A DNA stretch of 64,000 bases from a virus (lineage: Duplodnaviria; Caudoviricetes): positions 32,001-96,000 of IMG/VR virus record IMGVR_UViG_2706796186_000001; one strand, 5' to 3'. Made by a program: the position numbers and the translations under genes. This document shows, piece by piece, positions 1 through 64,000 of the stretch (position 1 is the stretch's first letter; the number at the start of each line of letters is the position of its first letter). The notes beneath the pieces were generated by a model. It saw nothing but the letters and a program-made list of their open reading frames with translations, had not been told where the DNA came from and made no database searches.

Positions 1-2
1 AC

Positions 3-2177
3 CGTGAGTATTTGATTCGTAACCAATCGGGTGCGCGTGCATCGATGGTAGGTGGCCATATGAAATCGGCTGCACCCATTGACCACCCAACCCCGATGTT
101 CCATTTCACAGGTGCGGATTCAAACTACCACGACGTCCTCTTCAACGACATCGTTGAGGATTCAGGTAGCGTTTGTATCTATAACGATAATGGCACACAC
201 AAAAGAGCGGTGTTCACACGCCATGCCCAAATCGGCAGTGGCTCTCCGCTAGAGCATGCAATCTTCTTTCGTCGTAGTGAAACCAGTCCCGGCATGCTGA
301 ACAAGCCTGTCATGGATGTTATTGAAATAAACCACTATACTTCGCACGATAACGTCTTCACATCTGAGAAGCGTATCACCGATAAACTTCGGGCGATCTT
401 ACGTGGTGAAACCACCGTGTTGGAAAAGGATGAAATCCTGACCGAAATGAACTCCATGATGAACGGGGAATTTGTTGACGGTGTTGCACTGCCAACAGTG
501 ACCATGTCGCATCCGGATATCATTGAGGATTCCTACACGATCTCAAAAACCGCCGCCGCGTTAATGCATGCCTATGGTTTCAAAGAAATCTGGATATCGT
601 TACGCGAAGACGAGTTCTTGCTGGATACTTACGGTTACGACACACCCAACGGTCGTGTGCCGCAGTATTTCCCGAACGTGGGACAAGCAATCCGTGATGA
701 TGGTTTGGTAATCGCCACGCGTCAATTCGACCCGTTGTACGCGGCTATCAATGCTTCTATCGGTGAGCTACAGCATGTCTCGCCACACTTTGACCACTGT
801 GAATACGTTGACGCTGATCCGAAGCACTATGAAAACCCAACGGATGAAAACGGTTCACGGGTGATTGACATTCAGGTGTGGCGTGATGATGTTAGCTTTA
901 GCAATGGTAACAACAACATCAAAGCCACCGAAGAGAACAAACGCGTTCTTGACTCGTATGCTGTGGCGTTGAAAGACTACTACCGCGAAATCGTTCGCTT
1001 CTACTTCCTCGTGAAAGATGATGTGGTGTGGTCACCGAAAGCCTGTGAGTTCTTAGAGAAAGCGTTCGCCTCTGAAACTCATGAAGTGTATCAGGAATTC
1101 CGCGAAGAGATTCGTGGTGTGGTTGAAGCAGCGGTACGCCGTGGTGAGTATAAGAAAGACACCATGGAAACCAAAATCATCAACCGTATCAACCGTCCAG
1201 TGGAACGTTCCCTGCGCGACCCTATCAACACGTACACCATTAAGCTTGTGGTGCGCTATCCGATCCCGGTCACTGTCTCGTCCAAGATTACGGACTTGTC
1301 AGGTACGAAAGGTATCGTTGGCGAAGTGAAAGAAGACGAAGACATGCCACTGAACGAATTCGGACAACGCGTCCATTCAATTCGTTCGATGAATGCTGTG
1401 GTTCGTCGCTCAACGTACTCTGCTCTGTTCCACATGTACTGGTCAGCTGCATCTGAACAACTCAAGATGCGCTTAAAGCCAATGTTGGATGCAGGCAAGG
1501 TGAATGAATCGTGGAATGTCCTGATGGATTATCTCGCACGGTACAATCCCGATTGGGCAAACTGTCTGAACGTGACGCACGATACGCATCAGAAGCGACT
1601 GGAACTCTTCAAAGAGATCTACGACTTCACGATTCGTATCTGGCTACCGCATGAACTAGACAATACGCCGATTGGTATCACCAAAGCGTTGGGTGAATTT
1701 GCACCGAAGAAGTCCCGTCTCCAGATCACCAACTACCAAGGTGAGAAGGAGTGGACGAAGAATGAATTCTACGTGGGTAATGTCATGACCTTGCGTCTTG
1801 ACAAAACCGGCCGTGAGTTCTCGTCTATCTCTTCGATGCACACGAACTATCTGGGCTGTATTGATGCATCAGGACAAGGGCGTGGGTCATATCCCATTAA
1901 CTACAGTCCGAAGAAGTGGGGTGGTGAAGCAGAGCACCGACTGACGGATGGCTACGGTCAAGGTCTGTTCGATGAAGCGCATAACCGTTCCAACTGTCCA
2001 GATGTCCATCGTCAGATTGTTGAAGGGAAGTATGCTTCCGATACCCCAAGTAATCCGGGTGTGTTGGTTGACCGTGAACGTTACCCGCTGGGTGAATCGC
2101 AAGTGGATAAGATGATTGACAACATACACCGCTGTGAAGGGTTTGTGTTAGTGCGCCCCACTCGGGAGGATAATTGA
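3..2177 (+). CDS. Non-virion RNA polymerase beta (RpoB-like) subunit, C-terminal half (phiKZ gp71-73-like); probably 5'-truncated by the window edge
   Basis: SSKITDLSGTKGIVG resembles RpoB GDK..GRHGNKGV; WGGEAEHR resembles RFGEME; frame is open back to position 3; followed by a beta' gene and helicase as in phiKZ gp71-75. Confidence 0.85.
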   Translation, partial: REYLIRNQSGARASMVGGHMKSAAPIDHPTPMFHFTGADSNYHDVLFNDIVEDSGSVCIYNDNGTHKRAVFTRHAQIGSGSPLEHAIFFRRSETSPGMLNKPVMDVIEINHYTSHDNVFTSEKRITDKLRAILRGETTVLEKDEILTEMNSMMNGEFVDGVALPTVTMSHPDIIEDSYTISKTAAALMHAYGFKEIWISLREDEFLLDTYGYDTPNGRVPQYFPNVGQAIRDDGLVIATRQFDPLYAAINASIGELQHVSPHFDHCEYVDADPKHYENPTDENGSRVIDIQVWRDDVSFSNGNNNIKATEENKRVLDSYAVALKDYYREIVRFYFLVKDDVVWSPKACEFLEKAFASETHEVYQEFREEIRGVVEAAVRRGEYKKDTMETKIINRINRPVERSLRDPINTYTIKLVVRYPIPVTVSSKITDLSGTKGIVGEVKEDEDMPLNEFGQRVHSIRSMNAVVRRSTYSALFHMYWSAASEQLKMRLKPMLDAGKVNESWNVLMDYLARYNPDWANCLNVTHDTHQKRLELFKEIYDFTIRIWLPHELDNTPIGITKALGEFAPKKSRLQITNYQGEKEWTKNEFYVGNVMTLRLDKTGREFSSISSMHTNYLGCIDASGQGRGSYPINYSPKKWGGEAEHRLTDGYGQGLFDEAHNRSNCPDVHRQIVEGKYASDTPSNPGVLVDRERYPLGESQVDKMIDNIHRCEGFVLVRPTREDN

Positions 2178-4276
2178 TGGATGCTCGCCAAGTACACGTA
2201 CGCGATCTCCGTAACCTGAACTCGGATCAGGTATGGCGACTACGCGGACGTTATGATGTAACGTTTGATGATGGTGTGACTCAACCGATGTCGGGTCGCC
2301 ACATCAAACTCAGTTGGCCGTACTGGGGCATCTCTCGATTCTATCCGCAAGTACCGACGCCTTCCACGATGTGTTATCGTCGTGGAGGTGAGTGGGCAAC
2401 GGATGATCGTCACATCGACCTGATGTCCGAAGCTGCTGTACTCGCCCGCAAAGCGGGCATTGATTTAGCCGATACCCGTTATCTGTTAAGTCAGCACATC
2501 TATGCTGATGCGTTCAACCTGACAGTGAAGAACTTGCTGTCTTATTGTACGACCATCGACATCGATACCATGATGCAGATTTACGACCATCCTGATTATC
2601 AGATTATCCACGAGTGGGCAAAGCAATACCCAAGTGGTTATGATGAAGAAGGGGTCGATAAGGTTAACGAAGCGTACGAGATTATCGAGCGCATCATTCG
2701 TTCACCTGAGCTGTCAGACAACCCGGTGGCAATGTCGGTACTCGACAAAACCATCAAGATGGATCAGGTACTCCAAGCCTACGTGCGTGGTAAAACCTCT
2801 GAAATCGATTCCCGTGTCTATTCGAATCAGGTATGGGAAGGGTTCTTCGGTGGTCTGAACTCGGTTATCAGCCGACTGAAAGAATCGGGTGCAACGTCAC
2901 GTTCGCACCTGTACAACACCGACAAGATTGCGGAAGCAGAATACGGCTCCCGTAAACTCCAGCTCGCTGCAAACGTGCTGACCCACTTCACCTTAGATGA
3001 CTGTGGTACCGAGCACGCTCACGAACATACGTTTCGTGACACCAAAGAAAGCCAGACTCAATACGACGCCATGGTCGGGATGCGTTTCCGCTTCAACGGT
3101 GAAACGGGGCCGTGGCGCGTGTTCGAGAAAGGCCGCTTCGAGGATGTGGTTGATAAGCCGCTCCTGTTCCGATCTGCCATGACCTGTCGCCATATGGCGA
3201 AACAGGGTATTTGTGCAGTCTGTATGGGCGACTTGGTGTACAACCTGTCGGAGAAAACCTCACCGGGCCACTTGGCATCCACCTCCATCTCGGAGAAGGG
3301 TACCCAAGGGATTCTCTCAACGAAGCACCTCGACTTCCTGCGTGAACTGTTTACGCTGGTTATCGGTGGGCGCATCAAAGGCTACTTCCGTGGCTATGAG
3401 AAAGGGTCAGAGAAAGGTCTGCGTTTACTCGACAAGCCGGAGTTCGGTACGTGGAGTGAATACTCACTGGTAGTATCTGAGAAGATGCACTCTGAGCTGA
3501 GTCAGGTGGCGTACTACGACAACCTCGAAGACATTGATGAAACCTCTCTGCCAGATGTCACAGACGTTACGTTTGTGCGTTTGAATGCAGATGGCGAACC
3601 GTGTGGCGGGGAATCACTGGATGTCCGTATGGGCGTCTGCGGGAACTTCTCGAAAGCGTTCTTGGCGTACTTCCTAAAAGTGCGTGACGAGATCCAGTTC
3701 ATCCGCAAAGGTGAGATTCGTATTCCAATGAGTGGCTGGAAGCCGAAAGCGCCGTTCCTCATTTATACTAACCGTTCTGAATCCATGGCAGAGTTCGTTG
3801 CCGGTCTTGAGACCAAGCTGCGTTCTGTTGCTGCGGACAAGAACGAAACACCGATGGACTTCACCACGGATGCCACGGTGAAAATGAGTAAAGATGGTAA
3901 AGTTAAGACGCTTACCTTGGTGGAGATGGGTGGGTCTACCGAACGTCAATGTACCTTTGCGATGTTCGATACCTTCCGCTACATTAACCGTAAGCTGAAA
4001 GGGATTCCGATGACACACATCGGCATCATGCTTGCCATTTCTCGTGTGGAAAGCCCCATCAATCCGTTCCCAGCGGTAGGGTTTGATAAGGAAACTGCCA
4101 TTGATGGTATGGGTAAACGGTTCTTAGACCACAATACGCTGATTGCGATTCGTAGTGCTGCCCCGATGTTGTTCTTCCAAGGTCAGCAAGACAATCTCAA
4201 CCGCGTAGGGTTCTATACCACACGTAAGATTCCGGCGTCGTTGTATGACGGGTCATTCAAAACACGGTTGCATTAA
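2177..4276 (+). CDS. Non-virion RNA polymerase beta' (RpoC-like) subunit, C-terminal half (phiKZ gp74-like)
   Basis: DDCGT, FRSAMTC..GICAVCMG zinc site, SISEKGTQGILSTKH (= RpoC SIGEPGTQLTMRTFH); TGATG overlap with upstream gene, GGAGG SD. Confidence 0.9.
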   Translation: MDARQVHVRDLRNLNSDQVWRLRGRYDVTFDDGVTQPMSGRHIKLSWPYWGISRFYPQVPTPSTMCYRRGGEWATDDRHIDLMSEAAVLARKAGIDLADTRYLLSQHIYADAFNLTVKNLLSYCTTIDIDTMMQIYDHPDYQIIHEWAKQYPSGYDEEGVDKVNEAYEIIERIIRSPELSDNPVAMSVLDKTIKMDQVLQAYVRGKTSEIDSRVYSNQVWEGFFGGLNSVISRLKESGATSRSHLYNTDKIAEAEYGSRKLQLAANVLTHFTLDDCGTEHAHEHTFRDTKESQTQYDAMVGMRFRFNGETGPWRVFEKGRFEDVVDKPLLFRSAMTCRHMAKQGICAVCMGDLVYNLSEKTSPGHLASTSISEKGTQGILSTKHLDFLRELFTLVIGGRIKGYFRGYEKGSEKGLRLLDKPEFGTWSEYSLVVSEKMHSELSQVAYYDNLEDIDETSLPDVTDVTFVRLNADGEPCGGESLDVRMGVCGNFSKAFLAYFLKVRDEIQFIRKGEIRIPMSGWKPKAPFLIYTNRSESMAEFVAGLETKLRSVAADKNETPMDFTTDATVKMSKDGKVKTLTLVEMGGSTERQCTFAMFDTFRYINRKLKGIPMTHIGIMLAISRVESPINPFPAVGFDKETAIDGMGKRFLDHNTLIAIRSAAPMLFFQGQQDNLNRVGFYTTRKIPASLYDGSFKTRLH

Positions 4277-4279
4277 TAC

Positions 4280-4305
4280 AGAGGGGCAGATGCCCCTCTT
4301 TTTTT
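4280..4305 (+). terminator. Intrinsic terminator / possible attenuator
   Basis: AGAGGGGC-AGAT-GCCCCTCT followed by T-run. Confidence 0.7.
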
Positions 4306-4317
4306 GTAGAGGGGTAT

Positions 4318-6024
4318 ATGCAGCAGATTAACATCACGCACACCACCATGGGGGTGCGAATTGAAGTTCCTATCCGACCCGTTGAGATTGCTATCAAGAC
4401 ATGGGCGGAACGGAATCTGCACGCCCCGAAAATGGGAAAAGAGCGCGGCAAGATTACCGTGGAACAAGGAGATGGCTACTACGCCCACATGGAAGGCGCA
4501 CGTAGCTTTATCTTTCACAAAGCCCACCTTGAGGAAATCCTCTCCATTATCAAGAACGCTATCATTGAATACCGTCTTGAGGCGGAGGTTAAGCACCACA
4601 AGGTCGAGCGGGCGGAGCCTTACCGTTGCACATTTGAAAACTTCGGCACGCCGATGGTAGTGGACGATCCTGAATCACGCTTCTATTACCAGAACGATGT
4701 GGTAGAGAAAGCGCTTGATCCGAACCGTCTCCAGACCATCTTTGCCATCGATACTGGCCGCGGGAAAACGAAGTCGTTGCAAAAGGTGATGGTGCGTAAG
4801 CAAGTGCGTACTGCCCTCATCATGCGTCCGACGTACGTGGACAAATGGCTGTTCGATATCTGCGAAGACCCGACTGGGTTGCAGATTGACAAAGACAAAG
4901 TTCTGGTCTGTCGTGGCGTCCAAGGGATTATTGAAGCCTACGAGATGGGTATCAGTGGGGAGTTAGACCGTCGGGATATCCGGGCGATTATCTTCCCAAC
5001 CGTTTCGCTGCAATTGTTCCTGAAAGAGTACATCAACACCGGCCACTCAATGGGGATTGACATTGAGCGGTTCTACGATGTGATGGGTGTGGGTCTGATC
5101 GGAATGGATGAGGTGCATGAGCATTTCTATTTGGTGTATCTGGCTGGGATTATCCTGAACCCATGTGCATCGATTGAAATGTCAGCCACCTTAGAACCGG
5201 GTGCCGCGAAGACGTTTATCATCGCGCGCTATCTGGAACGTTTCCCAGTCGACTTACGGCTGTCCGTTGAACGTATTAAGGTTGTTGATATCCGCGCGTT
5301 CTACTACACGCTGGATGATAAGAAGTTGGCGTGGTGGGCGACAAAGATGTCCCCGTACAACCACAAGTTGTTTGAAGGTAAGTTGATTCGCGAAGGCTTC
5401 CACGTTTCGTATTGTGAGATGTGGTGGAATCTGATCGAGAAGGTGTATCTGTCCAATTACCAACCGGGACAGAAAATCATCATCTTGTTCTCAACCGTTG
5501 ACATGTGTGAGTTCTTTACCCAGTTCCTGCATCAGAAGCTGGCGGGGAACGAACAGTTCAGCGAGTTGATGGTGGCGAAGTATAACGGTGGCGATTCGTA
5601 TGATGACTTCATCATGGCGGAGTTTGGTGTCTCTACGCCGAACAAAGCCGGTACCGCGATAGACAAACCGGGTATGGTCCACATGATTGTGACAGTGCCA
5701 GTTGATGACCAACAGCTGAACTTACAGATTGCCGGACGTCCACGTCCTGTGCGTGAGGTGTTCGGTTGGGACATGAACCCAATTGTGTGGTTCGGGCATT
5801 GCATGAACATTGCTAAACACGGTACGTACCTGAACTCACGTATGCGTTCGCTGCGCGACACGGTATTGTCATTCAAGGTTGCGACTTCCCCTTATGTTGT
5901 AAGGAAAACGTATGATAACGCCCCCACTTCCAGCCGCCCCAACAGCCCCTTACGCCGGATTGACGTTGGCAGACTTTCTCGTAAAGGTTCTAAGGGCCTA
6001 TCCCGGCGCAGAAAGCGCCGCTAA
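4318..6024 (+). CDS. Superfamily 2 DExH helicase (phiKZ gp75-like)
   Basis: Walker A DTGRGKT, DEVH, SAT motif III, QIAGRPR motif VI. Confidence 0.9.
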   Translation: MQQINITHTTMGVRIEVPIRPVEIAIKTWAERNLHAPKMGKERGKITVEQGDGYYAHMEGARSFIFHKAHLEEILSIIKNAIIEYRLEAEVKHHKVERAEPYRCTFENFGTPMVVDDPESRFYYQNDVVEKALDPNRLQTIFAIDTGRGKTKSLQKVMVRKQVRTALIMRPTYVDKWLFDICEDPTGLQIDKDKVLVCRGVQGIIEAYEMGISGELDRRDIRAIIFPTVSLQLFLKEYINTGHSMGIDIERFYDVMGVGLIGMDEVHEHFYLVYLAGIILNPCASIEMSATLEPGAAKTFIIARYLERFPVDLRLSVERIKVVDIRAFYYTLDDKKLAWWATKMSPYNHKLFEGKLIREGFHVSYCEMWWNLIEKVYLSNYQPGQKIIILFSTVDMCEFFTQFLHQKLAGNEQFSELMVAKYNGGDSYDDFIMAEFGVSTPNKAGTAIDKPGMVHMIVTVPVDDQQLNLQIAGRPRPVREVFGWDMNPIVWFGHCMNIAKHGTYLNSRMRSLRDTVLSFKVATSPYVVRKTYDNAPTSSRPNSPLRRIDVGRLSRKGSKGLSRRRKRR

Positions 6025-6292
6025 GGCATTGTGTCAGGACCCGGTGATTAACCGGGCCTTTCACTATTACACGATTACGGAACACTTCACATCCTGCTTT
6101 ATCATGCAGCGTGGGTTAACGTATTTCGTCACTCGTACGTCCAGTATTCGTGGTACTGCGGCGTACGAACTTTATTCTTACGAACTGTGGAACAACAATC
6201 CCGCAGGGAATACCGATGAAAACCCGAAGGTGGCCTACCGCCTCTTCTCGGACAAATGGCATGATTGGGTGACTGTACCACATAACGGTTAA
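5912..6292 (+). CDS. Hypothetical protein overlapping helicase 3' end
   Basis: AAGGA SD just before ATG 5912; fills the gap to the next gene. Confidence 0.65.
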   Translation: MITPPLPAAPTAPYAGLTLADFLVKVLRAYPGAESAAKALCQDPVINRAFHYYTITEHFTSCFIMQRGLTYFVTRTSSIRGTAAYELYSYELWNNNPAGNTDENPKVAYRLFSDKWHDWVTVPHNG

Positions 6293-6346
6293 TTACACGG
6301 TTAGTGTATATTGTGTAGAGTCACTTTCATTAATAAGGAATATCCG

Positions 6347-6958
6347 ATGTCTCGTCGTAAAAAGCAGCCTGGTTTTAGCCCGCGTGAAGCAGCACGCGAA
6401 CGTGTCCGTAGCATCATGCGTGGCATGAACACGACTGAGAATGTTTTCCTCGGTCATTCGAAAACGCACGCCGAGAAAATCGACCGTGAGTTTGAACGTA
6501 TCAACTCGCTGATGGGCGAAGACCTGAAAGCGTATTTGACGGAGTGGTTAAAGCACTCACAGGCTGCCTTCTTGGGTGCCATGCACGACTTCAAAACGCG
6601 CCTGTTTGCGGTGCGTACTGATGCCGATGCAAAGGCAACCAAACTGATGGCGGTCATCGACGGCCACAAGTGGGACGAAATCAAAGATGTCGTGATTGTG
6701 GCTGAGCTGGAACTGGCGGACTTTGACATTCAGGTGGACAACGTGGCACAGGAAACCCTGCTGTCTATCGTTGAAGCCGGTGCGGCGTATGAACAGCGTC
6801 GTGAATGTGTCCGCGTGGGCCTGAACAACAACTGGACCCATGAAGCAATCCTGACCAAGCTGCGCGAGCTGGATGCCCAAGCTGCCGCCGAAGCACTGGC
6901 AGCGGCAGAAGCAACAGCTGAATCTGTAGTAGAGCAAGAGGAACCTGCGAATGTCTAA
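6347..6958 (+). CDS. Hypothetical helical protein
   Basis: AAGGA SD before ATG 6347 (MSRRKKQ...); track start 6311 probably too long. Confidence 0.75.
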   Translation: MSRRKKQPGFSPREAARERVRSIMRGMNTTENVFLGHSKTHAEKIDREFERINSLMGEDLKAYLTEWLKHSQAAFLGAMHDFKTRLFAVRTDADAKATKLMAVIDGHKWDEIKDVVIVAELELADFDIQVDNVAQETLLSIVEAGAAYEQRRECVRVGLNNNWTHEAILTKLRELDAQAAAEALAAAEATAESVVEQEEPANV

Positions 6959-8975
6959 CGATCCGCGTCCGTCGTTCGGTGCTGCCGAACCGGAAACGGC
7001 TGAGGTGCGACTTCCTCCGCGTGACACCCTTGTGGGTAAGTCCGCGGAAGAGGTGGCCTTCGAGCTGGTAAAACTCAATCCCACTTTTTCTTTTGCCGAA
7101 GCAACTGAACGCGCGAAAAGTCTGGTGATGTTAAATGCCCCGGTAGAAGATACCCCACCCCCTGTGGTGGATGTACTCGATCAACCGATGATTCGTGAAG
7201 CGTCACCAGAAAACCTGGCGGCCCTGCAAAGCACTGAGAACCAACTGGAGCAGCCGGTCAAACTTGACCTGTCTCAGTCACAATCTCAGCCTGAACCAGC
7301 GCCTGCGGTGCAACCGCGTGCGGAACCCATCGCAAGCATTCCTGCTGCAAGTGCGGAGAATTTCCCTAAGCCTCAGCATGTTCCGGTTAAAGCGGAAGTG
7401 ATTCCTGCCCCAGCGCTCGATGCCGAAGATACTCCGGCTGACCGCGATGAGCAGACGCCGAACCTCTCAAAAGAGAAACGTCGTCAGATTGATTTCGGGC
7501 CAGAACCGCACCGTGCTGAAATTGCCAGCATGGACCCGGAAGACCCACATCGTGTGCTGACTCAAAGTGATGAGCTGGTCGGTACTACATTGCCGCTGGC
7601 AGGTGAGCAGGAAGTCATGCAGTTCTTCGCCAGCATCCCACGTAATCGTGAAGGGCGTCCGATGTTCCGTTCAGCCGCCGAAGAGGAGCGTTATCAGAAG
7701 CTCTTTACGGCGCTGGAACTGACCCCGCCTATCATGATTAACAACCGCGCTGCGTTTGACATGGCGTTGGAGCGTGAAGATACGTCGTGGCAACAGACCA
7801 TCCAACTGTCGAACGGTAAGTATGTCTCTGCGGTCACCGACCGTGGTGCAAATGCCCAAGGTGCGATGGCTGCCCTGCGTCGTCGTCGTGGTTCCGGTTC
7901 TCCGGTCTCAGTGTGGTTGCCTGCAACCGGTATCTTTGTCGGTTTCCGTGCCCCGCATGAAAACGACATGTGTGACTTCGACATTCGTATCACGTCAGAA
8001 CAGTCGAAAATCGGGATGTTCACTTACGGTCTGCTGTTGGCCTCGTCTTCGGGCGTGTATCTCCAGCACATGATCGAACACTCGCTGAACTTTGCGGTGG
8101 ACACCACGTACGACTGTCAGGGTCTGGACATTAAGACCGCCCTGATGGACATCGTGGATGTGGACGACTACTGGCTGCTGGTCATTGGCCCATTGATGGC
8201 GAAGTTCCCAGCGGGTATTCCGTGGAAGCTGCTGTGCCCTAACCACGAATGTGGTCATGAGCGTGAAGTGCGTCTGAATCTGGCCCGCTGTATCCGTATG
8301 GCAGATGGCCTGTTCTCTGACCTACACCGTTCGCTCTGGCTGCGCCAGCGTGGTAAAGGCCCGGATGCAATTATCGGCAACGCCGAGTATCTGGAATACC
8401 GCAAAGAGCTGCCGAAGTCCAAAGCCGCCCGTTTCCATTACGAGCAGCTGGGTATCACGGTAGAGTTCGGTCGTTCGACCATCGGTCAGTTCATTGACAA
8501 CACCAATGCGTGGGTAGAGAAGATTAACAGCTCTGCCACCAACGCACTGGCGAACCATGCAACTGAAACCGAGCGCTCGCAATACATCCGTCTGGCTGCT
8601 GAGAACCGCCGCCTGACCCGTTATGCGACGCACGTTAAAGCCATCATCGTTGAAGAGACGGTGAAAGGTGAACCGGTTGAGACCCGCGAAGAAGATCCAG
8701 ACCGTATTTTCGAAATGTTAGAAGAACTCTCTTCTGACCGCATGTACGTGCTGGCATTTGAAAACGCGCTGTCCACTTACAACGAAGAATCGCGCATGGC
8801 CGTGTTTGGTTACATGGGTCACGCGTGTCCGAGCTGTAAGACCGGCGAGGGTGAAGAAGACGGTCCGTTCCGTGGTATTGTTACCATCAGCCCGGACAAG
8901 GTTTTTTTCGCGCTATCTCGTGTGGTGTTCGAGATACAGAGAGTCTACTTACAACAATTCGAAAATATTGGATAG
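6951..8975 (+). CDS. Conserved phage protein with two Cys pairs; candidate tail/baseplate assembly chaperone (G-type)
   Basis: 674 aa, Pro/Ala/Glu-rich N-terminus, CPNHEC and CPSC motifs, slippery heptamer near 3' end; function is inferred. Confidence 0.6.
   Translation: MSNDPRPSFGAAEPETAEVRLPPRDTLVGKSAEEVAFELVKLNPTFSFAEATERAKSLVMLNAPVEDTPPPVVDVLDQPMIREASPENLAALQSTENQLEQPVKLDLSQSQSQPEPAPAVQPRAEPIASIPAASAENFPKPQHVPVKAEVIPAPALDAEDTPADRDEQTPNLSKEKRRQIDFGPEPHRAEIASMDPEDPHRVLTQSDELVGTTLPLAGEQEVMQFFASIPRNREGRPMFRSAAEEERYQKLFTALELTPPIMINNRAAFDMALEREDTSWQQTIQLSNGKYVSAVTDRGANAQGAMAALRRRRGSGSPVSVWLPATGIFVGFRAPHENDMCDFDIRITSEQSKIGMFTYGLLLASSSGVYLQHMIEHSLNFAVDTTYDCQGLDIKTALMDIVDVDDYWLLVIGPLMAKFPAGIPWKLLCPNHECGHEREVRLNLARCIRMADGLFSDLHRSLWLRQRGKGPDAIIGNAEYLEYRKELPKSKAARFHYEQLGITVEFGRSTIGQFIDNTNAWVEKINSSATNALANHATETERSQYIRLAAENRRLTRYATHVKAIIVEETVKGEPVETREEDPDRIFEMLEELSSDRMYVLAFENALSTYNEESRMAVFGYMGHACPSCKTGEGEEDGPFRGIVTISPDKVFFALSRVVFEIQRVYLQQFENIG
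8903..8936 (+). other. Putative programmed -1 ribosomal frameshift signal
   Basis: In-frame T TTT TTC heptamer at 8903-8909; stem TATCTCG(8914-20)/CGAGATA(8930-36); -1 frame open from 8855 to 9382. Confidence 0.65.
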
Positions 8976-9013
8976 ACGCCGACGACGTTCCAGCCGAAGC
9001 TATTATCACTGCC

Positions 9014-9382
9014 ATGAAGCTGGACACCACCTCGCTGTTCAAACGGCGAGACAGTCGACCTATCACGTATCAAGAAGCGCATGACGAGCTACTCTCCACG
9101 TACGACGGGATACTCGGGTTAGAGACCGGTGAGAACAACATCAGTGTCTCTGACTTCGAGAACCCTATCAACCAGAGCTTGTATGAAATCTGGGCGACCA
9201 CGTACGTGCGTGAAGGTATCAAGGAACTGTTTGGTTACGACCTTGATACTTGGCTTGATAGGCCGCGTTGGAAGTTGATGAAGCATCTGGAAATCGCAAA
9301 ACGTCGTCGCGCTGAGCTAGACAATGCTAAGAAAGGCGCAATCCCGCCAGAACTTGAGAAAGAACTGAAAGGGCGCATCTAA
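9014..9382 (+). CDS. Hypothetical protein; probably the frameshifted C-terminal extension (GT-type) of 6951..8975
   Basis: No SD before ATG 9014; frame continuous with the -1 frame of the slippery site; FGYDLDTWLDRPRW segment resembles tail-chaperone C-terminal domains. Confidence 0.65.
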   Translation: MKLDTTSLFKRRDSRPITYQEAHDELLSTYDGILGLETGENNISVSDFENPINQSLYEIWATTYVREGIKELFGYDLDTWLDRPRWKLMKHLEIAKRRRAELDNAKKGAIPPELEKELKGRI

Positions 9383-9409
9383 GGGAGCTTCGGCTCCCTT
9401 ATATTTTTT
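9381..9409 (+). terminator. Intrinsic terminator
   Basis: AAGGGAGC-TTCG-GCTCCCTT then T-rich tail. Confidence 0.85.
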
Positions 9410-9441
9410 TGTTGTTATGAGACTCATTTTAGGAAACCGTC

Positions 9442-10296
9442 ATGACTGACTTATACGAAGACTATGCCGACACACTCGGTCTGGTGAGACAAGAAGGCCG
9501 TCTGGCCCCGGTGTTAGACTTAGTGTCGTTAGCTATCGAGTATGGTTACGATACGACGCTGATGGACATTTATACCGGTCAAATCCCGGACATGAACGAA
9601 GAGTGTCTGCGGCTGGAAGCGCTGATTAACCGTTGTGCCTGTGCATTGGCGCAGCGTCTGGGTGTGGGCTTGAACCCACAGGTGGCTTACCGTAAACCAA
9701 AAGAAGTCGTGCGCATCCTTCACGGCCTGACGTCTGCCTTCGAAGAGTTCGAAGACACCGATACCCTGTACGGGATTCTGTTGTCGGGTGAACCGCCTGC
9801 GTACATTCTGGAAAACATGGTGCGTTATGTGTACGGGGATAATGACATCCACTTCGAAGACCTTATTGTCGTGGTGGAGCCGCGTGTCATGAACGTGATG
9901 CGCAACTTCCTTGCAGCTACGTCTGCTGAACAGCAAGCCGAAGGTACCGATAACCCACGCACCCAACGTGTGGTGCAATACCTGCGTGTGTATCCGCAGA
10001 ACCCGTCGGCTTACGTGTTCCTGAACCTGAGCGACACCTCTGACATTAATAGCGTCATCAGTGCGCTGGATTTCAGTGAAGAGGGTGGTGTCGGGGAAAG
10101 TGAACTGCTCACCATCTACGCGGTAGGACTATCCATCATTGAGAACGATACCTTTGATGAAGCCTACGCAGCGCTGGAAGGGATGCTCGAGCTGATTAAC
10201 AGCGATGAAGCCCCAGAAGACCCTATCCTGCGGGATGGCTTAGCAGGCTTGAAATCAATTTACGGGGAAGAGGAGCAAACTGATGAACCGGATTGA
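9442..10296 (+). CDS. Acidic conserved phage protein, probably virion-associated
   Basis: 284 aa, AGGA SD, sits directly before the virion RNAP subunit as in phiKZ-like phages. Confidence 0.6.
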   Translation: MTDLYEDYADTLGLVRQEGRLAPVLDLVSLAIEYGYDTTLMDIYTGQIPDMNEECLRLEALINRCACALAQRLGVGLNPQVAYRKPKEVVRILHGLTSAFEEFEDTDTLYGILLSGEPPAYILENMVRYVYGDNDIHFEDLIVVVEPRVMNVMRNFLAATSAEQQAEGTDNPRTQRVVQYLRVYPQNPSAYVFLNLSDTSDINSVISALDFSEEGGVGESELLTIYAVGLSIIENDTFDEAYAALEGMLELINSDEAPEDPILRDGLAGLKSIYGEEEQTDEPD

Positions 10297-11581
10297 GTAT
10301 TTGATTGCTGCGTGTAATGCCGAGGCGTGGCGACGACTCGTCTGGCGTATTGGTTTGTTCAACGTCTGTATCTTTCCCGAAGCGCATGAGCGACCGGAAC
10401 AGTATGACCTGAACTTCATTGAAGGGATGGCGCATTACTGGGACGAGGTGAATGGCCACTGGGAGTGGGTGCCGATTAAGGACGCTGTAAAGGACGCTGA
10501 GCTGTTTGTGCCTGAAATGCGATTCCAGCTACCGGTTGGTGGTTATCCGGGCTTAGAGAGCGCGGTAGAGACGTCTGTGGGGCGTTACGTCCTGAACTGG
10601 ATCGTCATCTATTACGCTTTTGAGAAACGGATGCCGTATCTGGAAACTGGCCACCCGATGGACATCCGTAAAGAGATGTACAGTCGTTGTGTGGACTACG
10701 AGGAAGATGACCCGGAGAACGTGGGTGCTATCCGTCCGAGTATGGTTGACCGGTTCGTTAACGGTCTGGCCGAACTGGCCCCACTGGCCAAAGCGATTGC
10801 CCCGACCGGTACACTACGTTCATGGACGGTTCACCCCGACACGTACAAAATCCGTGATGCCCTGCTTGAGAAACACAAAGACGAACTGGATAACCCGGCC
10901 GTCATCGTGAAGATTGAACAGGCGCTGGATGAGCTCGATAGAGAGTGGTTGTCCGGTGACCAGTCTGTGCAGTATTACTCCTCGAAGAAATCCCGCATGC
11001 GCCGTCGTAAGCTGATGCTGATGTACGGGATTGAATCCGCCTTCCAGGAAGGCGCGGACTTTACCCTGATACCGAATGCGCTGGTTGAGGTGGATAAAGA
11101 AGGGCTCAAGAATTTGGTCGCGAAGTATAACTCGATTCGTGACGGGTCATTCTCCCGTGGTGCAGAAACCGCGAAAGGGGGCGAGCAGGTACGTATCATC
11201 CAGATGATTTTCCAGAACCACAAAATCGTGGAAGGTGATTGCGGCACGAAGCTCGTCCATCAGGTCTTTATCACCGAACTCAATGTGAAGCGTTATCTTG
11301 GCATGAACGCCATGGTCAATGGCAGGCTGACACCGATTACCGACGGCTTCCTGAAAGCCAATCTGGGCAAAATCATTAACCTGCGACGCCCCATCCTATG
11401 TCAGATGGGTCACGTTGACTGCTGCGCGGCTTGTGCCTCGAATGAGAAAGCCAAAGAACCGCGCGCAATTGCCGCCGATATTTCTACCGCGTTCTCAAAC
11501 GTCATGGGTGTGGCAATGGCAAAAATGCACGGTTCTGACACCGTGGTCGTCGAGTTCAAACCCAAACTTCACATCACTTAA
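10283..11581 (+). CDS. Virion RNA polymerase beta' fragment (phiKZ gp80-like)
   Basis: RGAETAKGG bridge-helix-like segment, GDCGT, LRRPILC..CCAAC zinc site; second beta'-like gene in the window. Confidence 0.85.
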   Translation: MNRIEYLIAACNAEAWRRLVWRIGLFNVCIFPEAHERPEQYDLNFIEGMAHYWDEVNGHWEWVPIKDAVKDAELFVPEMRFQLPVGGYPGLESAVETSVGRYVLNWIVIYYAFEKRMPYLETGHPMDIRKEMYSRCVDYEEDDPENVGAIRPSMVDRFVNGLAELAPLAKAIAPTGTLRSWTVHPDTYKIRDALLEKHKDELDNPAVIVKIEQALDELDREWLSGDQSVQYYSSKKSRMRRRKLMLMYGIESAFQEGADFTLIPNALVEVDKEGLKNLVAKYNSIRDGSFSRGAETAKGGEQVRIIQMIFQNHKIVEGDCGTKLVHQVFITELNVKRYLGMNAMVNGRLTPITDGFLKANLGKIINLRRPILCQMGHVDCCAACASNEKAKEPRAIAADISTAFSNVMGVAMAKMHGSDTVVVEFKPKLHIT

Positions 11582-11592
11582 AAGGATATATC

Positions 11593-12102
11593 ATGTCTCA
11601 GCCAGTTAAAGACACGAGCACCCAAAATGCTGCGCGTCCTGAAACCCTTTCCGTCACCGGTCCAACGTATGGCAACGATGAACAGAGTCAAGTTAAACTG
11701 ATTGCCGATATGCTGGACACTGCTGGTAACACCGTTGGCCGTAACAAGTCACCGAGTGCACAGAAGAAAGCGGAAGCGTACGGTCAGCTGCACAATGCGT
11801 TCCGTAACCTGTTCAAACTGCGTGGCCAAGCGTTCCTCGATGGCTTCGCATGTTTCGTAACCGCCGTGAACAAATACCCGGACGGGATTTTCTATCTGCC
11901 ACTGGTTAACGAAAACCTGTCAGACTTCAGCAATCAGGCTGAGCGTGAAGTGTTCATGATCTTCATCAACAACACCGTGCGCTTCGCGCGTTCTGCGAAC
12001 AAAGCGAGCTTCGGCCAGCTTAGCAACATCGATCGTCTGACCTCGCGGATGTCTGACCCGGAACTGCGCAGCTTGCTGCGTGCTGCGTTCCTCGTCGAAT
12101 AA
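11593..12102 (+). CDS. Hypothetical protein
   Basis: 169 aa, AAGGA SD, followed by terminator. Confidence 0.75.
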   Translation: MSQPVKDTSTQNAARPETLSVTGPTYGNDEQSQVKLIADMLDTAGNTVGRNKSPSAQKKAEAYGQLHNAFRNLFKLRGQAFLDGFACFVTAVNKYPDGIFYLPLVNENLSDFSNQAEREVFMIFINNTVRFARSANKASFGQLSNIDRLTSRMSDPELRSLLRAAFLVE

Positions 12103-12146
12103 AAAATAAAGCTACCTACTCCCGATGGAGTAGGTAGTCTTTTTAT
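12101..12146. terminator. Bidirectional terminator
   Basis: A-tract, CTACCTACTCC-CGAT-GGAGTAGGTAG, T-tract between convergent genes. Confidence 0.85.
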
Positions 12147-13924
12147 TAAAACCCTTGTGCGTATTCTTCAGCAGGTTCACTGTTGGCCACACGACGGTTA
12201 AACACCTCCAACACGTCATCCTTATCCGGTAACAGGAAGAAGGTGTTGGCAATGTCCATGGCATTCACACGACCGGCTGTCAGGTTCACACCGGTACGAC
12301 GACGTACCTCTTCAGACACCCCATTGATGAACAGCAGTTCAAAGATGGTGGTTTCACGAGACTGGTTCATCATGTTGGTCGCTGACGGATAAGCCTGTGT
12401 CAAGTCCGCATCTGCCGTCTGACCACGGAAGGCAGAATAGAACTGTGGCAGCTCCTTCAAGACATCCAACCCGTTCTCGGCATTCATACACGCCGTTAAC
12501 GTGACGATCCAACCGTCTGTCCCGATAACCTCCTCATCGTAGTTGTTACGCATCTCTGCACCCACACTGCCCGCCACGTAGCCTTGGGCTAACAGGTAGT
12601 AGGTGAAGGCGATACAGATACGCTTCGGTAACGACGGGAAGATGTCGTACATCGAGTAACCGGCCAAAATCGTTATCGCTGAGGAAAGGTCGTTGGTTTT
12701 CTTATCCAACAAGACAATCATCAGGTTATCGAAGATGTTATAGACACAATATTCCAACGGGAACTCTCGTTGGGCTTTTAAGTGCCAATCCAGTTTCTCC
12801 TCGTACGGCAATCCCGGTATGTCAAGTTTGTTCAGGCCCAGCTCTGAATCCAGAATCGCATTCAGTTTATAGCTGGGTCGCTGACCCTCATGCACACGCA
12901 GGGAGCGGAACAACACCATGGCATCCACGCAGAAGAACGACGCCATACAGTACAAGACGTGCCACTGCTGGCTCGGTGCTTTGGTAAGCGACTTGGACTC
13001 CGTCTTCTTCGACGCCAAATCTTTCTTGAACCACACCTTACGGTACTGCCTTGGCACATCCGGGTGACAGAACACGTCTTCCGGCTCGATACAGCCACGC
13101 TCTAACGCTTCCATCATACGGGTGATATCGAACTCGTGGTTCCATGCCACTAACAGGTCAGGCAGACGTGGGTGAATCTCTTCAAACATACGGACGATAC
13201 ATTGCGCCGAGTCTAAGCACTCGTAAGTGAAGATTTTGTAATCGGCAATGACGTTCTTCACTTTGACTTCGGTTTCGCCCGTCTTTTTATTTTTTTCTCT
13301 GAACTCAATCTTGCTCAGCAGTTCCTGCGCTTTGGCAACCAGGCGGTTATCCCAGTTCTTGCCGATACGCGCCACGTAATCCTTCGTGCAGAACATGTGA
13401 ATTTCATCGTCCAGTACAAAGGACATGATCCACGGGTCACGCGATTTGTCTTCTTCGCGTGTTTCTACGTCGTAGACACAGATGCGGTTCGGTGTGGTGC
13501 AGTCTTTGTACTTCGCCATGTACTTCTGTTTAATCCAGCTAGTGACCGGTAAGTCCGCCAGATAAACAAACGGGCTAGTACAGACCTGACGAAGACGCTT
13601 CTTCGGATCAGGGAAACGGGCACCCAGACCCATTTGCAATGTCTTGGCCATTAACGCATCGGTCGTCAATAACTCCTGACAACGCGACTTCAATTCGAAC
13701 TCTTTCTTTTCCTTGTGATTACGGTACGGCTCTTGCGTCACGTACACCGGACGCTTCACATTTTCACGCAGCTGAATACGCGGAATAAGCCGTCCATCCT
13801 TAGTATGGATGACCTCTTTAATGAGGACTAAGTCGTTTTCTCCGCTTTCGTCAGTGGCATAAGCGACGTGCTTACACTCCTTCGCTATGACGTCATCGGG
13901 GCTGAAATACATGTTGGTTTCCAT
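12146..13924 (-). CDS. Family B DNA polymerase, exonuclease + motif A subunit of the split polymerase (phiKZ gp82-like)
   Basis: ExoI VYDVET, ExoII AWNHEFDI, ExoIII YNIFD, motif A DADLTQAYPS near the C-terminus; no motif B/C. Confidence 0.88.
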   Translation of the reverse strand: METNMYFSPDDVIAKECKHVAYATDESGENDLVLIKEVIHTKDGRLIPRIQLRENVKRPVYVTQEPYRNHKEKKEFELKSRCQELLTTDALMAKTLQMGLGARFPDPKKRLRQVCTSPFVYLADLPVTSWIKQKYMAKYKDCTTPNRICVYDVETREEDKSRDPWIMSFVLDDEIHMFCTKDYVARIGKNWDNRLVAKAQELLSKIEFREKNKKTGETEVKVKNVIADYKIFTYECLDSAQCIVRMFEEIHPRLPDLLVAWNHEFDITRMMEALERGCIEPEDVFCHPDVPRQYRKVWFKKDLASKKTESKSLTKAPSQQWHVLYCMASFFCVDAMVLFRSLRVHEGQRPSYKLNAILDSELGLNKLDIPGLPYEEKLDWHLKAQREFPLEYCVYNIFDNLMIVLLDKKTNDLSSAITILAGYSMYDIFPSLPKRICIAFTYYLLAQGYVAGSVGAEMRNNYDEEVIGTDGWIVTLTACMNAENGLDVLKELPQFYSAFRGQTADADLTQAYPSATNMMNQSRETTIFELLFINGVSEEVRRRTGVNLTAGRVNAMDIANTFFLLPDKDDVLEVFNRRVANSEPAEEYAQGF

Positions 13925-13996
13925 CGGTTCTCTCTCATCGATCCGCCTCTATATTGATCGGTGGTGACGTAAAAACTTTTTAAAGGAACGTCTGAT

Positions 13997-15355
13997 ATGG
14001 GCTACTGGTCTAAGCACGCACAGAGCGTGAAAGAACTCAAGCGTGTTGCCGCTGAGTCAATTAAGTTTCAAGATAAGAAAAAACTGGCATCACTCGCCGA
14101 TATCGTTGCTAAGTTCCAGGCTGCGGGGGATTTCTCCGTGGCTGCATACGACACCTCCGGTATCAAAGAGTGGATTCAGAAAAACCACGGCATTGGCGTC
14201 GTCTTCACAAACGGGGCTGAACTGGGTCTGGAGTCGGAACTGTTTGCGGCGATTCAACCGCCACAGATTGATGCCAACAACCCGATTGTGGCGCAATTCC
14301 ACCGTGTGGTGTATCAGGGCAATAAAGACCTTGACCTGTACAGCAAGTTTATCAAAGACAACGAGCTGAATGGCGAGTTCGATGATAACAACGCGGTACT
14401 GAAAGGCGACCTGTCGAAAATCACCTCACCGCTTTACGTGACCCCACCGATCTTCAATGGTCGTGCCGAACTGACCGCGTATGAAATCGCCGCCATCATT
14501 CTGCACGAAGTGGGCCACGTCTACTATTACCTGCGTACGCTGATGCGTGGTGTGATAGTGAACCTGTTGGCGGATGCCGCGGCAAACCGCATGATGGAGA
14601 TGGATTCACCGCAAGAGAAACTGCGCGTAGTCAAAGACGTTGAACGTATCCTCGATACGAAAATCAACCAGCCGGAGACTATCTGTGACTCGTTCAAAAA
14701 AGAAAACATCTACATGCACCTCGTTACCCAGACACTGCTTGAGCGTCCGAACATCACCGGCGGTAAAGGGTTTGGTAACCGTAGCTGGGAACGTGCTGCC
14801 GATGACTTCTCTGCCCGAATGGGTGCTGCGCCTTACCTTGCGTCCGCGCTCTACAAGATGGAAATGAGCCAGTGGTGGATTCTGCGTCATAACTCGTACA
14901 CCAACATCTATACGCACCTGTTTGGCGAACTGCTGAACATGGCGGTGTTGATTGTGGGTGCAACTACACCATTCGGTATTGTGTATGCCTCGGTGATGGT
15001 TGCGTTCGGGTTAATCATCAACGACCCGGAAAACACCATTTACGATCCACCGCAGGAACGCTTCGAAACGCTGCGTCGCAATCTGGTCGAGGAACTGAAT
15101 GTCCTCAAAGGGTTGAACACCAAAGCCGCGAACGAACAACGTCAGCGTTGTTTGGACGGTATTGCCGGGCTTGACCAGATTCTGAAGACGGTCAAGGATA
15201 AAGATAACATCTATGCCTTCATCATGAAAACCTTGACGCCTGCGGGTCGTAAGGAACGTGCCGCGGTAGACTACCAGCGTGCCCTTGAAGGCTATATGTC
15301 CAACGACCTGCGTGTTGCCTCTGCGAAGATGTCTCAGCTGGCCAACGCTAAATAA
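13997..15355 (+). CDS. Virion head protein with M48-like zinc metallopeptidase motifs
   Basis: LHEVGH, WERAADDF, hydrophobic segment, candidate AAE-20 maturation site; head-gene cluster. Confidence 0.7.
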   Translation: MGYWSKHAQSVKELKRVAAESIKFQDKKKLASLADIVAKFQAAGDFSVAAYDTSGIKEWIQKNHGIGVVFTNGAELGLESELFAAIQPPQIDANNPIVAQFHRVVYQGNKDLDLYSKFIKDNELNGEFDDNNAVLKGDLSKITSPLYVTPPIFNGRAELTAYEIAAIILHEVGHVYYYLRTLMRGVIVNLLADAAANRMMEMDSPQEKLRVVKDVERILDTKINQPETICDSFKKENIYMHLVTQTLLERPNITGGKGFGNRSWERAADDFSARMGAAPYLASALYKMEMSQWWILRHNSYTNIYTHLFGELLNMAVLIVGATTPFGIVYASVMVAFGLIINDPENTIYDPPQERFETLRRNLVEELNVLKGLNTKAANEQRQRCLDGIAGLDQILKTVKDKDNIYAFIMKTLTPAGRKERAAVDYQRALEGYMSNDLRVASAKMSQLANAK

Positions 15356-15379
15356 CTTGATTACTGACAAGGTAAAATC

Positions 15380-15820
15380 ATGACGCATAAACTTTCTCTG
15401 AATTCCCTCGTGCTCGACTTCAAACGCGACAACGAAGGGAAAGGTGTGCAGGGCTCACAGGCACTGACCGCACTGGTGGCTTTCACGTTGGCTTACTCCG
15501 TCCGTTTGCCGGACAACGGCGCATACGGCTCTACAGAAGCCGCACAGGCGTTCCTCGTACCTATCATGAAGAACATCGTCTCGGATGTGAACGAGTTGTA
15601 CTGCGTTGACCTCGGTACCGTGCTGGACTTGACCTCTGCACTGTACTGCAACCGTTACGACAACGTCTGGGGTGGTCGCCGTGCGCTGGATGCGTTCTCA
15701 CCGAAAGCCGTCATTGACGAAGCGTACGGTGTGGATTGCTACCCGACCGTTCAACTGTGGGCTGAGCGTTTCTTCGAAACCGTTGGCTTCTACATCAGCG
15801 AAACAACTCAGAAGGCGTAA
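15380..15820 (+). CDS. Probable virion protein
   Basis: 146 aa in head operon, AAGG SD. Confidence 0.6.
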   Translation: MTHKLSLNSLVLDFKRDNEGKGVQGSQALTALVAFTLAYSVRLPDNGAYGSTEAAQAFLVPIMKNIVSDVNELYCVDLGTVLDLTSALYCNRYDNVWGGRRALDAFSPKAVIDEAYGVDCYPTVQLWAERFFETVGFYISETTQKA

Positions 15821-15823
15821 ACC

Positions 15824-17581
15824 ATGACCAGCATGACCGAAGTAGGTGGGCTGGTCTCTACCGCCCCACAGTGGCGTCTCGGTGAAATGGGCAACCTGCT
15901 CCAAGAGCACATGAACCACAAGATTGGCAGCCTCGACCAGCTAAACTTGTACATGCAGCGTAACGACGCTGACTTGCTCTACGGTAGCCGTATCCTTGCG
16001 CAGGTGGAAGCCATTCTGGATGATGTCCGCCGCCATGGGATTTCACGCGACCTTGCGGTTGCCGTGGAGTCTACCCGTCCGGGCACCATTCCAAAGAACG
16101 TGCAGAAAATCCTGACTTCCAACTACACCGGTACCCATCAACAGGAAACGGTTGCGGCACTGGAGTCGTGGAAAGAAGCCGGGCGTATGGGCCTCATTAT
16201 TCTGGTACTGACCGCCATCCTGAAAATCATCAGTTGGATTGTGGAGTCGGGCAAAGGGTATAAAGGTAACACCAACCCGAAAACTGCCGCAGACAAAGTC
16301 GAAGAATACAAAACCAAGACTGACGAGAAATGGCAAGCCGCCGCCGAAACACCTCCTCCGGCTCCGAAGTCCGTTAAGCCGGATGACTGGAAGCGTGAGT
16401 ATGAGTCGCTGGCAGATACCCTGACCTGCGCGTCTGTCAAAGCCGCGTATCTCGACGCTACCAAAGAGCTGTCCAGTCGTAGTCTGTCACAACTGACTGC
16501 GGCCGCACTGCGTTACGACGCGTTGATTAAGAACGCCAACGCAAGCGATTACGTGGACACGGTGACAGCGGTCTCTGGCCGTAACCCTATCGTACCCCTG
16601 CTGAAAGACGTGGCTTCGGGTGAGAAAGGGGCCGGGTCTGTCGGTGGTCTGGTCGCTGAACTGCTGCGCATGAACGTATCCGAAGGTATCTTCACACCGC
16701 AGGCTGCGGCGAAAGCATATTCGATGTTGCCAAAAGGCATGCACGAAGCAGGCGTTCGTATTCCTAACGAATCTGTCTTCCGCATGATGGCTAACCGTGC
16801 ACCAGAACTGAACAACTTCTTCCAAGCTGCCGGTAAAGGGTTCGATGCGCTGTCTTCGATGATGTCGCAGAAGCACGAGCAGAACAAATGGAATGACGAC
16901 GACCTGCACAAGCCGGGAACGGAATTTGCCCACGCGATGCGTTTCCTCAACGACTACCTTGCTACCGTAATTCCGGTCGTGAAAGGCGGGAAGTTCACTG
17001 CGGAAACCTCCCCGACAATTGCTGTGGTTGGCACACTGTCTGGCGGTGGCTTAATCGGTTACGACGAGCCTACGGAATTCCTCGGTAACACGGTGTTGGT
17101 GTGCGCGCAGTACGGTGCCTACCTGAACAGCAGCTTCCTCTCTTCCTACACAGAACGCCGTGGGTTGAACGATGACGAGGCAGGCGGTGTCTTGCAGGCA
17201 TTGGTGGTCATGGCCAACGGCCTGTCAACGAACAGTGGCGTCACAAACTTCAACGCGTACAGCAAGATGGAAGGTGAGGTGAAGACCCTCATCGACCGTA
17301 TTCAGTCGTGGGAGAAGTCCATGTCCCGTAGCCGTGAAGGCGCACATGCGTTGCAGGTGATTGGCGCAGGTCTGCTCAGCGTGATGATGGAAGAACGTTC
17401 CGACAGCCTGAATATGGGCCGTGAACTGTCAGCGGATTACAAAGACCAAGGCTCCGGTGATTTCTGGATGGGTCTGCGTAAGAACCTGAACTACATCCGT
17501 CGTATCTGCATGGGTACGGTTGGGATGCAGAACATCATCAGTAAAAGCCAGAACAACCCGTTCATCAAAGGCAAAAATTAA
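15824..17581 (+). CDS. Internal head / ejection protein with propeptide (SPN3US gp47-like)
   Basis: AVE and ALE motifs near residues 82 and 114, followed by hydrophobic MGLIILVLTAILKIISWIV. Confidence 0.65.
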   Translation: MTSMTEVGGLVSTAPQWRLGEMGNLLQEHMNHKIGSLDQLNLYMQRNDADLLYGSRILAQVEAILDDVRRHGISRDLAVAVESTRPGTIPKNVQKILTSNYTGTHQQETVAALESWKEAGRMGLIILVLTAILKIISWIVESGKGYKGNTNPKTAADKVEEYKTKTDEKWQAAAETPPPAPKSVKPDDWKREYESLADTLTCASVKAAYLDATKELSSRSLSQLTAAALRYDALIKNANASDYVDTVTAVSGRNPIVPLLKDVASGEKGAGSVGGLVAELLRMNVSEGIFTPQAAAKAYSMLPKGMHEAGVRIPNESVFRMMANRAPELNNFFQAAGKGFDALSSMMSQKHEQNKWNDDDLHKPGTEFAHAMRFLNDYLATVIPVVKGGKFTAETSPTIAVVGTLSGGGLIGYDEPTEFLGNTVLVCAQYGAYLNSSFLSSYTERRGLNDDEAGGVLQALVVMANGLSTNSGVTNFNAYSKMEGEVKTLIDRIQSWEKSMSRSREGAHALQVIGAGLLSVMMEERSDSLNMGRELSADYKDQGSGDFWMGLRKNLNYIRRICMGTVGMQNIISKSQNNPFIKGKN

Positions 17582-17627
17582 AATAAAAAGACCTACTCTC
17601 CTTCGGGAGAGTAGGCTTTCTTTTTTT
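17581..17627. terminator. Bidirectional terminator
   Basis: CCTACTCTCC-TTCG-GGAGAGTAGG flanked by A- and T-tracts. Confidence 0.9.
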
Positions 17628-20574
17628 ATACCGGCGCAGTATCGTGACGGTTGTAGCTTGCAACAATGTCGTCTTTCAGACCGACACGGCCGTTAGCCTC
17701 AATCACCAACTTCTTACCGACAGTGACCTGTGTGGCATCGGACATGACCGTAAACAGACGCATGTCTTGGTCAGGCCCCATCCCACCCACTACCACACCC
17801 AAGATGGTGTCTTTTAACGCATCTTGCAGGGCTTCACCCAACGCCACCGCAGACACGGTGCTGTTGTTAATCAGGTACTGACTGATAACCTCAGAGGTCT
17901 TCTTCTGGATGGCTTTAATCAAGTCCGCATTCTGACGGTTCACCGCAGTCAGGTAATAGCTTACCGTGAACTGTTGCTCAGCAGGGATTGGTGTAATGGC
18001 ACCGTTCTCCGTGCGGGCATCGATGTACCCCATGGTGGTGATAGGCACGAAGTACGCATCGGTACGCTCCAACAGCAGCGGGGTCAGTTGTGGCATGTTC
18101 ACCGTGATTTGGTTGATCATGTAATCAACCACCGATTGGCGGTACGCCGCCACTTCATCACTGTCTGCAAACAGGTAACGGGCATCAAAGACCGCCATCT
18201 CGTTACGGAACCGGATGCTGCGTGGACGGTCAATCACGGAGTTACCGTCACTGTCCTTCACCAACGTCCCTTTCTCGTGCAACACTTCCTGTACCCCGTT
18301 ATCATCAAGCACCGGGTCACCTTTACGGTGTTTGTACGTCAACTGCAACGGCGGTGTTTTGGCTGCGTCGTACGTGTACTCAGGCACACCACGCTCGTTC
18401 GTCTTCACCACATCCGCCTCGTAGAACTTCAGCACATCGGCTTCGTAATACTTGTAGTTGATGCTGTCGGTGATAGGACGGGCTTTACGCCAGTATGCGG
18501 TTAAGGCTTTACCCAGTTCGATTTTGAAAATCTCATGGGTGATGCCAATCGCATCACGAGACGGAGCCACAATCAGGGTGTCCATGTTCGCCCGTTCGTA
18601 GTTCTTCGGATAGTACCCTGTACAGCCATAGAAGATGTTGAAGTCTTCAGTCAGGCTAACCGGGATATTCACCGTTGACGACGACGTGGTGCGGGTGTTG
18701 GTGATAATCATCTCATCGTTACGGTCAACGTCAAGATTGGTCTCCAACAGGAACTCCCACACACGCTCACTGCCCTGCTTACCAACGAGTGTCCCCTGAA
18801 CCCATGCGAGGCTTTCAGAGTTACGCGGTTGGAAGGAGAGTTGGGCGAACACCTGTCCATCGTCCAGTGCTTGGTACGGGGATTCCGACTTGGTCACTGT
18901 GCGCAGGACATAACCTTGGTCGGTCATCAGAATCTGATAGTCGGCCGTGACCACACTCAGTTCAGTTGTGATATTGGTGCTGATGAAGCGCTTCGACACG
19001 AGGCTCGGACGGTCAAGCTGGTAGATACGCACGTCGATGGAGTTGTTGTTGATGTCCAGCACGTAATGGAATGGCGTGAAGAGATACGAACCACCATTCC
19101 CCGCATTCACCAAATCCTCTTTACGCATGGTCTTCAACAGTTCCGTCATCGTGGTTTCCACCGACAACGTGCTACCGTCAAACTTGTACAGCGTATTCGG
19201 CAGTACGGTCATACGGTTATCATTGATACGCACGGTCGAGAGATTCGACAACTCATCCCAGCTGAAGTACAACGCCGATGTCACCGAACCAATCGGCGAG
19301 CTGACGTTCTTCAGGGTGGACGCCGGTAACGGGGCTGACATCAGATACGTACGACTGGTGACATAGTCGATAGCGTTCTGAAGGGTCAGGTTGAAGTCGG
19401 CCGCCACGGCGGTCAGTTGCTTCTCCGTAATCGGTGCTTGACGTAAGCCCACGGCGTTATTCACCACACGGTCGCGCAGTTCCGTAAACGGCAATTCTGC
19501 TCGTCCGCCAGACGTCACACCCACACCGCTCTCTGCCACTATCTGGAAGATAGAGAAGTTACGCAGGGGGTTCACGTAAGACGCGTCGTATTCCCCGTTC
19601 AGGTCACGGAAGTCCCATGAGAACTGGTCAGTGGCATAGCTGGACAAATCCACTCTCAGCACACCCATGGTGGTGTAGACGTCCATACGCACTTCACCTG
19701 ATACCAAACCGGTGGTCAGGTAAATAGAAGGAATGGTACAACGAATGTTCTGGCCCACAACCTGAATGACCGCAGTGGCCACATTCGGGTCATACACGTC
19801 ACGGCTGTGCGTGTGCGGAATCTCCACCCAACCGGTACCAGCAGCATCACGTTGCCAGACACGGGCGTAAAAGAAGCTGTTGGTGAAGCTGCGGATGATT
19901 TGCAGTTCGTTCGTCCCGACGGTGGTGTCGGTGTGGCTCTTGACGTCGTACTGCTTCACCGGAATCTTGATACGCAACAGAATCGAGTTAGTGGATGGGG
20001 ATGAACCCAAGTCCCATTCGAGGGCGTTGGTAGAAACCGGAGCAATCGGTGATTGTGTCTCGGTAATCCACAGCACTTCGAAAGCCGGGTTGTCCGGTGT
20101 CCCGTATGGCAACACACGAATCTCAATCGGGTATTGAATCGAGAAGGTGTAGCCGGACACTTTGAAGACGGTGTCGCGTGGGATAACCAGTTTGCGCACA
20201 CCGGCGTAAACCAGCGGCATGGCTTTGCTCAGTAACGAGTCCACGTCGATAATCAACTGGAGTTCGGCACCCGACGGCTGTGAGAACACATCGACGTAAT
20301 CCACATCCGACATGTGGCGGAAGAGGTCGTCCATGGTCTGAGCCTGAGACGGGTATGTTTTCGGTACTGTTGCCCGACACCCTTCAATCGCAGTGTGTGC
20401 CAACATCACACCGGCTTCGGCTAAGAAGACCACGGGGTCAGTTGGGCTGCGAAGGGTAATGGAGGCGGCGTTGTCGCTGACGTTTTGGAGCTGCTTTAAT
20501 AACAGCGTCTGCATCGCGGCGGGGTTATGCGCCAACAGCAACATATTCGATGCCAGCTTATCATAAGTGTCCAT
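17626..20574 (-). CDS. Large virion structural protein, probable baseplate wedge (phiKZ gp87-like)
   Basis: 982 aa; DPVVFLAEAG..AQT..DLFRHM and SGGRAELPFTELRDR resemble baseplate wedge/J-type segments; synteny. Confidence 0.6.
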   Translation of the reverse strand: MDTYDKLASNMLLLAHNPAAMQTLLLKQLQNVSDNAASITLRSPTDPVVFLAEAGVMLAHTAIEGCRATVPKTYPSQAQTMDDLFRHMSDVDYVDVFSQPSGAELQLIIDVDSLLSKAMPLVYAGVRKLVIPRDTVFKVSGYTFSIQYPIEIRVLPYGTPDNPAFEVLWITETQSPIAPVSTNALEWDLGSSPSTNSILLRIKIPVKQYDVKSHTDTTVGTNELQIIRSFTNSFFYARVWQRDAAGTGWVEIPHTHSRDVYDPNVATAVIQVVGQNIRCTIPSIYLTTGLVSGEVRMDVYTTMGVLRVDLSSYATDQFSWDFRDLNGEYDASYVNPLRNFSIFQIVAESGVGVTSGGRAELPFTELRDRVVNNAVGLRQAPITEKQLTAVAADFNLTLQNAIDYVTSRTYLMSAPLPASTLKNVSSPIGSVTSALYFSWDELSNLSTVRINDNRMTVLPNTLYKFDGSTLSVETTMTELLKTMRKEDLVNAGNGGSYLFTPFHYVLDINNNSIDVRIYQLDRPSLVSKRFISTNITTELSVVTADYQILMTDQGYVLRTVTKSESPYQALDDGQVFAQLSFQPRNSESLAWVQGTLVGKQGSERVWEFLLETNLDVDRNDEMIITNTRTTSSSTVNIPVSLTEDFNIFYGCTGYYPKNYERANMDTLIVAPSRDAIGITHEIFKIELGKALTAYWRKARPITDSINYKYYEADVLKFYEADVVKTNERGVPEYTYDAAKTPPLQLTYKHRKGDPVLDDNGVQEVLHEKGTLVKDSDGNSVIDRPRSIRFRNEMAVFDARYLFADSDEVAAYRQSVVDYMINQITVNMPQLTPLLLERTDAYFVPITTMGYIDARTENGAITPIPAEQQFTVSYYLTAVNRQNADLIKAIQKKTSEVISQYLINNSTVSAVALGEALQDALKDTILGVVVGGMGPDQDMRLFTVMSDATQVTVGKKLVIEANGRVGLKDDIVASYNRHDTAPV

Positions 20575-21842
20575 CAGATGAGACCTGCCCTTTTCAGAAT
20601 GCGTTGGTAATCAGATTGGTATACCCACCACGTCAGTTTCCGGCGTACCGGGTCGATGTGGGGGTAACCGTAATAGTTGAACAGTGGGAGGAACTGTGGA
20701 ATGACCTGCACCAACTGGTCGCGAGCCGTCGGTACGAAGTTACCGGTTTGCAGACTCTCTGGGGTCGGTGACATATCCGGGTTAAAGTAAGACACGGTGG
20801 CGTTAAACATCTCCATGTAAAGCGGGTCGTCGTAACGTGCCCCGATACACTGCCACTGCAACGTGATGTTGGTGTCATCGTTGCTCATCGGTTTGGAGTT
20901 ATCCACCTGTGCCTGTTGCCCGGCGTTGTTGTTCATTGGCCATGCCACGCACGCTGTCCAGAAGCGGGTGATGTTCCCCATGGGGTCGTACTTCATCCCG
21001 TACATGCGGGTTTGGTAATCGATACGGCGTTGAATCGAGTTACGAATCTTCGGCATGAACTGACCACGACGCACCCCAGACATGTACTCCAGCCACACAC
21101 TGGCCATGCGCATAATCGCATTACCGTACGGGTTGGTTAAGGTCGAGGACATGGTGTAGCCGTAGTTCACAAGGTTCGTGGAATCGACCATCCCCCACTG
21201 CTCACGTAACAGCCCCTCGTCCGACATCCAGTTATCCACGGACTCATCCGGCATCCCCGACAAGCTAATCAGCTGTGTGGAAAGCAATGGTATGAAAGCC
21301 TGTAAATTATCGAAGGGGATATCGGGCAGGAACGGGGTTCCCAACCGGTTCTTTCGTAATCCCCTTGCGGTAAGCGGCGAGTCGGAAAACCCCAGTTCGA
21401 AATCAGGGTCGAGGGCTGCCAGAATCGAATAGTCGAGAGACGACTTCGGCTGCATTGCCATGTTTGACATGCGGCGTGAATTCGAAATGTTGTCGTAGCT
21501 AAGGTTAAAATCCGGTCGGGTAAAGAAGGTCATCCCCCCGTATTCCCGGTTCACCGGCACGGGGTTGTTGGCCATCATATGGTTGAACCCCATCAAGGGG
21601 TTGGTCATACGCTGCGCAGCGATACCTAGACCGACTGACAAGCGAATGCGGTCTGCCCACACGGATAACTCATCATCGAAACTCTTCTTTTGAGTGGGAG
21701 CTGTCGATGAAGAACGACCGTCAATGTAACCCGCTAACGAGGGAACGGCATCGGAATTGTTCGGGTTTGGGACGGTATAGTCGATATCCGTATTAGGGTC
21801 GTAACCGGGATCTGTATTCTTCTTTTCAGTCTCGTCACTCAT
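20574..21842 (-). CDS. Virion structural protein, tail/baseplate (phiKZ gp88-like)
   Basis: 422 aa, FFTRPDFNL motif, TGATG coupling to the 982-aa gene. Confidence 0.55.
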   Translation of the reverse strand: MSDETEKKNTDPGYDPNTDIDYTVPNPNNSDAVPSLAGYIDGRSSSTAPTQKKSFDDELSVWADRIRLSVGLGIAAQRMTNPLMGFNHMMANNPVPVNREYGGMTFFTRPDFNLSYDNISNSRRMSNMAMQPKSSLDYSILAALDPDFELGFSDSPLTARGLRKNRLGTPFLPDIPFDNLQAFIPLLSTQLISLSGMPDESVDNWMSDEGLLREQWGMVDSTNLVNYGYTMSSTLTNPYGNAIMRMASVWLEYMSGVRRGQFMPKIRNSIQRRIDYQTRMYGMKYDPMGNITRFWTACVAWPMNNNAGQQAQVDNSKPMSNDDTNITLQWQCIGARYDDPLYMEMFNATVSYFNPDMSPTPESLQTGNFVPTARDQLVQVIPQFLPLFNYYGYPHIDPVRRKLTWWVYQSDYQRILKRAGLI

Positions 21843-21848
21843 GAAATT

Positions 21849-21864
21849 TTTACTCCGGAGTAAA
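21849..21864. promoter_or_regulatory. Perfect 16-bp palindrome containing the SD sequences of both divergent genes
   Basis: TTTACTCCGGAGTAAA; GGAG on each strand 10-11 nt from its ATG. Confidence 0.7.
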
Positions 21865-21871
21865 GTATAAA

Positions 21872-23113
21872 ATGGCAGAAAAAACTGTTGAGACGAGTGT
21901 CATCTCGTTTCTCTCTAAATTCCCAGACCTGTTTCGGCAGCGTGCCGACTCGCTGGAAGAGTTCAACCAGATTCTGTATAACGAATACACTACGCTTGTT
22001 GAACAGTCGCTTTTAGGCGTTGATTACCTGCCAGGCATTCTGGATAAGTTGCAGATACTGCTGGCCGCTAACCAATTAACTGCCATCTCCCTGCTGATTG
22101 GCGTGCCTGAGGTGGATGTTATTGGAACGCTGGACAAAATCTCCACGCGCCGTAACAGCCTCGATGCCGCCGCCCGTAGCGGTTCCCGTCTGGCCACAAT
22201 GGCTATCGGCGAACGCCGGGGTCGCTTTGGTTTACCGTCATACGATAGCCTCGCCATCGCGGTGGGTGAATCGAGCCGTCGTGGTAGCCGACCGGTGAAC
22301 CAGAACAACCAGTTCAACGGAAACACCGAGGTTACCAACAACAACGACAACAGCCGTACTGAGAACTTTAACTCGACCACCAACAACTACGACAGCAAAG
22401 CGGGTAAAGTGGCCTCTACGCTACCGACCAACTTCATGAAGCAGATGATGGAGCAGGAAGGTCTGGCGGGTGGTAAGGTGTTCAGCGCGACCTTTGAACG
22501 TAACGGGAACAAAACCGAAGTGCCGATGCGTCTGCGCCTCGATGTGAAGTCTGTGCCGACTGACGGCATGGAAACCCTGATTGCGTTTGCCTCCGAACAG
22601 AAAGACTTCTGGGAGCGTTACATCCGTCTGCAACACAAAGGCGATCGTAACGGGGGTTGGCTGGATAAACTGGCGGCTGCAAAAGACCTCGCGTTCTCTA
22701 ACGACCTGATGGAAGAGTACCGTAAGAATCGCTACCGCGATAAGACGGGCTACTACACCAAGATGATGGAGAAGCGCAACGGTAACTGGCTGTCTGGTCT
22801 GTTGACCCTGTCGCCGTCTATCAACAACGCCTCTGGTGTGATGGTGGTCTCTCAGGAAACCATCGATGGTCTGGAAGCACAGCTCGGCGGTAGCTTCGAA
22901 GACTTCAACGTGCGTCAGCGCGTGTTCCAAGATACCCTGACCGTTTACTACGTCGTGGTTGATACAACGTGGAACCGTGTGACCATCTACACCCGTGGCC
23001 TGAACGGCTCGCAGGAACTGGATAAGTCTGACTTCTCCAAATCGAAATCTGGTGCGGCTGATGTGAACAAAATCATCGAAGCCTACCGCTCTGGCGCACA
23101 GCCGGTTCTTTAA
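21872..23113 (+). CDS. Internal head protein (phiKZ gp89-like)
   Basis: 413 aa, Asn-rich linker, first gene of the inner-head operon by synteny. Confidence 0.6.
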   Translation: MAEKTVETSVISFLSKFPDLFRQRADSLEEFNQILYNEYTTLVEQSLLGVDYLPGILDKLQILLAANQLTAISLLIGVPEVDVIGTLDKISTRRNSLDAAARSGSRLATMAIGERRGRFGLPSYDSLAIAVGESSRRGSRPVNQNNQFNGNTEVTNNNDNSRTENFNSTTNNYDSKAGKVASTLPTNFMKQMMEQEGLAGGKVFSATFERNGNKTEVPMRLRLDVKSVPTDGMETLIAFASEQKDFWERYIRLQHKGDRNGGWLDKLAAAKDLAFSNDLMEEYRKNRYRDKTGYYTKMMEKRNGNWLSGLLTLSPSINNASGVMVVSQETIDGLEAQLGGSFEDFNVRQRVFQDTLTVYYVVVDTTWNRVTIYTRGLNGSQELDKSDFSKSKSGAADVNKIIEAYRSGAQPVL

Positions 23114-23124
23114 GGGGTTTAGCA

Positions 23125-24060
23125 ATGCCTATTCCAAATATGCTGTCGGTGCTCTTACCGAGCTTCGAAGCAACGAATCTGAAAAACACGCTGAACGCAA
23201 ACTGCGACGCCATCAGTGAATCACTGCTGCCACAGTTTGAAAACCTGCGTGACCTGGTCGGTACTGAACAGGGCAAACCATTCATCTCCAAGCCGGTGCA
23301 AACACTGAGCGAAGAGTTGGTAAAAATGTTGCGCAGCTCTGGCCTCGAAGTCAAAGGTCTGCGTGACCCATCCGCACTGGAATATATCGTCGCTGCCATG
23401 CGTAACACGCTGGAACTGCGTCCGTTTATTGAACAGTGCATTAACCGTGACATCGGTAAGCAGGTTGTGACTGCTTCACTGACGTTCAACAAATCCACGC
23501 TCCTTCAATTACTGGACCTCATTAACTTCTTTGTTCTTTACAGCGGTACGCTCGTAAACTACATCACCGCCGAAGAACTCGGCGCGGTGAAAGACTCGAA
23601 CATTGCAGTGAAAGGTATCGGTCCAAACGATTTGCAGTACCTCCATGTTCGCATGGTAACGTACGGCATCGCTTGTCGTGTTCTGGCTACGCCTCAGTCG
23701 AAGCTCAAAGCAGACTATGCGGAAATCCCGGAAGCGGTATTTGATGAAGACACCTACAATGATCTGGTTAAGTCTTTCGGCTCGAAAGCGACCGATCCGT
23801 TGGGTCTCTCCGCAGTACCATTCCCGCTGACCATCATTTATCGGATTAATCTGTCGTGGAACGAATGGCAGATGGACAACTACGATGAAGTGTGTGAAGC
23901 GGCGAAAGCAGCCGAGTACCGTATCTTACTGTTCAAGAAACAGCAAGCGGAAGGTAAAGGCGACGCGGCGTTGGAAATCCTTATCGAGAAACACGAGAAG
24001 CGTCTGGATTCCCTGAAACGCAAACGCGAACGTCTGGCGAAAAAGAACGGTCTCGAATAA
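23125..24060 (+). CDS. Internal head protein (phiKZ gp90-like)
   Basis: 311 aa, synteny. Confidence 0.6.
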   Translation: MPIPNMLSVLLPSFEATNLKNTLNANCDAISESLLPQFENLRDLVGTEQGKPFISKPVQTLSEELVKMLRSSGLEVKGLRDPSALEYIVAAMRNTLELRPFIEQCINRDIGKQVVTASLTFNKSTLLQLLDLINFFVLYSGTLVNYITAEELGAVKDSNIAVKGIGPNDLQYLHVRMVTYGIACRVLATPQSKLKADYAEIPEAVFDEDTYNDLVKSFGSKATDPLGLSAVPFPLTIIYRINLSWNEWQMDNYDEVCEAAKAAEYRILLFKKQQAEGKGDAALEILIEKHEKRLDSLKRKRERLAKKNGLE

Positions 24061-24075
24061 CAACAGGAGAGACTG

Positions 24076-24636
24076 ATGAACCCGATTAACAATCCCGACT
24101 TTAACGTGGCCGAACGCCTCGTTAAACGTTACATGGCCAAACTGTCCGAGAACCCGACAGAAGTCCATGATGATGACCTCATTCATGAGACGCTGACCGC
24201 GGCAGCCGTTATCCTGCCTTACTTCCGGCTCTTAGCCGCGGAGTCTGTGCAACAGGTATTATATGACGAATTTCCACAAATCGGTTTTACGTTTAATACG
24301 TTTTACAATGAAACAGTTGCGTTTGTTGTAGACGGAAAGAAACGTCCAACCAATGTCGGTACCTGGTCTGTGCTGATGTCGACGTACATGAATGATGTAC
24401 ACGGCACCAAATACGTTCAGGAGAAAGGCAGCTTGGGCTCGCGTATGATGTCTGCCGCTTTCGGTCAGGCTGGTAAAGTTCGTAACATGGGCACGCAACA
24501 CCAATCCATGCAACCGGATACTCGCCTCTTATCTTATGCAGACCACGAACTGCTTGCGCGGTGGATGACACGTACTAACGGATTGTCCGATATGATTATG
24601 TCGCTGGCAGTATTCTTGAAAATCGCACGTCCCTAA
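24076..24636 (+). CDS. Probable head protein
   Basis: 186 aa, AGGAG SD, synteny. Confidence 0.55.
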   Translation: MNPINNPDFNVAERLVKRYMAKLSENPTEVHDDDLIHETLTAAAVILPYFRLLAAESVQQVLYDEFPQIGFTFNTFYNETVAFVVDGKKRPTNVGTWSVLMSTYMNDVHGTKYVQEKGSLGSRMMSAAFGQAGKVRNMGTQHQSMQPDTRLLSYADHELLARWMTRTNGLSDMIMSLAVFLKIARP

Positions 24637-24693
24637 GGGGGCCCCTTTCTAGGGGCGTGTAATTCGGTTATAACCAAACAGGAACTAGAACAA

Positions 24694-26022
24694 ATGGCAA
24701 ATTTTGCACAACGCAGAGCTGCTCGTGAAAGCATCGAAAACACCGAACCGGGTGAAATCGACGGCCTGTCTAACGTAGAACCGGGTGTAGAAAACCTGGA
24801 TACCCAACTGGCTGAAATGGCATCGGAAGATGCACAGCTGGAAGGTCTGGCTGGCGATCAGGATACCCTGGGCGCGGACACCGCACGTACTGAAGACGCT
24901 ATCGACGATGCGCAAGACGCAATCGATAACGGCGAAGAACAAGCTGAAGAGTCTATTGCCCACACCGAAGTGGCGCAAGAGTCTATCCGCCGTCGTTGGG
25001 GTATCGACCGCACCAAACTGGCACGCGAAAGCTTCCGCCGTGGTCGTGGCATGACTGCCGCTGCGCAGGAAGGCTGGAAAGAAACCCTGAAAGATCTGTG
25101 GAAACGTTTCCTTGAGCTGATCAAGTCAATCGTTAACAAGATCAAAGAGCTGAAACTCAAGTACATCAACGTGGGTAAAACTGCGCAGAGCCGTGCTAAG
25201 AAGTATCAGGCTGCAATCAAAAACCTGGGCAGCAAAAAGACCAAAGATGAAATCGGCGGTAGCTGGATCAGCAAACTGTCCATCGAAGGCGCTTTCAACG
25301 TTGACGGTTCTATCGGCATCGCGAAAGAAGTTACTCAGGGCAAAGCCAAAGGCGCGATCGCTGCAATGACCAAACAGGCCGATGCAGCTGCAACCTACGT
25401 CGTGAAAGCGGCTGACGGTGAAGTGTCTGCGTCTAAAGCCTCTGGCGGTTCTTCTGCTTCTGGTCCGGGTGTAATGCTGGCGTCTGACGCACCGACTTAC
25501 GACAAAATCGAACTGTTCGGTACTGCGGCTACCAAACTTCAGAATCTGGAAGAGTTCGCCGATGGCGAATACCAGAAACTGCAAGCCCTGCCGGGCAACG
25601 CCTACATTCAGGCCGGTAACAAGAAACTGGCTGGCGGCGTAGACTTTGCTGCTATCGGTTTCATGACCACTGGCGATGCGACCGAAGACAAACAGGTTGC
25701 AACTCCTGAGCTGGGTAAACTGACTGCCGCTGCACAGGGTCTGGATGCGATCGGTAAAGGTTTCGAGAAAGTCCTGCAAGACTTCCGTACCTTCGATAGC
25801 GAAGTTGAGAAACTGCAACGCGCTGCTGAGAAAGCATCTGGTGCTGTAGATAAAGCTGACGACGCGAACCGCGAAGCGCTGCAATCTGCACGTACTGCTG
25901 CTGACCAGTCTGTGAAGAACTATCAGGTTCTGAACCGCGCTGTGGCTTACGTTGCTAACACCGTAATCGCTGGCCTGAACGGCTACATCGGTGCTGGTAT
26001 CGGTGCGTACGGTAAGAAGTAA
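24694..26022 (+). CDS. Abundant internal head/ejection protein (SPN3US gp53 / phiKZ gp93 family)
   Basis: Acidic propeptide with ARE-12, AQE-96, ARE-112, AQE-126; strong codon bias; paralog of next gene. Confidence 0.8.
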   Translation: MANFAQRRAARESIENTEPGEIDGLSNVEPGVENLDTQLAEMASEDAQLEGLAGDQDTLGADTARTEDAIDDAQDAIDNGEEQAEESIAHTEVAQESIRRRWGIDRTKLARESFRRGRGMTAAAQEGWKETLKDLWKRFLELIKSIVNKIKELKLKYINVGKTAQSRAKKYQAAIKNLGSKKTKDEIGGSWISKLSIEGAFNVDGSIGIAKEVTQGKAKGAIAAMTKQADAAATYVVKAADGEVSASKASGGSSASGPGVMLASDAPTYDKIELFGTAATKLQNLEEFADGEYQKLQALPGNAYIQAGNKKLAGGVDFAAIGFMTTGDATEDKQVATPELGKLTAAAQGLDAIGKGFEKVLQDFRTFDSEVEKLQRAAEKASGAVDKADDANREALQSARTAADQSVKNYQVLNRAVAYVANTVIAGLNGYIGAGIGAYGKK

Positions 26023-26098
26023 GCCTTCTTAACCCGTAAACGACCCGACGTTAATCATTGAGGTGGGGCACGCTGCCCCACCTAGAGGAAAAGTGAAA

Positions 26099-27379
26099 AT
26101 GGCAAACTTTGCACAAAAACGCGCTGCTCGCGAATCCATCGAAGGCACCGGTACTGTTGTTCCGGATGGCCTGGAGCTGCCAGCAGAATCGGTTGAAGGT
26201 ATTCTGGCCGAGCTGGCTGAGAAAGAACGTGATATCGATACCACCGACTCTGAGCACGATGTGCTGATTGAAGATGGTAACGAAACTGATGCGCAGCTGG
26301 ACGCGGTAGACGCGGCTGACGACGCAGCAGCAGAACCGGCCGACGACAAAATGGAAGCGGAAGAAGACATGCCTGACGAAGCAGCGGAAGCGCTGGACGT
26401 TGCGCAGGAATCTATCCGTCGCCGTTGGGGCTTCGACCACCGTACCAGCGTAGCGCGCGAAAGCTACGGCAGCCGTAACCGTCGTAGCGTAGCCCGTGAA
26501 AGCCTGTGGGAAGACATCAAAGCCTTCCTGAAGCGTGCGTGGGAATGGCTGAAAGAGCAGGGTCGTAAGATCAAAGACCGCTGGCTGAAATTCAGCAACC
26601 AGGGTAAATCTGTTCAGGGTCGTTCTAAGAAGTTCGGCGAGCAGATCAAAAACCTCGGCAAGCAGAAGTCTGGTAAAGACAAACTGTCTGGCGGCTTTAT
26701 CAAAGATCTGACCATCGCAGGTAAATTCGAAGGCACCAACACTGCTGCTATCGATGCTGTGTTTACTAAACACGGTGACTACGCGAAACTTCAGGACGGG
26801 GTTCTGGGTGAGATGACCAGTGCGGTTGATGAGATGGCCAACGCGTCTGAAGCTGACTTCGCCAAAACTGGTAAGACTGCGAAAGAGCTGGCTACCCTCA
26901 TGTCCTCTGATATCAAAGGCGAGCAGCAGCTGTTCGGCAACCAGGTCTTCAAAGTGGACGTCGAAGTGTCTGATGAAGGTGAAAGCTTCGAAGTGAGCAC
27001 CACCGTTGTTGAAGCTGATCACAGCGTAGAGAGCGATATCTCTACCCCGTCTGTTGCTCAACTGTCTACAGTCAACACCTTCTTCAACAAAGTCGGTGTG
27101 GAGATCGAGAAGAAGGTTAAAGCGTATCACGCAACTAACCAGAAACGCGATCGCTACGAAGCGGCCATCGAGAAACTGCTGAAGAAAGTCGACGGCGTGA
27201 AAATCGATGCTGAAAACGGCGAATTCTCCAAGTGTGTCCGTCTGATCCGTAAGATGATCGGTGCGACTAACCAGTTCCTGGGTGCTGCTGAGCGTGCCGA
27301 TGCTTCTAACACCAAGAACATCGTCTCCGGTCTGAACGGCCTGCTGGTTGCTGGTATCGCGGCTTACGAGAAAAAGTAA
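26099..27379 (+). CDS. Abundant internal head/ejection protein (SPN3US gp54-like), paralog of previous gene
   Basis: Starts MANFAQKRAARES vs MANFAQRRAARES; shared VAQESIRRRWG and C-terminal GLNG...GI.AY.KK; GAGGA SD before ATG 26099. Confidence 0.8.
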   Translation: MANFAQKRAARESIEGTGTVVPDGLELPAESVEGILAELAEKERDIDTTDSEHDVLIEDGNETDAQLDAVDAADDAAAEPADDKMEAEEDMPDEAAEALDVAQESIRRRWGFDHRTSVARESYGSRNRRSVARESLWEDIKAFLKRAWEWLKEQGRKIKDRWLKFSNQGKSVQGRSKKFGEQIKNLGKQKSGKDKLSGGFIKDLTIAGKFEGTNTAAIDAVFTKHGDYAKLQDGVLGEMTSAVDEMANASEADFAKTGKTAKELATLMSSDIKGEQQLFGNQVFKVDVEVSDEGESFEVSTTVVEADHSVESDISTPSVAQLSTVNTFFNKVGVEIEKKVKAYHATNQKRDRYEAAIEKLLKKVDGVKIDAENGEFSKCVRLIRKMIGATNQFLGAAERADASNTKNIVSGLNGLLVAGIAAYEKK

Positions 27380-27399
27380 GTTAGTGTGCTGACACAGAT

Positions 27400-27440
27400 T
27401 ACCCTACTCCTTCGGGAGTAGGGTTTTCTTTTTTTATTTT
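27400..27440 (+). terminator. Intrinsic terminator
   Basis: ACCCTACTCC-TTCG-GGAGTAGGGT plus T-run; 28 nt identical to 41457-41484. Confidence 0.9.
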
Positions 27441-27450
27441 AAAAAGTTTT

Positions 27451-27472
27451 CAGATAGATATTATCCTAGTGA
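27451..27472 (+). promoter_or_regulatory. Putative early (virion RNAP) promoter
   Basis: CAGATAGATATTATCCTAGTGA; one of six intergenic copies. Confidence 0.75.
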
Positions 27473-27505
27473 CTATTCATCCTATTCACCTTTAAGGAGT
27501 ATCAA

Positions 27506-28138
27506 ATGCAGAAAACAAACCGCCACACCCTCACCGTAAATATTGGCGTGTACCAGAATCCCAAAGTGCGCTATAACCGCCGTGAAGATAAAGTCTCAGT
27601 AACGTCTGGCAAGGCGGAGTTCGTGTGTAGCTATCTCGAATTCTACGCGTTGCTGATGTGGGCACGTCTGTGCTACCACGAAGAAGAACAGATGGCCTTC
27701 GTTGCCGGTAACACCCGTTATGAATTAGACCCGCCGTACGGCACCACACATCGTGACCGTATCAAAGGTCTGCTGGACGCTGCCAAAGGCTTCCTGCCGA
27801 TGCCAACGGATGAACCCGCAACGTATACGTGGGATGACGAAATCATCTACGGTAGCGATTTAGAGCACCTCTATCTGCGTAAGTCGGTCGACTCATGGCG
27901 TCCGGTGTTTGCGCTGCGTGTCACTTTACCGAAGACCCTGAAGCGTGACGATGGTTTAGCCCTGTACCATCAGGCGAAAGAGACCATCAACGAAGGGCGT
28001 GCCCTGCCCGCCGGTACCGAAGACATCAGCATCATCTACCCGAAAGAAGATGCGAAGTCGCCGACATACCGCGGCATCAATAACCGGAAAATCTTTGAAG
28101 AGTTTTCTGGGGTACCTGTGCCAAACGCACCGGTCTAA
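27506..28138 (+). CDS. Hypothetical early protein
   Basis: TAAGGAG SD; own promoter motif and terminator. Confidence 0.8.
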   Translation: MQKTNRHTLTVNIGVYQNPKVRYNRREDKVSVTSGKAEFVCSYLEFYALLMWARLCYHEEEQMAFVAGNTRYELDPPYGTTHRDRIKGLLDAAKGFLPMPTDEPATYTWDDEIIYGSDLEHLYLRKSVDSWRPVFALRVTLPKTLKRDDGLALYHQAKETINEGRALPAGTEDISIIYPKEDAKSPTYRGINNRKIFEEFSGVPVPNAPV

Positions 28139-28144
28139 AAGGCT

Positions 28145-28178
28145 ACCCCACCTTCGGGTGGGGTGCTCTTTCTTTTTT
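28145..28178 (+). terminator. Intrinsic terminator
   Basis: ACCCCACC-TTCG-GGTGGGGT plus T-rich tail. Confidence 0.85.
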
Positions 28179-28303
28179 ACAAATCCCCTTTTGGTTATGC
28201 GAGGGGGTAGGCCCTTTTATGTCTTTGGCCGATCGATCGGCGCTTGTCGTTCAGACAAGCTGCCTTATTGCTGTTGACCTTTATCGAGAATCGAGGAACA
28301 CGT

Positions 28304-28669
28304 ATGTTGGAAACAACCAGCTTTGCTTTTAAAATGGAAACCATCATCCACCCGGTGATGGTATTCAAATCGCCTACCCGCCCCCAAATCAAGCTGTTTG
28401 TCATGCTGGAAGATTTGGAAGCGGCACTCCTCGAACTGGGGAGTCGTGATTATCGCGGCCCTATCACTATCCGACTGGCTACGCCGTTCTACGGCAAGGA
28501 GACGTACGCCAACAGTCGAATGGATGGGATTGTGTTCGATGTGGAACACCGTACCGTTTCCACTGCGGTGATTACTGACAGTGTTGAGCTGTTTACATTC
28601 TCCCGCAGAACGTTCACCACGTACCTGCGTGAACTTATCAAAGAAATCAATAAGGATAAACAATCATGA
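28304..28669 (+). CDS. Hypothetical protein
   Basis: GAGGA SD before ATG 28304; ATGA overlap with DHFR. Confidence 0.7.
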   Translation: MLETTSFAFKMETIIHPVMVFKSPTRPQIKLFVMLEDLEAALLELGSRDYRGPITIRLATPFYGKETYANSRMDGIVFDVEHRTVSTAVITDSVELFTFSRRTFTTYLRELIKEINKDKQS

Positions 28670-29208
28670 AGTTGAGTATCATTGCTGCGACCGACCGTAA
28701 GAACGCCATTGGTAAAGAGAACACGCTCCCGTGGCGTTTACCGGCTGACCTCAAGAACTTCAAAGCCTTGACCGACGGCAAGCTCATCATCATGGGGCGT
28801 AAGACGTGGGAATCGCTCGGTTCCAAGTCCCTGCCCAACCGCCAGTCCATCGTCATTACCCGTGACCATACGCGCGTAACGGAAAACAGTCCTAACAACG
28901 AACGCGGTGTGATTATCGCCCCTAACCTTGCGGATGCGATTGGTTGTGCAGAAGCACTGGTCAAACAAGGGACGTACCCGGACGAAGTGTTCATCATTGG
29001 CGGGTCTGAAGTCTATCACCAGACCATCAAAAAAGCTGACCGCATTTACGTCAGTCGGGTGGACACGGTGGTGGAAGGGGCAGATGCGTTCTTCCCGGAT
29101 ATCGACCGTGATTATTATCAGCAGTCTATGTCGGTTCGTCACCTGAAAGACGATGCAGGTAACACGTACGACTGGCATTACCAAATCTGGGACAAGATTA
29201 GGGGTTAA
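28666..29208 (+). CDS. folA: Dihydrofolate reductase
   Basis: IG.EN.LPW.LPADL.NFK, IMGRKTWES, LPNR..IV, IIGG..VY, DAFFP. Confidence 0.97.
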   Translation: MKLSIIAATDRKNAIGKENTLPWRLPADLKNFKALTDGKLIIMGRKTWESLGSKSLPNRQSIVITRDHTRVTENSPNNERGVIIAPNLADAIGCAEALVKQGTYPDEVFIIGGSEVYHQTIKKADRIYVSRVDTVVEGADAFFPDIDRDYYQQSMSVRHLKDDAGNTYDWHYQIWDKIRG

Positions 29209-29229
29209 TTACAAACCCTTCTAAAAAGT

Positions 29230-29258
29230 GGGGAGCTTCGGCTCCCTGTTTTTTTTTT
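29230..29258 (+). terminator. Intrinsic terminator
   Basis: GGGAGC-TTCG-GCTCCC plus T10; same core as 9383-9399. Confidence 0.85.
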
Positions 29259-29326
29259 GCATTTGCGTTCAGTGATATGTATAAGCACAAGCAATGGCCA
29301 CCATGTGGACGGCCTGAGGGGATGAA

Positions 29327-30853
29327 ATGCAACAGTATTTCGAAGTGCCGTCACTTGATGTGACCATCCGCAAGGCGGTTATTGACGGCATCGTCTATCG
29401 ATTATTAAACGAATCGGGGATGGACAAGTCCGACGCAGTCTTCTTAGACTCGTTCAACACAGCCCACCAACCCGGCTCGACGCTCGGTGATGCAACCGAT
29501 GTGGAATACGCCTCGACTGACCGCGTCTATGTTGAAGTGGACGAAGAACGTGATGAAATGGCACGCATCAATCGCGGTGTGGGTCTGAACATTGAACTGC
29601 CGTTCTTCCACGATGAAACCAACGGTATTAAAGCGTGGCCGATTCGTACCAAATACAAAGTCACCATCACCTTCCGCCGTAACGCCCAGTCTGAGGACGA
29701 ACTGTTACGTTGGACAAACCGTTTGAACAGTTTACTGGACATGGGTCGCTATTCATTAGTGACGGAGTCCGAAGCTTACTTCGTGATTCCCAAACCCCTG
29801 TTCAATCTGCTGAATGCCTGCTGGGTCGCTTCTGAAACCCGTGTGCCCGCGTATCCTACATTTAAGGAATATCTGGCCGCCAACTTCGAAGAGACGGTTG
29901 GGGTAGTGGCCAACGACAGTGGCGGCCAGCAAACGCTGATGGTGCGGTATTCACCGACCCGCGTCGAGATGGTGTACGATGTTAACCCACCGGCATGGAG
30001 TAAGGAAGATAATCACTACGAAGCCACAATGACCGCGAGCTTCGAATATGACCGCCCGGAAGAAGTCGGGTGTGTCTATCCGTACATCATCAATCAGACA
30101 CCGTTGCCGGATGCCTACTTCCCGCAAATCGATCCGCCGTGGATGGAAAACGAAGACGGTGTCGAACGCAGCGAAGTGCAGACATCCTTTGACGGTACGT
30201 GGTGGCAGAATGAACGCCGTCAGTTGATTCGACTGCCTTACCTGTTGTGTCCACCAGAACAACTCCACCGTGTCCATTCGCCGTTAGAGGCAAAGCTTCT
30301 GCGGATGTTCGGTACCGATGTGTGTTTCGGTGAGGAGAACATGTCGAACCCGGTGGTGATGTCAACCTCTGACTTGCCGTATGAGTGGAACCCGGTACTG
30401 CTGCCGTACATCGAGCACTGCCGCACGATTGACCCGACGGGGATGACGGGTGTGTTCCGTACCGAGCTGTTTGAAAACGGTTTACGTATCGAACCCCGGT
30501 TGTACCACTGGCAGGATGATGAGTTCTCCTTAACCCGTGAGATGGATGTGCACAAAGCCTACTTCCTGACCGAGTCAGTGATTTACGACTGGCGGGGATT
30601 AGACCTCTGGCCGCTCCAGAAATACCCGAAGGCCGCAGAGCTGCTCATCAAGTGGTTGTTCCCGAATCTGGACTTCCCGGATTGGTGGTGGGACTTACCG
30701 ACGCTCCCGCCGAGTGCGTGGGAAGAGATAGAAGACAAAACCACCCAAGACGAGACCGGTGCAGGCACCAACCGCAAGCATTTGCTACTGACTGTCTTTA
30801 ACACCACCATCATTGCAATACGAGGTACTTCGAATGCTGCAAGCGAAGGGTAA
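29327..30853 (+). CDS. Probable virion structural protein
   Basis: 508 aa, first of a coupled four-gene block conserved in phiKZ-like phages (by synteny). Confidence 0.55.
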   Translation: MQQYFEVPSLDVTIRKAVIDGIVYRLLNESGMDKSDAVFLDSFNTAHQPGSTLGDATDVEYASTDRVYVEVDEERDEMARINRGVGLNIELPFFHDETNGIKAWPIRTKYKVTITFRRNAQSEDELLRWTNRLNSLLDMGRYSLVTESEAYFVIPKPLFNLLNACWVASETRVPAYPTFKEYLAANFEETVGVVANDSGGQQTLMVRYSPTRVEMVYDVNPPAWSKEDNHYEATMTASFEYDRPEEVGCVYPYIINQTPLPDAYFPQIDPPWMENEDGVERSEVQTSFDGTWWQNERRQLIRLPYLLCPPEQLHRVHSPLEAKLLRMFGTDVCFGEENMSNPVVMSTSDLPYEWNPVLLPYIEHCRTIDPTGMTGVFRTELFENGLRIEPRLYHWQDDEFSLTREMDVHKAYFLTESVIYDWRGLDLWPLQKYPKAAELLIKWLFPNLDFPDWWWDLPTLPPSAWEEIEDKTTQDETGAGTNRKHLLLTVFNTTIIAIRGTSNAASEG

Positions 30854-32165
30854 GGGTAAAACCACATTCGAGCCGGTTAAGACGGAACCCGAATACCTGA
30901 ATCAAGCTCAAGACGGCGTCAAGGAAAAAACCAACATCGTCACAGAGCCCACCAGAACGACCGTAGTCGATTTAGAGCGTACGCCTGCCGTTAACCTGCT
31001 TCCTGTCGTTGAAGGCTCCTCGTGGCCGCTGCTGGCGTATTATCGACGGTTAATGGGCAAGAACGACCCGAAGATGCTGTTCGACCCGAAACAGGACACG
31101 CCGGTACAGCAATACGACTGCATCCACTATCTGGAGCTGCGGGTTAACAGTCCCTTGTCGCGTGACCAAGACGGGGGCAACAAAACCTTCACCATGTCGG
31201 GCAGTGCCACCATGGCCACGTCCGTGGTACCGAACGAAAACGATATCTTCACGGCCTCCCTTGGAGATAACCGTGTCGGTATCTTTAACGTCACCACTAC
31301 CACCCGTAATTCGAACAACAAGGTTGCCACCTATTCCATTGAGTACACCTTACTCTTTGAAATGTCACCTGCCCACAAAGCCATACTGGACAAGTGTACG
31401 GCGCATGAGTTCTATTACGTTAAGGAACGTGCGTATACGGGTGGTGACACCTTACTCACCCCGAACGAGTACAACGCGTACTTGGCACTCGGTGAGCATG
31501 TCAAGGGGATTGAGGAGACGTACCTGCGTCGTTTCTTTAACGAGGACGCGCAAACGATTCTCTTCCCGGATGACCGTTACGGGTATGCCTACGATGTGTT
31601 CTTGGCGCAGTTCGTCCGGGACATTGGCCTGCGTATGGTGGGTAAAGATGTGCGTATCTATCCGCACCCAACCAAACCGATTCGTGATATCGAAACGCTG
31701 TTCACGGTCATCATCGCCCAACAACCCCTGTTCCTGCAAGATGTCAATCGCAAGAACAAAGGGTTGTCGGTGCGGTCGTTCCGTACCATGCAGACGTACA
31801 ACAACGTGGGTTGGTCGAAGATTGCAGTAACGCGCTACTTCTCTGACGATGCGCCGTTGCGTCAAATGCCTGCGGAATGGCCGAAGTTCGATGACTTTAC
31901 CAGCATAGATGTGTTGCTGGAAGGCTCGAACGAAACGGTGCCGGGCTTCCTGCCGTTAACGTACACGCCATACCTGCTGACTGACGTGTTTTACAACGGC
32001 GGATACAGCTCCGGGCTGGAGTACGCACTACAGCAGTACCTGAACAAACAACCGCTTTCCACAAAGCTGGCGCTGGATTTGGCGAAGCAGGTTCACAAGC
32101 TGCCGAAGACCGCGCAACTGTATTACGTACCACTGGTGTACGTATTGTTGAAATACGCGAGGTAA
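30834..32165 (+). CDS. Probable virion structural protein
   Basis: GAGG SD before ATG 30834; synteny. Confidence 0.55.
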   Translation: MLQAKGKGKTTFEPVKTEPEYLNQAQDGVKEKTNIVTEPTRTTVVDLERTPAVNLLPVVEGSSWPLLAYYRRLMGKNDPKMLFDPKQDTPVQQYDCIHYLELRVNSPLSRDQDGGNKTFTMSGSATMATSVVPNENDIFTASLGDNRVGIFNVTTTTRNSNNKVATYSIEYTLLFEMSPAHKAILDKCTAHEFYYVKERAYTGGDTLLTPNEYNAYLALGEHVKGIEETYLRRFFNEDAQTILFPDDRYGYAYDVFLAQFVRDIGLRMVGKDVRIYPHPTKPIRDIETLFTVIIAQQPLFLQDVNRKNKGLSVRSFRTMQTYNNVGWSKIAVTRYFSDDAPLRQMPAEWPKFDDFTSIDVLLEGSNETVPGFLPLTYTPYLLTDVFYNGGYSSGLEYALQQYLNKQPLSTKLALDLAKQVHKLPKTAQLYYVPLVYVLLKYAR

Positions 32166-32168
32166 GGC

Positions 32169-32711
32169 ATGAGCACGCAGAACAAGACTGCGGCATTCCA
32201 CCTGTTCCATTCGTGGGTCGGGTGGCGTATCCCGGAGTATTCTACCCTGACCGCGTATGCGACGCAGGAGTATGGTTTGTTTCTTCCTGAGGACAAACAG
32301 AAAGCCCGTGCTATCCTGTTGAACAAAAAGTTCGTGATGTACCGCCCCTTCGAGATTGCCCAGTATCTGGCAACCGGGGGTGCGTTGGACATTAACGATC
32401 CGCAAGACGGGATTAAAGTGTACGGCTGGATAATGGAGCACTTGGCAAACTGGATTAAACACATCGAGACGCCACAGCTGATCCCACAACCTATCCCCAT
32501 CGTGGGGCTGCGTGAATTCAACGTGCTCGCCAACAAACTCTTCCCCGTGGCAAACCGTTATGGTTACTTCAAAAAGCCCGAAGCCACCATGGCGGATGCA
32601 GTTGCGTCGTTGTTCGGGGAAGTGAAGTTAACGCAGCAACAACACCGGTTTAACGATACGCTGATTAAACGCATCGAAGCCGGGTACCGTAAACGTGGAG
32701 GTAATCGGTAA
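32169..32711 (+). CDS. Conserved hypothetical protein
   Basis: 180 aa, coupled to neighbours. Confidence 0.65.
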   Translation: MSTQNKTAAFHLFHSWVGWRIPEYSTLTAYATQEYGLFLPEDKQKARAILLNKKFVMYRPFEIAQYLATGGALDINDPQDGIKVYGWIMEHLANWIKHIETPQLIPQPIPIVGLREFNVLANKLFPVANRYGYFKKPEATMADAVASLFGEVKLTQQQHRFNDTLIKRIEAGYRKRGGNR

Positions 32712-34015
32712 TGGCCTATGGTCGCTTTCAACAGATTGTAAACTACCACATCGCGCAAGCGGCCGGATTGCCTCCCGTCGAGTACAACGCGGTGGTCACC
32801 GTGAGAGGGATTCCCCTGACGGTGATTCGTGTGCACTCCCTGATACACTCCGGGAACTTCTTCGAAGACATCACGACCCTGACCCATTTGACGTTGGTGG
32901 TGCCGTTCTCGCAGATGCGTATCGCCACCGCAAATTCCGACGGGGACTTAAAGGTGCAGATTACCTTGCGTAGCGCCAACCGCTTACTCGCCACGTACGC
33001 GTATCGCGGTATCGTGGTAAACAACCGTGACCCGGACATGGAAGCCCAAACCATGTTCTCCGGTCAGTCGGATGAGAAAGCGATTGCCTTCGTCACCTTC
33101 GAGCTGATGGATGAGTCCATCTGGTTCTTGCGTCTGCGTAACGTCAAGGTACGTCACCAAGAAACGGACGCCTTAACAGTCGCCCGTGCTATCTTGGCAG
33201 ACACGCTGCCTGACTCGTCCAACGAAGGGGAAGTCTTGTCGCTTGCCTACGAGAAAGAAGAACAGCAACTTTACCGTAACATCATTCTGCCGGACAGCAC
33301 GACCTTTATGGAAGTGTTTGATCAGTTGCAAGAACGTTATGGTATCTACAGCAAAGGGTTGGGTGTCTACCAACATTTGCGACGCTGGTATCTGTATCAA
33401 TTGTGGGACGAGGAGAAGTTCAACACCGCAACCGAGAAGGTGGTCATCTATAACCTTCCCCGCGAAAAGGCAGCCCAGATAGACAAGACCATCCACATCA
33501 CGCCGGGTGTTCTCTACCTGATTACCGGTGGGGACACCACTACCGTCGTGAAGACGGACGAGAACGCCCTGAATCAAGGGACGGGTTACCGTGTCGGTTC
33601 TATCCGTGCATTGGATAACCGTGCGTCTTCGTTTACACCGGGCGGTGTCAGTATGACCACACCAGACAAATTCGTTTCACAAGCTAACCCGGTGGACTAC
33701 GCCGGAAAGGTGACGAATGCGCCGGTGGCCAAACAAGGCTTTACCGACAACGACAAGCCGCTTCGTGCGAAGCTCGCCCGCTCAACCGGCACCTTTATCA
33801 AGGTGACGTGGAACCGCGCTGCACATGGTCTCATTAAGCCGGGGATGGCGGTGAAGTATGTCTATGCCAATGAGTACGGCATTTACAGTCGCTACGGTAC
33901 CGTTGTAGGTGAGGTCTTCCAAGCCGGTCTGGACGGTGGGTCGATTGCTACAGCGAACCACAATACCCAATCAGAACTTACCCTCTGGTTAGGGAAACAA
34001 AAAAATACAGCATAG
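32711..34015 (+). CDS. Probable tail/baseplate hub-type protein (phiKZ gp101-like)
   Basis: 434 aa, beta-rich, C-terminal LIKPGMAVKY segment typical of hub proteins; synteny. Confidence 0.5.
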   Translation: MAYGRFQQIVNYHIAQAAGLPPVEYNAVVTVRGIPLTVIRVHSLIHSGNFFEDITTLTHLTLVVPFSQMRIATANSDGDLKVQITLRSANRLLATYAYRGIVVNNRDPDMEAQTMFSGQSDEKAIAFVTFELMDESIWFLRLRNVKVRHQETDALTVARAILADTLPDSSNEGEVLSLAYEKEEQQLYRNIILPDSTTFMEVFDQLQERYGIYSKGLGVYQHLRRWYLYQLWDEEKFNTATEKVVIYNLPREKAAQIDKTIHITPGVLYLITGGDTTTVVKTDENALNQGTGYRVGSIRALDNRASSFTPGGVSMTTPDKFVSQANPVDYAGKVTNAPVAKQGFTDNDKPLRAKLARSTGTFIKVTWNRAAHGLIKPGMAVKYVYANEYGIYSRYGTVVGEVFQAGLDGGSIATANHNTQSELTLWLGKQKNTA

Positions 34016-34052
34016 TGCCGTTCTATGTTAACGTAACCATAAGGACTTTGTA

Positions 34053-34850
34053 ATGAACTCAGTTTACGCCCTCCGCCTACCTGGACAACTTATCCAGGAG
34101 ATTGAAGCCCACGAACAGAAAAACTTTAGCCGCCCGTCGAACCTGTGGGATCGCATCGTTAAAGTTTTACCGCGTGACGGCGAAATCGCACTGTTGTACG
34201 TCATGGCGTCCAGCCTTGATGCCAACGTGGCTATCATTTATACCCAAAATGGTGTGGAGCAATGTCGTCAGCTGCCGATTAGTGAAAAAGGCTCTCTGGG
34301 CCAACTGCTGTTCCTGCACTGCATGACCACCCTCCCGGTCTGGTCTGCGCTGCGTGGCCAGTACGATTTCGAATACATCTACTTCTACGGCCAGAAGCTG
34401 TCCAACGACATCATCGTTGGTGATCAGTCGACCTACCCGCGTTATGTTGAACGTATCACGCCGCAAGACACCGCTGATGCCGGTGACTACGAATTCAACA
34501 TGTTCCGCTTCCAGTTGGTCGGTGAATCCCGTGACCCGCAGAACACCGTGGCCCTTCGCGCTGCGATTCGTTGTGTGGCTCGCTCAACTACCCGTGAGCT
34601 GTCAACCAACATCAACGAAATCTTCCCGGTGCTGCAATACGGCCCGCTGATCACGTTCAACTCCTACGTGCCATTCCCGTGCCAGATTCTGACGCCGTAC
34701 GATAACGAGTGCACACTCGGTGCGGCGAAAGAATACGGTCTGCATGCGCAGGACGCTGTGATTGCCATCAGTGATGAACGTATTGTCATCAACGCACTGC
34801 AAGGTGTACAGGCCATGGACGTTCCGCCAATGACCGTGATGGGGCAATAA
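34053..34850 (+). CDS. Hypothetical protein
   Basis: 265 aa, TAAGGA SD, terminator downstream. Confidence 0.75.
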   Translation: MNSVYALRLPGQLIQEIEAHEQKNFSRPSNLWDRIVKVLPRDGEIALLYVMASSLDANVAIIYTQNGVEQCRQLPISEKGSLGQLLFLHCMTTLPVWSALRGQYDFEYIYFYGQKLSNDIIVGDQSTYPRYVERITPQDTADAGDYEFNMFRFQLVGESRDPQNTVALRAAIRCVARSTTRELSTNINEIFPVLQYGPLITFNSYVPFPCQILTPYDNECTLGAAKEYGLHAQDAVIAISDERIVINALQGVQAMDVPPMTVMGQ

Positions 34851-34860
34851 AGAATAAGAA

Positions 34861-34900
34861 GCTGACCTCCTTGTGAGGTCAGCACTTTCTATTTCTTTCT
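34861..34900 (+). terminator. Intrinsic terminator
   Basis: GCTGACCTC-CTTGT-GAGGTCAGC plus T-rich tail. Confidence 0.75.
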
Positions 34901-35016
34901 CTAAACAGAGAAACAACAGGACAACATCATTTATCGTTTATTGTAATAAAAACGCTCTACGTGCGTTACAGAGCGTTTAAATGCCATATCTGGCTCACTC
35001 GTAGTAAAAATAATCT

Positions 35017-35038
35017 CAGATATATATTACCTAGGTGA
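35017..35038 (+). promoter_or_regulatory. Putative early promoter
   Basis: CAGATATATATTACCTAGGTGA; contains TATATTAC, the phiKZ early promoter consensus. Confidence 0.8.
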
Positions 35039-35083
35039 GAGTTGTACAATAATCCTTAACTAATTACATATCTGGAGATACCT

Positions 35084-35263
35084 ATGAATACTTTAGAACG
35101 TATGGCTGCTGCACGTAAAGCTCGCATGTCCGAAAACAACCCACACGGTTATCAGTCAGAACAACTGCGCCACTCCGATGCAGTTCTGACTCGCAGCATT
35201 AACGAAGGCAAGAAAGTTGACGATGTACTGGCCAGCGCCATGGACCGTCTGAACAAATTCTAA
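35084..35263 (+). CDS. Small early protein, 59 aa (not in ORF track)
   Basis: GGAG SD; MNTLERMAAARKARMSENNPHGYQSEQLRHSDAVLTRSINEGKKVDDVLASAMDRLNKF; biased codons. Confidence 0.8.
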   Translation: MNTLERMAAARKARMSENNPHGYQSEQLRHSDAVLTRSINEGKKVDDVLASAMDRLNKF

Positions 35264-35299
35264 TTCTACCATCTCTAATCGACTATCGAGGACTACATC

Positions 35300-35437
35300 A
35301 TGTTCAAACACAAACGCGCTATCCTGACCATCGTTGCAATCATGGCCTTCGGTTCACTGTACTTATCTGTTTCTACTGACTACGACACCTGCCGCGCTAA
35401 CGGAAACTCCGTTAATCTGTGCACCGGTCGTGGTTAA
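35300..35437 (+). CDS. Small single-pass membrane peptide, 45 aa (not in ORF track)
   Basis: GAGGA SD; MFKHKRAILTIVAIMAFGSLYLSVSTDYDTCRANGNSVNLCTGRG; terminator follows directly. Confidence 0.75.
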   Translation: MFKHKRAILTIVAIMAFGSLYLSVSTDYDTCRANGNSVNLCTGRG

Positions 35438-35443
35438 TCCAAT

Positions 35444-35472
35444 AGGTAGCCTTCGGGCTACCTTAATTTTTT
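35444..35472 (+). terminator. Intrinsic terminator
   Basis: AGGTAGCC-TTCG-GGCTACCT plus T-run. Confidence 0.85.
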
Positions 35473-35493
35473 GTTTACACAAGGACTATCAAG

Positions 35494-36210
35494 ATGACCC
35501 TGTTATTGAATCGCTTCGACCTGTCACCCCGTTACCCAACTTTACGTCATGACCCTAAACTGATTGCCGAAGTGGAAGACATTCGCTTGGCGGTATCCGA
35601 AGACCCGAACGGCGAAGACAAGATTTTCGTGGTCATTTATAAAGGTCAGGTTATCTCTGGCGTCTCTTTCAGTAAGCCCAGTTATCCGCGTGATGAAGAC
35701 AACCAACGTGAGCAACGTAACGCGGCATACACTGCGCTGAGTTATGCCTCATCCCACCTGATGGCAGTTACCCCCATCTTTGCAGAGCGTGCGGTGCTGG
35801 TAGGTCAGATGGTCGCGTTGTACACCCTGACTAACATGGACGAATTCTACAACGACGATCGTATTACGCAACGCCTGCAAGAAGACCCACGTAAAGCCCA
35901 CAACGCCTCTGACTGCAAGCTCGATGCCTTAGCGCTGTTGTCTGAGCTGTATCACGTTTGCCCCACCTTTGACAATAACGGCATCGTTGCCCAGTACGAA
36001 AACGTCAAACTGAACGTACTGACCTTGTGGGGAATTGAAAAGATTCGCTACAAGCTGACCGCCAAAGGTGGCACGTACGAACTGACTGCATATGTCGATG
36101 TCGGCTTCGAAGAAGACAGCCGCGACACGGTTGACAATTTTATGTCGCAGTTTGAGTTCCCGCTGCAATCCATCCCTGTTGACCAGAAAGAAGAAGGAGA
36201 AGACGAATAA
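35494..36210 (+). CDS. Hypothetical protein
   Basis: 238 aa, AAGGA SD. Confidence 0.75.
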   Translation: MTLLLNRFDLSPRYPTLRHDPKLIAEVEDIRLAVSEDPNGEDKIFVVIYKGQVISGVSFSKPSYPRDEDNQREQRNAAYTALSYASSHLMAVTPIFAERAVLVGQMVALYTLTNMDEFYNDDRITQRLQEDPRKAHNASDCKLDALALLSELYHVCPTFDNNGIVAQYENVKLNVLTLWGIEKIRYKLTAKGGTYELTAYVDVGFEEDSRDTVDNFMSQFEFPLQSIPVDQKEEGEDE

Positions 36211-36602
36211 TGCGAAAGAGTCGTCTGTTACTGGCGTTAAAGTTTTTGTTTAAAGGTAACATTTTTAAGTGTCGTCACCGTATGGGACGTGTGAAGGATT
36301 TCCTGTACGGCCCAAAGAAATACCACCTCACAGAGCCACGTTGCCTGTGGGATGAGACACTCGACCACAAGTTCCGTGTGGTACGCTACCGCAGGGTATA
36401 CTGCTGGTACGGAAGACTCTACTCACCATTTCGTCGGACTCACCACAAAGGTCTGGAGTTGGAAAACGGGGTCATCGTGCCCCATGAAACCATCGCAGAT
36501 TATCTGGCAGCCCTGAAAAAGGCTGATGTAGTGTTTCCGCAATTAGTTGCGAACCTGAGAAAGGCGACCGACGAGTTGTGTAATTCACGCATCGAAGCCT
36601 AG
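36210..36602 (+). CDS. Hypothetical basic protein
   Basis: 130 aa, TAATG coupling. Confidence 0.7.
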   Translation: MRKSRLLLALKFLFKGNIFKCRHRMGRVKDFLYGPKKYHLTEPRCLWDETLDHKFRVVRYRRVYCWYGRLYSPFRRTHHKGLELENGVIVPHETIADYLAALKKADVVFPQLVANLRKATDELCNSRIEA

Positions 36603-36606
36603 TTGT

Positions 36607-36646
36607 ACCCCCAATCTCTTCGGAGGTTGGGGTCTTTATTTATTTT
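36607..36646 (+). terminator. Intrinsic terminator
   Basis: CCCCAATCTC-TTCG-GAGGTTGGGG plus T-rich tail. Confidence 0.8.
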
Positions 36647-36653
36647 CGCAAAG

Positions 36654-36693
36654 AAAATAAAAGTCGGTTACTCCCCCGGCAAGGAGAGTAACC
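36654..36693 (-). terminator. Probable minus-strand terminator
   Basis: GGTTACTC...GAGTAACC stem preceded on the + strand by AAAATAAAA. Confidence 0.6.
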
Positions 36694-36716
36694 TTAATCA
36701 CATTGGAGTGACCAAT

Positions 36717-36860
36717 ATGAACAACTTTGTAAACCACTTACTGGCGCAAAAGAAGCGCACTGAGCAATACAACCAACGTGTGGCCGAGGTGCAACGCGCC
36801 CCAGCGCCGCGCTCACGGCTTAAAGGCTTAGGGGGTGAAATAGTATTCACTAAACGGTAA
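36717..36860 (+). CDS. Small basic peptide, 47 aa
   Basis: GGAG SD 8 nt before ATG; MNNFVNHLLAQKKRTEQYNQRVAEVQRAPAPRSRLKGLGGEIVFTKR. Confidence 0.5.
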   Translation: MNNFVNHLLAQKKRTEQYNQRVAEVQRAPAPRSRLKGLGGEIVFTKR

Positions 36861-36995
36861 TTGATAAGATAACTAACCTAGCCGGTGTTACAGCACCGGC
36901 TAGTAATCCCACCATAGTAAGACGCTTATTTTTTTTGTCTCGGCAGGACACATAACTGCCCCTGCTGGAGACCGAAGTCTCCAGCTGAGTTAGGC

Positions 36996-38561
36996 TCAGA
37001 ATAAATCGTCGCCCATGCCACCGGTAAAGTGGTTGATAGAGGATGCCGTCACGGTCATCTCTTTGTCGCAATCCCAAGGTAGGATGCCAACGTCTGCAAA
37101 CGGTATAACAGTGTAATGATGTTTCTCATTGGTATCAATGATGGTACGGTGTTTACCACGTTGCACTTCTAAGAAGCTGTGACCGTTGACCACACGCTTG
37201 TTGAAGTACACCTCACCATCGGCTTCGTTATCCAGACTCGTACAGTTATCGTACAAGCCACGACCGGGCAGGTTCTTACAGAAGCCAACCGGGTCTACCG
37301 CTTTCAGACGTTTCCCTTCTGGAGAAATCTGGTGCGGTGCTAACAGGAAACCGTGGTTACGCACGACCTGAATGTTTCGGGCCATACGGTAAATCTCTTT
37401 GATGTCACTGCCTGCAATCCCGTTACCGTGTCCCGCTTTGTTGATGGTGCCAAGGTAGTCGGCACGAATCCCAACAACGTGGAAGCCGTCACGTTTGTAG
37501 TCAGTGATAAGGTCGTTCAGGTAATGCACTTTGAAATCGGTGTTCGTGTGTTTCTCAAACGAGTATTCCCACCCGTTCGCACGAATCTTACCAATCAGAT
37601 AATCAGCCATTTGCTGAACATGAGCAGCACGTTCTTCATCGGTGGCCGTCTCAGGCAGGGTCATTACCGGTGCAGCACCTTCAAAGTGACCGTAGATAGC
37701 CTGATAAGCGTAAGCGATGTTCACGTCCAGTTCGTTCTCAAGACTCAAGTCCAGAATCAATGGAGCCAAGTTACCTTTTACGTTCGCCATGACTTTTTCC
37801 GGTGTGTTAAACAACGGAACCGAGATAGCGGTCAAGAGACTAAACAGAGACTTACAGTTAAATGGCAGCGCAGGCATGAGCCACAATTCTTCGGTAATCC
37901 CTTTGTTACACCCCATCATTTGATTGATGGCTTTCCAACCGGTCTTCAAACCGTTACCGGCAACCTTACGGTTAATGTCGCTGAACGTCTTCACAAACGG
38001 TGCTCGGTCTGTGGTAATCAGCTTGTTCACCTGTGAAGGAATCTTATTATGAGAACGTTCACCGAACGTGGCCATCGATCCCGTCAGATCTTTCAGCGCT
38101 GTCTGGAGGTCAACGCGGGTTTCTGTTCCGTTCAACACGCCGAGTGTACGACCAAGGTATTGCTTTAACTGCACGCCTTGGATTGCCTGACGCAATTGGA
38201 AATAATATTGGGAGAGGGTTTTGTTCAGATAGTCGATACGTTCTTCTTCGGCTTCCGGCAATTCCTCAGCATCCATGAATTTCACAATCACATCGTATAG
38301 AGGGCGTGTTTGCGTGGTTGCCAGTTTCAAGCGCTTCATGACATTGGTGTGGTTGTATTCCATACCACCGTCGATGACTGATGTTATAATGTCTTTGATT
38401 TCAGCTAATGCCGAGCGCTCGTCACCTTCTTCGACGTAATCGGGGAGCTTGACCTCGTGGAGCACTTTTCTTATGACGTCATGATCTTTATCGGGCTCAG
38501 ACAGAAGGCTCTCTGCGTATAAGGCGGCTAAGGCTGTTATCAACATCATTTTACTATTCAT
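36996..38561 (-). CDS. dnaB: DnaB-like replicative helicase (phiKZ gp118-like)
   Basis: LKTGWKAINQMMG, variant Walker A ALPFNCKS, LSLEN, Walker B RADYL, HQIS, RGKHR; divergent from capsid genes. Confidence 0.85.
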   Translation of the reverse strand: MNSKMMLITALAALYAESLLSEPDKDHDVIRKVLHEVKLPDYVEEGDERSALAEIKDIITSVIDGGMEYNHTNVMKRLKLATTQTRPLYDVIVKFMDAEELPEAEEERIDYLNKTLSQYYFQLRQAIQGVQLKQYLGRTLGVLNGTETRVDLQTALKDLTGSMATFGERSHNKIPSQVNKLITTDRAPFVKTFSDINRKVAGNGLKTGWKAINQMMGCNKGITEELWLMPALPFNCKSLFSLLTAISVPLFNTPEKVMANVKGNLAPLILDLSLENELDVNIAYAYQAIYGHFEGAAPVMTLPETATDEERAAHVQQMADYLIGKIRANGWEYSFEKHTNTDFKVHYLNDLITDYKRDGFHVVGIRADYLGTINKAGHGNGIAGSDIKEIYRMARNIQVVRNHGFLLAPHQISPEGKRLKAVDPVGFCKNLPGRGLYDNCTSLDNEADGEVYFNKRVVNGHSFLEVQRGKHRTIIDTNEKHHYTVIPFADVGILPWDCDKEMTVTASSINHFTGGMGDDLF

Positions 38562-38574
38562 GGAGCATCCTTCA

Positions 38575-39114
38575 ATGCGAATTCGTTTTAGCCCTGCATG
38601 GGAAGTTCAACCTAACATAGATAAAGTAGCCAGCGTTAAAAAGTTGGAATTACTCCAACCGCTGTTCTTTAACTGGTTATATGACTGTGCTCCTGTTGCA
38701 TTCAGTTCAAAGCTGTTGCCGGACTGCTCGCGTGAAACCATCTACAAATCGTTGATGGCACCTCCGCTGCTTCCAGTTAAATATTATGACCAGGTGTTTG
38801 ACTTGGTTAGACAAGGTTCGAAAGAGTCCCTTTCCGATTTATATGGGGAAGCTTTCACCGAACAGTTACGCTGGGCTTTTGTCCAACGTAACGATGTTAT
38901 AGTGGCGTCTCTAGTTGAAGCGAAGGCCGGACATCCGGGTTTCACCCTCAGCGACGAACGCGCCGCGAAAAAGACGTTCTGCGCAGAACTTTTTAAATAT
39001 GTGCGTACCAAGACTCGCGTCGTGGATGATTCATTCAGCACGTCTACGCAGTTTGCTGCTCATGAAGTGCTGACGCAACTCTACGCATGTCATTTATCAC
39101 ACAAGGTAACTTGA
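38575..39114 (+). CDS. Conserved protein preceding major capsid (phiKZ gp119-like)
   Basis: GGAG SD 9 nt before ATG 38575 (alternative ATG 38560); synteny. Confidence 0.65.
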   Translation: MRIRFSPAWEVQPNIDKVASVKKLELLQPLFFNWLYDCAPVAFSSKLLPDCSRETIYKSLMAPPLLPVKYYDQVFDLVRQGSKESLSDLYGEAFTEQLRWAFVQRNDVIVASLVEAKAGHPGFTLSDERAAKKTFCAELFKYVRTKTRVVDDSFSTSTQFAAHEVLTQLYACHLSHKVT

Positions 39115-39115
39115 A

Positions 39116-41437
39116 ATGAAAGAAACTCGAATCTCCAATCTGGAGCGACTGATTGAGCAAGGCAACACTCTGGTTGCTAACTCAGCAGTTGGCACCACCA
39201 CTGCGGATCTGTGGAAAACTGTTGCAGTTGGCGAATCTGTTCGTAGTAACGCACATGCATTCTCTACCGCTGTAAATAGCGCTGGGCAGGCGTATGCTGC
39301 TGTATACGGCGGTAAGCCAATGTCGCACGCGGCACAGGTTGCTTCTGCCATGATTCTTTCTGCCATGGGCAACGAAGAAGAGTTCATGTCCAAGCCTGCT
39401 CGCGAATCTTCCGACAAGCGCTGGAACAACTACATGGAAGTTGCCATCCCTGGCCAAGCTTCCCTGAACGCTGACTACGGTAAAACACCGCTGGTTGCGA
39501 CTGAATACTACACCAACAAAGATCTGGACAAAAACCTGGGTCTGACTTGGACTCTGAACGTCCGCGCGCTGGAAACCCAGTCTGCGTTCGCTGAGAAACT
39601 GTTCCCGACCATCACTGTTGACACCAACGACGTTGGTATCACCGTGCGTACCAAAATCACCACCGTAACCCGTGGTATTCTGAACGCGCTGCTGGCGAAA
39701 GACAGCGTCATCGACGATCGTAAACCGCTGCACAACGCACTGACCGACCACACCGTACTGCAAGACGATGCTATCCGCATCGTGCCGTACGTGATGGAAG
39801 ACGGCGACAACGCCGAATACTTCGTGAGCGATGACATCATCGAAAACGAAACTGTGCGTCTGGGCCGTGTGCCGCCGTACCCGACTAACTATCTGGACAT
39901 CAGCAAGCTGAAAGGCAACCTGTTCCGTCTGGCAGCGCATCCGGGTATCGTAGCTGAAGGTTACGACGAAACTGACGAAATCGCACCGGGTGCTGCACTG
40001 GGCTCGCTGCTGGTTTCTGTCCGTAAGCCGGGCGACGATGTGAAGGCTGGTAAGAAAATCATCCTGAACACTCGCGACATGCAGTTTGCAAGCTTCCAGC
40101 GTCCTCCTGAAGGTGACGGTCGTGAGCTGGTCCTCCAGTTCCGTCGTACTCAGTTCGCGCTGAACGGCGACTCTCTGGATTACAAAGGCGATGACATCCC
40201 TGCGCTGTCTGCCCTGAAACAGAGCAAGTACACCCTGCGCTACGTGATCAACATCACCATGAGCCTGTTCACCAACGGTCAGCGCTCCGGCCAGTACGAA
40301 ATCAGCGGTGCCAACCTGTCTATTGAAGACCTGGTTGATGCAACTGGTGCAGAAGTGTCGATGGATTCCGGTATCGGTAAAACCATCATGGACAACCTGA
40401 AAATCGAACTGCTGGGCTGGCGCTTCGACGGTACTCGTACCAACGAGAACCGGAGAACTCAGGGCCTGCTGCTGGACCCGGTCTGGGAACAAGAGAACTA
40501 CAAGCTGCAATACGGTTCTCCGATCATGACCAAACAGCCGGTTGGCGTTGAATACGACGACGCTGAACGTCTGGATGACCTGGTGTCTGCGGTTAACATC
40601 CGTAACGAAATGCTGGCCATCACGCAGACCCTGTCTTACACCGATGCGGTTAAGCAGGCGAAAGCAACTATGGTTACACAGTGGGATAAAACTGCTATCC
40701 GCGGTCTGGGTCGCCACTGGGTTGCTCCGTGGTACGAAGAAGTTGACTTCAACGTTGACAAAATCGTCCAGTCTCTGGAAACCAAAGACGCGCTGATCAA
40801 CGCCCGTCAGGCGCTGCTGCAACGTATCGCTGACCAGGTAACTCGTGCTATCCAGGATAGCCGTTACATGCCTGCTCTGCGTCTGTTGACTGCAAACCCG
40901 CAAGCTGTACCGAAAGTTGTGATTGCAACTGACGAACCTACTGCTGCAATGCTGCTGCTGCAAGTTGGTGAAACTCGCCTGCTGGGCGACCGTTACGACT
41001 ACGAAGTTGTGACCACCAACGATGACCGCTGGCGCATCAAGAACGAGGCTGACGGTTCTTGGACTCGTCGCCTGCAATGGGTTCTGAAAGTTGACGGTGT
41101 TGAAGAAGGTTCTTACTGTGTTCTGAACTGGGGTAACCACTTCTGGTCTCCGATCATGGTAACCAACATCAACATCCAGCGTAACGGTTCTACCAGCAAA
41201 GAACTTGCTGTGCAGCCTCGTAACGCGCACATCTGCCACTGCCCGATCACTGGTCTGATCTGGGTTAAAGGTATCACCAAACTGGTTGAGCAGAAACTGG
41301 CTTACAACGTTGTTACCACTCAGAGTGGCGACGGCGCAACCGCAGGCGGCAACGCAGGCGATGTAGCTGGTGATGCTGGTACCGCTGGTGTTACCACTCA
41401 GAGCGCCGGTACTTCTACCACTGCTCCGAAAAGCTAA
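39116..41437 (+). CDS. Major capsid protein precursor (phiKZ gp120 / SPN3US gp75-like)
   Basis: 773 aa, extreme codon bias, ATE at residue 130 as candidate maturation site, LELLGWRFDGTRTNENRR..GLL and VQPRN motifs; lies between dnaB and an RNAP beta gene. Confidence 0.9.
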   Translation: MKETRISNLERLIEQGNTLVANSAVGTTTADLWKTVAVGESVRSNAHAFSTAVNSAGQAYAAVYGGKPMSHAAQVASAMILSAMGNEEEFMSKPARESSDKRWNNYMEVAIPGQASLNADYGKTPLVATEYYTNKDLDKNLGLTWTLNVRALETQSAFAEKLFPTITVDTNDVGITVRTKITTVTRGILNALLAKDSVIDDRKPLHNALTDHTVLQDDAIRIVPYVMEDGDNAEYFVSDDIIENETVRLGRVPPYPTNYLDISKLKGNLFRLAAHPGIVAEGYDETDEIAPGAALGSLLVSVRKPGDDVKAGKKIILNTRDMQFASFQRPPEGDGRELVLQFRRTQFALNGDSLDYKGDDIPALSALKQSKYTLRYVINITMSLFTNGQRSGQYEISGANLSIEDLVDATGAEVSMDSGIGKTIMDNLKIELLGWRFDGTRTNENRRTQGLLLDPVWEQENYKLQYGSPIMTKQPVGVEYDDAERLDDLVSAVNIRNEMLAITQTLSYTDAVKQAKATMVTQWDKTAIRGLGRHWVAPWYEEVDFNVDKIVQSLETKDALINARQALLQRIADQVTRAIQDSRYMPALRLLTANPQAVPKVVIATDEPTAAMLLLQVGETRLLGDRYDYEVVTTNDDRWRIKNEADGSWTRRLQWVLKVDGVEEGSYCVLNWGNHFWSPIMVTNINIQRNGSTSKELAVQPRNAHICHCPITGLIWVKGITKLVEQKLAYNVVTTQSGDGATAGGNAGDVAGDAGTAGVTTQSAGTSTTAPKS

Positions 41438-41456
41438 GCCTTAGGCTAACGCGGAA

Positions 41457-41493
41457 TACCCTACTCCTTCGGGAGTAGGGTTTTTCTTTTTTT
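41457..41493 (+). terminator. Intrinsic terminator
   Basis: ACCCTACTCC-TTCG-GGAGTAGGGT plus T-run. Confidence 0.9.
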
Positions 41494-41506
41494 GTCTAAA
41501 TTTTTT

Positions 41507-41528
41507 GAGATAGATATTATCTAAGGGA
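41507..41528 (+). promoter_or_regulatory. Putative early promoter
   Basis: GAGATAGATATTATCTAAGGGA. Confidence 0.75.
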
Positions 41529-41562
41529 AGCAACAACCTTTTCATTTATAAGGAGTATTATC

Positions 41563-42315
41563 GTGGATATCGATTTGTTACCGGTAGTTGAGTTTACTGG
41601 CGTGAGTAGTGTTACCCCCGTCTTTAACGGACGCGGTTACATTGTTCAATTCACCAACACATCGTACGGGCGTATGTGGACAAACTTCGAGTGTATCGAG
41701 ACGCCTATCTATTTAAGCAGTGATGCTCACGCAGCATTGCTTGCCTATATCGCGGAGCAGAAGAAGCTAGCAGAAAAGAACGACGGTTGGGGTTACAGTT
41801 CTGAATTCTTGGTTCTCGGCAATGTCCGTTTCTGCTCCCAACACTTTAGTGTGCATTGTGGTCCTGCTGAGGAACGTGTCCATCATCTAACCGAACTCTA
41901 CGTGGCGTTGGCCAACGGTCTGATGTTGAATGACACGTACGAGTGGAAGCCACTTCCATGGGGCCATGAAGGTTCGATTGTTTCGCACTCGAAGCGCCCA
42001 GACGCTGAACTAATCATTTCGGCTGATCAGGGAATGGTAACGTACCTGCGACAAGAGTTCGTCGAATCCCCACACGGACACCACCATTTGCAAGCCCTGT
42101 TTAGGGAACGCAACTATGAACAGATGGAGAGTCCGGTTGTTGAGACAGATATCGAACTTATCAACCTAGCCGATCGTCTTTATAACATCGCCTCGACGGG
42201 TACATTCCCAAACGATGGTTACACGCTGTCTTTGGAACTCGGTTTGGGTAAACTGGACATCGCGAAGATGGACAAAGCCCGACTCCTGAAATTGGCTGAA
42301 ACCCTTATCCCGTAA
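41563..42315 (+). CDS. Hypothetical early protein
   Basis: TAAGGAG SD, GTG start, 250 aa. Confidence 0.75.
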   Translation: MDIDLLPVVEFTGVSSVTPVFNGRGYIVQFTNTSYGRMWTNFECIETPIYLSSDAHAALLAYIAEQKKLAEKNDGWGYSSEFLVLGNVRFCSQHFSVHCGPAEERVHHLTELYVALANGLMLNDTYEWKPLPWGHEGSIVSHSKRPDAELIISADQGMVTYLRQEFVESPHGHHHLQALFRERNYEQMESPVVETDIELINLADRLYNIASTGTFPNDGYTLSLELGLGKLDIAKMDKARLLKLAETLIP

Positions 42316-42367
42316 CATTTTTACGCCAGAGGCATAGCCTATGTGCCTCTTTGAATCCACGCATTCT

Positions 42368-42389
42368 GAGATAGATATTATCTCTGTGA
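42368..42389 (+). promoter_or_regulatory. Putative early promoter
   Basis: GAGATAGATATTATCTCTGTGA; upstream of the operon carrying an nvRNAP subunit. Confidence 0.75.
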
Positions 42390-42422
42390 ATTGACGATTG
42401 GTTTTAAAGCTGGAAGTAAATA

Positions 42423-43514
42423 ATGAAACGACATAATCTAGATATCGCACCGGTTATCTCGAAGAAGCCTATTCGGCATAACGCCCTTAGGAAAACCTTC
42501 ACTTACGAGAATAACACCGGCACGCCAGTCTACGTTACGGATTCAACAGGGTCGTACATTATCATTGAGCCCAAGAGAAATGTTATTTCACCGAACGCTA
42601 TCGTGGTCTATGTCACGTACAGCATTCCGGCGGGAATGGCAAACCTCATCGGCATCGCAGACACCCTACCTGCGGCTGTCTATCAGAATCTGTGTCGTGA
42701 GCTGGATAGATTTGGTGAATCCACGCTGATGTACATCGTGGAAGATCCCGTACCCATTTTACGTGGAGAAGCTATTGTATTGGAGAACCTGGGGTTATCC
42801 TTCTCGGTTCGCCCATTAGAATTAGATAAGACACCTGTTCATCGCAATGGCCAAGCGACGGAACTGACGTTGGGTATTGTTGTAGTGCAGCGCCACGATG
42901 ACACACGCGTAATAAAGTGGGTGCGGTATTACAACACGATGGTTCAGGTGGTTCCAATCAAGGCGAAGTTTTACGAGCCGGGAATGTATCTGGTGATGAT
43001 GAGTGGAGATATTGTAGAAGGAAGTCGACTGCTACATTTCGACTTCGATGACCCAATGTCACCGATGCGGGGATTTGAAACAGAAGAAGCAGCTCGCCAG
43101 TTCAGGTGGGTTACGGATGCAGTTCCTGCATTAACTGATCTCAGAAACAAACTCGAAGCGCAAATCGCCGCCAACGACTTGTCTCATGCCCAGCACAAGC
43201 AACAATTAGATGTTGAGCATAGACGCAAGCTTAACGAAATGACAATCGAACGGGAGCAACAGGCCGCCCTCTTCAGGGAACTGGAGATGAAGGTTAAACA
43301 GCGAGCAGAAGAACGAAAAGACAGCTTTGATGAACGGTCTACATTACGTAAAGACCATTACGACGAACGGTCGACCGTCAGGAAAGACCAATCGGATGAA
43401 CGTAAGGAACATTACGAAAACCGTTCACAGACACGTAAAGACGCGTCTGAAACATTGAAAGCTATCCCGGCGATATTAGCAGCGGGGGTGGCTATCGTAG
43501 CGATGCTTATGTGA
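42423..43514 (+). CDS. Conserved protein with coiled coil, 11-aa repeats and C-terminal hydrophobic anchor (phiKZ gp122-like)
   Basis: RKDxxDERSxx repeats; ends AIPAILAAGVAIVAMLM. Confidence 0.65.
   Translation: MKRHNLDIAPVISKKPIRHNALRKTFTYENNTGTPVYVTDSTGSYIIIEPKRNVISPNAIVVYVTYSIPAGMANLIGIADTLPAAVYQNLCRELDRFGESTLMYIVEDPVPILRGEAIVLENLGLSFSVRPLELDKTPVHRNGQATELTLGIVVVQRHDDTRVIKWVRYYNTMVQVVPIKAKFYEPGMYLVMMSGDIVEGSRLLHFDFDDPMSPMRGFETEEAARQFRWVTDAVPALTDLRNKLEAQIAANDLSHAQHKQQLDVEHRRKLNEMTIEREQQAALFRELEMKVKQRAEERKDSFDERSTLRKDHYDERSTVRKDQSDERKEHYENRSQTRKDASETLKAIPAILAAGVAIVAMLM
43314..43451 (+). repeat. Degenerate 33-nt / 11-aa coding tandem repeat
   Basis: RKDSFDERSTL RKDHYDERSTV RKDQSDE RKEHYENRSQT RKDASE. 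Confidence 0.8.
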
Positions 43515-43527
43515 GAGGAGAGAATGT

Positions 43528-45297
43528 GTGTTTGCAGATGCGATAAAAGAGTTAAAGGCGTCCGGTAAGATTGTCCCCTTTAACCGCGCAGTGGCAGAAG
43601 GCGTCGGCTATGCACAAGCAAAAGATGGTATCCATGAACGGGTGTACGGGATTCTGAAACGCGAACTCACGTACGATGCAGAAACCAACCCAAGATTGCC
43701 CATCGGGTTAGCGGTGCAACAATATCGTTTCATGTCACCATTCGAAGCCTTTATCTTTAAGGTGGCAAAGGCAGACAATCGTCAAGCACGGGGTCGTGCA
43801 CCAGTCTCCATTGCCAGAACCGATCAGTATATGATCATGGCCAACATCCGTATTCCGGGAGAGAACAGACTTACTGCACGTCCGATGTATCTGCCGTTTA
43901 TACGTCGCGGTGGATTGATGTACTCGTGGGGTACTTTGTACCATGTTGCGCCGGTGATTCACCAACCGGGTATCTGTCGCGAGCACGGCGGTATCTTCAT
44001 TAACTTCGACTTCACCCGTAAAGTCTCACTGAAATTCTGTAAGCACTCAGTGAAGATTCTGGTTAACGGGAAAAAGGAGGAAATCTTCCTGCCGGGTACA
44101 TCGAACCTGTACGTCCCTAAAACGACGCAGGGACAAGATTCCGATGAGAAGCCTCTGTTGTATTGGTTGTTCGGTAAGTACGGCTTTAAAGAAGCTGTAG
44201 AGCGTTATACGGGCGCACGCGTTGCCATTTGGCCATCGTACAATCTCAAGTCTATTGATTTGGATAAATACGTGGTGGTGCAATCGGGTGAACCGCAACT
44301 GGGTAAAAACATCCAGTATGCGATTGTTGTCCGTCGCGAAGATTTACCGAGCACCGAGAAGTCGCGCTGGGATCAGAACGAACACATGCTGTTGGCGATG
44401 TGTGCAGCTTTCTACAAAGCAGCGCATTTCTACGCAGGCCGTCGTACTGGTCGGAGTCAGCAACGTAACGCATTGGCACCTCTGTTCACCTCTATCAACG
44501 AATTCGATGTTGATGGTGACATTGCCAACCTGAACTCTAAGGATATCTGGAAGGAGATTCTGGGACGCAGTATTCAGGGTACGAAGCCTTCTGATGTGGA
44601 TTTGCTGCGAAGCATGAACAGCCACTTCATGGAGTGTGAGCGTTATGTGAACAACACGTTCCGTGCCGAACTCATGGCGGTGGACCCGGACATCGATCCA
44701 GAGATGGATATGTTCGACTTCCTGTACTACACCACCAAGATGATGGTTCGCACACGTTTGACCAAGCAGGATGATTTCTCGTCCATGTACGGCAAACGCT
44801 TAACCGTTACCGATTACCTGTTGCTGGCACCAAAAGGTTTCACCAGTACGATCTCCAACATCCGTTGGCGGTTGAGTCAGCTGGAGAACCGGACAGCCGA
44901 AAGTTGCCACGAAACCATTCGTGATGAGTTGAATAAGAAGATTGTACCTAACCTTGTCTGTCGTGGTATCACGTCGAACGGGGGCATCAACTTCTTCAAT
45001 GCATCTACTGAATCGATGGTACTGGCGGTCTCTACGCACGCAATTGGTCAGACGGAAACAGACAGTAAACGCGGTAAGAAAGGTAAGACCGTTAACCTTA
45101 ACGACCGTACCAAACACGCTTCGGCGTCGCACCTTGAATGTGGTAACGTACACTTCATTCCGAAGTCTGCCCCGTTCAAGTCTAACATCCTCAATGCATA
45201 TATGGTGACCAGCCGCCAGCTTGTGATGATGCGTAACCCGAAACTGAAGAAAGAAATCGAAGCCGCCGAGATTGACATCGCGCAAATCGGCCGATAA
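43528..45297 (+). CDS. Non-virion RNA polymerase beta subunit, N-terminal half (phiKZ gp123-like)
   Basis: MYLPFIRRGGLMYSWGTLYHVAPV (RpoB G..P.M...G.F.ING..RV-like), SMYGKRL (= LGNRR), HASASHLECG; synteny after capsid. Confidence 0.75.
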   Translation: MFADAIKELKASGKIVPFNRAVAEGVGYAQAKDGIHERVYGILKRELTYDAETNPRLPIGLAVQQYRFMSPFEAFIFKVAKADNRQARGRAPVSIARTDQYMIMANIRIPGENRLTARPMYLPFIRRGGLMYSWGTLYHVAPVIHQPGICREHGGIFINFDFTRKVSLKFCKHSVKILVNGKKEEIFLPGTSNLYVPKTTQGQDSDEKPLLYWLFGKYGFKEAVERYTGARVAIWPSYNLKSIDLDKYVVVQSGEPQLGKNIQYAIVVRREDLPSTEKSRWDQNEHMLLAMCAAFYKAAHFYAGRRTGRSQQRNALAPLFTSINEFDVDGDIANLNSKDIWKEILGRSIQGTKPSDVDLLRSMNSHFMECERYVNNTFRAELMAVDPDIDPEMDMFDFLYYTTKMMVRTRLTKQDDFSSMYGKRLTVTDYLLLAPKGFTSTISNIRWRLSQLENRTAESCHETIRDELNKKIVPNLVCRGITSNGGINFFNASTESMVLAVSTHAIGQTETDSKRGKKGKTVNLNDRTKHASASHLECGNVHFIPKSAPFKSNILNAYMVTSRQLVMMRNPKLKKEIEAAEIDIAQIGR

Positions 45298-45321
45298 GTA
45301 TACTTTAAGGAGAATCATTTA

Positions 45322-46890
45322 ATGGCAATTTCATCCAGTGCAGTCGTGAAAATCATCGAAAGTCGTTTAGCGGCTGGCAATGACACGACGCTTACTGCCA
45401 TCAATCAGACCATCAGCGAACGTGGTATCAGTGCGCAAGATGCACTGGACATCGCTATCCAGATTGGTGACATACTCCTGGGTAAGGGCGTTGCTCAAGA
45501 CAAGATTGTAGAGAACATTATTTCTGCGTACAAAGCCGCTGCGTATCAGCTGTTGCAGAAAGCCGGTATCGCGTTCCAGAGTGACCCTGGCCTACATGAA
45601 CGTCTGAACAAGTTCTTCCAAGAGGTGCGGGCCATGATCAAAGCCGCTGCCCAAAGTTCCACTGGAACCTTAGGCGGGTTGGTCGGTACCGCAATTCCGG
45701 GTGCAAGTTTGTCTGTTGCTCCAAGTGCGCCAGTGACGTCTTCCCCAATCGGTGATTTGGGTGGGATTCAAGTTGGTGATGGTATCCCCGTAACTCCGGC
45801 AGCTACCAGTCCGGGTCTTAGTGCAGTTAGTGCCACGCCGCTTGAGGCGTTTGCAGAAACTCCCGCAGCCGCCAAAGCCGCTGCACCACAACAACCCGCG
45901 CCAAAGGTGAATCCCGTGTTAAACGCTCCGGTTAAACAGATTATCGAGGTAGAAGATTTGGAAACGTACGCAGAACATGAACTGTCAACGCCACGTACAC
46001 GCGTGTCGGTCAGTGCGAAAGATGCCAATGAGAAAGTCAACGAGTTCCTGACCACCGGTAACTGGGTTGAACCACTGGCTGATCTCTTGGCTGGGAAAAC
46101 CAATGCGGTGTATTACGCGGGCGCAGATATTCTGGTGCGTGCTAACCGTGTCACTCGCCGTTATCTGGTTAACCCGACGAAAGATGCCGAGTTCGAAACG
46201 CGTATTGCGGAGTTCACTTCGCAGCACGAATCTCAGCTGGCGCGTCTGGATGATCTCTATGGAATGGATGACCCTGAGAAAATCATCAATGCGGTAACCT
46301 CGGTTGTGCAGAAGATGAAAGAGAACTTCGTCTCCTTCTACACCGACATGCTGCGCGAAGGTGCGGCCTCTGAAATCGTGGCCTCCGAAGTAGCTCGCTT
46401 CACCAACGTTGCACTGGGTACCATGTCCATTGCGGTACACAACGCACTGAGCCTCGGCACCAACCGTTGCCAGAGCATTCCAACCAATCCGAAGATTGAG
46501 CTGGAACGTAACATGGATGACCTGGAGTTCTTCTCTGACATCCTGTACCAGAAAACCGTTGGCGATAATGGCTACACCACGGAGCCGGATTTCTTCCGTG
46601 AGCTGTTCATGATGGTGGCCTCTTCCCTGCGTAAAGTTAATGTGCGCTACAGTTCTGGTGAACTGATCGTACGTCACGAAATCGCAGAGATTGTGATTCC
46701 GGGTAACTACCCAACCCTGAAACGCAATAACGTGGTGGGCAAACATTCTCTGGGTGCAACGCATGACCCGGTGACCACCATCTTCGAAGAGTTCGTCCGT
46801 AACAAGCCAGAAGTGAACGTCATGCTGAAAGCCGATGAAAGTTATCTGCTGCTGAGCACTGGCGAAAACACTGCGCCGATTTATTACTAA
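45322..46890 (+). CDS. Hypothetical two-domain protein with Ala/Pro/Ser-rich linker
   Basis: 522 aa, TAAGGAG SD. Confidence 0.75.
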   Translation: MAISSSAVVKIIESRLAAGNDTTLTAINQTISERGISAQDALDIAIQIGDILLGKGVAQDKIVENIISAYKAAAYQLLQKAGIAFQSDPGLHERLNKFFQEVRAMIKAAAQSSTGTLGGLVGTAIPGASLSVAPSAPVTSSPIGDLGGIQVGDGIPVTPAATSPGLSAVSATPLEAFAETPAAAKAAAPQQPAPKVNPVLNAPVKQIIEVEDLETYAEHELSTPRTRVSVSAKDANEKVNEFLTTGNWVEPLADLLAGKTNAVYYAGADILVRANRVTRRYLVNPTKDAEFETRIAEFTSQHESQLARLDDLYGMDDPEKIINAVTSVVQKMKENFVSFYTDMLREGAASEIVASEVARFTNVALGTMSIAVHNALSLGTNRCQSIPTNPKIELERNMDDLEFFSDILYQKTVGDNGYTTEPDFFRELFMMVASSLRKVNVRYSSGELIVRHEIAEIVIPGNYPTLKRNNVVGKHSLGATHDPVTTIFEEFVRNKPEVNVMLKADESYLLLSTGENTAPIYY

Positions 46891-46900
46891 GTGAATCAAA

Positions 46901-46935
46901 CAGGTGACCTTCGGGTCACCTTGTTTTATTTTTTT
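46901..46935 (+). terminator. Intrinsic terminator
   Basis: AGGTGACC-TTCG-GGTCACCT plus T-run. Confidence 0.85.
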
Positions 46936-46950
46936 AATCAGGAGAAAAAG

Positions 46951-47217
46951 ATGTTAACTGTCGATATTCTGAATCACGAAGGTAAGAAACTGTTTGACTT
47001 CGATCTGTCGGTGACGGGCGGAAAGGTATTGGAATTCGCCAAAGCCTGTGATCGCAACGAAACAACGGTCATCAAGAACAAACGCAGCGTGCGTTATTCG
47101 ATGGTGAAAAAAGAACTGGATGCGTGTTTACGGGGAACTTTAATTGCGCACCACTTAGCCCACCTCAACTCTCTCGACCCCCATTTTACCTTCATTACTC
47201 ACGATTATTATAGATAA
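46951..47217 (+). CDS. Small hypothetical protein (likely paralog of next)
   Basis: AGGAG SD before ATG 46951. Confidence 0.7.
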   Translation: MLTVDILNHEGKKLFDFDLSVTGGKVLEFAKACDRNETTVIKNKRSVRYSMVKKELDACLRGTLIAHHLAHLNSLDPHFTFITHDYYR

Positions 47218-47240
47218 CGTGATACACGCTGAGGTGTAAG

Positions 47241-47546
47241 ATGGTCAAGTTGCTTGTAATCGAGTTAAATCAGTACCGGGATGTGTTGCATCGGTTCGAG
47301 CTGCCTGACAATGTAGCGACTACCGCGTTCTTGGAACGCTTCCGTGGAACCAGAACAGCCGTCTACAGTGGTCGTCGCTGGACAGTCTATTATAACGTGC
47401 GTGGTGCACTCACAGACGCGTTAACCGCAGGGAAGGTAAAGGAGACCACCGCATTTTTAAAAGCCTACGAGAAAGACCCGCTGGCGATTGGTATCATGCT
47501 GGCCGAGAAAGAACAGATCGGTCGTCCTGCCCAACCGGACGAATAA
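47241..47546 (+). CDS. Small hypothetical protein (likely paralog of previous)
   Basis: GAGGTG SD. Confidence 0.7.
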   Translation: MVKLLVIELNQYRDVLHRFELPDNVATTAFLERFRGTRTAVYSGRRWTVYYNVRGALTDALTAGKVKETTAFLKAYEKDPLAIGIMLAEKEQIGRPAQPDE

Positions 47547-47600
47547 AAAAGAGCAAACTCCTACCCGTAAAGGTAGGAGTTGTGCTGCTTATTTTTTTTG
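47546..47600. terminator. Bidirectional terminator
   Basis: AACTCCTACC-CGTAAA-GGTAGGAGTT with A- and T-tracts between convergent genes. Confidence 0.8.
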
Positions 47601-47604
47601 CTAT

Positions 47605-50343
47605 TTAGACGGTTTCATCTTCCGGATTAATATCCAGAGGATCGCTACCATCACCAGCATCGCCATTATCCCCAGCGTTGTTTCCATCGTCAGGGTTAAG
47701 AGCGTCATCTGGATTATCGTCTGGATTGTCATCAGGGTTGTCGTCCGGGTTATCGAGAGGATTATCGTCCAGCGGGTTGTCGTCCGGGTTGTCATCTAAA
47801 GGATTGTCATCCAATGGATTATCACCACCACCCCCACCAAAGTTATCATCCCCGCCACCTTCTCCACCCATATCGCGCTGCTTAGCCAACGTCTCAATCT
47901 TACCAGACGTTGTTTTACCGAGCTGCATGATAGTGTTGGAAGCTTCACGGATTTCATCACTGATCATCTTCACGGTCTCAGCACGTTTCTCTTTATCGTA
48001 AATCAGGTCGAAGAATTCATTCTCGATACCCTGTTTACGCAGCCACGTACGGACATAGAAGTTCTTCACCATCGTCTTAATGGTGTTGGCATCCAGCGAG
48101 ATACCCGCATCCTGCATCATCGTGGTGATATCATCCGTCACTACCAAGTCTGCCAGCTTCTCAATGAACTCTGTACGTTTGTCGAACAGTTCCATTTGTG
48201 AAGAGGCCGCAGACGTATCCGGCGGTGGCAGCGTGACTTTAATACCGTTGATAAACTGACGCATGTACATAGAGGCTTTCGCCACGTACTGATCTTCAGA
48301 TGTATCCGGCTCTTTGTCTTTGATGTACTCCACACAGGCTTTCAGCAGTTCTGCTTGCAGGCTTGGTGAAGACAGCGTGGACGTCACGACATAGCGGGTC
48401 AACGGTTTTTGCAGAATCTCTTGCTTCTTCATGATCTTTTGGGTGACCAGCAGGGACTTGGAGAAGATTTGAGATGCAAACTCGATGTTGTCCGGCGTCA
48501 GTACCAAGTCCGGGTCAACGTCCGCGATGTGGCAGGTACGACGCAGTAACTGCTCGTCGAGTTCCTTATCGGGCGCTTTGTAGTCCGGTGTGGTGTCCGA
48601 CACAGACACTTTACTGCTTGGGTAGTAATCGTTCCCCTCAACGTTGAACGCAATCCCCGAGTTGGTTGCCATTGACCAGATGTCATCCATATTCCCCCAC
48701 ATCGGCTGGCGACGGTTGAAGGAGTTCAGGATATCGGACTTCATACGGGCAACAGTTTCTTCCCCGTTCATGGCATCCGGTGACAACTGAATGTCGTACT
48801 GCATGTGGCGCGCAGAGTTCAGGATAGAGGTGTTCATGGTGGCGAACAGCAGTGCCATACGCACAGACGAGATAATGAAAGAACGTTCAGTGATGGACAC
48901 ACCAAAACCGTCTTCATCAAAGTCAGTAGCAAAGTAGCACAGGTTCTCAGCCGGAATGTAGACCACCTGCGTGTGACGTTTTGCTAAGTGGCGAGTCAGC
49001 ATGATACGGCCAAAGGTTTCTGACACATTCATGTCCAGCTCAGCACCGCCCAACGCATCACCCAGCGCAACCGCTAACTGGTTCTCAGCAATCTCACCGA
49101 AACGGCTAATCAGACGGTTAGCAATCTCAGGCGTGACCTTCGCGTTACCTTCACCCATCCCGATGGCGGAACGGTTAATGATGGAGTCGACCATCCCGTC
49201 ATTATTCAGGTAGTTCATGAAGTTCGCATCGCCGTACAGAGACGAGCGTGCGTTAATGAAGTTACCCAACTCATCGACGATTGCCAGATAACCGATCGGG
49301 TTCATCACGTCATCGCCCAGTACCAACGGCATGGTGGATTCAGCAGGCAGAACACGCTCGGTGTATTCAACGTGGTTTACGTCGTCCATCATCGGCTTCT
49401 GCATCTCGCCGTACATCATGGTCTGTGGCGTGGTGCGATACGTTTCGTTCAGGTCGGCGATGTTGATGCCGTCGTATTTGCGGTCTTGGCTCTCTTTGAA
49501 GGCATCCGCTTCAAATGTTCCAGCCCCGGTAGGCGTTTGAGGCTTTTCATATGCAGTCTGTTCCAACTGCCCGTAGAAGGACGCCGAGGCGTTCTCGCGT
49601 GCAACACGACGGACGGTTTCCGGCATCAAGAAAATGTTGGGGTTGTCGGTCAGCGTCAGTTTGATAGAAGCCATGTCACCGACTTTCTTCGAATCAAACA
49701 GCGAGTCCAGTTTAATCTCGATGGTCTGCGGACCGTCAGGACGCGTACGCCCATTCAGTATGCTTTCAATCCCAACCTTACGCTCATCCGGCTTAGAAAT
49801 CTTACCGAGGATACCACGCTGCTGATTAAAGAAATCAATGCGCTGGTTCTTGACAGATTCCTGTGCGACCTTCGTGTCCAACCCAAACAGTTTATCAAAC
49901 CCTGAGTCGGAGAGCAGAAGTACCGGCGTTGCACCTTTGAATTTAAGGGCATCGTAAATCCACTTGTACAGCTTAGTCGGCAGCTGACGTTTGTTGTCGT
50001 GGAACTCACGTTCGATGCGTACCATCTCCTGACGCAGGTCAAGAGGCATCTCGGCTACGCAATCGTAAATAAGACTGGTGTTCACCAAGTCTTTCGACGA
50101 CAACAGAGAAGAGGTGGCGATAGTGACAATCGTTTCGAGTTCAGGCAATGCCTGATAGATACGCTGTGCGTTCTTCGCTGTACGAATACGCGAACTGGCG
50201 ATACCTGTCAGTTCTGAGCGAGTTGGTGTGGTGCCTCCCTCCTCGCGCTTACCGCGCTCTTGCGAACCGCTTGGGCCGGTTGCCTTGCGCAGGATGGCGC
50301 TAACTGCTGGGTCGCGCGCCTGTAACTTACTAATATCGTCCAT
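47605..50343 (-). CDS. Portal protein (phiKZ gp129 / SPN3US gp81-like)
   Basis: 912 aa; VYIPAENLCYFA..FDEDGFGVSI segment, AQE-162 candidate cleavage site, acidic C-terminal tail; divergent pair with a ~730-aa structural gene as in phiKZ-like phages. Confidence 0.7.
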   Translation of the reverse strand: MDDISKLQARDPAVSAILRKATGPSGSQERGKREEGGTTPTRSELTGIASSRIRTAKNAQRIYQALPELETIVTIATSSLLSSKDLVNTSLIYDCVAEMPLDLRQEMVRIEREFHDNKRQLPTKLYKWIYDALKFKGATPVLLLSDSGFDKLFGLDTKVAQESVKNQRIDFFNQQRGILGKISKPDERKVGIESILNGRTRPDGPQTIEIKLDSLFDSKKVGDMASIKLTLTDNPNIFLMPETVRRVARENASASFYGQLEQTAYEKPQTPTGAGTFEADAFKESQDRKYDGINIADLNETYRTTPQTMMYGEMQKPMMDDVNHVEYTERVLPAESTMPLVLGDDVMNPIGYLAIVDELGNFINARSSLYGDANFMNYLNNDGMVDSIINRSAIGMGEGNAKVTPEIANRLISRFGEIAENQLAVALGDALGGAELDMNVSETFGRIMLTRHLAKRHTQVVYIPAENLCYFATDFDEDGFGVSITERSFIISSVRMALLFATMNTSILNSARHMQYDIQLSPDAMNGEETVARMKSDILNSFNRRQPMWGNMDDIWSMATNSGIAFNVEGNDYYPSSKVSVSDTTPDYKAPDKELDEQLLRRTCHIADVDPDLVLTPDNIEFASQIFSKSLLVTQKIMKKQEILQKPLTRYVVTSTLSSPSLQAELLKACVEYIKDKEPDTSEDQYVAKASMYMRQFINGIKVTLPPPDTSAASSQMELFDKRTEFIEKLADLVVTDDITTMMQDAGISLDANTIKTMVKNFYVRTWLRKQGIENEFFDLIYDKEKRAETVKMISDEIREASNTIMQLGKTTSGKIETLAKQRDMGGEGGGDDNFGGGGGDNPLDDNPLDDNPDDNPLDDNPLDNPDDNPDDNPDDNPDDALNPDDGNNAGDNGDAGDGSDPLDINPEDETV
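47690..47825 (-). repeat. DDNP(L) coding tandem repeat in portal C-terminus
   Basis: DNPLDDNPLDDNPDDNPLDDNPLDNPDDNPDDNPDDNPDD. Confidence 0.9.
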
Positions 50344-50358
50344 TGGGGTCTCCGGAAA

Positions 50359-52542
50359 ATGCAGAGGTTCAATATCTTTAGAGACCAGTCCATCCAGTTG
50401 GCGATGTCTTTGATTTTTAAATCAGAAGCCATTGCTGAGCAGATGAATCTGGCTATAACCGAGAATGGCGGTTATGTGTCGAATGACCGCACAACGTGGC
50501 GGTACTACCTGCATTTGGCAGGTCGTCGACATGAAATCGACAAACCGATTTTGTTTAAATCGGTCGAAAGCGGCGAGGAAATAGAGCTTACGGTGGCCAA
50601 CTTGGCTATTCATAAGAAAACCTCGAACGTCTATCGTTCCAACACCGAGTATATCGAAAACCTCATCGAGGCGTATCCCGACTACGCGGTCTATATAAAA
50701 GGTGTCTTTTGGCCTGTGAGTTTAGAACGGGCCATCTCCCTAAATGATTGCAGTATCATGTACTACGACTCGAAGTATGTCGAAGCGCAAGAGCAGTCAT
50801 TGATTCACGATTTAGAAGCAAAGATTCGTGCCACGCACGTCCGATATTTTGCCCAAGGATGGCGTGTACACAACGATGCGTTCGTGCTGGCGTTCTACGA
50901 CATGCTCTACCCTATGTTGCCTGCCTTTATCATGCAGTTGCGACATGAGAAGCAATTCACCGTTGAAACACACAGTTACTACGTCACCGAGTTCCTGGCC
51001 TCGCACCAAGAGCTGCACGAGTTTATTCCTTACCTAACTCAAAAACAGATGTTCACGCTATACCGTAACATCCGTTATTGGGAGCGCAACTCCGGCAAGA
51101 AAGAAATCTTCGACTGGATGGTGGAAACCCTCCTCACAGGTTGGAGTATGCCTGCCGTGGCGTACAATGTTGGCCAGTTAATTCACGACCCCACCACCGG
51201 GTTAGATGAAGACTTAACGCCGAAGCCGACAGGGTACCAGCAAGCTCTAAACTATAAAGAGCGTACGTCAGGCCGTGATTTGGATTTGGTTGCAACCGCT
51301 GACCTCATCCAGAAAGAGTTGTCGTTGGCCTCCGAAAACGGTCAACACCAAGTTGAGTACCAGACAGACCTAGACACGCGTCTGGGCCTGACGCAATATC
51401 CTAACCTGTCCACGAAGCTTGTCGAAGTGACCGCCATTGACCCCGAAGCTATTGAGCGTTGGGAGTATATGCACGGCCTCTTTAATGAGTGGTTACACTT
51501 AACGGCCAGTGGAAAGTACAACATTTATCACGACATCCTTAACCCGACCAATGGGGACACGTTGAAGCTCTCGTCTAAAGAGTTGTTCGCGCTGTACCTC
51601 TATGCTGGGTTCAAAGGTTTCTCCAATATTGAGTTGACCACCATCCCTGCGTTCCATGCCATGGACGTCCAGATTAAACGCTGGATTACCCCGGAAGAAA
51701 TGCACAACGCAATCTACCCAGATAGCTGGGTTGGGCGTTACGATGGTATGGTTAACTATTTCGCTGACACACAGTACGAGGTCATTGGGTCGCTGACCAG
51801 CAACGATGAGTTGTTCGATGCAATCTCCACGATGTTAGATAATAAACGTAAGCGCTACAGTTATGTTTATAACCGTCGTAAGATTCCTGACCGTGCAGCG
51901 GGCTTGCAACTGTTTGCTTACATGTATCGGAGCTACCGTTGCGATTTAGAACTGCCGTATACGGACTATGAAGAATTCTTCAGAACGTACGGAATCGACC
52001 ACACATTGATTTCGAACGAGACGTGGCAGGACATTGCAACTGATGCGTTCAATATTGCAACAAACATGGAGAACCGGGCGGTTCTGTCTCAAGGTGAGAT
52101 TCAGCGTGCAATGGTAAGGTTGATGAGTAAGCTCTCATCGTACACCATCCATTTTGCTGCACGTATGGCGTCTGACTCGTACGACATTACCGATCCTATC
52201 ACACCGATTCTTGGGGACATACCGGCTTCCGCACACGCGTCGATGTCGGTTGACCATCCTCATACCGGTGTGCAGGATGTGGCTGTGAAGTCGAAGATGT
52301 CCACCTCAACACCGCTCGCGGTGATGCCCGATATCGTCGCCTTAAAAGCACCCCGTCGTTTGCGATACCAAATGGATATCGCTATGGGTATTCAGGTAAC
52401 GATGCATCAGCATCAGGTGGTTAACATTTCTGAGCCGTTAGTGGGCGTGGACGTTACTGAAAACGTAAAAGACAAAGCCTACTTGAGCGATAAGATTAGG
52501 AAGCGTGCCCTCGATGGCTTTATTAAGGGCGAGTATTTCTAA
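50359..52542 (+). CDS. Virion structural protein (phiKZ gp128-like, probable baseplate)
   Basis: 727 aa; TWRYYLHLAG and LYRNIRYWERNSGK motifs; synteny. Confidence 0.6.
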   Translation: MQRFNIFRDQSIQLAMSLIFKSEAIAEQMNLAITENGGYVSNDRTTWRYYLHLAGRRHEIDKPILFKSVESGEEIELTVANLAIHKKTSNVYRSNTEYIENLIEAYPDYAVYIKGVFWPVSLERAISLNDCSIMYYDSKYVEAQEQSLIHDLEAKIRATHVRYFAQGWRVHNDAFVLAFYDMLYPMLPAFIMQLRHEKQFTVETHSYYVTEFLASHQELHEFIPYLTQKQMFTLYRNIRYWERNSGKKEIFDWMVETLLTGWSMPAVAYNVGQLIHDPTTGLDEDLTPKPTGYQQALNYKERTSGRDLDLVATADLIQKELSLASENGQHQVEYQTDLDTRLGLTQYPNLSTKLVEVTAIDPEAIERWEYMHGLFNEWLHLTASGKYNIYHDILNPTNGDTLKLSSKELFALYLYAGFKGFSNIELTTIPAFHAMDVQIKRWITPEEMHNAIYPDSWVGRYDGMVNYFADTQYEVIGSLTSNDELFDAISTMLDNKRKRYSYVYNRRKIPDRAAGLQLFAYMYRSYRCDLELPYTDYEEFFRTYGIDHTLISNETWQDIATDAFNIATNMENRAVLSQGEIQRAMVRLMSKLSSYTIHFAARMASDSYDITDPITPILGDIPASAHASMSVDHPHTGVQDVAVKSKMSTSTPLAVMPDIVALKAPRRLRYQMDIAMGIQVTMHQHQVVNISEPLVGVDVTENVKDKAYLSDKIRKRALDGFIKGEYF

Positions 52543-52567
52543 TCTATTGACATAAGCGAGAAATTGT

Positions 52568-53092
52568 ATGCCGTATCGTATCGACCTATCGAAACCACCC
52601 CACGAAATACTGGTGAATCGCATCAACTACGTCTGGGGTACTTCTTATAGACCAGACCAGGTTGAATTCAACAGTCGTGGCGCATGGCCGCTGACGAAAG
52701 AAGAACGACGTGCGCGTGGCGTCGAATCTAAAATCGCGGCACGATTTAAAAACGGGGTAATGGGCTTTCAGGAGTTCCACCTTACCCGTGCCGACCTGAC
52801 CGAACTGCTGGAAGGGGTTGTGGTAGAAGTTCCGATGGGTATTACGTGGAGCCACTACCTCGTCCCTTACATCATTGATGAGTTAGGTTTACAGTTGGGG
52901 CCGTACGATTTGGTGATTGAACCGTTAGAAGGGGATTTCACCACGTACGTCGCACGCATCGAACCGCATCATCCTTCATTCAAAGGGACGATTGATATTA
53001 AGTTCGTTGACCCGACCCCACGTAAGTTAACCGACCTCGTCACGAAATACAAACTTGACGGATTCCGCGTAGGAGAATTTTTCGATGGCTAA
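52568..53092 (+). CDS. Probable virion structural protein
   Basis: 174 aa in structural operon; L..LVT...LDGF C-terminal motif. Confidence 0.5.
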   Translation: MPYRIDLSKPPHEILVNRINYVWGTSYRPDQVEFNSRGAWPLTKEERRARGVESKIAARFKNGVMGFQEFHLTRADLTELLEGVVVEVPMGITWSHYLVPYIIDELGLQLGPYDLVIEPLEGDFTTYVARIEPHHPSFKGTIDIKFVDPTPRKLTDLVTKYKLDGFRVGEFFDG

Positions 53093-53969
53093 TACCAAGG
53101 TGTATGACGGTAAGTTGTCCACAGCGACACTTAGCGCCATGCGTTTAGCAAGTGCGTTGATTTGTGGTGCCGATGTAAAGTACCCACAGAACTCAACGCT
53201 CAATGAGTTTTTCAAACTGATGACCGGTAAGCTGCCAGACCCATCGGTACGACCGAGTCTGAAGTATATGTCCATCGGCTTCGCAGGTCACAAATCCATC
53301 AAGGTGAAAACCATTGACAGTTTTGTGCCGATTGCGAAAAGTCCTACTGCGTCGGGGATGTTCAGTCACGTACCGTTTGTGTTGCGTACCCTCGATAACG
53401 ACCTGAGCGATGAACAGCGTAAAGATTATGCGTTCCGTACTCAAGTCAATGTTGAAGGCCGTAACTACTGGGCGTATTACCTGAAGCGTCTGGATATGCG
53501 TTCTGTTCAGACGACCGACCTCGAAACAATCCGCGAAAACGGCGTGCCGAAGACGGAAGACTTCGTCTACAAAGACAGCGACCTGAACCCGATCCCTAAA
53601 GACCTGCCAGATTATGACTACGACGATGACAGCACCGTCGAAATCCCGGACGGTCGTTATGTTCAGTCGGGCTGCGACATCGTTATCAACTGGACGGAGT
53701 TCGACATTCAGGAATACCTGAACGTGGCGGCCATCATGTTGGGTGACGCTGGTTCTGCTATCGTGTCTGAAATCGCGCTGTGCTCTGGTGTGGACTTCAC
53801 CACCGGTGGTCAATCTGCAACTGGTTCGCCGTTCTCGTACGAAGAAGCCATCGGGGTACAGGTTCTGTATCACATCAGCCTCTTTACTAACCTTGCACAA
53901 ACCAACGACCAGCTGGGTCTGACGATTCGTGTGGGTCAGCCTGCGCCGTTCTATCTGGGACAAGCGTAA
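53085..53969 (+). CDS. Probable virion structural protein
   Basis: 294 aa; HVPFVLRTLDNDL, YWAYYLKRL, IVSEIALCSGVD motifs typical of phiKZ-like structural proteins. Confidence 0.55.
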   Translation: MANTKVYDGKLSTATLSAMRLASALICGADVKYPQNSTLNEFFKLMTGKLPDPSVRPSLKYMSIGFAGHKSIKVKTIDSFVPIAKSPTASGMFSHVPFVLRTLDNDLSDEQRKDYAFRTQVNVEGRNYWAYYLKRLDMRSVQTTDLETIRENGVPKTEDFVYKDSDLNPIPKDLPDYDYDDDSTVEIPDGRYVQSGCDIVINWTEFDIQEYLNVAAIMLGDAGSAIVSEIALCSGVDFTTGGQSATGSPFSYEEAIGVQVLYHISLFTNLAQTNDQLGLTIRVGQPAPFYLGQA

Positions 53970-54619
53970 TGTTGATACCTGAACCGCGTCTCCCGGACAA
54001 CATGGTGCGGATTGTGGGTGTCGACCCCGGCACCTCACATCTCGGGTTAGCGGTTCTGGATTGGGAATACGGCACAGAGCAGGCCGAAGTGGTGTGGGCA
54101 GAAACTCTACACGTCAAAGACCCGACACACGACTCCTCTTTTGGAGAGACGGTGGGGCGGCGTGATGCTCGCATGATACAACTCGAAGCCTTATTCGAGG
54201 AATTCCTTCGGTTAGCTCGGCCGACCTTCCTTGCAACAGAAACCCCGTTCATGAAACGGGGTAAGCTTTCCGCCTATGAGTCCGGTGTTGAATTGCAATT
54301 GATGTTGCGCCGTTCCTTGTGGCGCGTCTTTCCGACGAAAGTCATTCACGGTTATCACCCCATTATTGTGAAATCTTATGTTGGTGTTGATGCGAGAGGC
54401 ACTGATAAGGAAGACATGAAACGCGCAGTCCAAAAACTGTACGCGAACCACACCCATGTCGACCTCAGTACCTTGGACGAACACAGTAACGATGCCGTCG
54501 CTGTGTGCAACATCTTCGTGAGGCTTTCACTGCTCAACTTAAACAGTCTCCTGCCGCCCAAAGAGAAGAAACCGAAAGGCTCCTTTTCCAAACGTCGGCG
54601 TAAACGGAAAAGGGGTTAA
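53969..54619 (+). CDS. ruvC: RuvC-like Holliday junction resolvase
   Basis: IVGVDPGTSHLGLAV, ATETPF, VKSYVG..KEDM, DEHSNDAVAV. Confidence 0.92.
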   Translation: MLIPEPRLPDNMVRIVGVDPGTSHLGLAVLDWEYGTEQAEVVWAETLHVKDPTHDSSFGETVGRRDARMIQLEALFEEFLRLARPTFLATETPFMKRGKLSAYESGVELQLMLRRSLWRVFPTKVIHGYHPIIVKSYVGVDARGTDKEDMKRAVQKLYANHTHVDLSTLDEHSNDAVAVCNIFVRLSLLNLNSLLPPKEKKPKGSFSKRRRKRKRG

Positions 54620-54621
54620 CC

Positions 54622-55176
54622 ATGTCACTGTCTCAACAGGATGCTACCGCACAAGCGTTAGATGTCCTTATTCAAGCGGGCACCAACAAGCTCAGCATTG
54701 AAGAGGCCAGTAAAGTGAAAGACGCGGCTGCTGCTCTTGGGCATGCGGATATCATCGATGTCACCAAGCCTGCCAGCGTCATACTGTCTGTTCTGCGCCC
54801 GATGTTAATCGCGCAGATTGGCCAGTTGGCAGACAACCTCGAACAGCGCGCAGTCGGTGCTGTAGAGGGGCTGGATGCAAAGTATGGCAAAGAAACCATG
54901 ATGACCTTGTGGCCGAACTTTGGTCGCGGGGTGAAGTTCATCGTGATGCTGTTAGCGTTGGCGACCGTTGCCGTTGCGGGGTACCTTGCGTACTACACCA
55001 TGCACACGCCAGAAATGGACTCCATGGATGTGGCTATCGTGGGACTTACCCCACTGTTTGGACTGGCGGTGTTCTGCACTTGGCCAATCAAAACACTGGC
55101 GTACAGTTCGATGGCGATTGCAGCCAAAGTCGTTGAGGCGAAACTCCAGAAAAAAGCGACCGCAACCAAGTCGTAA
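54622..55176 (+). CDS. Membrane protein, two predicted TM helices
   Basis: FIVMLLALATVAVAGYLAYY and VAIVGLTPLFGLAVFCTW; basic C-terminus. Confidence 0.7.
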   Translation: MSLSQQDATAQALDVLIQAGTNKLSIEEASKVKDAAAALGHADIIDVTKPASVILSVLRPMLIAQIGQLADNLEQRAVGAVEGLDAKYGKETMMTLWPNFGRGVKFIVMLLALATVAVAGYLAYYTMHTPEMDSMDVAIVGLTPLFGLAVFCTWPIKTLAYSSMAIAAKVVEAKLQKKATATKS

Positions 55177-55179
55177 GTC

Positions 55180-55213
55180 TCTCGCCCTTCGGGGCGAGAT
55201 CTTTTCTTTTTTT
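55180..55213 (+). terminator. Intrinsic terminator
   Basis: TCTCGCCC-TTCG-GGGCGAGA plus T-run. Confidence 0.85.
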
Positions 55214-55263
55214 GTCTTAATACGCGAGTTGTAATTTATGTGAAAACGATTAGGGGGATAACC

Positions 55264-55887
55264 ATGAATCTATTACAGATGCGCGTTCGCACGGCACTGA
55301 TATCTGCGACGGGGGTTCTGAACGCCATACCGAAGCTGCCTAAAATAGTGCTCGGTGATGAAATCAGAAAGCGGCTTATTGTCAGTATGCTTGAAGAACA
55401 GACGTGGGCGAAGTACAGAACACTTCCTGCGGGTTATTCACAAGTAAGGCCACCGTATGTGGGTCAAACGCTAGACATGCTTAAAACGTTGTTTAAGGGC
55501 GCTAGCGTTGACGATGTACAACATGCGTATCGGTGTCTGGCGAATGCGACAGACAAACTACTCGCTCGGAGCTATGGCTTATGGCCAGAAGGTTTACCCG
55601 AAGAGGGTTTCGATGACAGTTACCCTGCGGGTGCGCTGTTGTTTGACCACGGGGTGTCTTACCGATTCCACAAGAACTTCATCCATGCAGTTTGGCTACG
55701 TCCAACGGTAGACATGAAGGAAATGTCAGTTGCTTCCTACATCGACTTCATTTGCACACATTGCGGCGACGTCGACGTCAAGGGCTACACGGTGCGTGAA
55801 CTAACACCATCGATGCCTATCGAAGATTTCCTCGGCGATGTGCACACCGATTATTTGGAGAGGAAATTATGCTCTACATCGAAGTGA
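55264..55887 (+). CDS. Hypothetical protein
   Basis: GGGGA SD before ATG 55264. Confidence 0.7.
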   Translation: MNLLQMRVRTALISATGVLNAIPKLPKIVLGDEIRKRLIVSMLEEQTWAKYRTLPAGYSQVRPPYVGQTLDMLKTLFKGASVDDVQHAYRCLANATDKLLARSYGLWPEGLPEEGFDDSYPAGALLFDHGVSYRFHKNFIHAVWLRPTVDMKEMSVASYIDFICTHCGDVDVKGYTVRELTPSMPIEDFLGDVHTDYLERKLCSTSK

Positions 55888-56345
55888 GTCCTGATAAGGT
55901 CTCCGGTGACCTGTTCCCCGGATTGCGTAAATGGATTGATGACCAGAACGAACACCGAGGTCAACCCATCCGTGTGGTCATGGCAGTGGAAGATGATATT
56001 CCGATGGGTGTTATGGCCTATGCCGATGGCCAGATACTCTACATCTACGTACCGGAAGAATCTCGCCGGGGTGGTGTCGGTACGGCATTACTGAAACGGG
56101 CGGTGTTGGAAAGTAAGCGTTCGGTGGTCAGCGCAAAGGTGCACCCGTCGAACGTTGATGGATTATGTTTCATGCTCAAGTGCGGCTTCGCTATTGATGG
56201 TGTCATGATCGGTTTGGATAATGTACGTTATCATCGTATGACGAATAACATCGTCGTTGTACATACGCCGCCGGAGGAGAAGCACTTAGAAACGTTTGTG
56301 ACGAATGTGCCGATATTTTTATCGATGGCGGAAGGTAATTTCTAG
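55869..56345 (+). CDS. GNAT-family N-acetyltransferase
   Basis: IYVPEESRRGGVGTALL motif A; SN..GL.F..KCGF motif B. Confidence 0.85.
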   Translation: MLYIEVSPDKVSGDLFPGLRKWIDDQNEHRGQPIRVVMAVEDDIPMGVMAYADGQILYIYVPEESRRGGVGTALLKRAVLESKRSVVSAKVHPSNVDGLCFMLKCGFAIDGVMIGLDNVRYHRMTNNIVVVHTPPEEKHLETFVTNVPIFLSMAEGNF

Positions 56346-56361
56346 CCGCGAGATTATAACA

Positions 56362-56847
56362 ATGTTACGTGTTGTGTACGAGACACGGTGCTTGGACGAT
56401 GTCCAATCAAAGCCAGTTTGTCGCGCTGAAATCGTGCCCGCCTCGGCGGTGGACAGAGCAGCGTCCACACTTCGGGGTGTGCCGGTGAAGTTTACACAGT
56501 GTGACGAACATCGCGAGAACAAACCTTATAAGACTATACCGGCAATGCGGCCCAGTAAGCGTAGAAGTTATGCCGAATTAAAGCAAAGACTTTATCGGCA
56601 TTACCGTCGAAGTGCTTGGAAACAGTTAGTGATGCTAGTCATTGACGATTTCATTAAGAACCTCGATTGGGAAGAAGTGCTTAAAGAGGCGGGCTTCCGC
56701 ACTCATTCTTTCACGTACCACTGGCATCAATTCAAAAAACAGTACGACCACGAACTTCGTTGGTCACCTGCAACCCGAAAGATGTTTGCGCGTCTTGAGG
56801 GGCAGGACTGGCTCCTACCGTATATGGAAGAGGACAAAAAAACATGA
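56362..56847 (+). CDS. Hypothetical basic protein
   Basis: ORF between GNAT and secreted protein; start uncertain. Confidence 0.6.
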   Translation: MLRVVYETRCLDDVQSKPVCRAEIVPASAVDRAASTLRGVPVKFTQCDEHRENKPYKTIPAMRPSKRRSYAELKQRLYRHYRRSAWKQLVMLVIDDFIKNLDWEEVLKEAGFRTHSFTYHWHQFKKQYDHELRWSPATRKMFARLEGQDWLLPYMEEDKKT

Positions 56848-57236
56848 TGCGCATTGTAGCAGCTTTTATTTTAACGGTTATTTCGTTTACAGTTTCTGCA
56901 AACTTTAATCCCTACGTAATGGAAGGGTTCAAACCTTCCAATCCGGGGGATGTTCGTGTGAAGTTTACCGAGTTGGATAACCCGACCACGGTAGCGGAGC
57001 ATGGCGGGTTTGCTGTCGTGAATACAGGCCGGTCAGAAAAATGCCCCGCAGGGGGTTTCTATCTGGTTAACCTGACCCGCAAGACATATCAGTTCGTCGA
57101 TGCGGGTTCCTGTCAAAAGGATATTCGTGTGTCATTGTCTGGCCCATTCCCAGACAAACTTTCAGTCGTAACGGAGATTTTGACGTTCACTTACAAAGAC
57201 ATCGTTACGGCACGATACCCACTCTACAGTTATTGA
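56844..57236 (+). CDS. Secreted/periplasmic protein
   Basis: Signal peptide MMRIVAAFILTVISFTVSA; two Cys in the mature part. Confidence 0.7.
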   Translation: MMRIVAAFILTVISFTVSANFNPYVMEGFKPSNPGDVRVKFTELDNPTTVAEHGGFAVVNTGRSEKCPAGGFYLVNLTRKTYQFVDAGSCQKDIRVSLSGPFPDKLSVVTEILTFTYKDIVTARYPLYSY

Positions 57237-57243
57237 GTGGTTT

Positions 57244-57277
57244 TCTCTCCCTTCGGGGAGAGATCATTTTATTTTTT
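57244..57277 (+). terminator. Intrinsic terminator
   Basis: TCTCTCCC-TTCG-GGGAGAGA plus T-rich tail. Confidence 0.85.
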
Positions 57278-57311
57278 AAGTCACCGGTGAATGCTATAGG
57301 AGGTGTCAATC

Positions 57312-57914
57312 ATGACCATAATCTATCGCATTGCTGTAATCGGTTCACGGGAAACAGAAGAAGCGACCATGAGCGAAATGTACATGGCGTTGCTGCGCGG
57401 ATTCAATATGCTGCACCACAGGGGCTACAAGATTCTGTACAGTAGTGGTGGGTGCTGGAAAGGCCCTGACCAGTTACAGTTCAGGTTTGCTCAACAGTGG
57501 GCGAATACCATTGACCAAGACACCGGTAAGAAGGTCGTCTGGGACGATGAGTTCATCTGTTACTTAGCCGACAACAAGAAGATGGGTTGGCTACCGGGAT
57601 TGCACCGTAACGTCGACTTCCGTGTAATCGCACAGGACGAACGCTACCGCGATATCGTACGAAAGTTACACTCTTACCCTGATAAGCTAAAAGAATTCGC
57701 CTGGGCGCTTCATGGGCGCAATTTGAACATCATTATGGGGGATAATCTCGATACGCCAGTAGATGCCGTCTATTATTCGGCACCGTTGGATAAAGACGGT
57801 AATCCAACGGGCGGTACCGCGATGGGTGTGAAGTACGCCAAGGAGTGTGGCATCCCTTGTTATAACCACGGTTACGATGCCCGCAAGTGGCTGGAGACCG
57901 TGCGTTTATTATGA
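57312..57914 (+). CDS. SLOG-superfamily (DprA/Smf-like Rossmann fold) protein
   Basis: IAVIGSRE, SSGGCWKGPD, HGRN..I.G, GGTAMGV..A...GIPCYN; AGGAGG SD. Confidence 0.75.
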   Translation: MTIIYRIAVIGSRETEEATMSEMYMALLRGFNMLHHRGYKILYSSGGCWKGPDQLQFRFAQQWANTIDQDTGKKVVWDDEFICYLADNKKMGWLPGLHRNVDFRVIAQDERYRDIVRKLHSYPDKLKEFAWALHGRNLNIIMGDNLDTPVDAVYYSAPLDKDGNPTGGTAMGVKYAKECGIPCYNHGYDARKWLETVRLL

Positions 57915-57941
57915 CCTGGCCGCATACCTGAGGACACCACT

Positions 57942-58214
57942 ATGAAACCCTATCCATTCTGGAAACGTTTATACTTTGCCTTTTTCCCAGACAAAGACCC
58001 GAGAACGGTTAAATACATCTTCACGTTCGATCGTGAGGAAGATGAGTTTTGGGCAATGCTGAACGGTGACTATCCGGGATGGACGGCTATCTTTCCGTTC
58101 ATGGAACGGAGTGAGCCCCGTGTGATTCACTATCATGACATCCACGGGGACTTAGTGGCTATCTGTGTACGGTGGCCAAACCGCAACTATTACTACACCG
58201 TTAAGGTGCGTTAA
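57942..58214 (+). CDS. Hypothetical protein
   Basis: 90 aa, GAGGA SD. Confidence 0.7.
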   Translation: MKPYPFWKRLYFAFFPDKDPRTVKYIFTFDREEDEFWAMLNGDYPGWTAIFPFMERSEPRVIHYHDIHGDLVAICVRWPNRNYYYTVKVR

Positions 58215-58230
58215 GACAAGGGGTGTGGCC

Positions 58231-58590
58231 ATGCGTGTAAAAAGAACAAGTGATGGCAAACTGTCATTCTTGTGTCCGGGTTGTGGCGTACGCCATACGG
58301 CGTCAGTTTCTTCATCTGGTGGCCCACAGTGGTCGTGGAACGGTGACGTAGACCGTCCCACGTTAACGCCATCTGTGTTGGTGCGCTCCGGGCACTATGT
58401 TCCTGGACACGACAAATCTGGCTGTTGGTGTACCTACTACGCTGATCATCCTGATGAAGATCCCGAAGACAGTTTCAAATGTGGTGTCTGCCACTCGTTT
58501 GTGACAGACGGAAATATCCAATTCTTAAACGATTGTACACATGCACTGGCCGGGAAAACTGTTCCTCTGCCTGAGTTGCAGGAGGACTGA
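58231..58590 (+). CDS. Small Cys/His metal-binding protein (DUF6527-like)
   Basis: FLCPGCG..H, WSWNGD..RPTLTPSV, CHSFVTDG.IQFL.DCTH; family name from memory. Confidence 0.6.
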   Translation: MRVKRTSDGKLSFLCPGCGVRHTASVSSSGGPQWSWNGDVDRPTLTPSVLVRSGHYVPGHDKSGCWCTYYADHPDEDPEDSFKCGVCHSFVTDGNIQFLNDCTHALAGKTVPLPELQED

Positions 58591-58592
58591 TT

Positions 58593-59759
58593 ATGTCGTC
58601 ACCAGATTTAGATTTTATTACGCTGTGTGAGGATTTTGACACAGTGGTTGCCTTGGAGTCCATTGGGGTGGGAATGAATAACCCGATGATGCGCTCTATT
58701 GCCTTGCGATGGAACGTGTTAGATGAAGCCGAGGCGGAGTGGGAAGAAGCGGTTGCCCGTGAGTCCAATGCGATGATGGAACGGGCACAGGCGGTCGCCG
58801 ACGGTGCTGCACAAGGTAGCATCGCGAAGAAGGTTGCCAAAGACGCCGGTAAGGCTGCGGTGGGTGTGGGGATGGGTGCTGCCCGTCTGGCCGGTAAAGG
58901 GACTGTTAAGGGCGCGAAAGCCGCAGGTAAAGGCGCTAAACACCTTTCGAGCAAACTGCTGGATAAATTCAAAGAGTGGGCAGAACACTACGGTCCTATC
59001 TTTAAAGAGAAAATCGCGGACATGACGTCGAAATCCACCACGATGGAAAAGCGTCGCCAGAAGCTCGAGTCCAAACTGCACACGGCGGAGATTCACCCGC
59101 AGGATGTCCGTGTCCTGACGTGGGCGAGTTGTGTCTGTTATGAAGACAAACCCGACCTTGCCAAGTGTATCGAGTTGTCGAATCACAGTGAAGCGATGGC
59201 TGCCGCGGTGAAAGAGTACACCGTGAAAGTTGACCAAACCAAACTGGTTGTCGACCGCCGTAAGAAGAACGATGACGGTACGCTGGATAAAATTGGTTAT
59301 CCGTCAAACGCCGCGATTCACCGTGCTTCAGGTCTTCTCGGACGCTTTACCGAGAACGATGTCAAGGCCCGTCCGTTAGCCGGTAACGTTATCATTGTTA
59401 CCCGTGGGTTCGGTGCAAAAGAGAAGGTGGAGTTTGCCGTTGCCCGTGAAGCCAAAATCGGTGGCAAGTTCGAAACGCTGTCTAAGGCCGAGTGTGAAAA
59501 AGCATTAGAAGCCGTTAAGCGTATTGCACAAGCCCTCGAAGACCGCAGTGCTAAGCGTGGCGTCTTCAGCTACACCGGCATCTATGAAAACATGGAAAAG
59601 CTGCGTGAGCACATGAAGGATTTGGACGGGAACGAGCTGCGTGCCGTTACGCTCCAGTTCAAGAACGCCATGGCTGTCGAAGATGCGTTTACAACAGCGC
59701 TCGTTCGTGTGGGTGATGGTCTGCTCAATTGGGTGCAGGCGTCCATTAAGGCGGGTTAA
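58593..59759 (+). CDS. Probable internal head protein with cleavable propeptide
   Basis: Acidic N-terminus with VALES and VARES motifs, then a Lys/Ala/Gly-rich amphipathic segment. Confidence 0.5.
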   Translation: MSSPDLDFITLCEDFDTVVALESIGVGMNNPMMRSIALRWNVLDEAEAEWEEAVARESNAMMERAQAVADGAAQGSIAKKVAKDAGKAAVGVGMGAARLAGKGTVKGAKAAGKGAKHLSSKLLDKFKEWAEHYGPIFKEKIADMTSKSTTMEKRRQKLESKLHTAEIHPQDVRVLTWASCVCYEDKPDLAKCIELSNHSEAMAAAVKEYTVKVDQTKLVVDRRKKNDDGTLDKIGYPSNAAIHRASGLLGRFTENDVKARPLAGNVIIVTRGFGAKEKVEFAVAREAKIGGKFETLSKAECEKALEAVKRIAQALEDRSAKRGVFSYTGIYENMEKLREHMKDLDGNELRAVTLQFKNAMAVEDAFTTALVRVGDGLLNWVQASIKAG

Positions 59760-59761
59760 GC

Positions 59762-60238
59762 ATGAAAGTCGTTTTAGTTTCTAAGTTAACATCCCGGCTG
59801 GGCCAGAAGTTCCACGCCGAGTTAACCGATTTGCACAACAGTCTCTATAACGACCAGCAGGCCCGTCTTAAAGACCTGAATGGCCGAAGTGGCTTTAATG
59901 AAATCGATGATGTCTCCGAAGTCTGGAGCGAAGGACAGCAGGCTGCCGTGGCTGTAGACGACGAAGGTCGTGCGGTGGGGTTCCTGTCCTTCTCCATTCA
60001 GACCGGTCGGTCGAACATGGGCAGTAAGTGGTTGTGGATTTACAACTTCTATGTCAACAACGACCAACGTGGTAAAGGTGTCGGTCTTCTGCTGATGAAC
60101 GCGGTGCGTGACCACGGGAAAGCCAAAGGTTGTGGTTTCATGCAGCTCTACGTGCTGGACAATAACCAGCAAGCGATTGCGATGTACCAGAAGTTTGGTT
60201 TTCGCACCGAATATCGGGATATGGTGAAGGAGATTTAA
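59762..60238 (+). CDS. GNAT-family N-acetyltransferase
   Basis: FYVNNDQRGKGVGLLLM motif A; L.V...NQQAIAMYQKFGF motif B. Confidence 0.92.
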   Translation: MKVVLVSKLTSRLGQKFHAELTDLHNSLYNDQQARLKDLNGRSGFNEIDDVSEVWSEGQQAAVAVDDEGRAVGFLSFSIQTGRSNMGSKWLWIYNFYVNNDQRGKGVGLLLMNAVRDHGKAKGCGFMQLYVLDNNQQAIAMYQKFGFRTEYRDMVKEI

Positions 60239-60844
60239 ATGGCAACTGTTCGCAATGTGCCCCATCAGGAGGGTCGTCGTTATACGTTTGGTGTGAAGCG
60301 GCATTTCCTCGGTTTCCGTCCGGGATGGAAAGTGGTTCGCGTTGCGGGCAGTTTCTGGCAACTCCCACCTAACGTGTTGAAGCATTACTCGGCAGAGCAG
60401 ATACAACATTTCCTCACACTCGCGGACTGGAGACAGAAAGAGTCCTTTAACCGCATCAAGTGTAATGAAATTGGTAAGTCTCGGAATGCAACCGAGCGGG
60501 GTGTTTATTGGACGGGGCAGAACGCATTTCAAACGGGTGGTTTTGTTGGCCCAACAGAAGTGCGGGAAGTCGAAGGGCAACTGGACGGCAGAAAGTTTAT
60601 CGGTCTGCACATCCACTGTCCTGATTCCCCTCAGTATGACTACCTGCTTGTTACCGATAAAGATGTGACCTTCTCGACGTTCTACAAGTACCTCTTGTTT
60701 TACAGCGATAAGATCTACTTCTACGCGTTCAATCGTGATACGCCGTGGGATATCGGTTTCCCTTACTTACGCCTACGGAGTAAAGAGGCATGTTCTATCG
60801 AGAACTTCAACAGTATACCGACGCTTTGCAAAGAAGCGAGCTAA
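60239..60844 (+). CDS. Hypothetical protein
   Basis: 201 aa, AAGGAG SD. Confidence 0.75.
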   Translation: MATVRNVPHQEGRRYTFGVKRHFLGFRPGWKVVRVAGSFWQLPPNVLKHYSAEQIQHFLTLADWRQKESFNRIKCNEIGKSRNATERGVYWTGQNAFQTGGFVGPTEVREVEGQLDGRKFIGLHIHCPDSPQYDYLLVTDKDVTFSTFYKYLLFYSDKIYFYAFNRDTPWDIGFPYLRLRSKEACSIENFNSIPTLCKEAS

Positions 60845-61158
60845 AGCACGACAGTAACTTTGATGATGTCACGGATGTCCTTTCTCAATTTAAAGACCTC
60901 GTGGTAACCGTTAAGACTGACCCAATCGGTGTACAGTCGCGGGGGTTAGACCTTGTGATTGCCAACGAACATGGGCGGTTCCATTTGCGCTTCCGTTACA
61001 GTAAGGATTTTTTACTCACCTTATTGTGTCACGTTGAAACGAATGGCCAGCGACACAAAGTGCGTTGGTGGGACGATTATTCTAAGTTCGAGTACGCAGA
61101 AGCGGAACACCGCCAAACCGTATACGACTTTATGCGAGCCGTAATTAACGGATTTTGA
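60790..61158 (+). CDS. Hypothetical protein
   Basis: 122 aa, purine-rich SD region, short overlap with previous gene. Confidence 0.65.
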   Translation: MFYRELQQYTDALQRSELKHDSNFDDVTDVLSQFKDLVVTVKTDPIGVQSRGLDLVIANEHGRFHLRFRYSKDFLLTLLCHVETNGQRHKVRWWDDYSKFEYAEAEHRQTVYDFMRAVINGF

Positions 61159-61168
61159 GAGAGCGAAA

Positions 61169-61768
61169 ATGCCTGAGATGATCTTAGACTCGCTTTTCCT
61201 GATTACCAATGCGTACATTGATAAGAATGGTAAACTGCCGGTGCGTATCTGCGTCCGGCGCAGCGGCGTGAGCCGTCTGTATCACATTACCAAAGTCTTA
61301 GACATTGCGTGTAAAGTAACCGGGATGAAGCGACCGAAAACCCTGAACAACTTCAAACACGTTCAGGGTATTTTACACAAAGCCATGTGTGACATGCACC
61401 GTAAGCGCCGTCACTCGCCGTACCATCCATTAACGCGGGCATCAGGAGGTGACGTGGAGTATCGTGAGAACATCGTTAACCTGCGGCCGGGTTATTGCAA
61501 TGTTGCGGGGTTAGGCGCACAACGCCTGCGGAACATCATTCAGGGCAAGAACGCTGAACCGACTCCGCAAGAAGCAGAACACGCAATGTCGATGTTGCGC
61601 GCTGCTGAACTCGTGGTGGTGGATACCGAAGTCGAAGCGTACCGTATGCAGTTCTTCTTGACTGAACGCGGACTAACGGCTTTGGTGGTCTACGGTGAAA
61701 CAGCGGACAAGCTGAACCTGCCGAGCACAGATGGTGAATGGTCGAAACCGACCGTTGAACACCAGTAA
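61169..61768 (+). CDS. Hypothetical protein
   Basis: 199 aa, followed by terminator. Confidence 0.7.
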   Translation: MPEMILDSLFLITNAYIDKNGKLPVRICVRRSGVSRLYHITKVLDIACKVTGMKRPKTLNNFKHVQGILHKAMCDMHRKRRHSPYHPLTRASGGDVEYRENIVNLRPGYCNVAGLGAQRLRNIIQGKNAEPTPQEAEHAMSMLRAAELVVVDTEVEAYRMQFFLTERGLTALVVYGETADKLNLPSTDGEWSKPTVEHQ

Positions 61769-61773
61769 AGTTT

Positions 61774-61810
61774 ACCCACCCCTCGGGGTGGGTTTACTCT
61801 ATCTTTTTTT
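61774..61810 (+). terminator. Intrinsic terminator
   Basis: ACCCACCC-CTCG-GGGTGGGT plus T-rich tail. Confidence 0.75.
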
Positions 61811-61831
61811 GAATAGATATTATTTAGGTGA
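61810..61831 (+). promoter_or_regulatory. Putative early promoter
   Basis: TGAATAGATATTATTTAGGTGA. Confidence 0.65.
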
Positions 61832-61921
61832 GATAACAATAGTTATCTTTTTTTACAGCAGATATTCTAAGTATGCCGATGTGTGCCGGTTAAAGCACAC
61901 CACATCCTACTAGGAGACATT

Positions 61922-62671
61922 ATGAAATTGGAACACGCCGTCGGACACCCACTGAAAACGCTGCGCAGTAACCCGTACATGGAAGAAGTCTGGACACTTA
62001 ACCATCCGGATGCCGCTCACAGTTTCCACTTCTTCAAAGCGAACGATAAGAAATACTCAGCGAAAGGTGTCGTGGTTGAGAAAGGGATTGATATCATCGT
62101 CGAAGTATTGCCGAGTATGGCCGACATGAAAAAGTTAATCGGTGCACGCGGTTTCGGATGGAAGTTAGAGAGCTTTTATCATCCTCTCTATTTGAGGATA
62201 GGCGAGATTGCCTTCAGACGTTGTTTGGGCAACGCAGATTTTCGCGTGGCACTAGCAAAGAACGACGGTGAGTTTGTCAGGAATTATGATCCACTAATTC
62301 ACAGTTTGTTCTTAGCGTATGGCTTGGCAACAGCCGAGATACGACCAGGAAAAGAGGGGATTTGGCCGTACGAAATTCTAACGTGGAATAGCACCTTCCG
62401 TGCGAAGTACCATACCGGAAAAGAGTTGTCAGGTCGCCGCAAACTTACTTACCGCCAAAGCAAGCATCCGGAACTGCCATGTACCGCAGAAATGGATATG
62501 CGTTTTGATGTCAAGCGTCGATGTAACACAGCGCCTAATTTGACGATTACCAGACGGTATCTTCTCGAGAGTTGGCCAAACTCCAAAACGTTTGTTGCGT
62601 CCCCAGAAAACAAACCGTATTTGGATATCCTTTTGGCAGAGGCGGATAGCACCGATACCAGACAGTTGTAA
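61922..62671 (+). CDS. Hypothetical early protein
   Basis: AGGAG SD before ATG 61922. Confidence 0.75.
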   Translation: MKLEHAVGHPLKTLRSNPYMEEVWTLNHPDAAHSFHFFKANDKKYSAKGVVVEKGIDIIVEVLPSMADMKKLIGARGFGWKLESFYHPLYLRIGEIAFRRCLGNADFRVALAKNDGEFVRNYDPLIHSLFLAYGLATAEIRPGKEGIWPYEILTWNSTFRAKYHTGKELSGRRKLTYRQSKHPELPCTAEMDMRFDVKRRCNTAPNLTITRRYLLESWPNSKTFVASPENKPYLDILLAEADSTDTRQL

Positions 62672-62675
62672 TTCT

Positions 62676-62705
62676 ATAAGCGACCTTCGGGTCGCTTATT
62701 TTTTT
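62676..62705 (+). terminator. Intrinsic terminator
   Basis: ATAAGCGACC-TTCG-GGTCGCTTAT plus T-run. Confidence 0.9.
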
Positions 62706-62769
62706 GTTCGATTACACCAGTTGTACATAATGTGTACAGAACACTTAAAGCTTTAATGGGGAAAACGTA

Positions 62770-63411
62770 ATGACAGCCATTACCGCGGCCTTCGATGGTC
62801 ACGATTATGCTGGGAAGTCTACGATGGTGCAGAAGGTTCGTGCCGTCTTAGAAGGTCTTGGTCTGCGAGTGAAGGTGGTTAACCACCCGTGTGCGGATAC
62901 CGAGACAGGGCAGTTTGCTCGCCGCCAGTTAGTGACTGGTGTGGCAGATGCTCTGGTTGCACGGGCAATGTGTCAGGATTTCGAATACACACTGCAATAC
63001 GTCGTACCCCAATACGACGTGGTTTTGCTTGACCGTTGGGCACCCGTGACAATCGCGAACCAAGGTGACGAGGGCCGTCAGGAAGTCTTCCGTTCTGGTG
63101 TGTGTAACCAACCGGGTTCTCCCCAGATTTATGTTTCGATGGAAGTTGGTTTTGAAACCGCCAAACTCCGTCGCAGCAAACGTCTGGCTGAGAAAGGGTT
63201 GGACTGGGATGATGCGGTCAGTGGTAAGATGTTCGAGTCGGAAGAAGCGTGGGATGCGTATCGCGATCGCTATCGTTATGCGTTTCAGATTCTGACCGAG
63301 GGCGGGGATAAGTTCCAGTGGCTGAAGTTTGACGAACAGTCTGACCAAGTTACGGCACCGCTCACTATCGCGACCGCAATCGCAGTGGCGTACGTGAACA
63401 AACTAAAATAA
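62770..63411 (+). CDS. tmk: Thymidylate (dNMP) kinase
   Basis: P-loop FDGHDYAGKST, VVLLDRW, ANQG. Confidence 0.85.
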   Translation: MTAITAAFDGHDYAGKSTMVQKVRAVLEGLGLRVKVVNHPCADTETGQFARRQLVTGVADALVARAMCQDFEYTLQYVVPQYDVVLLDRWAPVTIANQGDEGRQEVFRSGVCNQPGSPQIYVSMEVGFETAKLRRSKRLAEKGLDWDDAVSGKMFESEEAWDAYRDRYRYAFQILTEGGDKFQWLKFDEQSDQVTAPLTIATAIAVAYVNKLK

Positions 63412-63418
63412 GAAAGAC

Positions 63419-63453
63419 CCCTCTTACCTTCGGGTAAGAGGGTTTTATTTTTT
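63419..63453 (+). terminator. Intrinsic terminator
   Basis: CCCTCTTACC-TTCG-GGTAAGAGGG plus T-run. Confidence 0.9.
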
Positions 63454-63492
63454 ACACCAACCAATAGTCCTATGCTTTATTCCACAAAATCT

Positions 63493-63514
63493 CAGATAGA
63501 TATCATCTAGGTGG
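63493..63514 (+). promoter_or_regulatory. Putative early promoter
   Basis: CAGATAGATATCATCTAGGTGG. Confidence 0.75.
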
Positions 63515-63559
63515 ACATTGAAATCAATGTCTTATTGTACCCACAAGGAGAATCAAACA

Positions 63560-63910
63560 ATGCGTTATATCCATGATGCTACACGTAATGCTAAAAACAA
63601 GTTCGTCAACCAGATGAGCTTCATCATTGAAAAGATTGTTGAAGACGGTGTAAAGCAGCGTGAACTTGCTGACGTTGCGAAAGTCTCACCTGGCGTCATT
63701 AGCAACATCAAATTCGGTCGTGTTGACCGTGTTTCATTTGACGTCGTTAAGCGTGTCGCCGATGCCCTGCGTCTGGAATATACAATCACCGTAACGTCCC
63801 GCTTTGGTAAGGCTACCGAAGTCGTGACCGTACAAACCGGTTATGAATATATGAGACTCAATGCCGCATGGCAGGGTCACCAGGCTAAGTCCGTCCGTAC
63901 CGCACACTAA
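63560..63910 (+). CDS. XRE-family helix-turn-helix DNA-binding protein
   Basis: KQRELADVAKVSPGVISNIKFGRVDRVSFDVVKRVADAL; AAGGAG SD before ATG 63560. Confidence 0.85.
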   Translation: MRYIHDATRNAKNKFVNQMSFIIEKIVEDGVKQRELADVAKVSPGVISNIKFGRVDRVSFDVVKRVADALRLEYTITVTSRFGKATEVVTVQTGYEYMRLNAAWQGHQAKSVRTAH

Positions 63911-63921
63911 TCGAGGTTACC

Positions 63922-64000
63922 ATGAAAGCAATTTATGCCGCTGGTAAGACCCAGCACATTATCGCCCCACACGACGAATGTTGCCCACACCTCCATCCGT
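63922..64000 (+). CDS. Start of a hypothetical protein, truncated by window end
   Basis: GAGG SD, MKAIYAAGKTQHIIAPHDECCPHLHP... Confidence 0.55.
   Translation, partial: MKAIYAAGKTQHIIAPHDECCPHLHP

Follow-up and report, generated by a model that had tools for sequence, protein, structure and literature searches.

A probable -1 frameshift joining two annotated genes of phiKZ-like jumbo phages into one recoded gene

In a 64,000-nucleotide stretch of tailed-phage DNA (hereafter, the window), a 674-codon open reading frame (ORF1) is followed by a much shorter one (ORF2), and the pair raises a question: are these two genes, or is it one gene read in two frames? ORF1 is the homolog of phiKZ gp77, SPN3US gp39 and the Chimalliviridae core gene cg18, a family that Prichard et al. 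(2023, supplementary Table 3) list as hypothetical. ORF2 belongs to phrog_7580 and corresponds to SPN3US gp40 and the phiKZ “gp76.4” region; this downstream piece is annotated with a different start in each genome examined, or as a small ORF, as in phiKZ. An initial annotation of the window, made from its sequence, had proposed that a programmed -1 shift connects the two. We arrive at a probability of roughly 0.7 that ORF1 and “ORF2” are one recoded gene, expressed by means of a ribosomal -1 slip and likely encoding a pair of baseplate-hub assembly factors. Such a frameshift appears to be undescribed, as the initial annotation had supposed: we found no description of it in the records examined or in the literature searched on phiKZ, SPN3US, jumbo phages, Chimalliviridae and gp77/gp76.4/PHIKZ077.

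Slip site and reading frames

The features of the locus are collected in Table 1. The initial annotation had placed an in-phase slippery heptamer near the 3' end of ORF1, with a -1 frame open from position 8855 into ORF2, and all of these coordinates were right when re-derived from the sequence. The ORF1 codons at 8901-8909 read GTT TTT TTC, such that the heptamer lies within a run of seven T (8902-8908). The -1 frame contains no stop from 8855 to 9379 (its stop is at 9380-9382) and reads through the ATG at 9014. A shift after Phe653 would yield a long form of 653 + 157 = 810 aa, in agreement with the products of 674 and about 810 aa that had been predicted at the outset. The predicted trans-frame junction reads ...PDKVFFRAISC..., whose tryptic fragment, VFFR, would be too short to search for by proteomics; the -1 frame between 8909 and 9013 encodes the predicted peptides AISCGVR, DTESLLTTIR and YWIDADDVPAEAIITAMK.

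Table 1. Coordinates of the features at the ORF1/ORF2 locus of the window.
Feature	Position	Strand	Remarks
ORF1, 674 aa	6951..8975	+	frame-0 product; stop TAG 8973-8975; phrog_8054 full length
Conserved ORF1 core, residues 301-653	7851..8909	+	near-invariant C429, C434, C626, C629; region resembling T4_baseplate proteins
Slippery heptamer T_TTT_TTC	8903..8909	+	codons Val651-Phe652-Phe653, in phase with ORF1
-1 extension, 157 codons + stop	8909..9382	+	includes annotated “ORF2” 9014-9382
Dual-coding overlap	8909..8975	+	21-codon frame-0 tail (ALSRVVFEIQRVYLQQFENIG, then stop) and first 22 codons of the -1 extension
7-bp hairpin TATCTCG (8914-8920) / CGAGATA (8930-8936)	8914..8936	+	9-nt loop; starts 4 nt after the heptamer
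Intrinsic-terminator-like hairpin and T-run	9380..9410	+	9 pairs, 5 G-C, T-rich tail; closes the unit

The locus has the features of the tandem-slippage (X_XXY_YYZ) class, namely a heptamer in phase and an open -1 frame that leads into a conserved coding region having no conserved start. Compared with an expectation of 13, the window contains 7 copies of TTTTTTC. Taken by themselves, the signals of this one genome are within chance, and they gain significance only via conservation in relatives.

Conservation of the site and of both frames

Our comparison set comprised the window and 29 further distinct loci (30 in all), spanning SPN3US-like to phiKZ-like phages; the 29 came from SPN3US-, phiEaH2-, CR5-, Wellington-, phiKZ-, PhiPA3-, Ea35-70/RAY- and RSL2-like phages and from metagenomic relatives. 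The heptamer and its phase, whose fate in orthologs the initial annotation had regarded as decisive, were retained as an in-phase U-run in 24 of the 29 related loci in addition to the window; the remaining loci carry T6 or T5 variants. Stops in the -1 frame of the orthologs, which would have spoken against a shift, were absent, the frame being open across the U-run in 30/30 loci. Site residues in the related loci are Val/Leu/Thr-Phe-Phe, and most loci have 7-8 T. The site is just G_TTT_TTT in PhiPA3-like loci and just C_TTT_TTA in one Vibrio phage; both are weaker tandem-slip sites, and the Vibrio phage may initiate ORF2 separately. Over the 29 loci, lengths range from 11 to 21 codons for the frame-0 tail and from 151 to 169 codons for the -1 extension.

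This run is retained contrary to codon usage, from which NNT TTT is expected at a frequency of 0-0.3 per gene. RSL2, for example, uses TTC at all 18 of its other Phe codons (TTT 0/18), yet has TTT TTT at the slip site; PhiPA3 uses TTT at only 2 of 21 Phe codons elsewhere. Within the overlap, both translations are conserved in 13 loci, and the wobble positions of both frames display an identity of 0.70, compared to 0.39 outside. Third-position variation follows frame 0 up to the slip site and frame -1 beyond it, and in close relatives the codon periodicity of the -1 frame is present between the frame-0 stop and the first Met codons. Read in the -1 frame, the frame-0 stop (TAG in the window) is part of a rare xTA codon for Leu or Ile in 13/13 close relatives. 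Together with Leu655 of the frame-0 tail, which does not vary among 22 sequences, this indicates that the short form is selected as well. Thus, both products appear to be under selection.

Does ORF2 have a start of its own? The initial annotation had held that it does not, and this was borne out: no Shine-Dalgarno (SD) sequence precedes 9014 in the window, and the ATG at that position is CTG in Caitlin. The annotated ORF2 starts are scattered between records. The first Met of the extension occurs anywhere from residue 36 to 125 among 13 close relatives and from residue 7 to 124 over the 29 further loci, and in most of the close relatives a conserved KLD/TSLFK/PITYQEAH block lies upstream of it. 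The extension is homologous over 20 diverse loci; when it served as a tblastn query, 57 of the 58 phage records aligned from residue 1, just 3' of the slip site. These data bear directly on the possibility that there are two ordinary genes, in which ORF2 is translated independently, with ATG 9014 as its start or through re-initiation downstream of the ORF1 stop, and the U-run is incidental. That reading draws on the presence of the ATG in the window, on the annotation of two genes in every database record, and on the Vibrio phage pVp-JHP1101, whose similarity to ORF2 begins at its annotated ATG. It is at odds with the unconserved ATG and missing SD, the conserved block ahead of the first Met, the -1 periodicity beyond the frame-0 stop, the universally open -1 frame and the codon-bias-defying U-run; we consider it very improbable. 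By sequence comparison, programmed -1 recoding is thus the probable connection between ORF1 and ORF2, as originally proposed.

Homopolymer runs are prone to sequencing errors, and a fused ORF is found both in the SEGD1 record and in the metagenomic contig P0003. One might therefore suspect that the true gene is a single 810-codon ORF, or that the locus is a decaying pseudogene. This notion is scarcely credible in view of the purifying selection on both frames and of the recurrence of the split in dozens of genomes and metagenomes that were sequenced independently. The SEGD1 site is still T7C, and what fuses its ORF is one inserted nucleotide within a divergent patch of 20 nt upstream; in P0003, the only longer protein with the extension, a change of frame lies about 35 codons upstream. 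When the extension was used for a profile search, 1381 clusters were found, of which the best 150 were all short, stand-alone calls with ragged N-termini (the only longer protein among them was an artefact); among these 150, therefore, the split was never resolved into a plain fusion. A 687-aa BFVD entry from Myoviridae sp. ctLnO19, considered as a candidate fusion, proved to be a homolog of ORF1, its extension forming a separate entry of 171 aa.

RNA elements and the nature of the slip

The initial annotation had also drawn attention to a 7-bp stem 4 nt after the heptamer. The stem is present as described, but a role for it as a stimulator found no support. Its fold (-7.1 kcal/mol, z = -0.49) is matched by 51 of 200 shuffles, and no covariation or compensatory change was detected among 13 relatives, 6-7 of which cannot form the outer pairs 12-34 and 13-33. 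The hairpin is thus probably not a conserved stimulator. No shared structure emerged in the 66 nt downstream across ten lineages (z from -2.4 to +1.25, with one lineage below -1), nor was a conserved upstream SD-like element found near the slip site. A stimulatory element is not obligatory for frameshifting of the X_XXY_YYZ class, and the lambda G/GT shift does not need a strong RNA stimulator. Since no conserved stimulator was found, we take the slip efficiency to be modest.

The 810-aa protein could also arise if the phage or host RNA polymerase stuttered on the A7 template and inserted one extra U. Runs of T7-T8 are in the length range of known polymerase slippage, and most loci have a run of this length; the failure to find an RNA stimulator of a ribosomal shift and the near-confinement of other T7 runs in the window to terminator tails can likewise be counted in favor of this explanation. 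However, the run is only T6 in PhiPA3-like loci and T5 in the Vibrio phage, and it is always positioned for the re-pairing of both Phe tRNAs. Logan RNA contigs from four phiKZ infection studies have T7 at the site, the same as the DNA, without an insertion; assembled contigs drop minor variants, and so this result excludes bulk insertion but not a minority of U8 transcripts. We judge polymerase slippage to be unlikely, and we infer that the slip is ribosomal in nature.

The unit had been predicted to be closed by a terminator at 9381, and a terminator-like hairpin was indeed located there (Table 1); the same element occurs 3' of the extension in relatives. T7 runs in the window are otherwise almost confined to terminator tails.

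The ORF1 body and a possible role in hub assembly

The AlphaFold2 (AF2) model of ORF1 has a pLDDT of about 90 for residues 190-674, with residues 67-187 disordered; in this predicted structure, the 21-codon frame-0 tail forms a C-terminal amphipathic helix. In the model of the extension, residues 1-24 are disordered and a confident helical domain spans residues ~90-145. A Foldseek search of BFVD with the ORF1 model, which compares predicted structures with predicted structures, returned T4-like baseplate hub (assembly) proteins behind the jumbo-phage orthologs (E = 3e-5 to 5e-2). The top such hit was a “Baseplate hub assembly protein, T4-like” (E = 3.4e-5, probability 1.0, TM by target 0.46); other entries described as hub subunits or chaperones followed at E = 1e-3 to 5e-2. 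Searches of solved structures (Foldseek on the PDB, VIA-align wide) yielded nothing meaningful for either part: the best Z was 5.3 for the body (a helical hairpin) and 4.6 for the extension (MerR-like helices).

Sequence profiles were examined with respect to the same relationship, as the initial annotation had been reminded of T4 gp26/gp51 by the two Cys pairs of ORF1 and by a segment of the extension. One of 22 family members, the relative L035, matched PF12322 (T4_baseplate) with 23.5 bits (E = 5e-5), just below the cut-off of 24.5; its residues 357-498 align to positions 107-212 of the 219-position profile, the domain reaching almost to the slip site. A language-model lead also points to T4. 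The window protein itself had no Pfam hit even at E <= 10. A six-frame PF12322 search of its own genome gave no match, and neither did the control. In hhalign comparisons of A5 with T4 gp51, gp26 and a 17-member gp51 alignment, the probability was at most 19%, and only CPxC and a short beta-strand patch were aligned; with A1 as the query, a word-seeded profile search retrieved orthologs alone, and PF12322 was absent from all of them. No similarity was found between the extension and the gp51 tail. The resemblance to gp26/gp51 therefore stands in a weak form, carried by the fold search and the sub-threshold hit in a relative; profile alignment and the window protein's own Pfam search did not bear it out. 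The T4_baseplate family probably has a distant and enlarged relative in the ORF1 body.

The initial annotation had gone further and identified the locus as the tail assembly chaperone (TAC) pair of these phages. In a true lambda-type G/GT (P2 E/E+E') pair, the tape measure protein is bound by the short form, and it is the long form that brings in the tail tube subunits. The logic is indeed the same, i.e., a -1 shift near the 3' end, a common N-terminal body and a C-terminal extension; both systems have an in-phase heptamer and a group-wide arrangement that persists despite sequence divergence. Moreover, the nearest named language-model cluster to the extension is the P2 GpE family (score 0.86, a level rated as often due to chance). 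However, the body here has 674 residues rather than about 100-150, making it five times larger, and it has no sequence or fold relation to the chaperones. It carries no TAC annotation in Pfam or PHROG, its PHROG families being of unknown function, and its fold hits were to T4 hub assembly proteins instead. The extension here comprises about 157 aa after a disordered linker, and the long form loses a conserved C-terminal helix through the shift as well. The neighbors of ORF1 are genes for virion RNA polymerase subunits, an SF2 helicase, a gp79-like protein and DNA polymerase, in conserved synteny with phiKZ gp78-gp80 and the gp75 helicase; the gene does not lie upstream of a tape measure gene, and the initial annotation had itself remarked on the distance from any such gene. 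Membership among the G/GT chaperones is accordingly quite improbable, and the term “G/GT-like” is justified only by the analogous logic of making two proteins with a common N-terminal body in a fixed ratio.

Returning to the ribosomal slip in a single recoded gene, the sequence of events could be as follows. A host ribosome at GUU UUU UUC (8901-8909) would hold tRNA-Phe in its P and A sites. In some passages, both tRNAs would re-pair one base back, on U_UUU_UU; the ribosome would then continue in the -1 frame from CGC at 8909 and add 157 residues, producing the long form. A ribosome that did not slip would translate 21 more codons to the TAG at 8973 and release the short form. The isoforms would have a common body, which ends in a helix in the short form and continues in the long form into a flexible linker and a small helical domain. 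The site, its phase, the open frame, its conservation, the dual coding and the lack of a conserved start are all observed.

The T4_baseplate family is represented in T4 by two paralogs, and by analogy the likeliest role of the isoforms would be that of a non-virion pair of baseplate-hub assembly factors, with the ratio set by the frameshift. T4 gp26 (208 aa) consists of the domain (1-206), and gp51 (249 aa) of the domain (1-201) plus a 48-aa C-terminal tail, a division that parallels the short and long forms here; four conserved Cys in two pairs are common to both systems. In contrast, the T4 proteins are encoded by two paralogous genes without a frameshift; the body of the jumbo-phage protein exceeds them 2-3 times in size, contains insertions and, in this clade, carries an N-terminal region of 190 aa. 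It is conceivable, albeit rather doubtful, that nucleus-forming jumbo phages replaced the two T4 hub-assembly genes by one gene and a frameshift, with the slip frequency fixing the stoichiometry of an essential baseplate-hub machine throughout the family. That frequency could be tuned during infection, as these phages carry ribosome-binding proteins. With regard to a non-virion role, the paper on the Goslar virion structure (10.64898/2026.04.21.720040) does not name Goslar gp81 (cg18) in its text, and phiKZ gp77, unlike gp79 and gp80, is not flagged as structural in its record; both are mere absences of mention.

If the locus is indeed one recoded gene, the annotation of the public records examined would be corrected, the core proteome of the family would gain a conserved domain of roughly 155 residues, and tailed phages would have a second, independent group-wide frameshift alongside that of the G/GT chaperones. 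The gene would also offer a testable handle on T4-like hub assembly in these phages and a natural frameshifting reporter for ribosomes on phage mRNA exported from the phage nucleus.

Two-isoform ratios are set by -1 shifts near the 3' end in T7 gene 10 (10A/10B) and E. coli dnaX (tau/gamma) as well. As in the present case, one gene gives rise to isoforms that differ at the C-terminus by way of a U- or A-rich slippery run. The dnaX shift, however, truncates its product and needs two elements, an SD-like sequence upstream and a stem-loop downstream; neither is conserved here. The extension of T7 10B is short and dispensable, whereas here both ends appear to be under selection across the virus family.

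Proposed slip site and gene neighborhood

The locus lies in a virus record of 240,761 bp and is 90–95% identical to those of Machinavirus-type Erwinia/Salmonella jumbo phages. An initial annotation had proposed that a -1 frameshift links ORF1 to the downstream ORF2, and re-reading the sequence upheld all of its coordinates (ORFs, heptamer, stem, open -1 frame and terminator). The codons around the site read GAC AAG GTT TTT TTC GCG, and the -1 frame stays open from 8855 until it reaches its stop at 9380–9382; slipping back after Phe653 would append 157 residues, for a total of 810 aa. By themselves, these signals are within chance expectation: TTTTTTC occurs seven times in the window vs. 13 expected, and 51/200 shuffles match the stability of the stem.

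Features of the proposed frameshift locus (window positions)
Feature	Position	Strand	Description
ORF1	6951-8975	+	674 aa, frame 0
ORF2	9014-9382	+	122 aa, -1 frame relative to ORF1
Slippery heptamer T_TTT_TTC	8903-8909	+	X_XXY_YYZ, in phase with ORF1; within T7 run 8902-8908
Stem TATCTCG/CGAGATA	8914-8920 / 8930-8936	+	-7.1 kcal/mol
Terminator-like hairpin with T-tail	9380-9410	+	closes the unit

The window has 17 homopolymer runs of at least seven nucleotides; most, judging by their flanks, resemble the tails of intergenic terminator-like hairpins. The T7+ runs include those at 4299, 9404, 17621, 27429, 29249, 36929, 41487, 47592, 55207, 61804 and 62699, and very few runs fall within a long ORF, that at 8902 among them. 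On the minus strand, the DNA polymerase gene (12146–13924) carries an A7 in the mRNA sense at 13290–13296, with an in-phase A_AAA_AAT (GAA AAA AAT AAA AAG). After a -1 shift at this run, translation would end one codon on, yielding a truncated product of ~213 aa that recalls dnaX gamma.

Closer orthologs occur in SPN3US (gp39+gp40), phiEaH2, CR5, Wellington and EarlPhillipIV; remoter ones are phiKZ gp77 plus a region annotated ‘gp76.4’, PhiPA3 gp074+gp073, Simmy50 gp272+gp271 and RSL2 ORF189+188. The phiKZ protein is cg18, a hypothetical core gene product of nucleus-forming phages (gp077 in 10.1101/2023.02.24.529968, supplementary Table 3). ORF1 and ORF2 fall into phrog_8054 and phrog_7580, neither of which has an assigned function, and a Pfam search returned no matches for either. 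Synteny is kept with a virion-RNAP subunit gene (phiKZ gp80), gp79, gp78 and the gp75 helicase; this neighborhood is not a tail module. The pair had been assigned as tail chaperones of the G/GT type, which fails on size (674 aa), family (no Pfam match) and genomic position (a non-tail module): the likeness is one of expression logic alone.

Conservation of the proposed frameshift and of both predicted products

The comparison took in another 29 distinct loci, 28 of them from IMG/VR and one from a Vibrio phage. Without exception, the second coding segment is in the -1 frame, with no stop in that frame across the U-run. Frame-0 tails are 11–21 codons long and -1 extensions 151–169, with the extension's first Met anywhere from residue 7 to 124. 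The Val/Leu/Thr-Phe-Phe site is written NNT TTT TTY in 24 of the 29; variants include G_TTT_TTT in PhiPA3/201phi2-1-like loci. This choice of TTT runs against codon usage, as the RSL2 gene has TTC at 18/18 other Phe codons and the PhiPA3 gene has TTT at only 2/21. When the extension was used as a tblastn query, the alignment began at residue 1 in 57 of 58 phage records. The alignments cover two annotated genes, the annotated starts vary by genome among those examined, and Caitlin has CTG in place of the ORF2 ATG.

The most distant ortholog, that of Vibrio phage pVp-JHP1101 (L009:3381-3875), keeps the -1 arrangement with a site of only C_TTT_TTA (T5). Its similarity to the window's extension begins at the annotated ATG, and this lineage may have shifted towards independent initiation.

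Codon periodicity was measured in 13 SPN3US-like loci. Upstream of the site, the frame-0 wobble is the least conserved codon position (0.39); beyond the frame-0 stop, the -1 wobble is (0.39). In the 66-nt overlap, wobble conservation reaches 0.70 in both frames, as dual coding predicts. The proposed frameshift is supported by site phase, the open frame, conservation across the further loci and dual coding. The frame-0 TAG sits within a -1-frame xTA Leu/Ile codon in 13/13 loci, though TA-ending codons make up just 2–15% of the Leu/Ile codons of these genes, and Leu655, which lies two residues past the slip site in frame 0, does not vary among 22 sequences. Together, these features point to selection on the short product's C-terminus as well.

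With the extension as a profile query, 1381 clusters (50% identity) were found; the top 150 are all stand-alone calls (94–186 aa) with ragged N-termini. That neither a fusion nor a start codon was gained over such divergence argues for a need for both isoforms. The only two fused proteins encountered are artefact-like: in a metagenomic contig (P0003) the frame changes ~35 codons upstream, and in SEGD1 the T7C is intact and a 1-nt insertion lies in a divergent 20-nt patch upstream. Enterobacteria phage SEGD1 (KU726251.1, L043:2264-2285) is annotated with one fused 795-aa ORF, and the insertion accounts for the fusion. The patch differs at many positions from SPN3US, to which the sequence is identical outside it; the cause is either an error in the sequence at this spot or a viable variant that makes the long form alone.

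Ribosomal or transcriptional slippage

Two tRNA-Phe on UUU UUC would re-pair perfectly on U_UUU_UU in a classical tandem slip. No stimulator conserved among relatives was found: the consensus fold downstream of the site is weak, and the downstream regions of ten lineages, with one exception, fold no better than shuffles. The 7-bp hairpin suggested earlier shows no compensatory changes, and both of its outer pairs are disrupted in 6–7 of 13 relatives; with its chance-level stability, it is probably not a conserved stimulator. Frameshifting at lambda G-T has a modest, unstimulated efficiency and, because no conserved stimulator was found, similar behavior would be expected here. Transcriptional slippage on the T7–T8 run would produce the same long protein. 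RNA contigs from phiKZ-infected cells in four studies have T7 at the site, which excludes bulk insertion but not insertion in a minority of transcripts; the T6 and T5 site variants favor ribosomal slippage. No ribosomal slippage annotation was present at the site in the public records examined, and no description of the frameshift was found in the literature searched.

At the phiKZ-identical locus (L029:2986-3002), RNA contigs from two of the four studies stop only a few bases from the extension's stop codon (2994–2996). This weakly suggests a transcript end beyond the extension, consistent with the terminator in the window.

Predicted structures and relation to T4 gp26/gp51

In the AF2 model of ORF1, residues 190–674 (pLDDT about 90) and a small helical domain (~23–62) are confident, and residues 67–187 are disordered. 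The slip site is at the start of the final helix (648–673), so the long form would be without it. In the extension model, residues 1–24 are disordered and helices are weak apart from a confident helical domain (~90–145). Neither model had a match among solved structures. When predicted viral structures were searched with the ORF1 body, jumbo-phage orthologs ranked first, followed by several entries annotated as T4-like ‘baseplate hub assembly protein / hub subunit / hub assembly chaperone’ (E 3e-5 to 5e-2). One relative only, L035, approached PF12322 (T4_baseplate; 23.5 bits, cut-off 24.5), with positions 107–212 matching its residues 357–498 and ending ~15 residues ahead of its slip site; a language-model search retrieved, at 0.89, a cluster that contains PF12322. 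Comparing profiles with those of T4 gp51 and gp26 gave a negative result. On balance, the ORF1 body is probably a remote homolog of T4 gp26/gp51, in keeping with a remark in the initial annotation.

T4 gp26 consists of the domain only (1–206 of 208), and gp51 has the domain (1–201) and a 48-aa tail. The short and long forms here suggestively mirror this arrangement, although the extension has no similarity to the gp51 tail. From the T4 relation, we infer a possible hub-assembly role for the gp77-family pair. The paper on the structure of the Goslar virion reports a T4-like hub; gp81, the ortholog of cg18, is not mentioned in its text (10.64898/2026.04.21.720040).

ORF1 residues 1–190 (6951–7520) form an extra N-terminal region of the SPN3US-like clade that is absent from phiKZ-like orthologs; in it, a 120-residue disordered linker rich in Pro/Ala/Glu comes after the helical domain.
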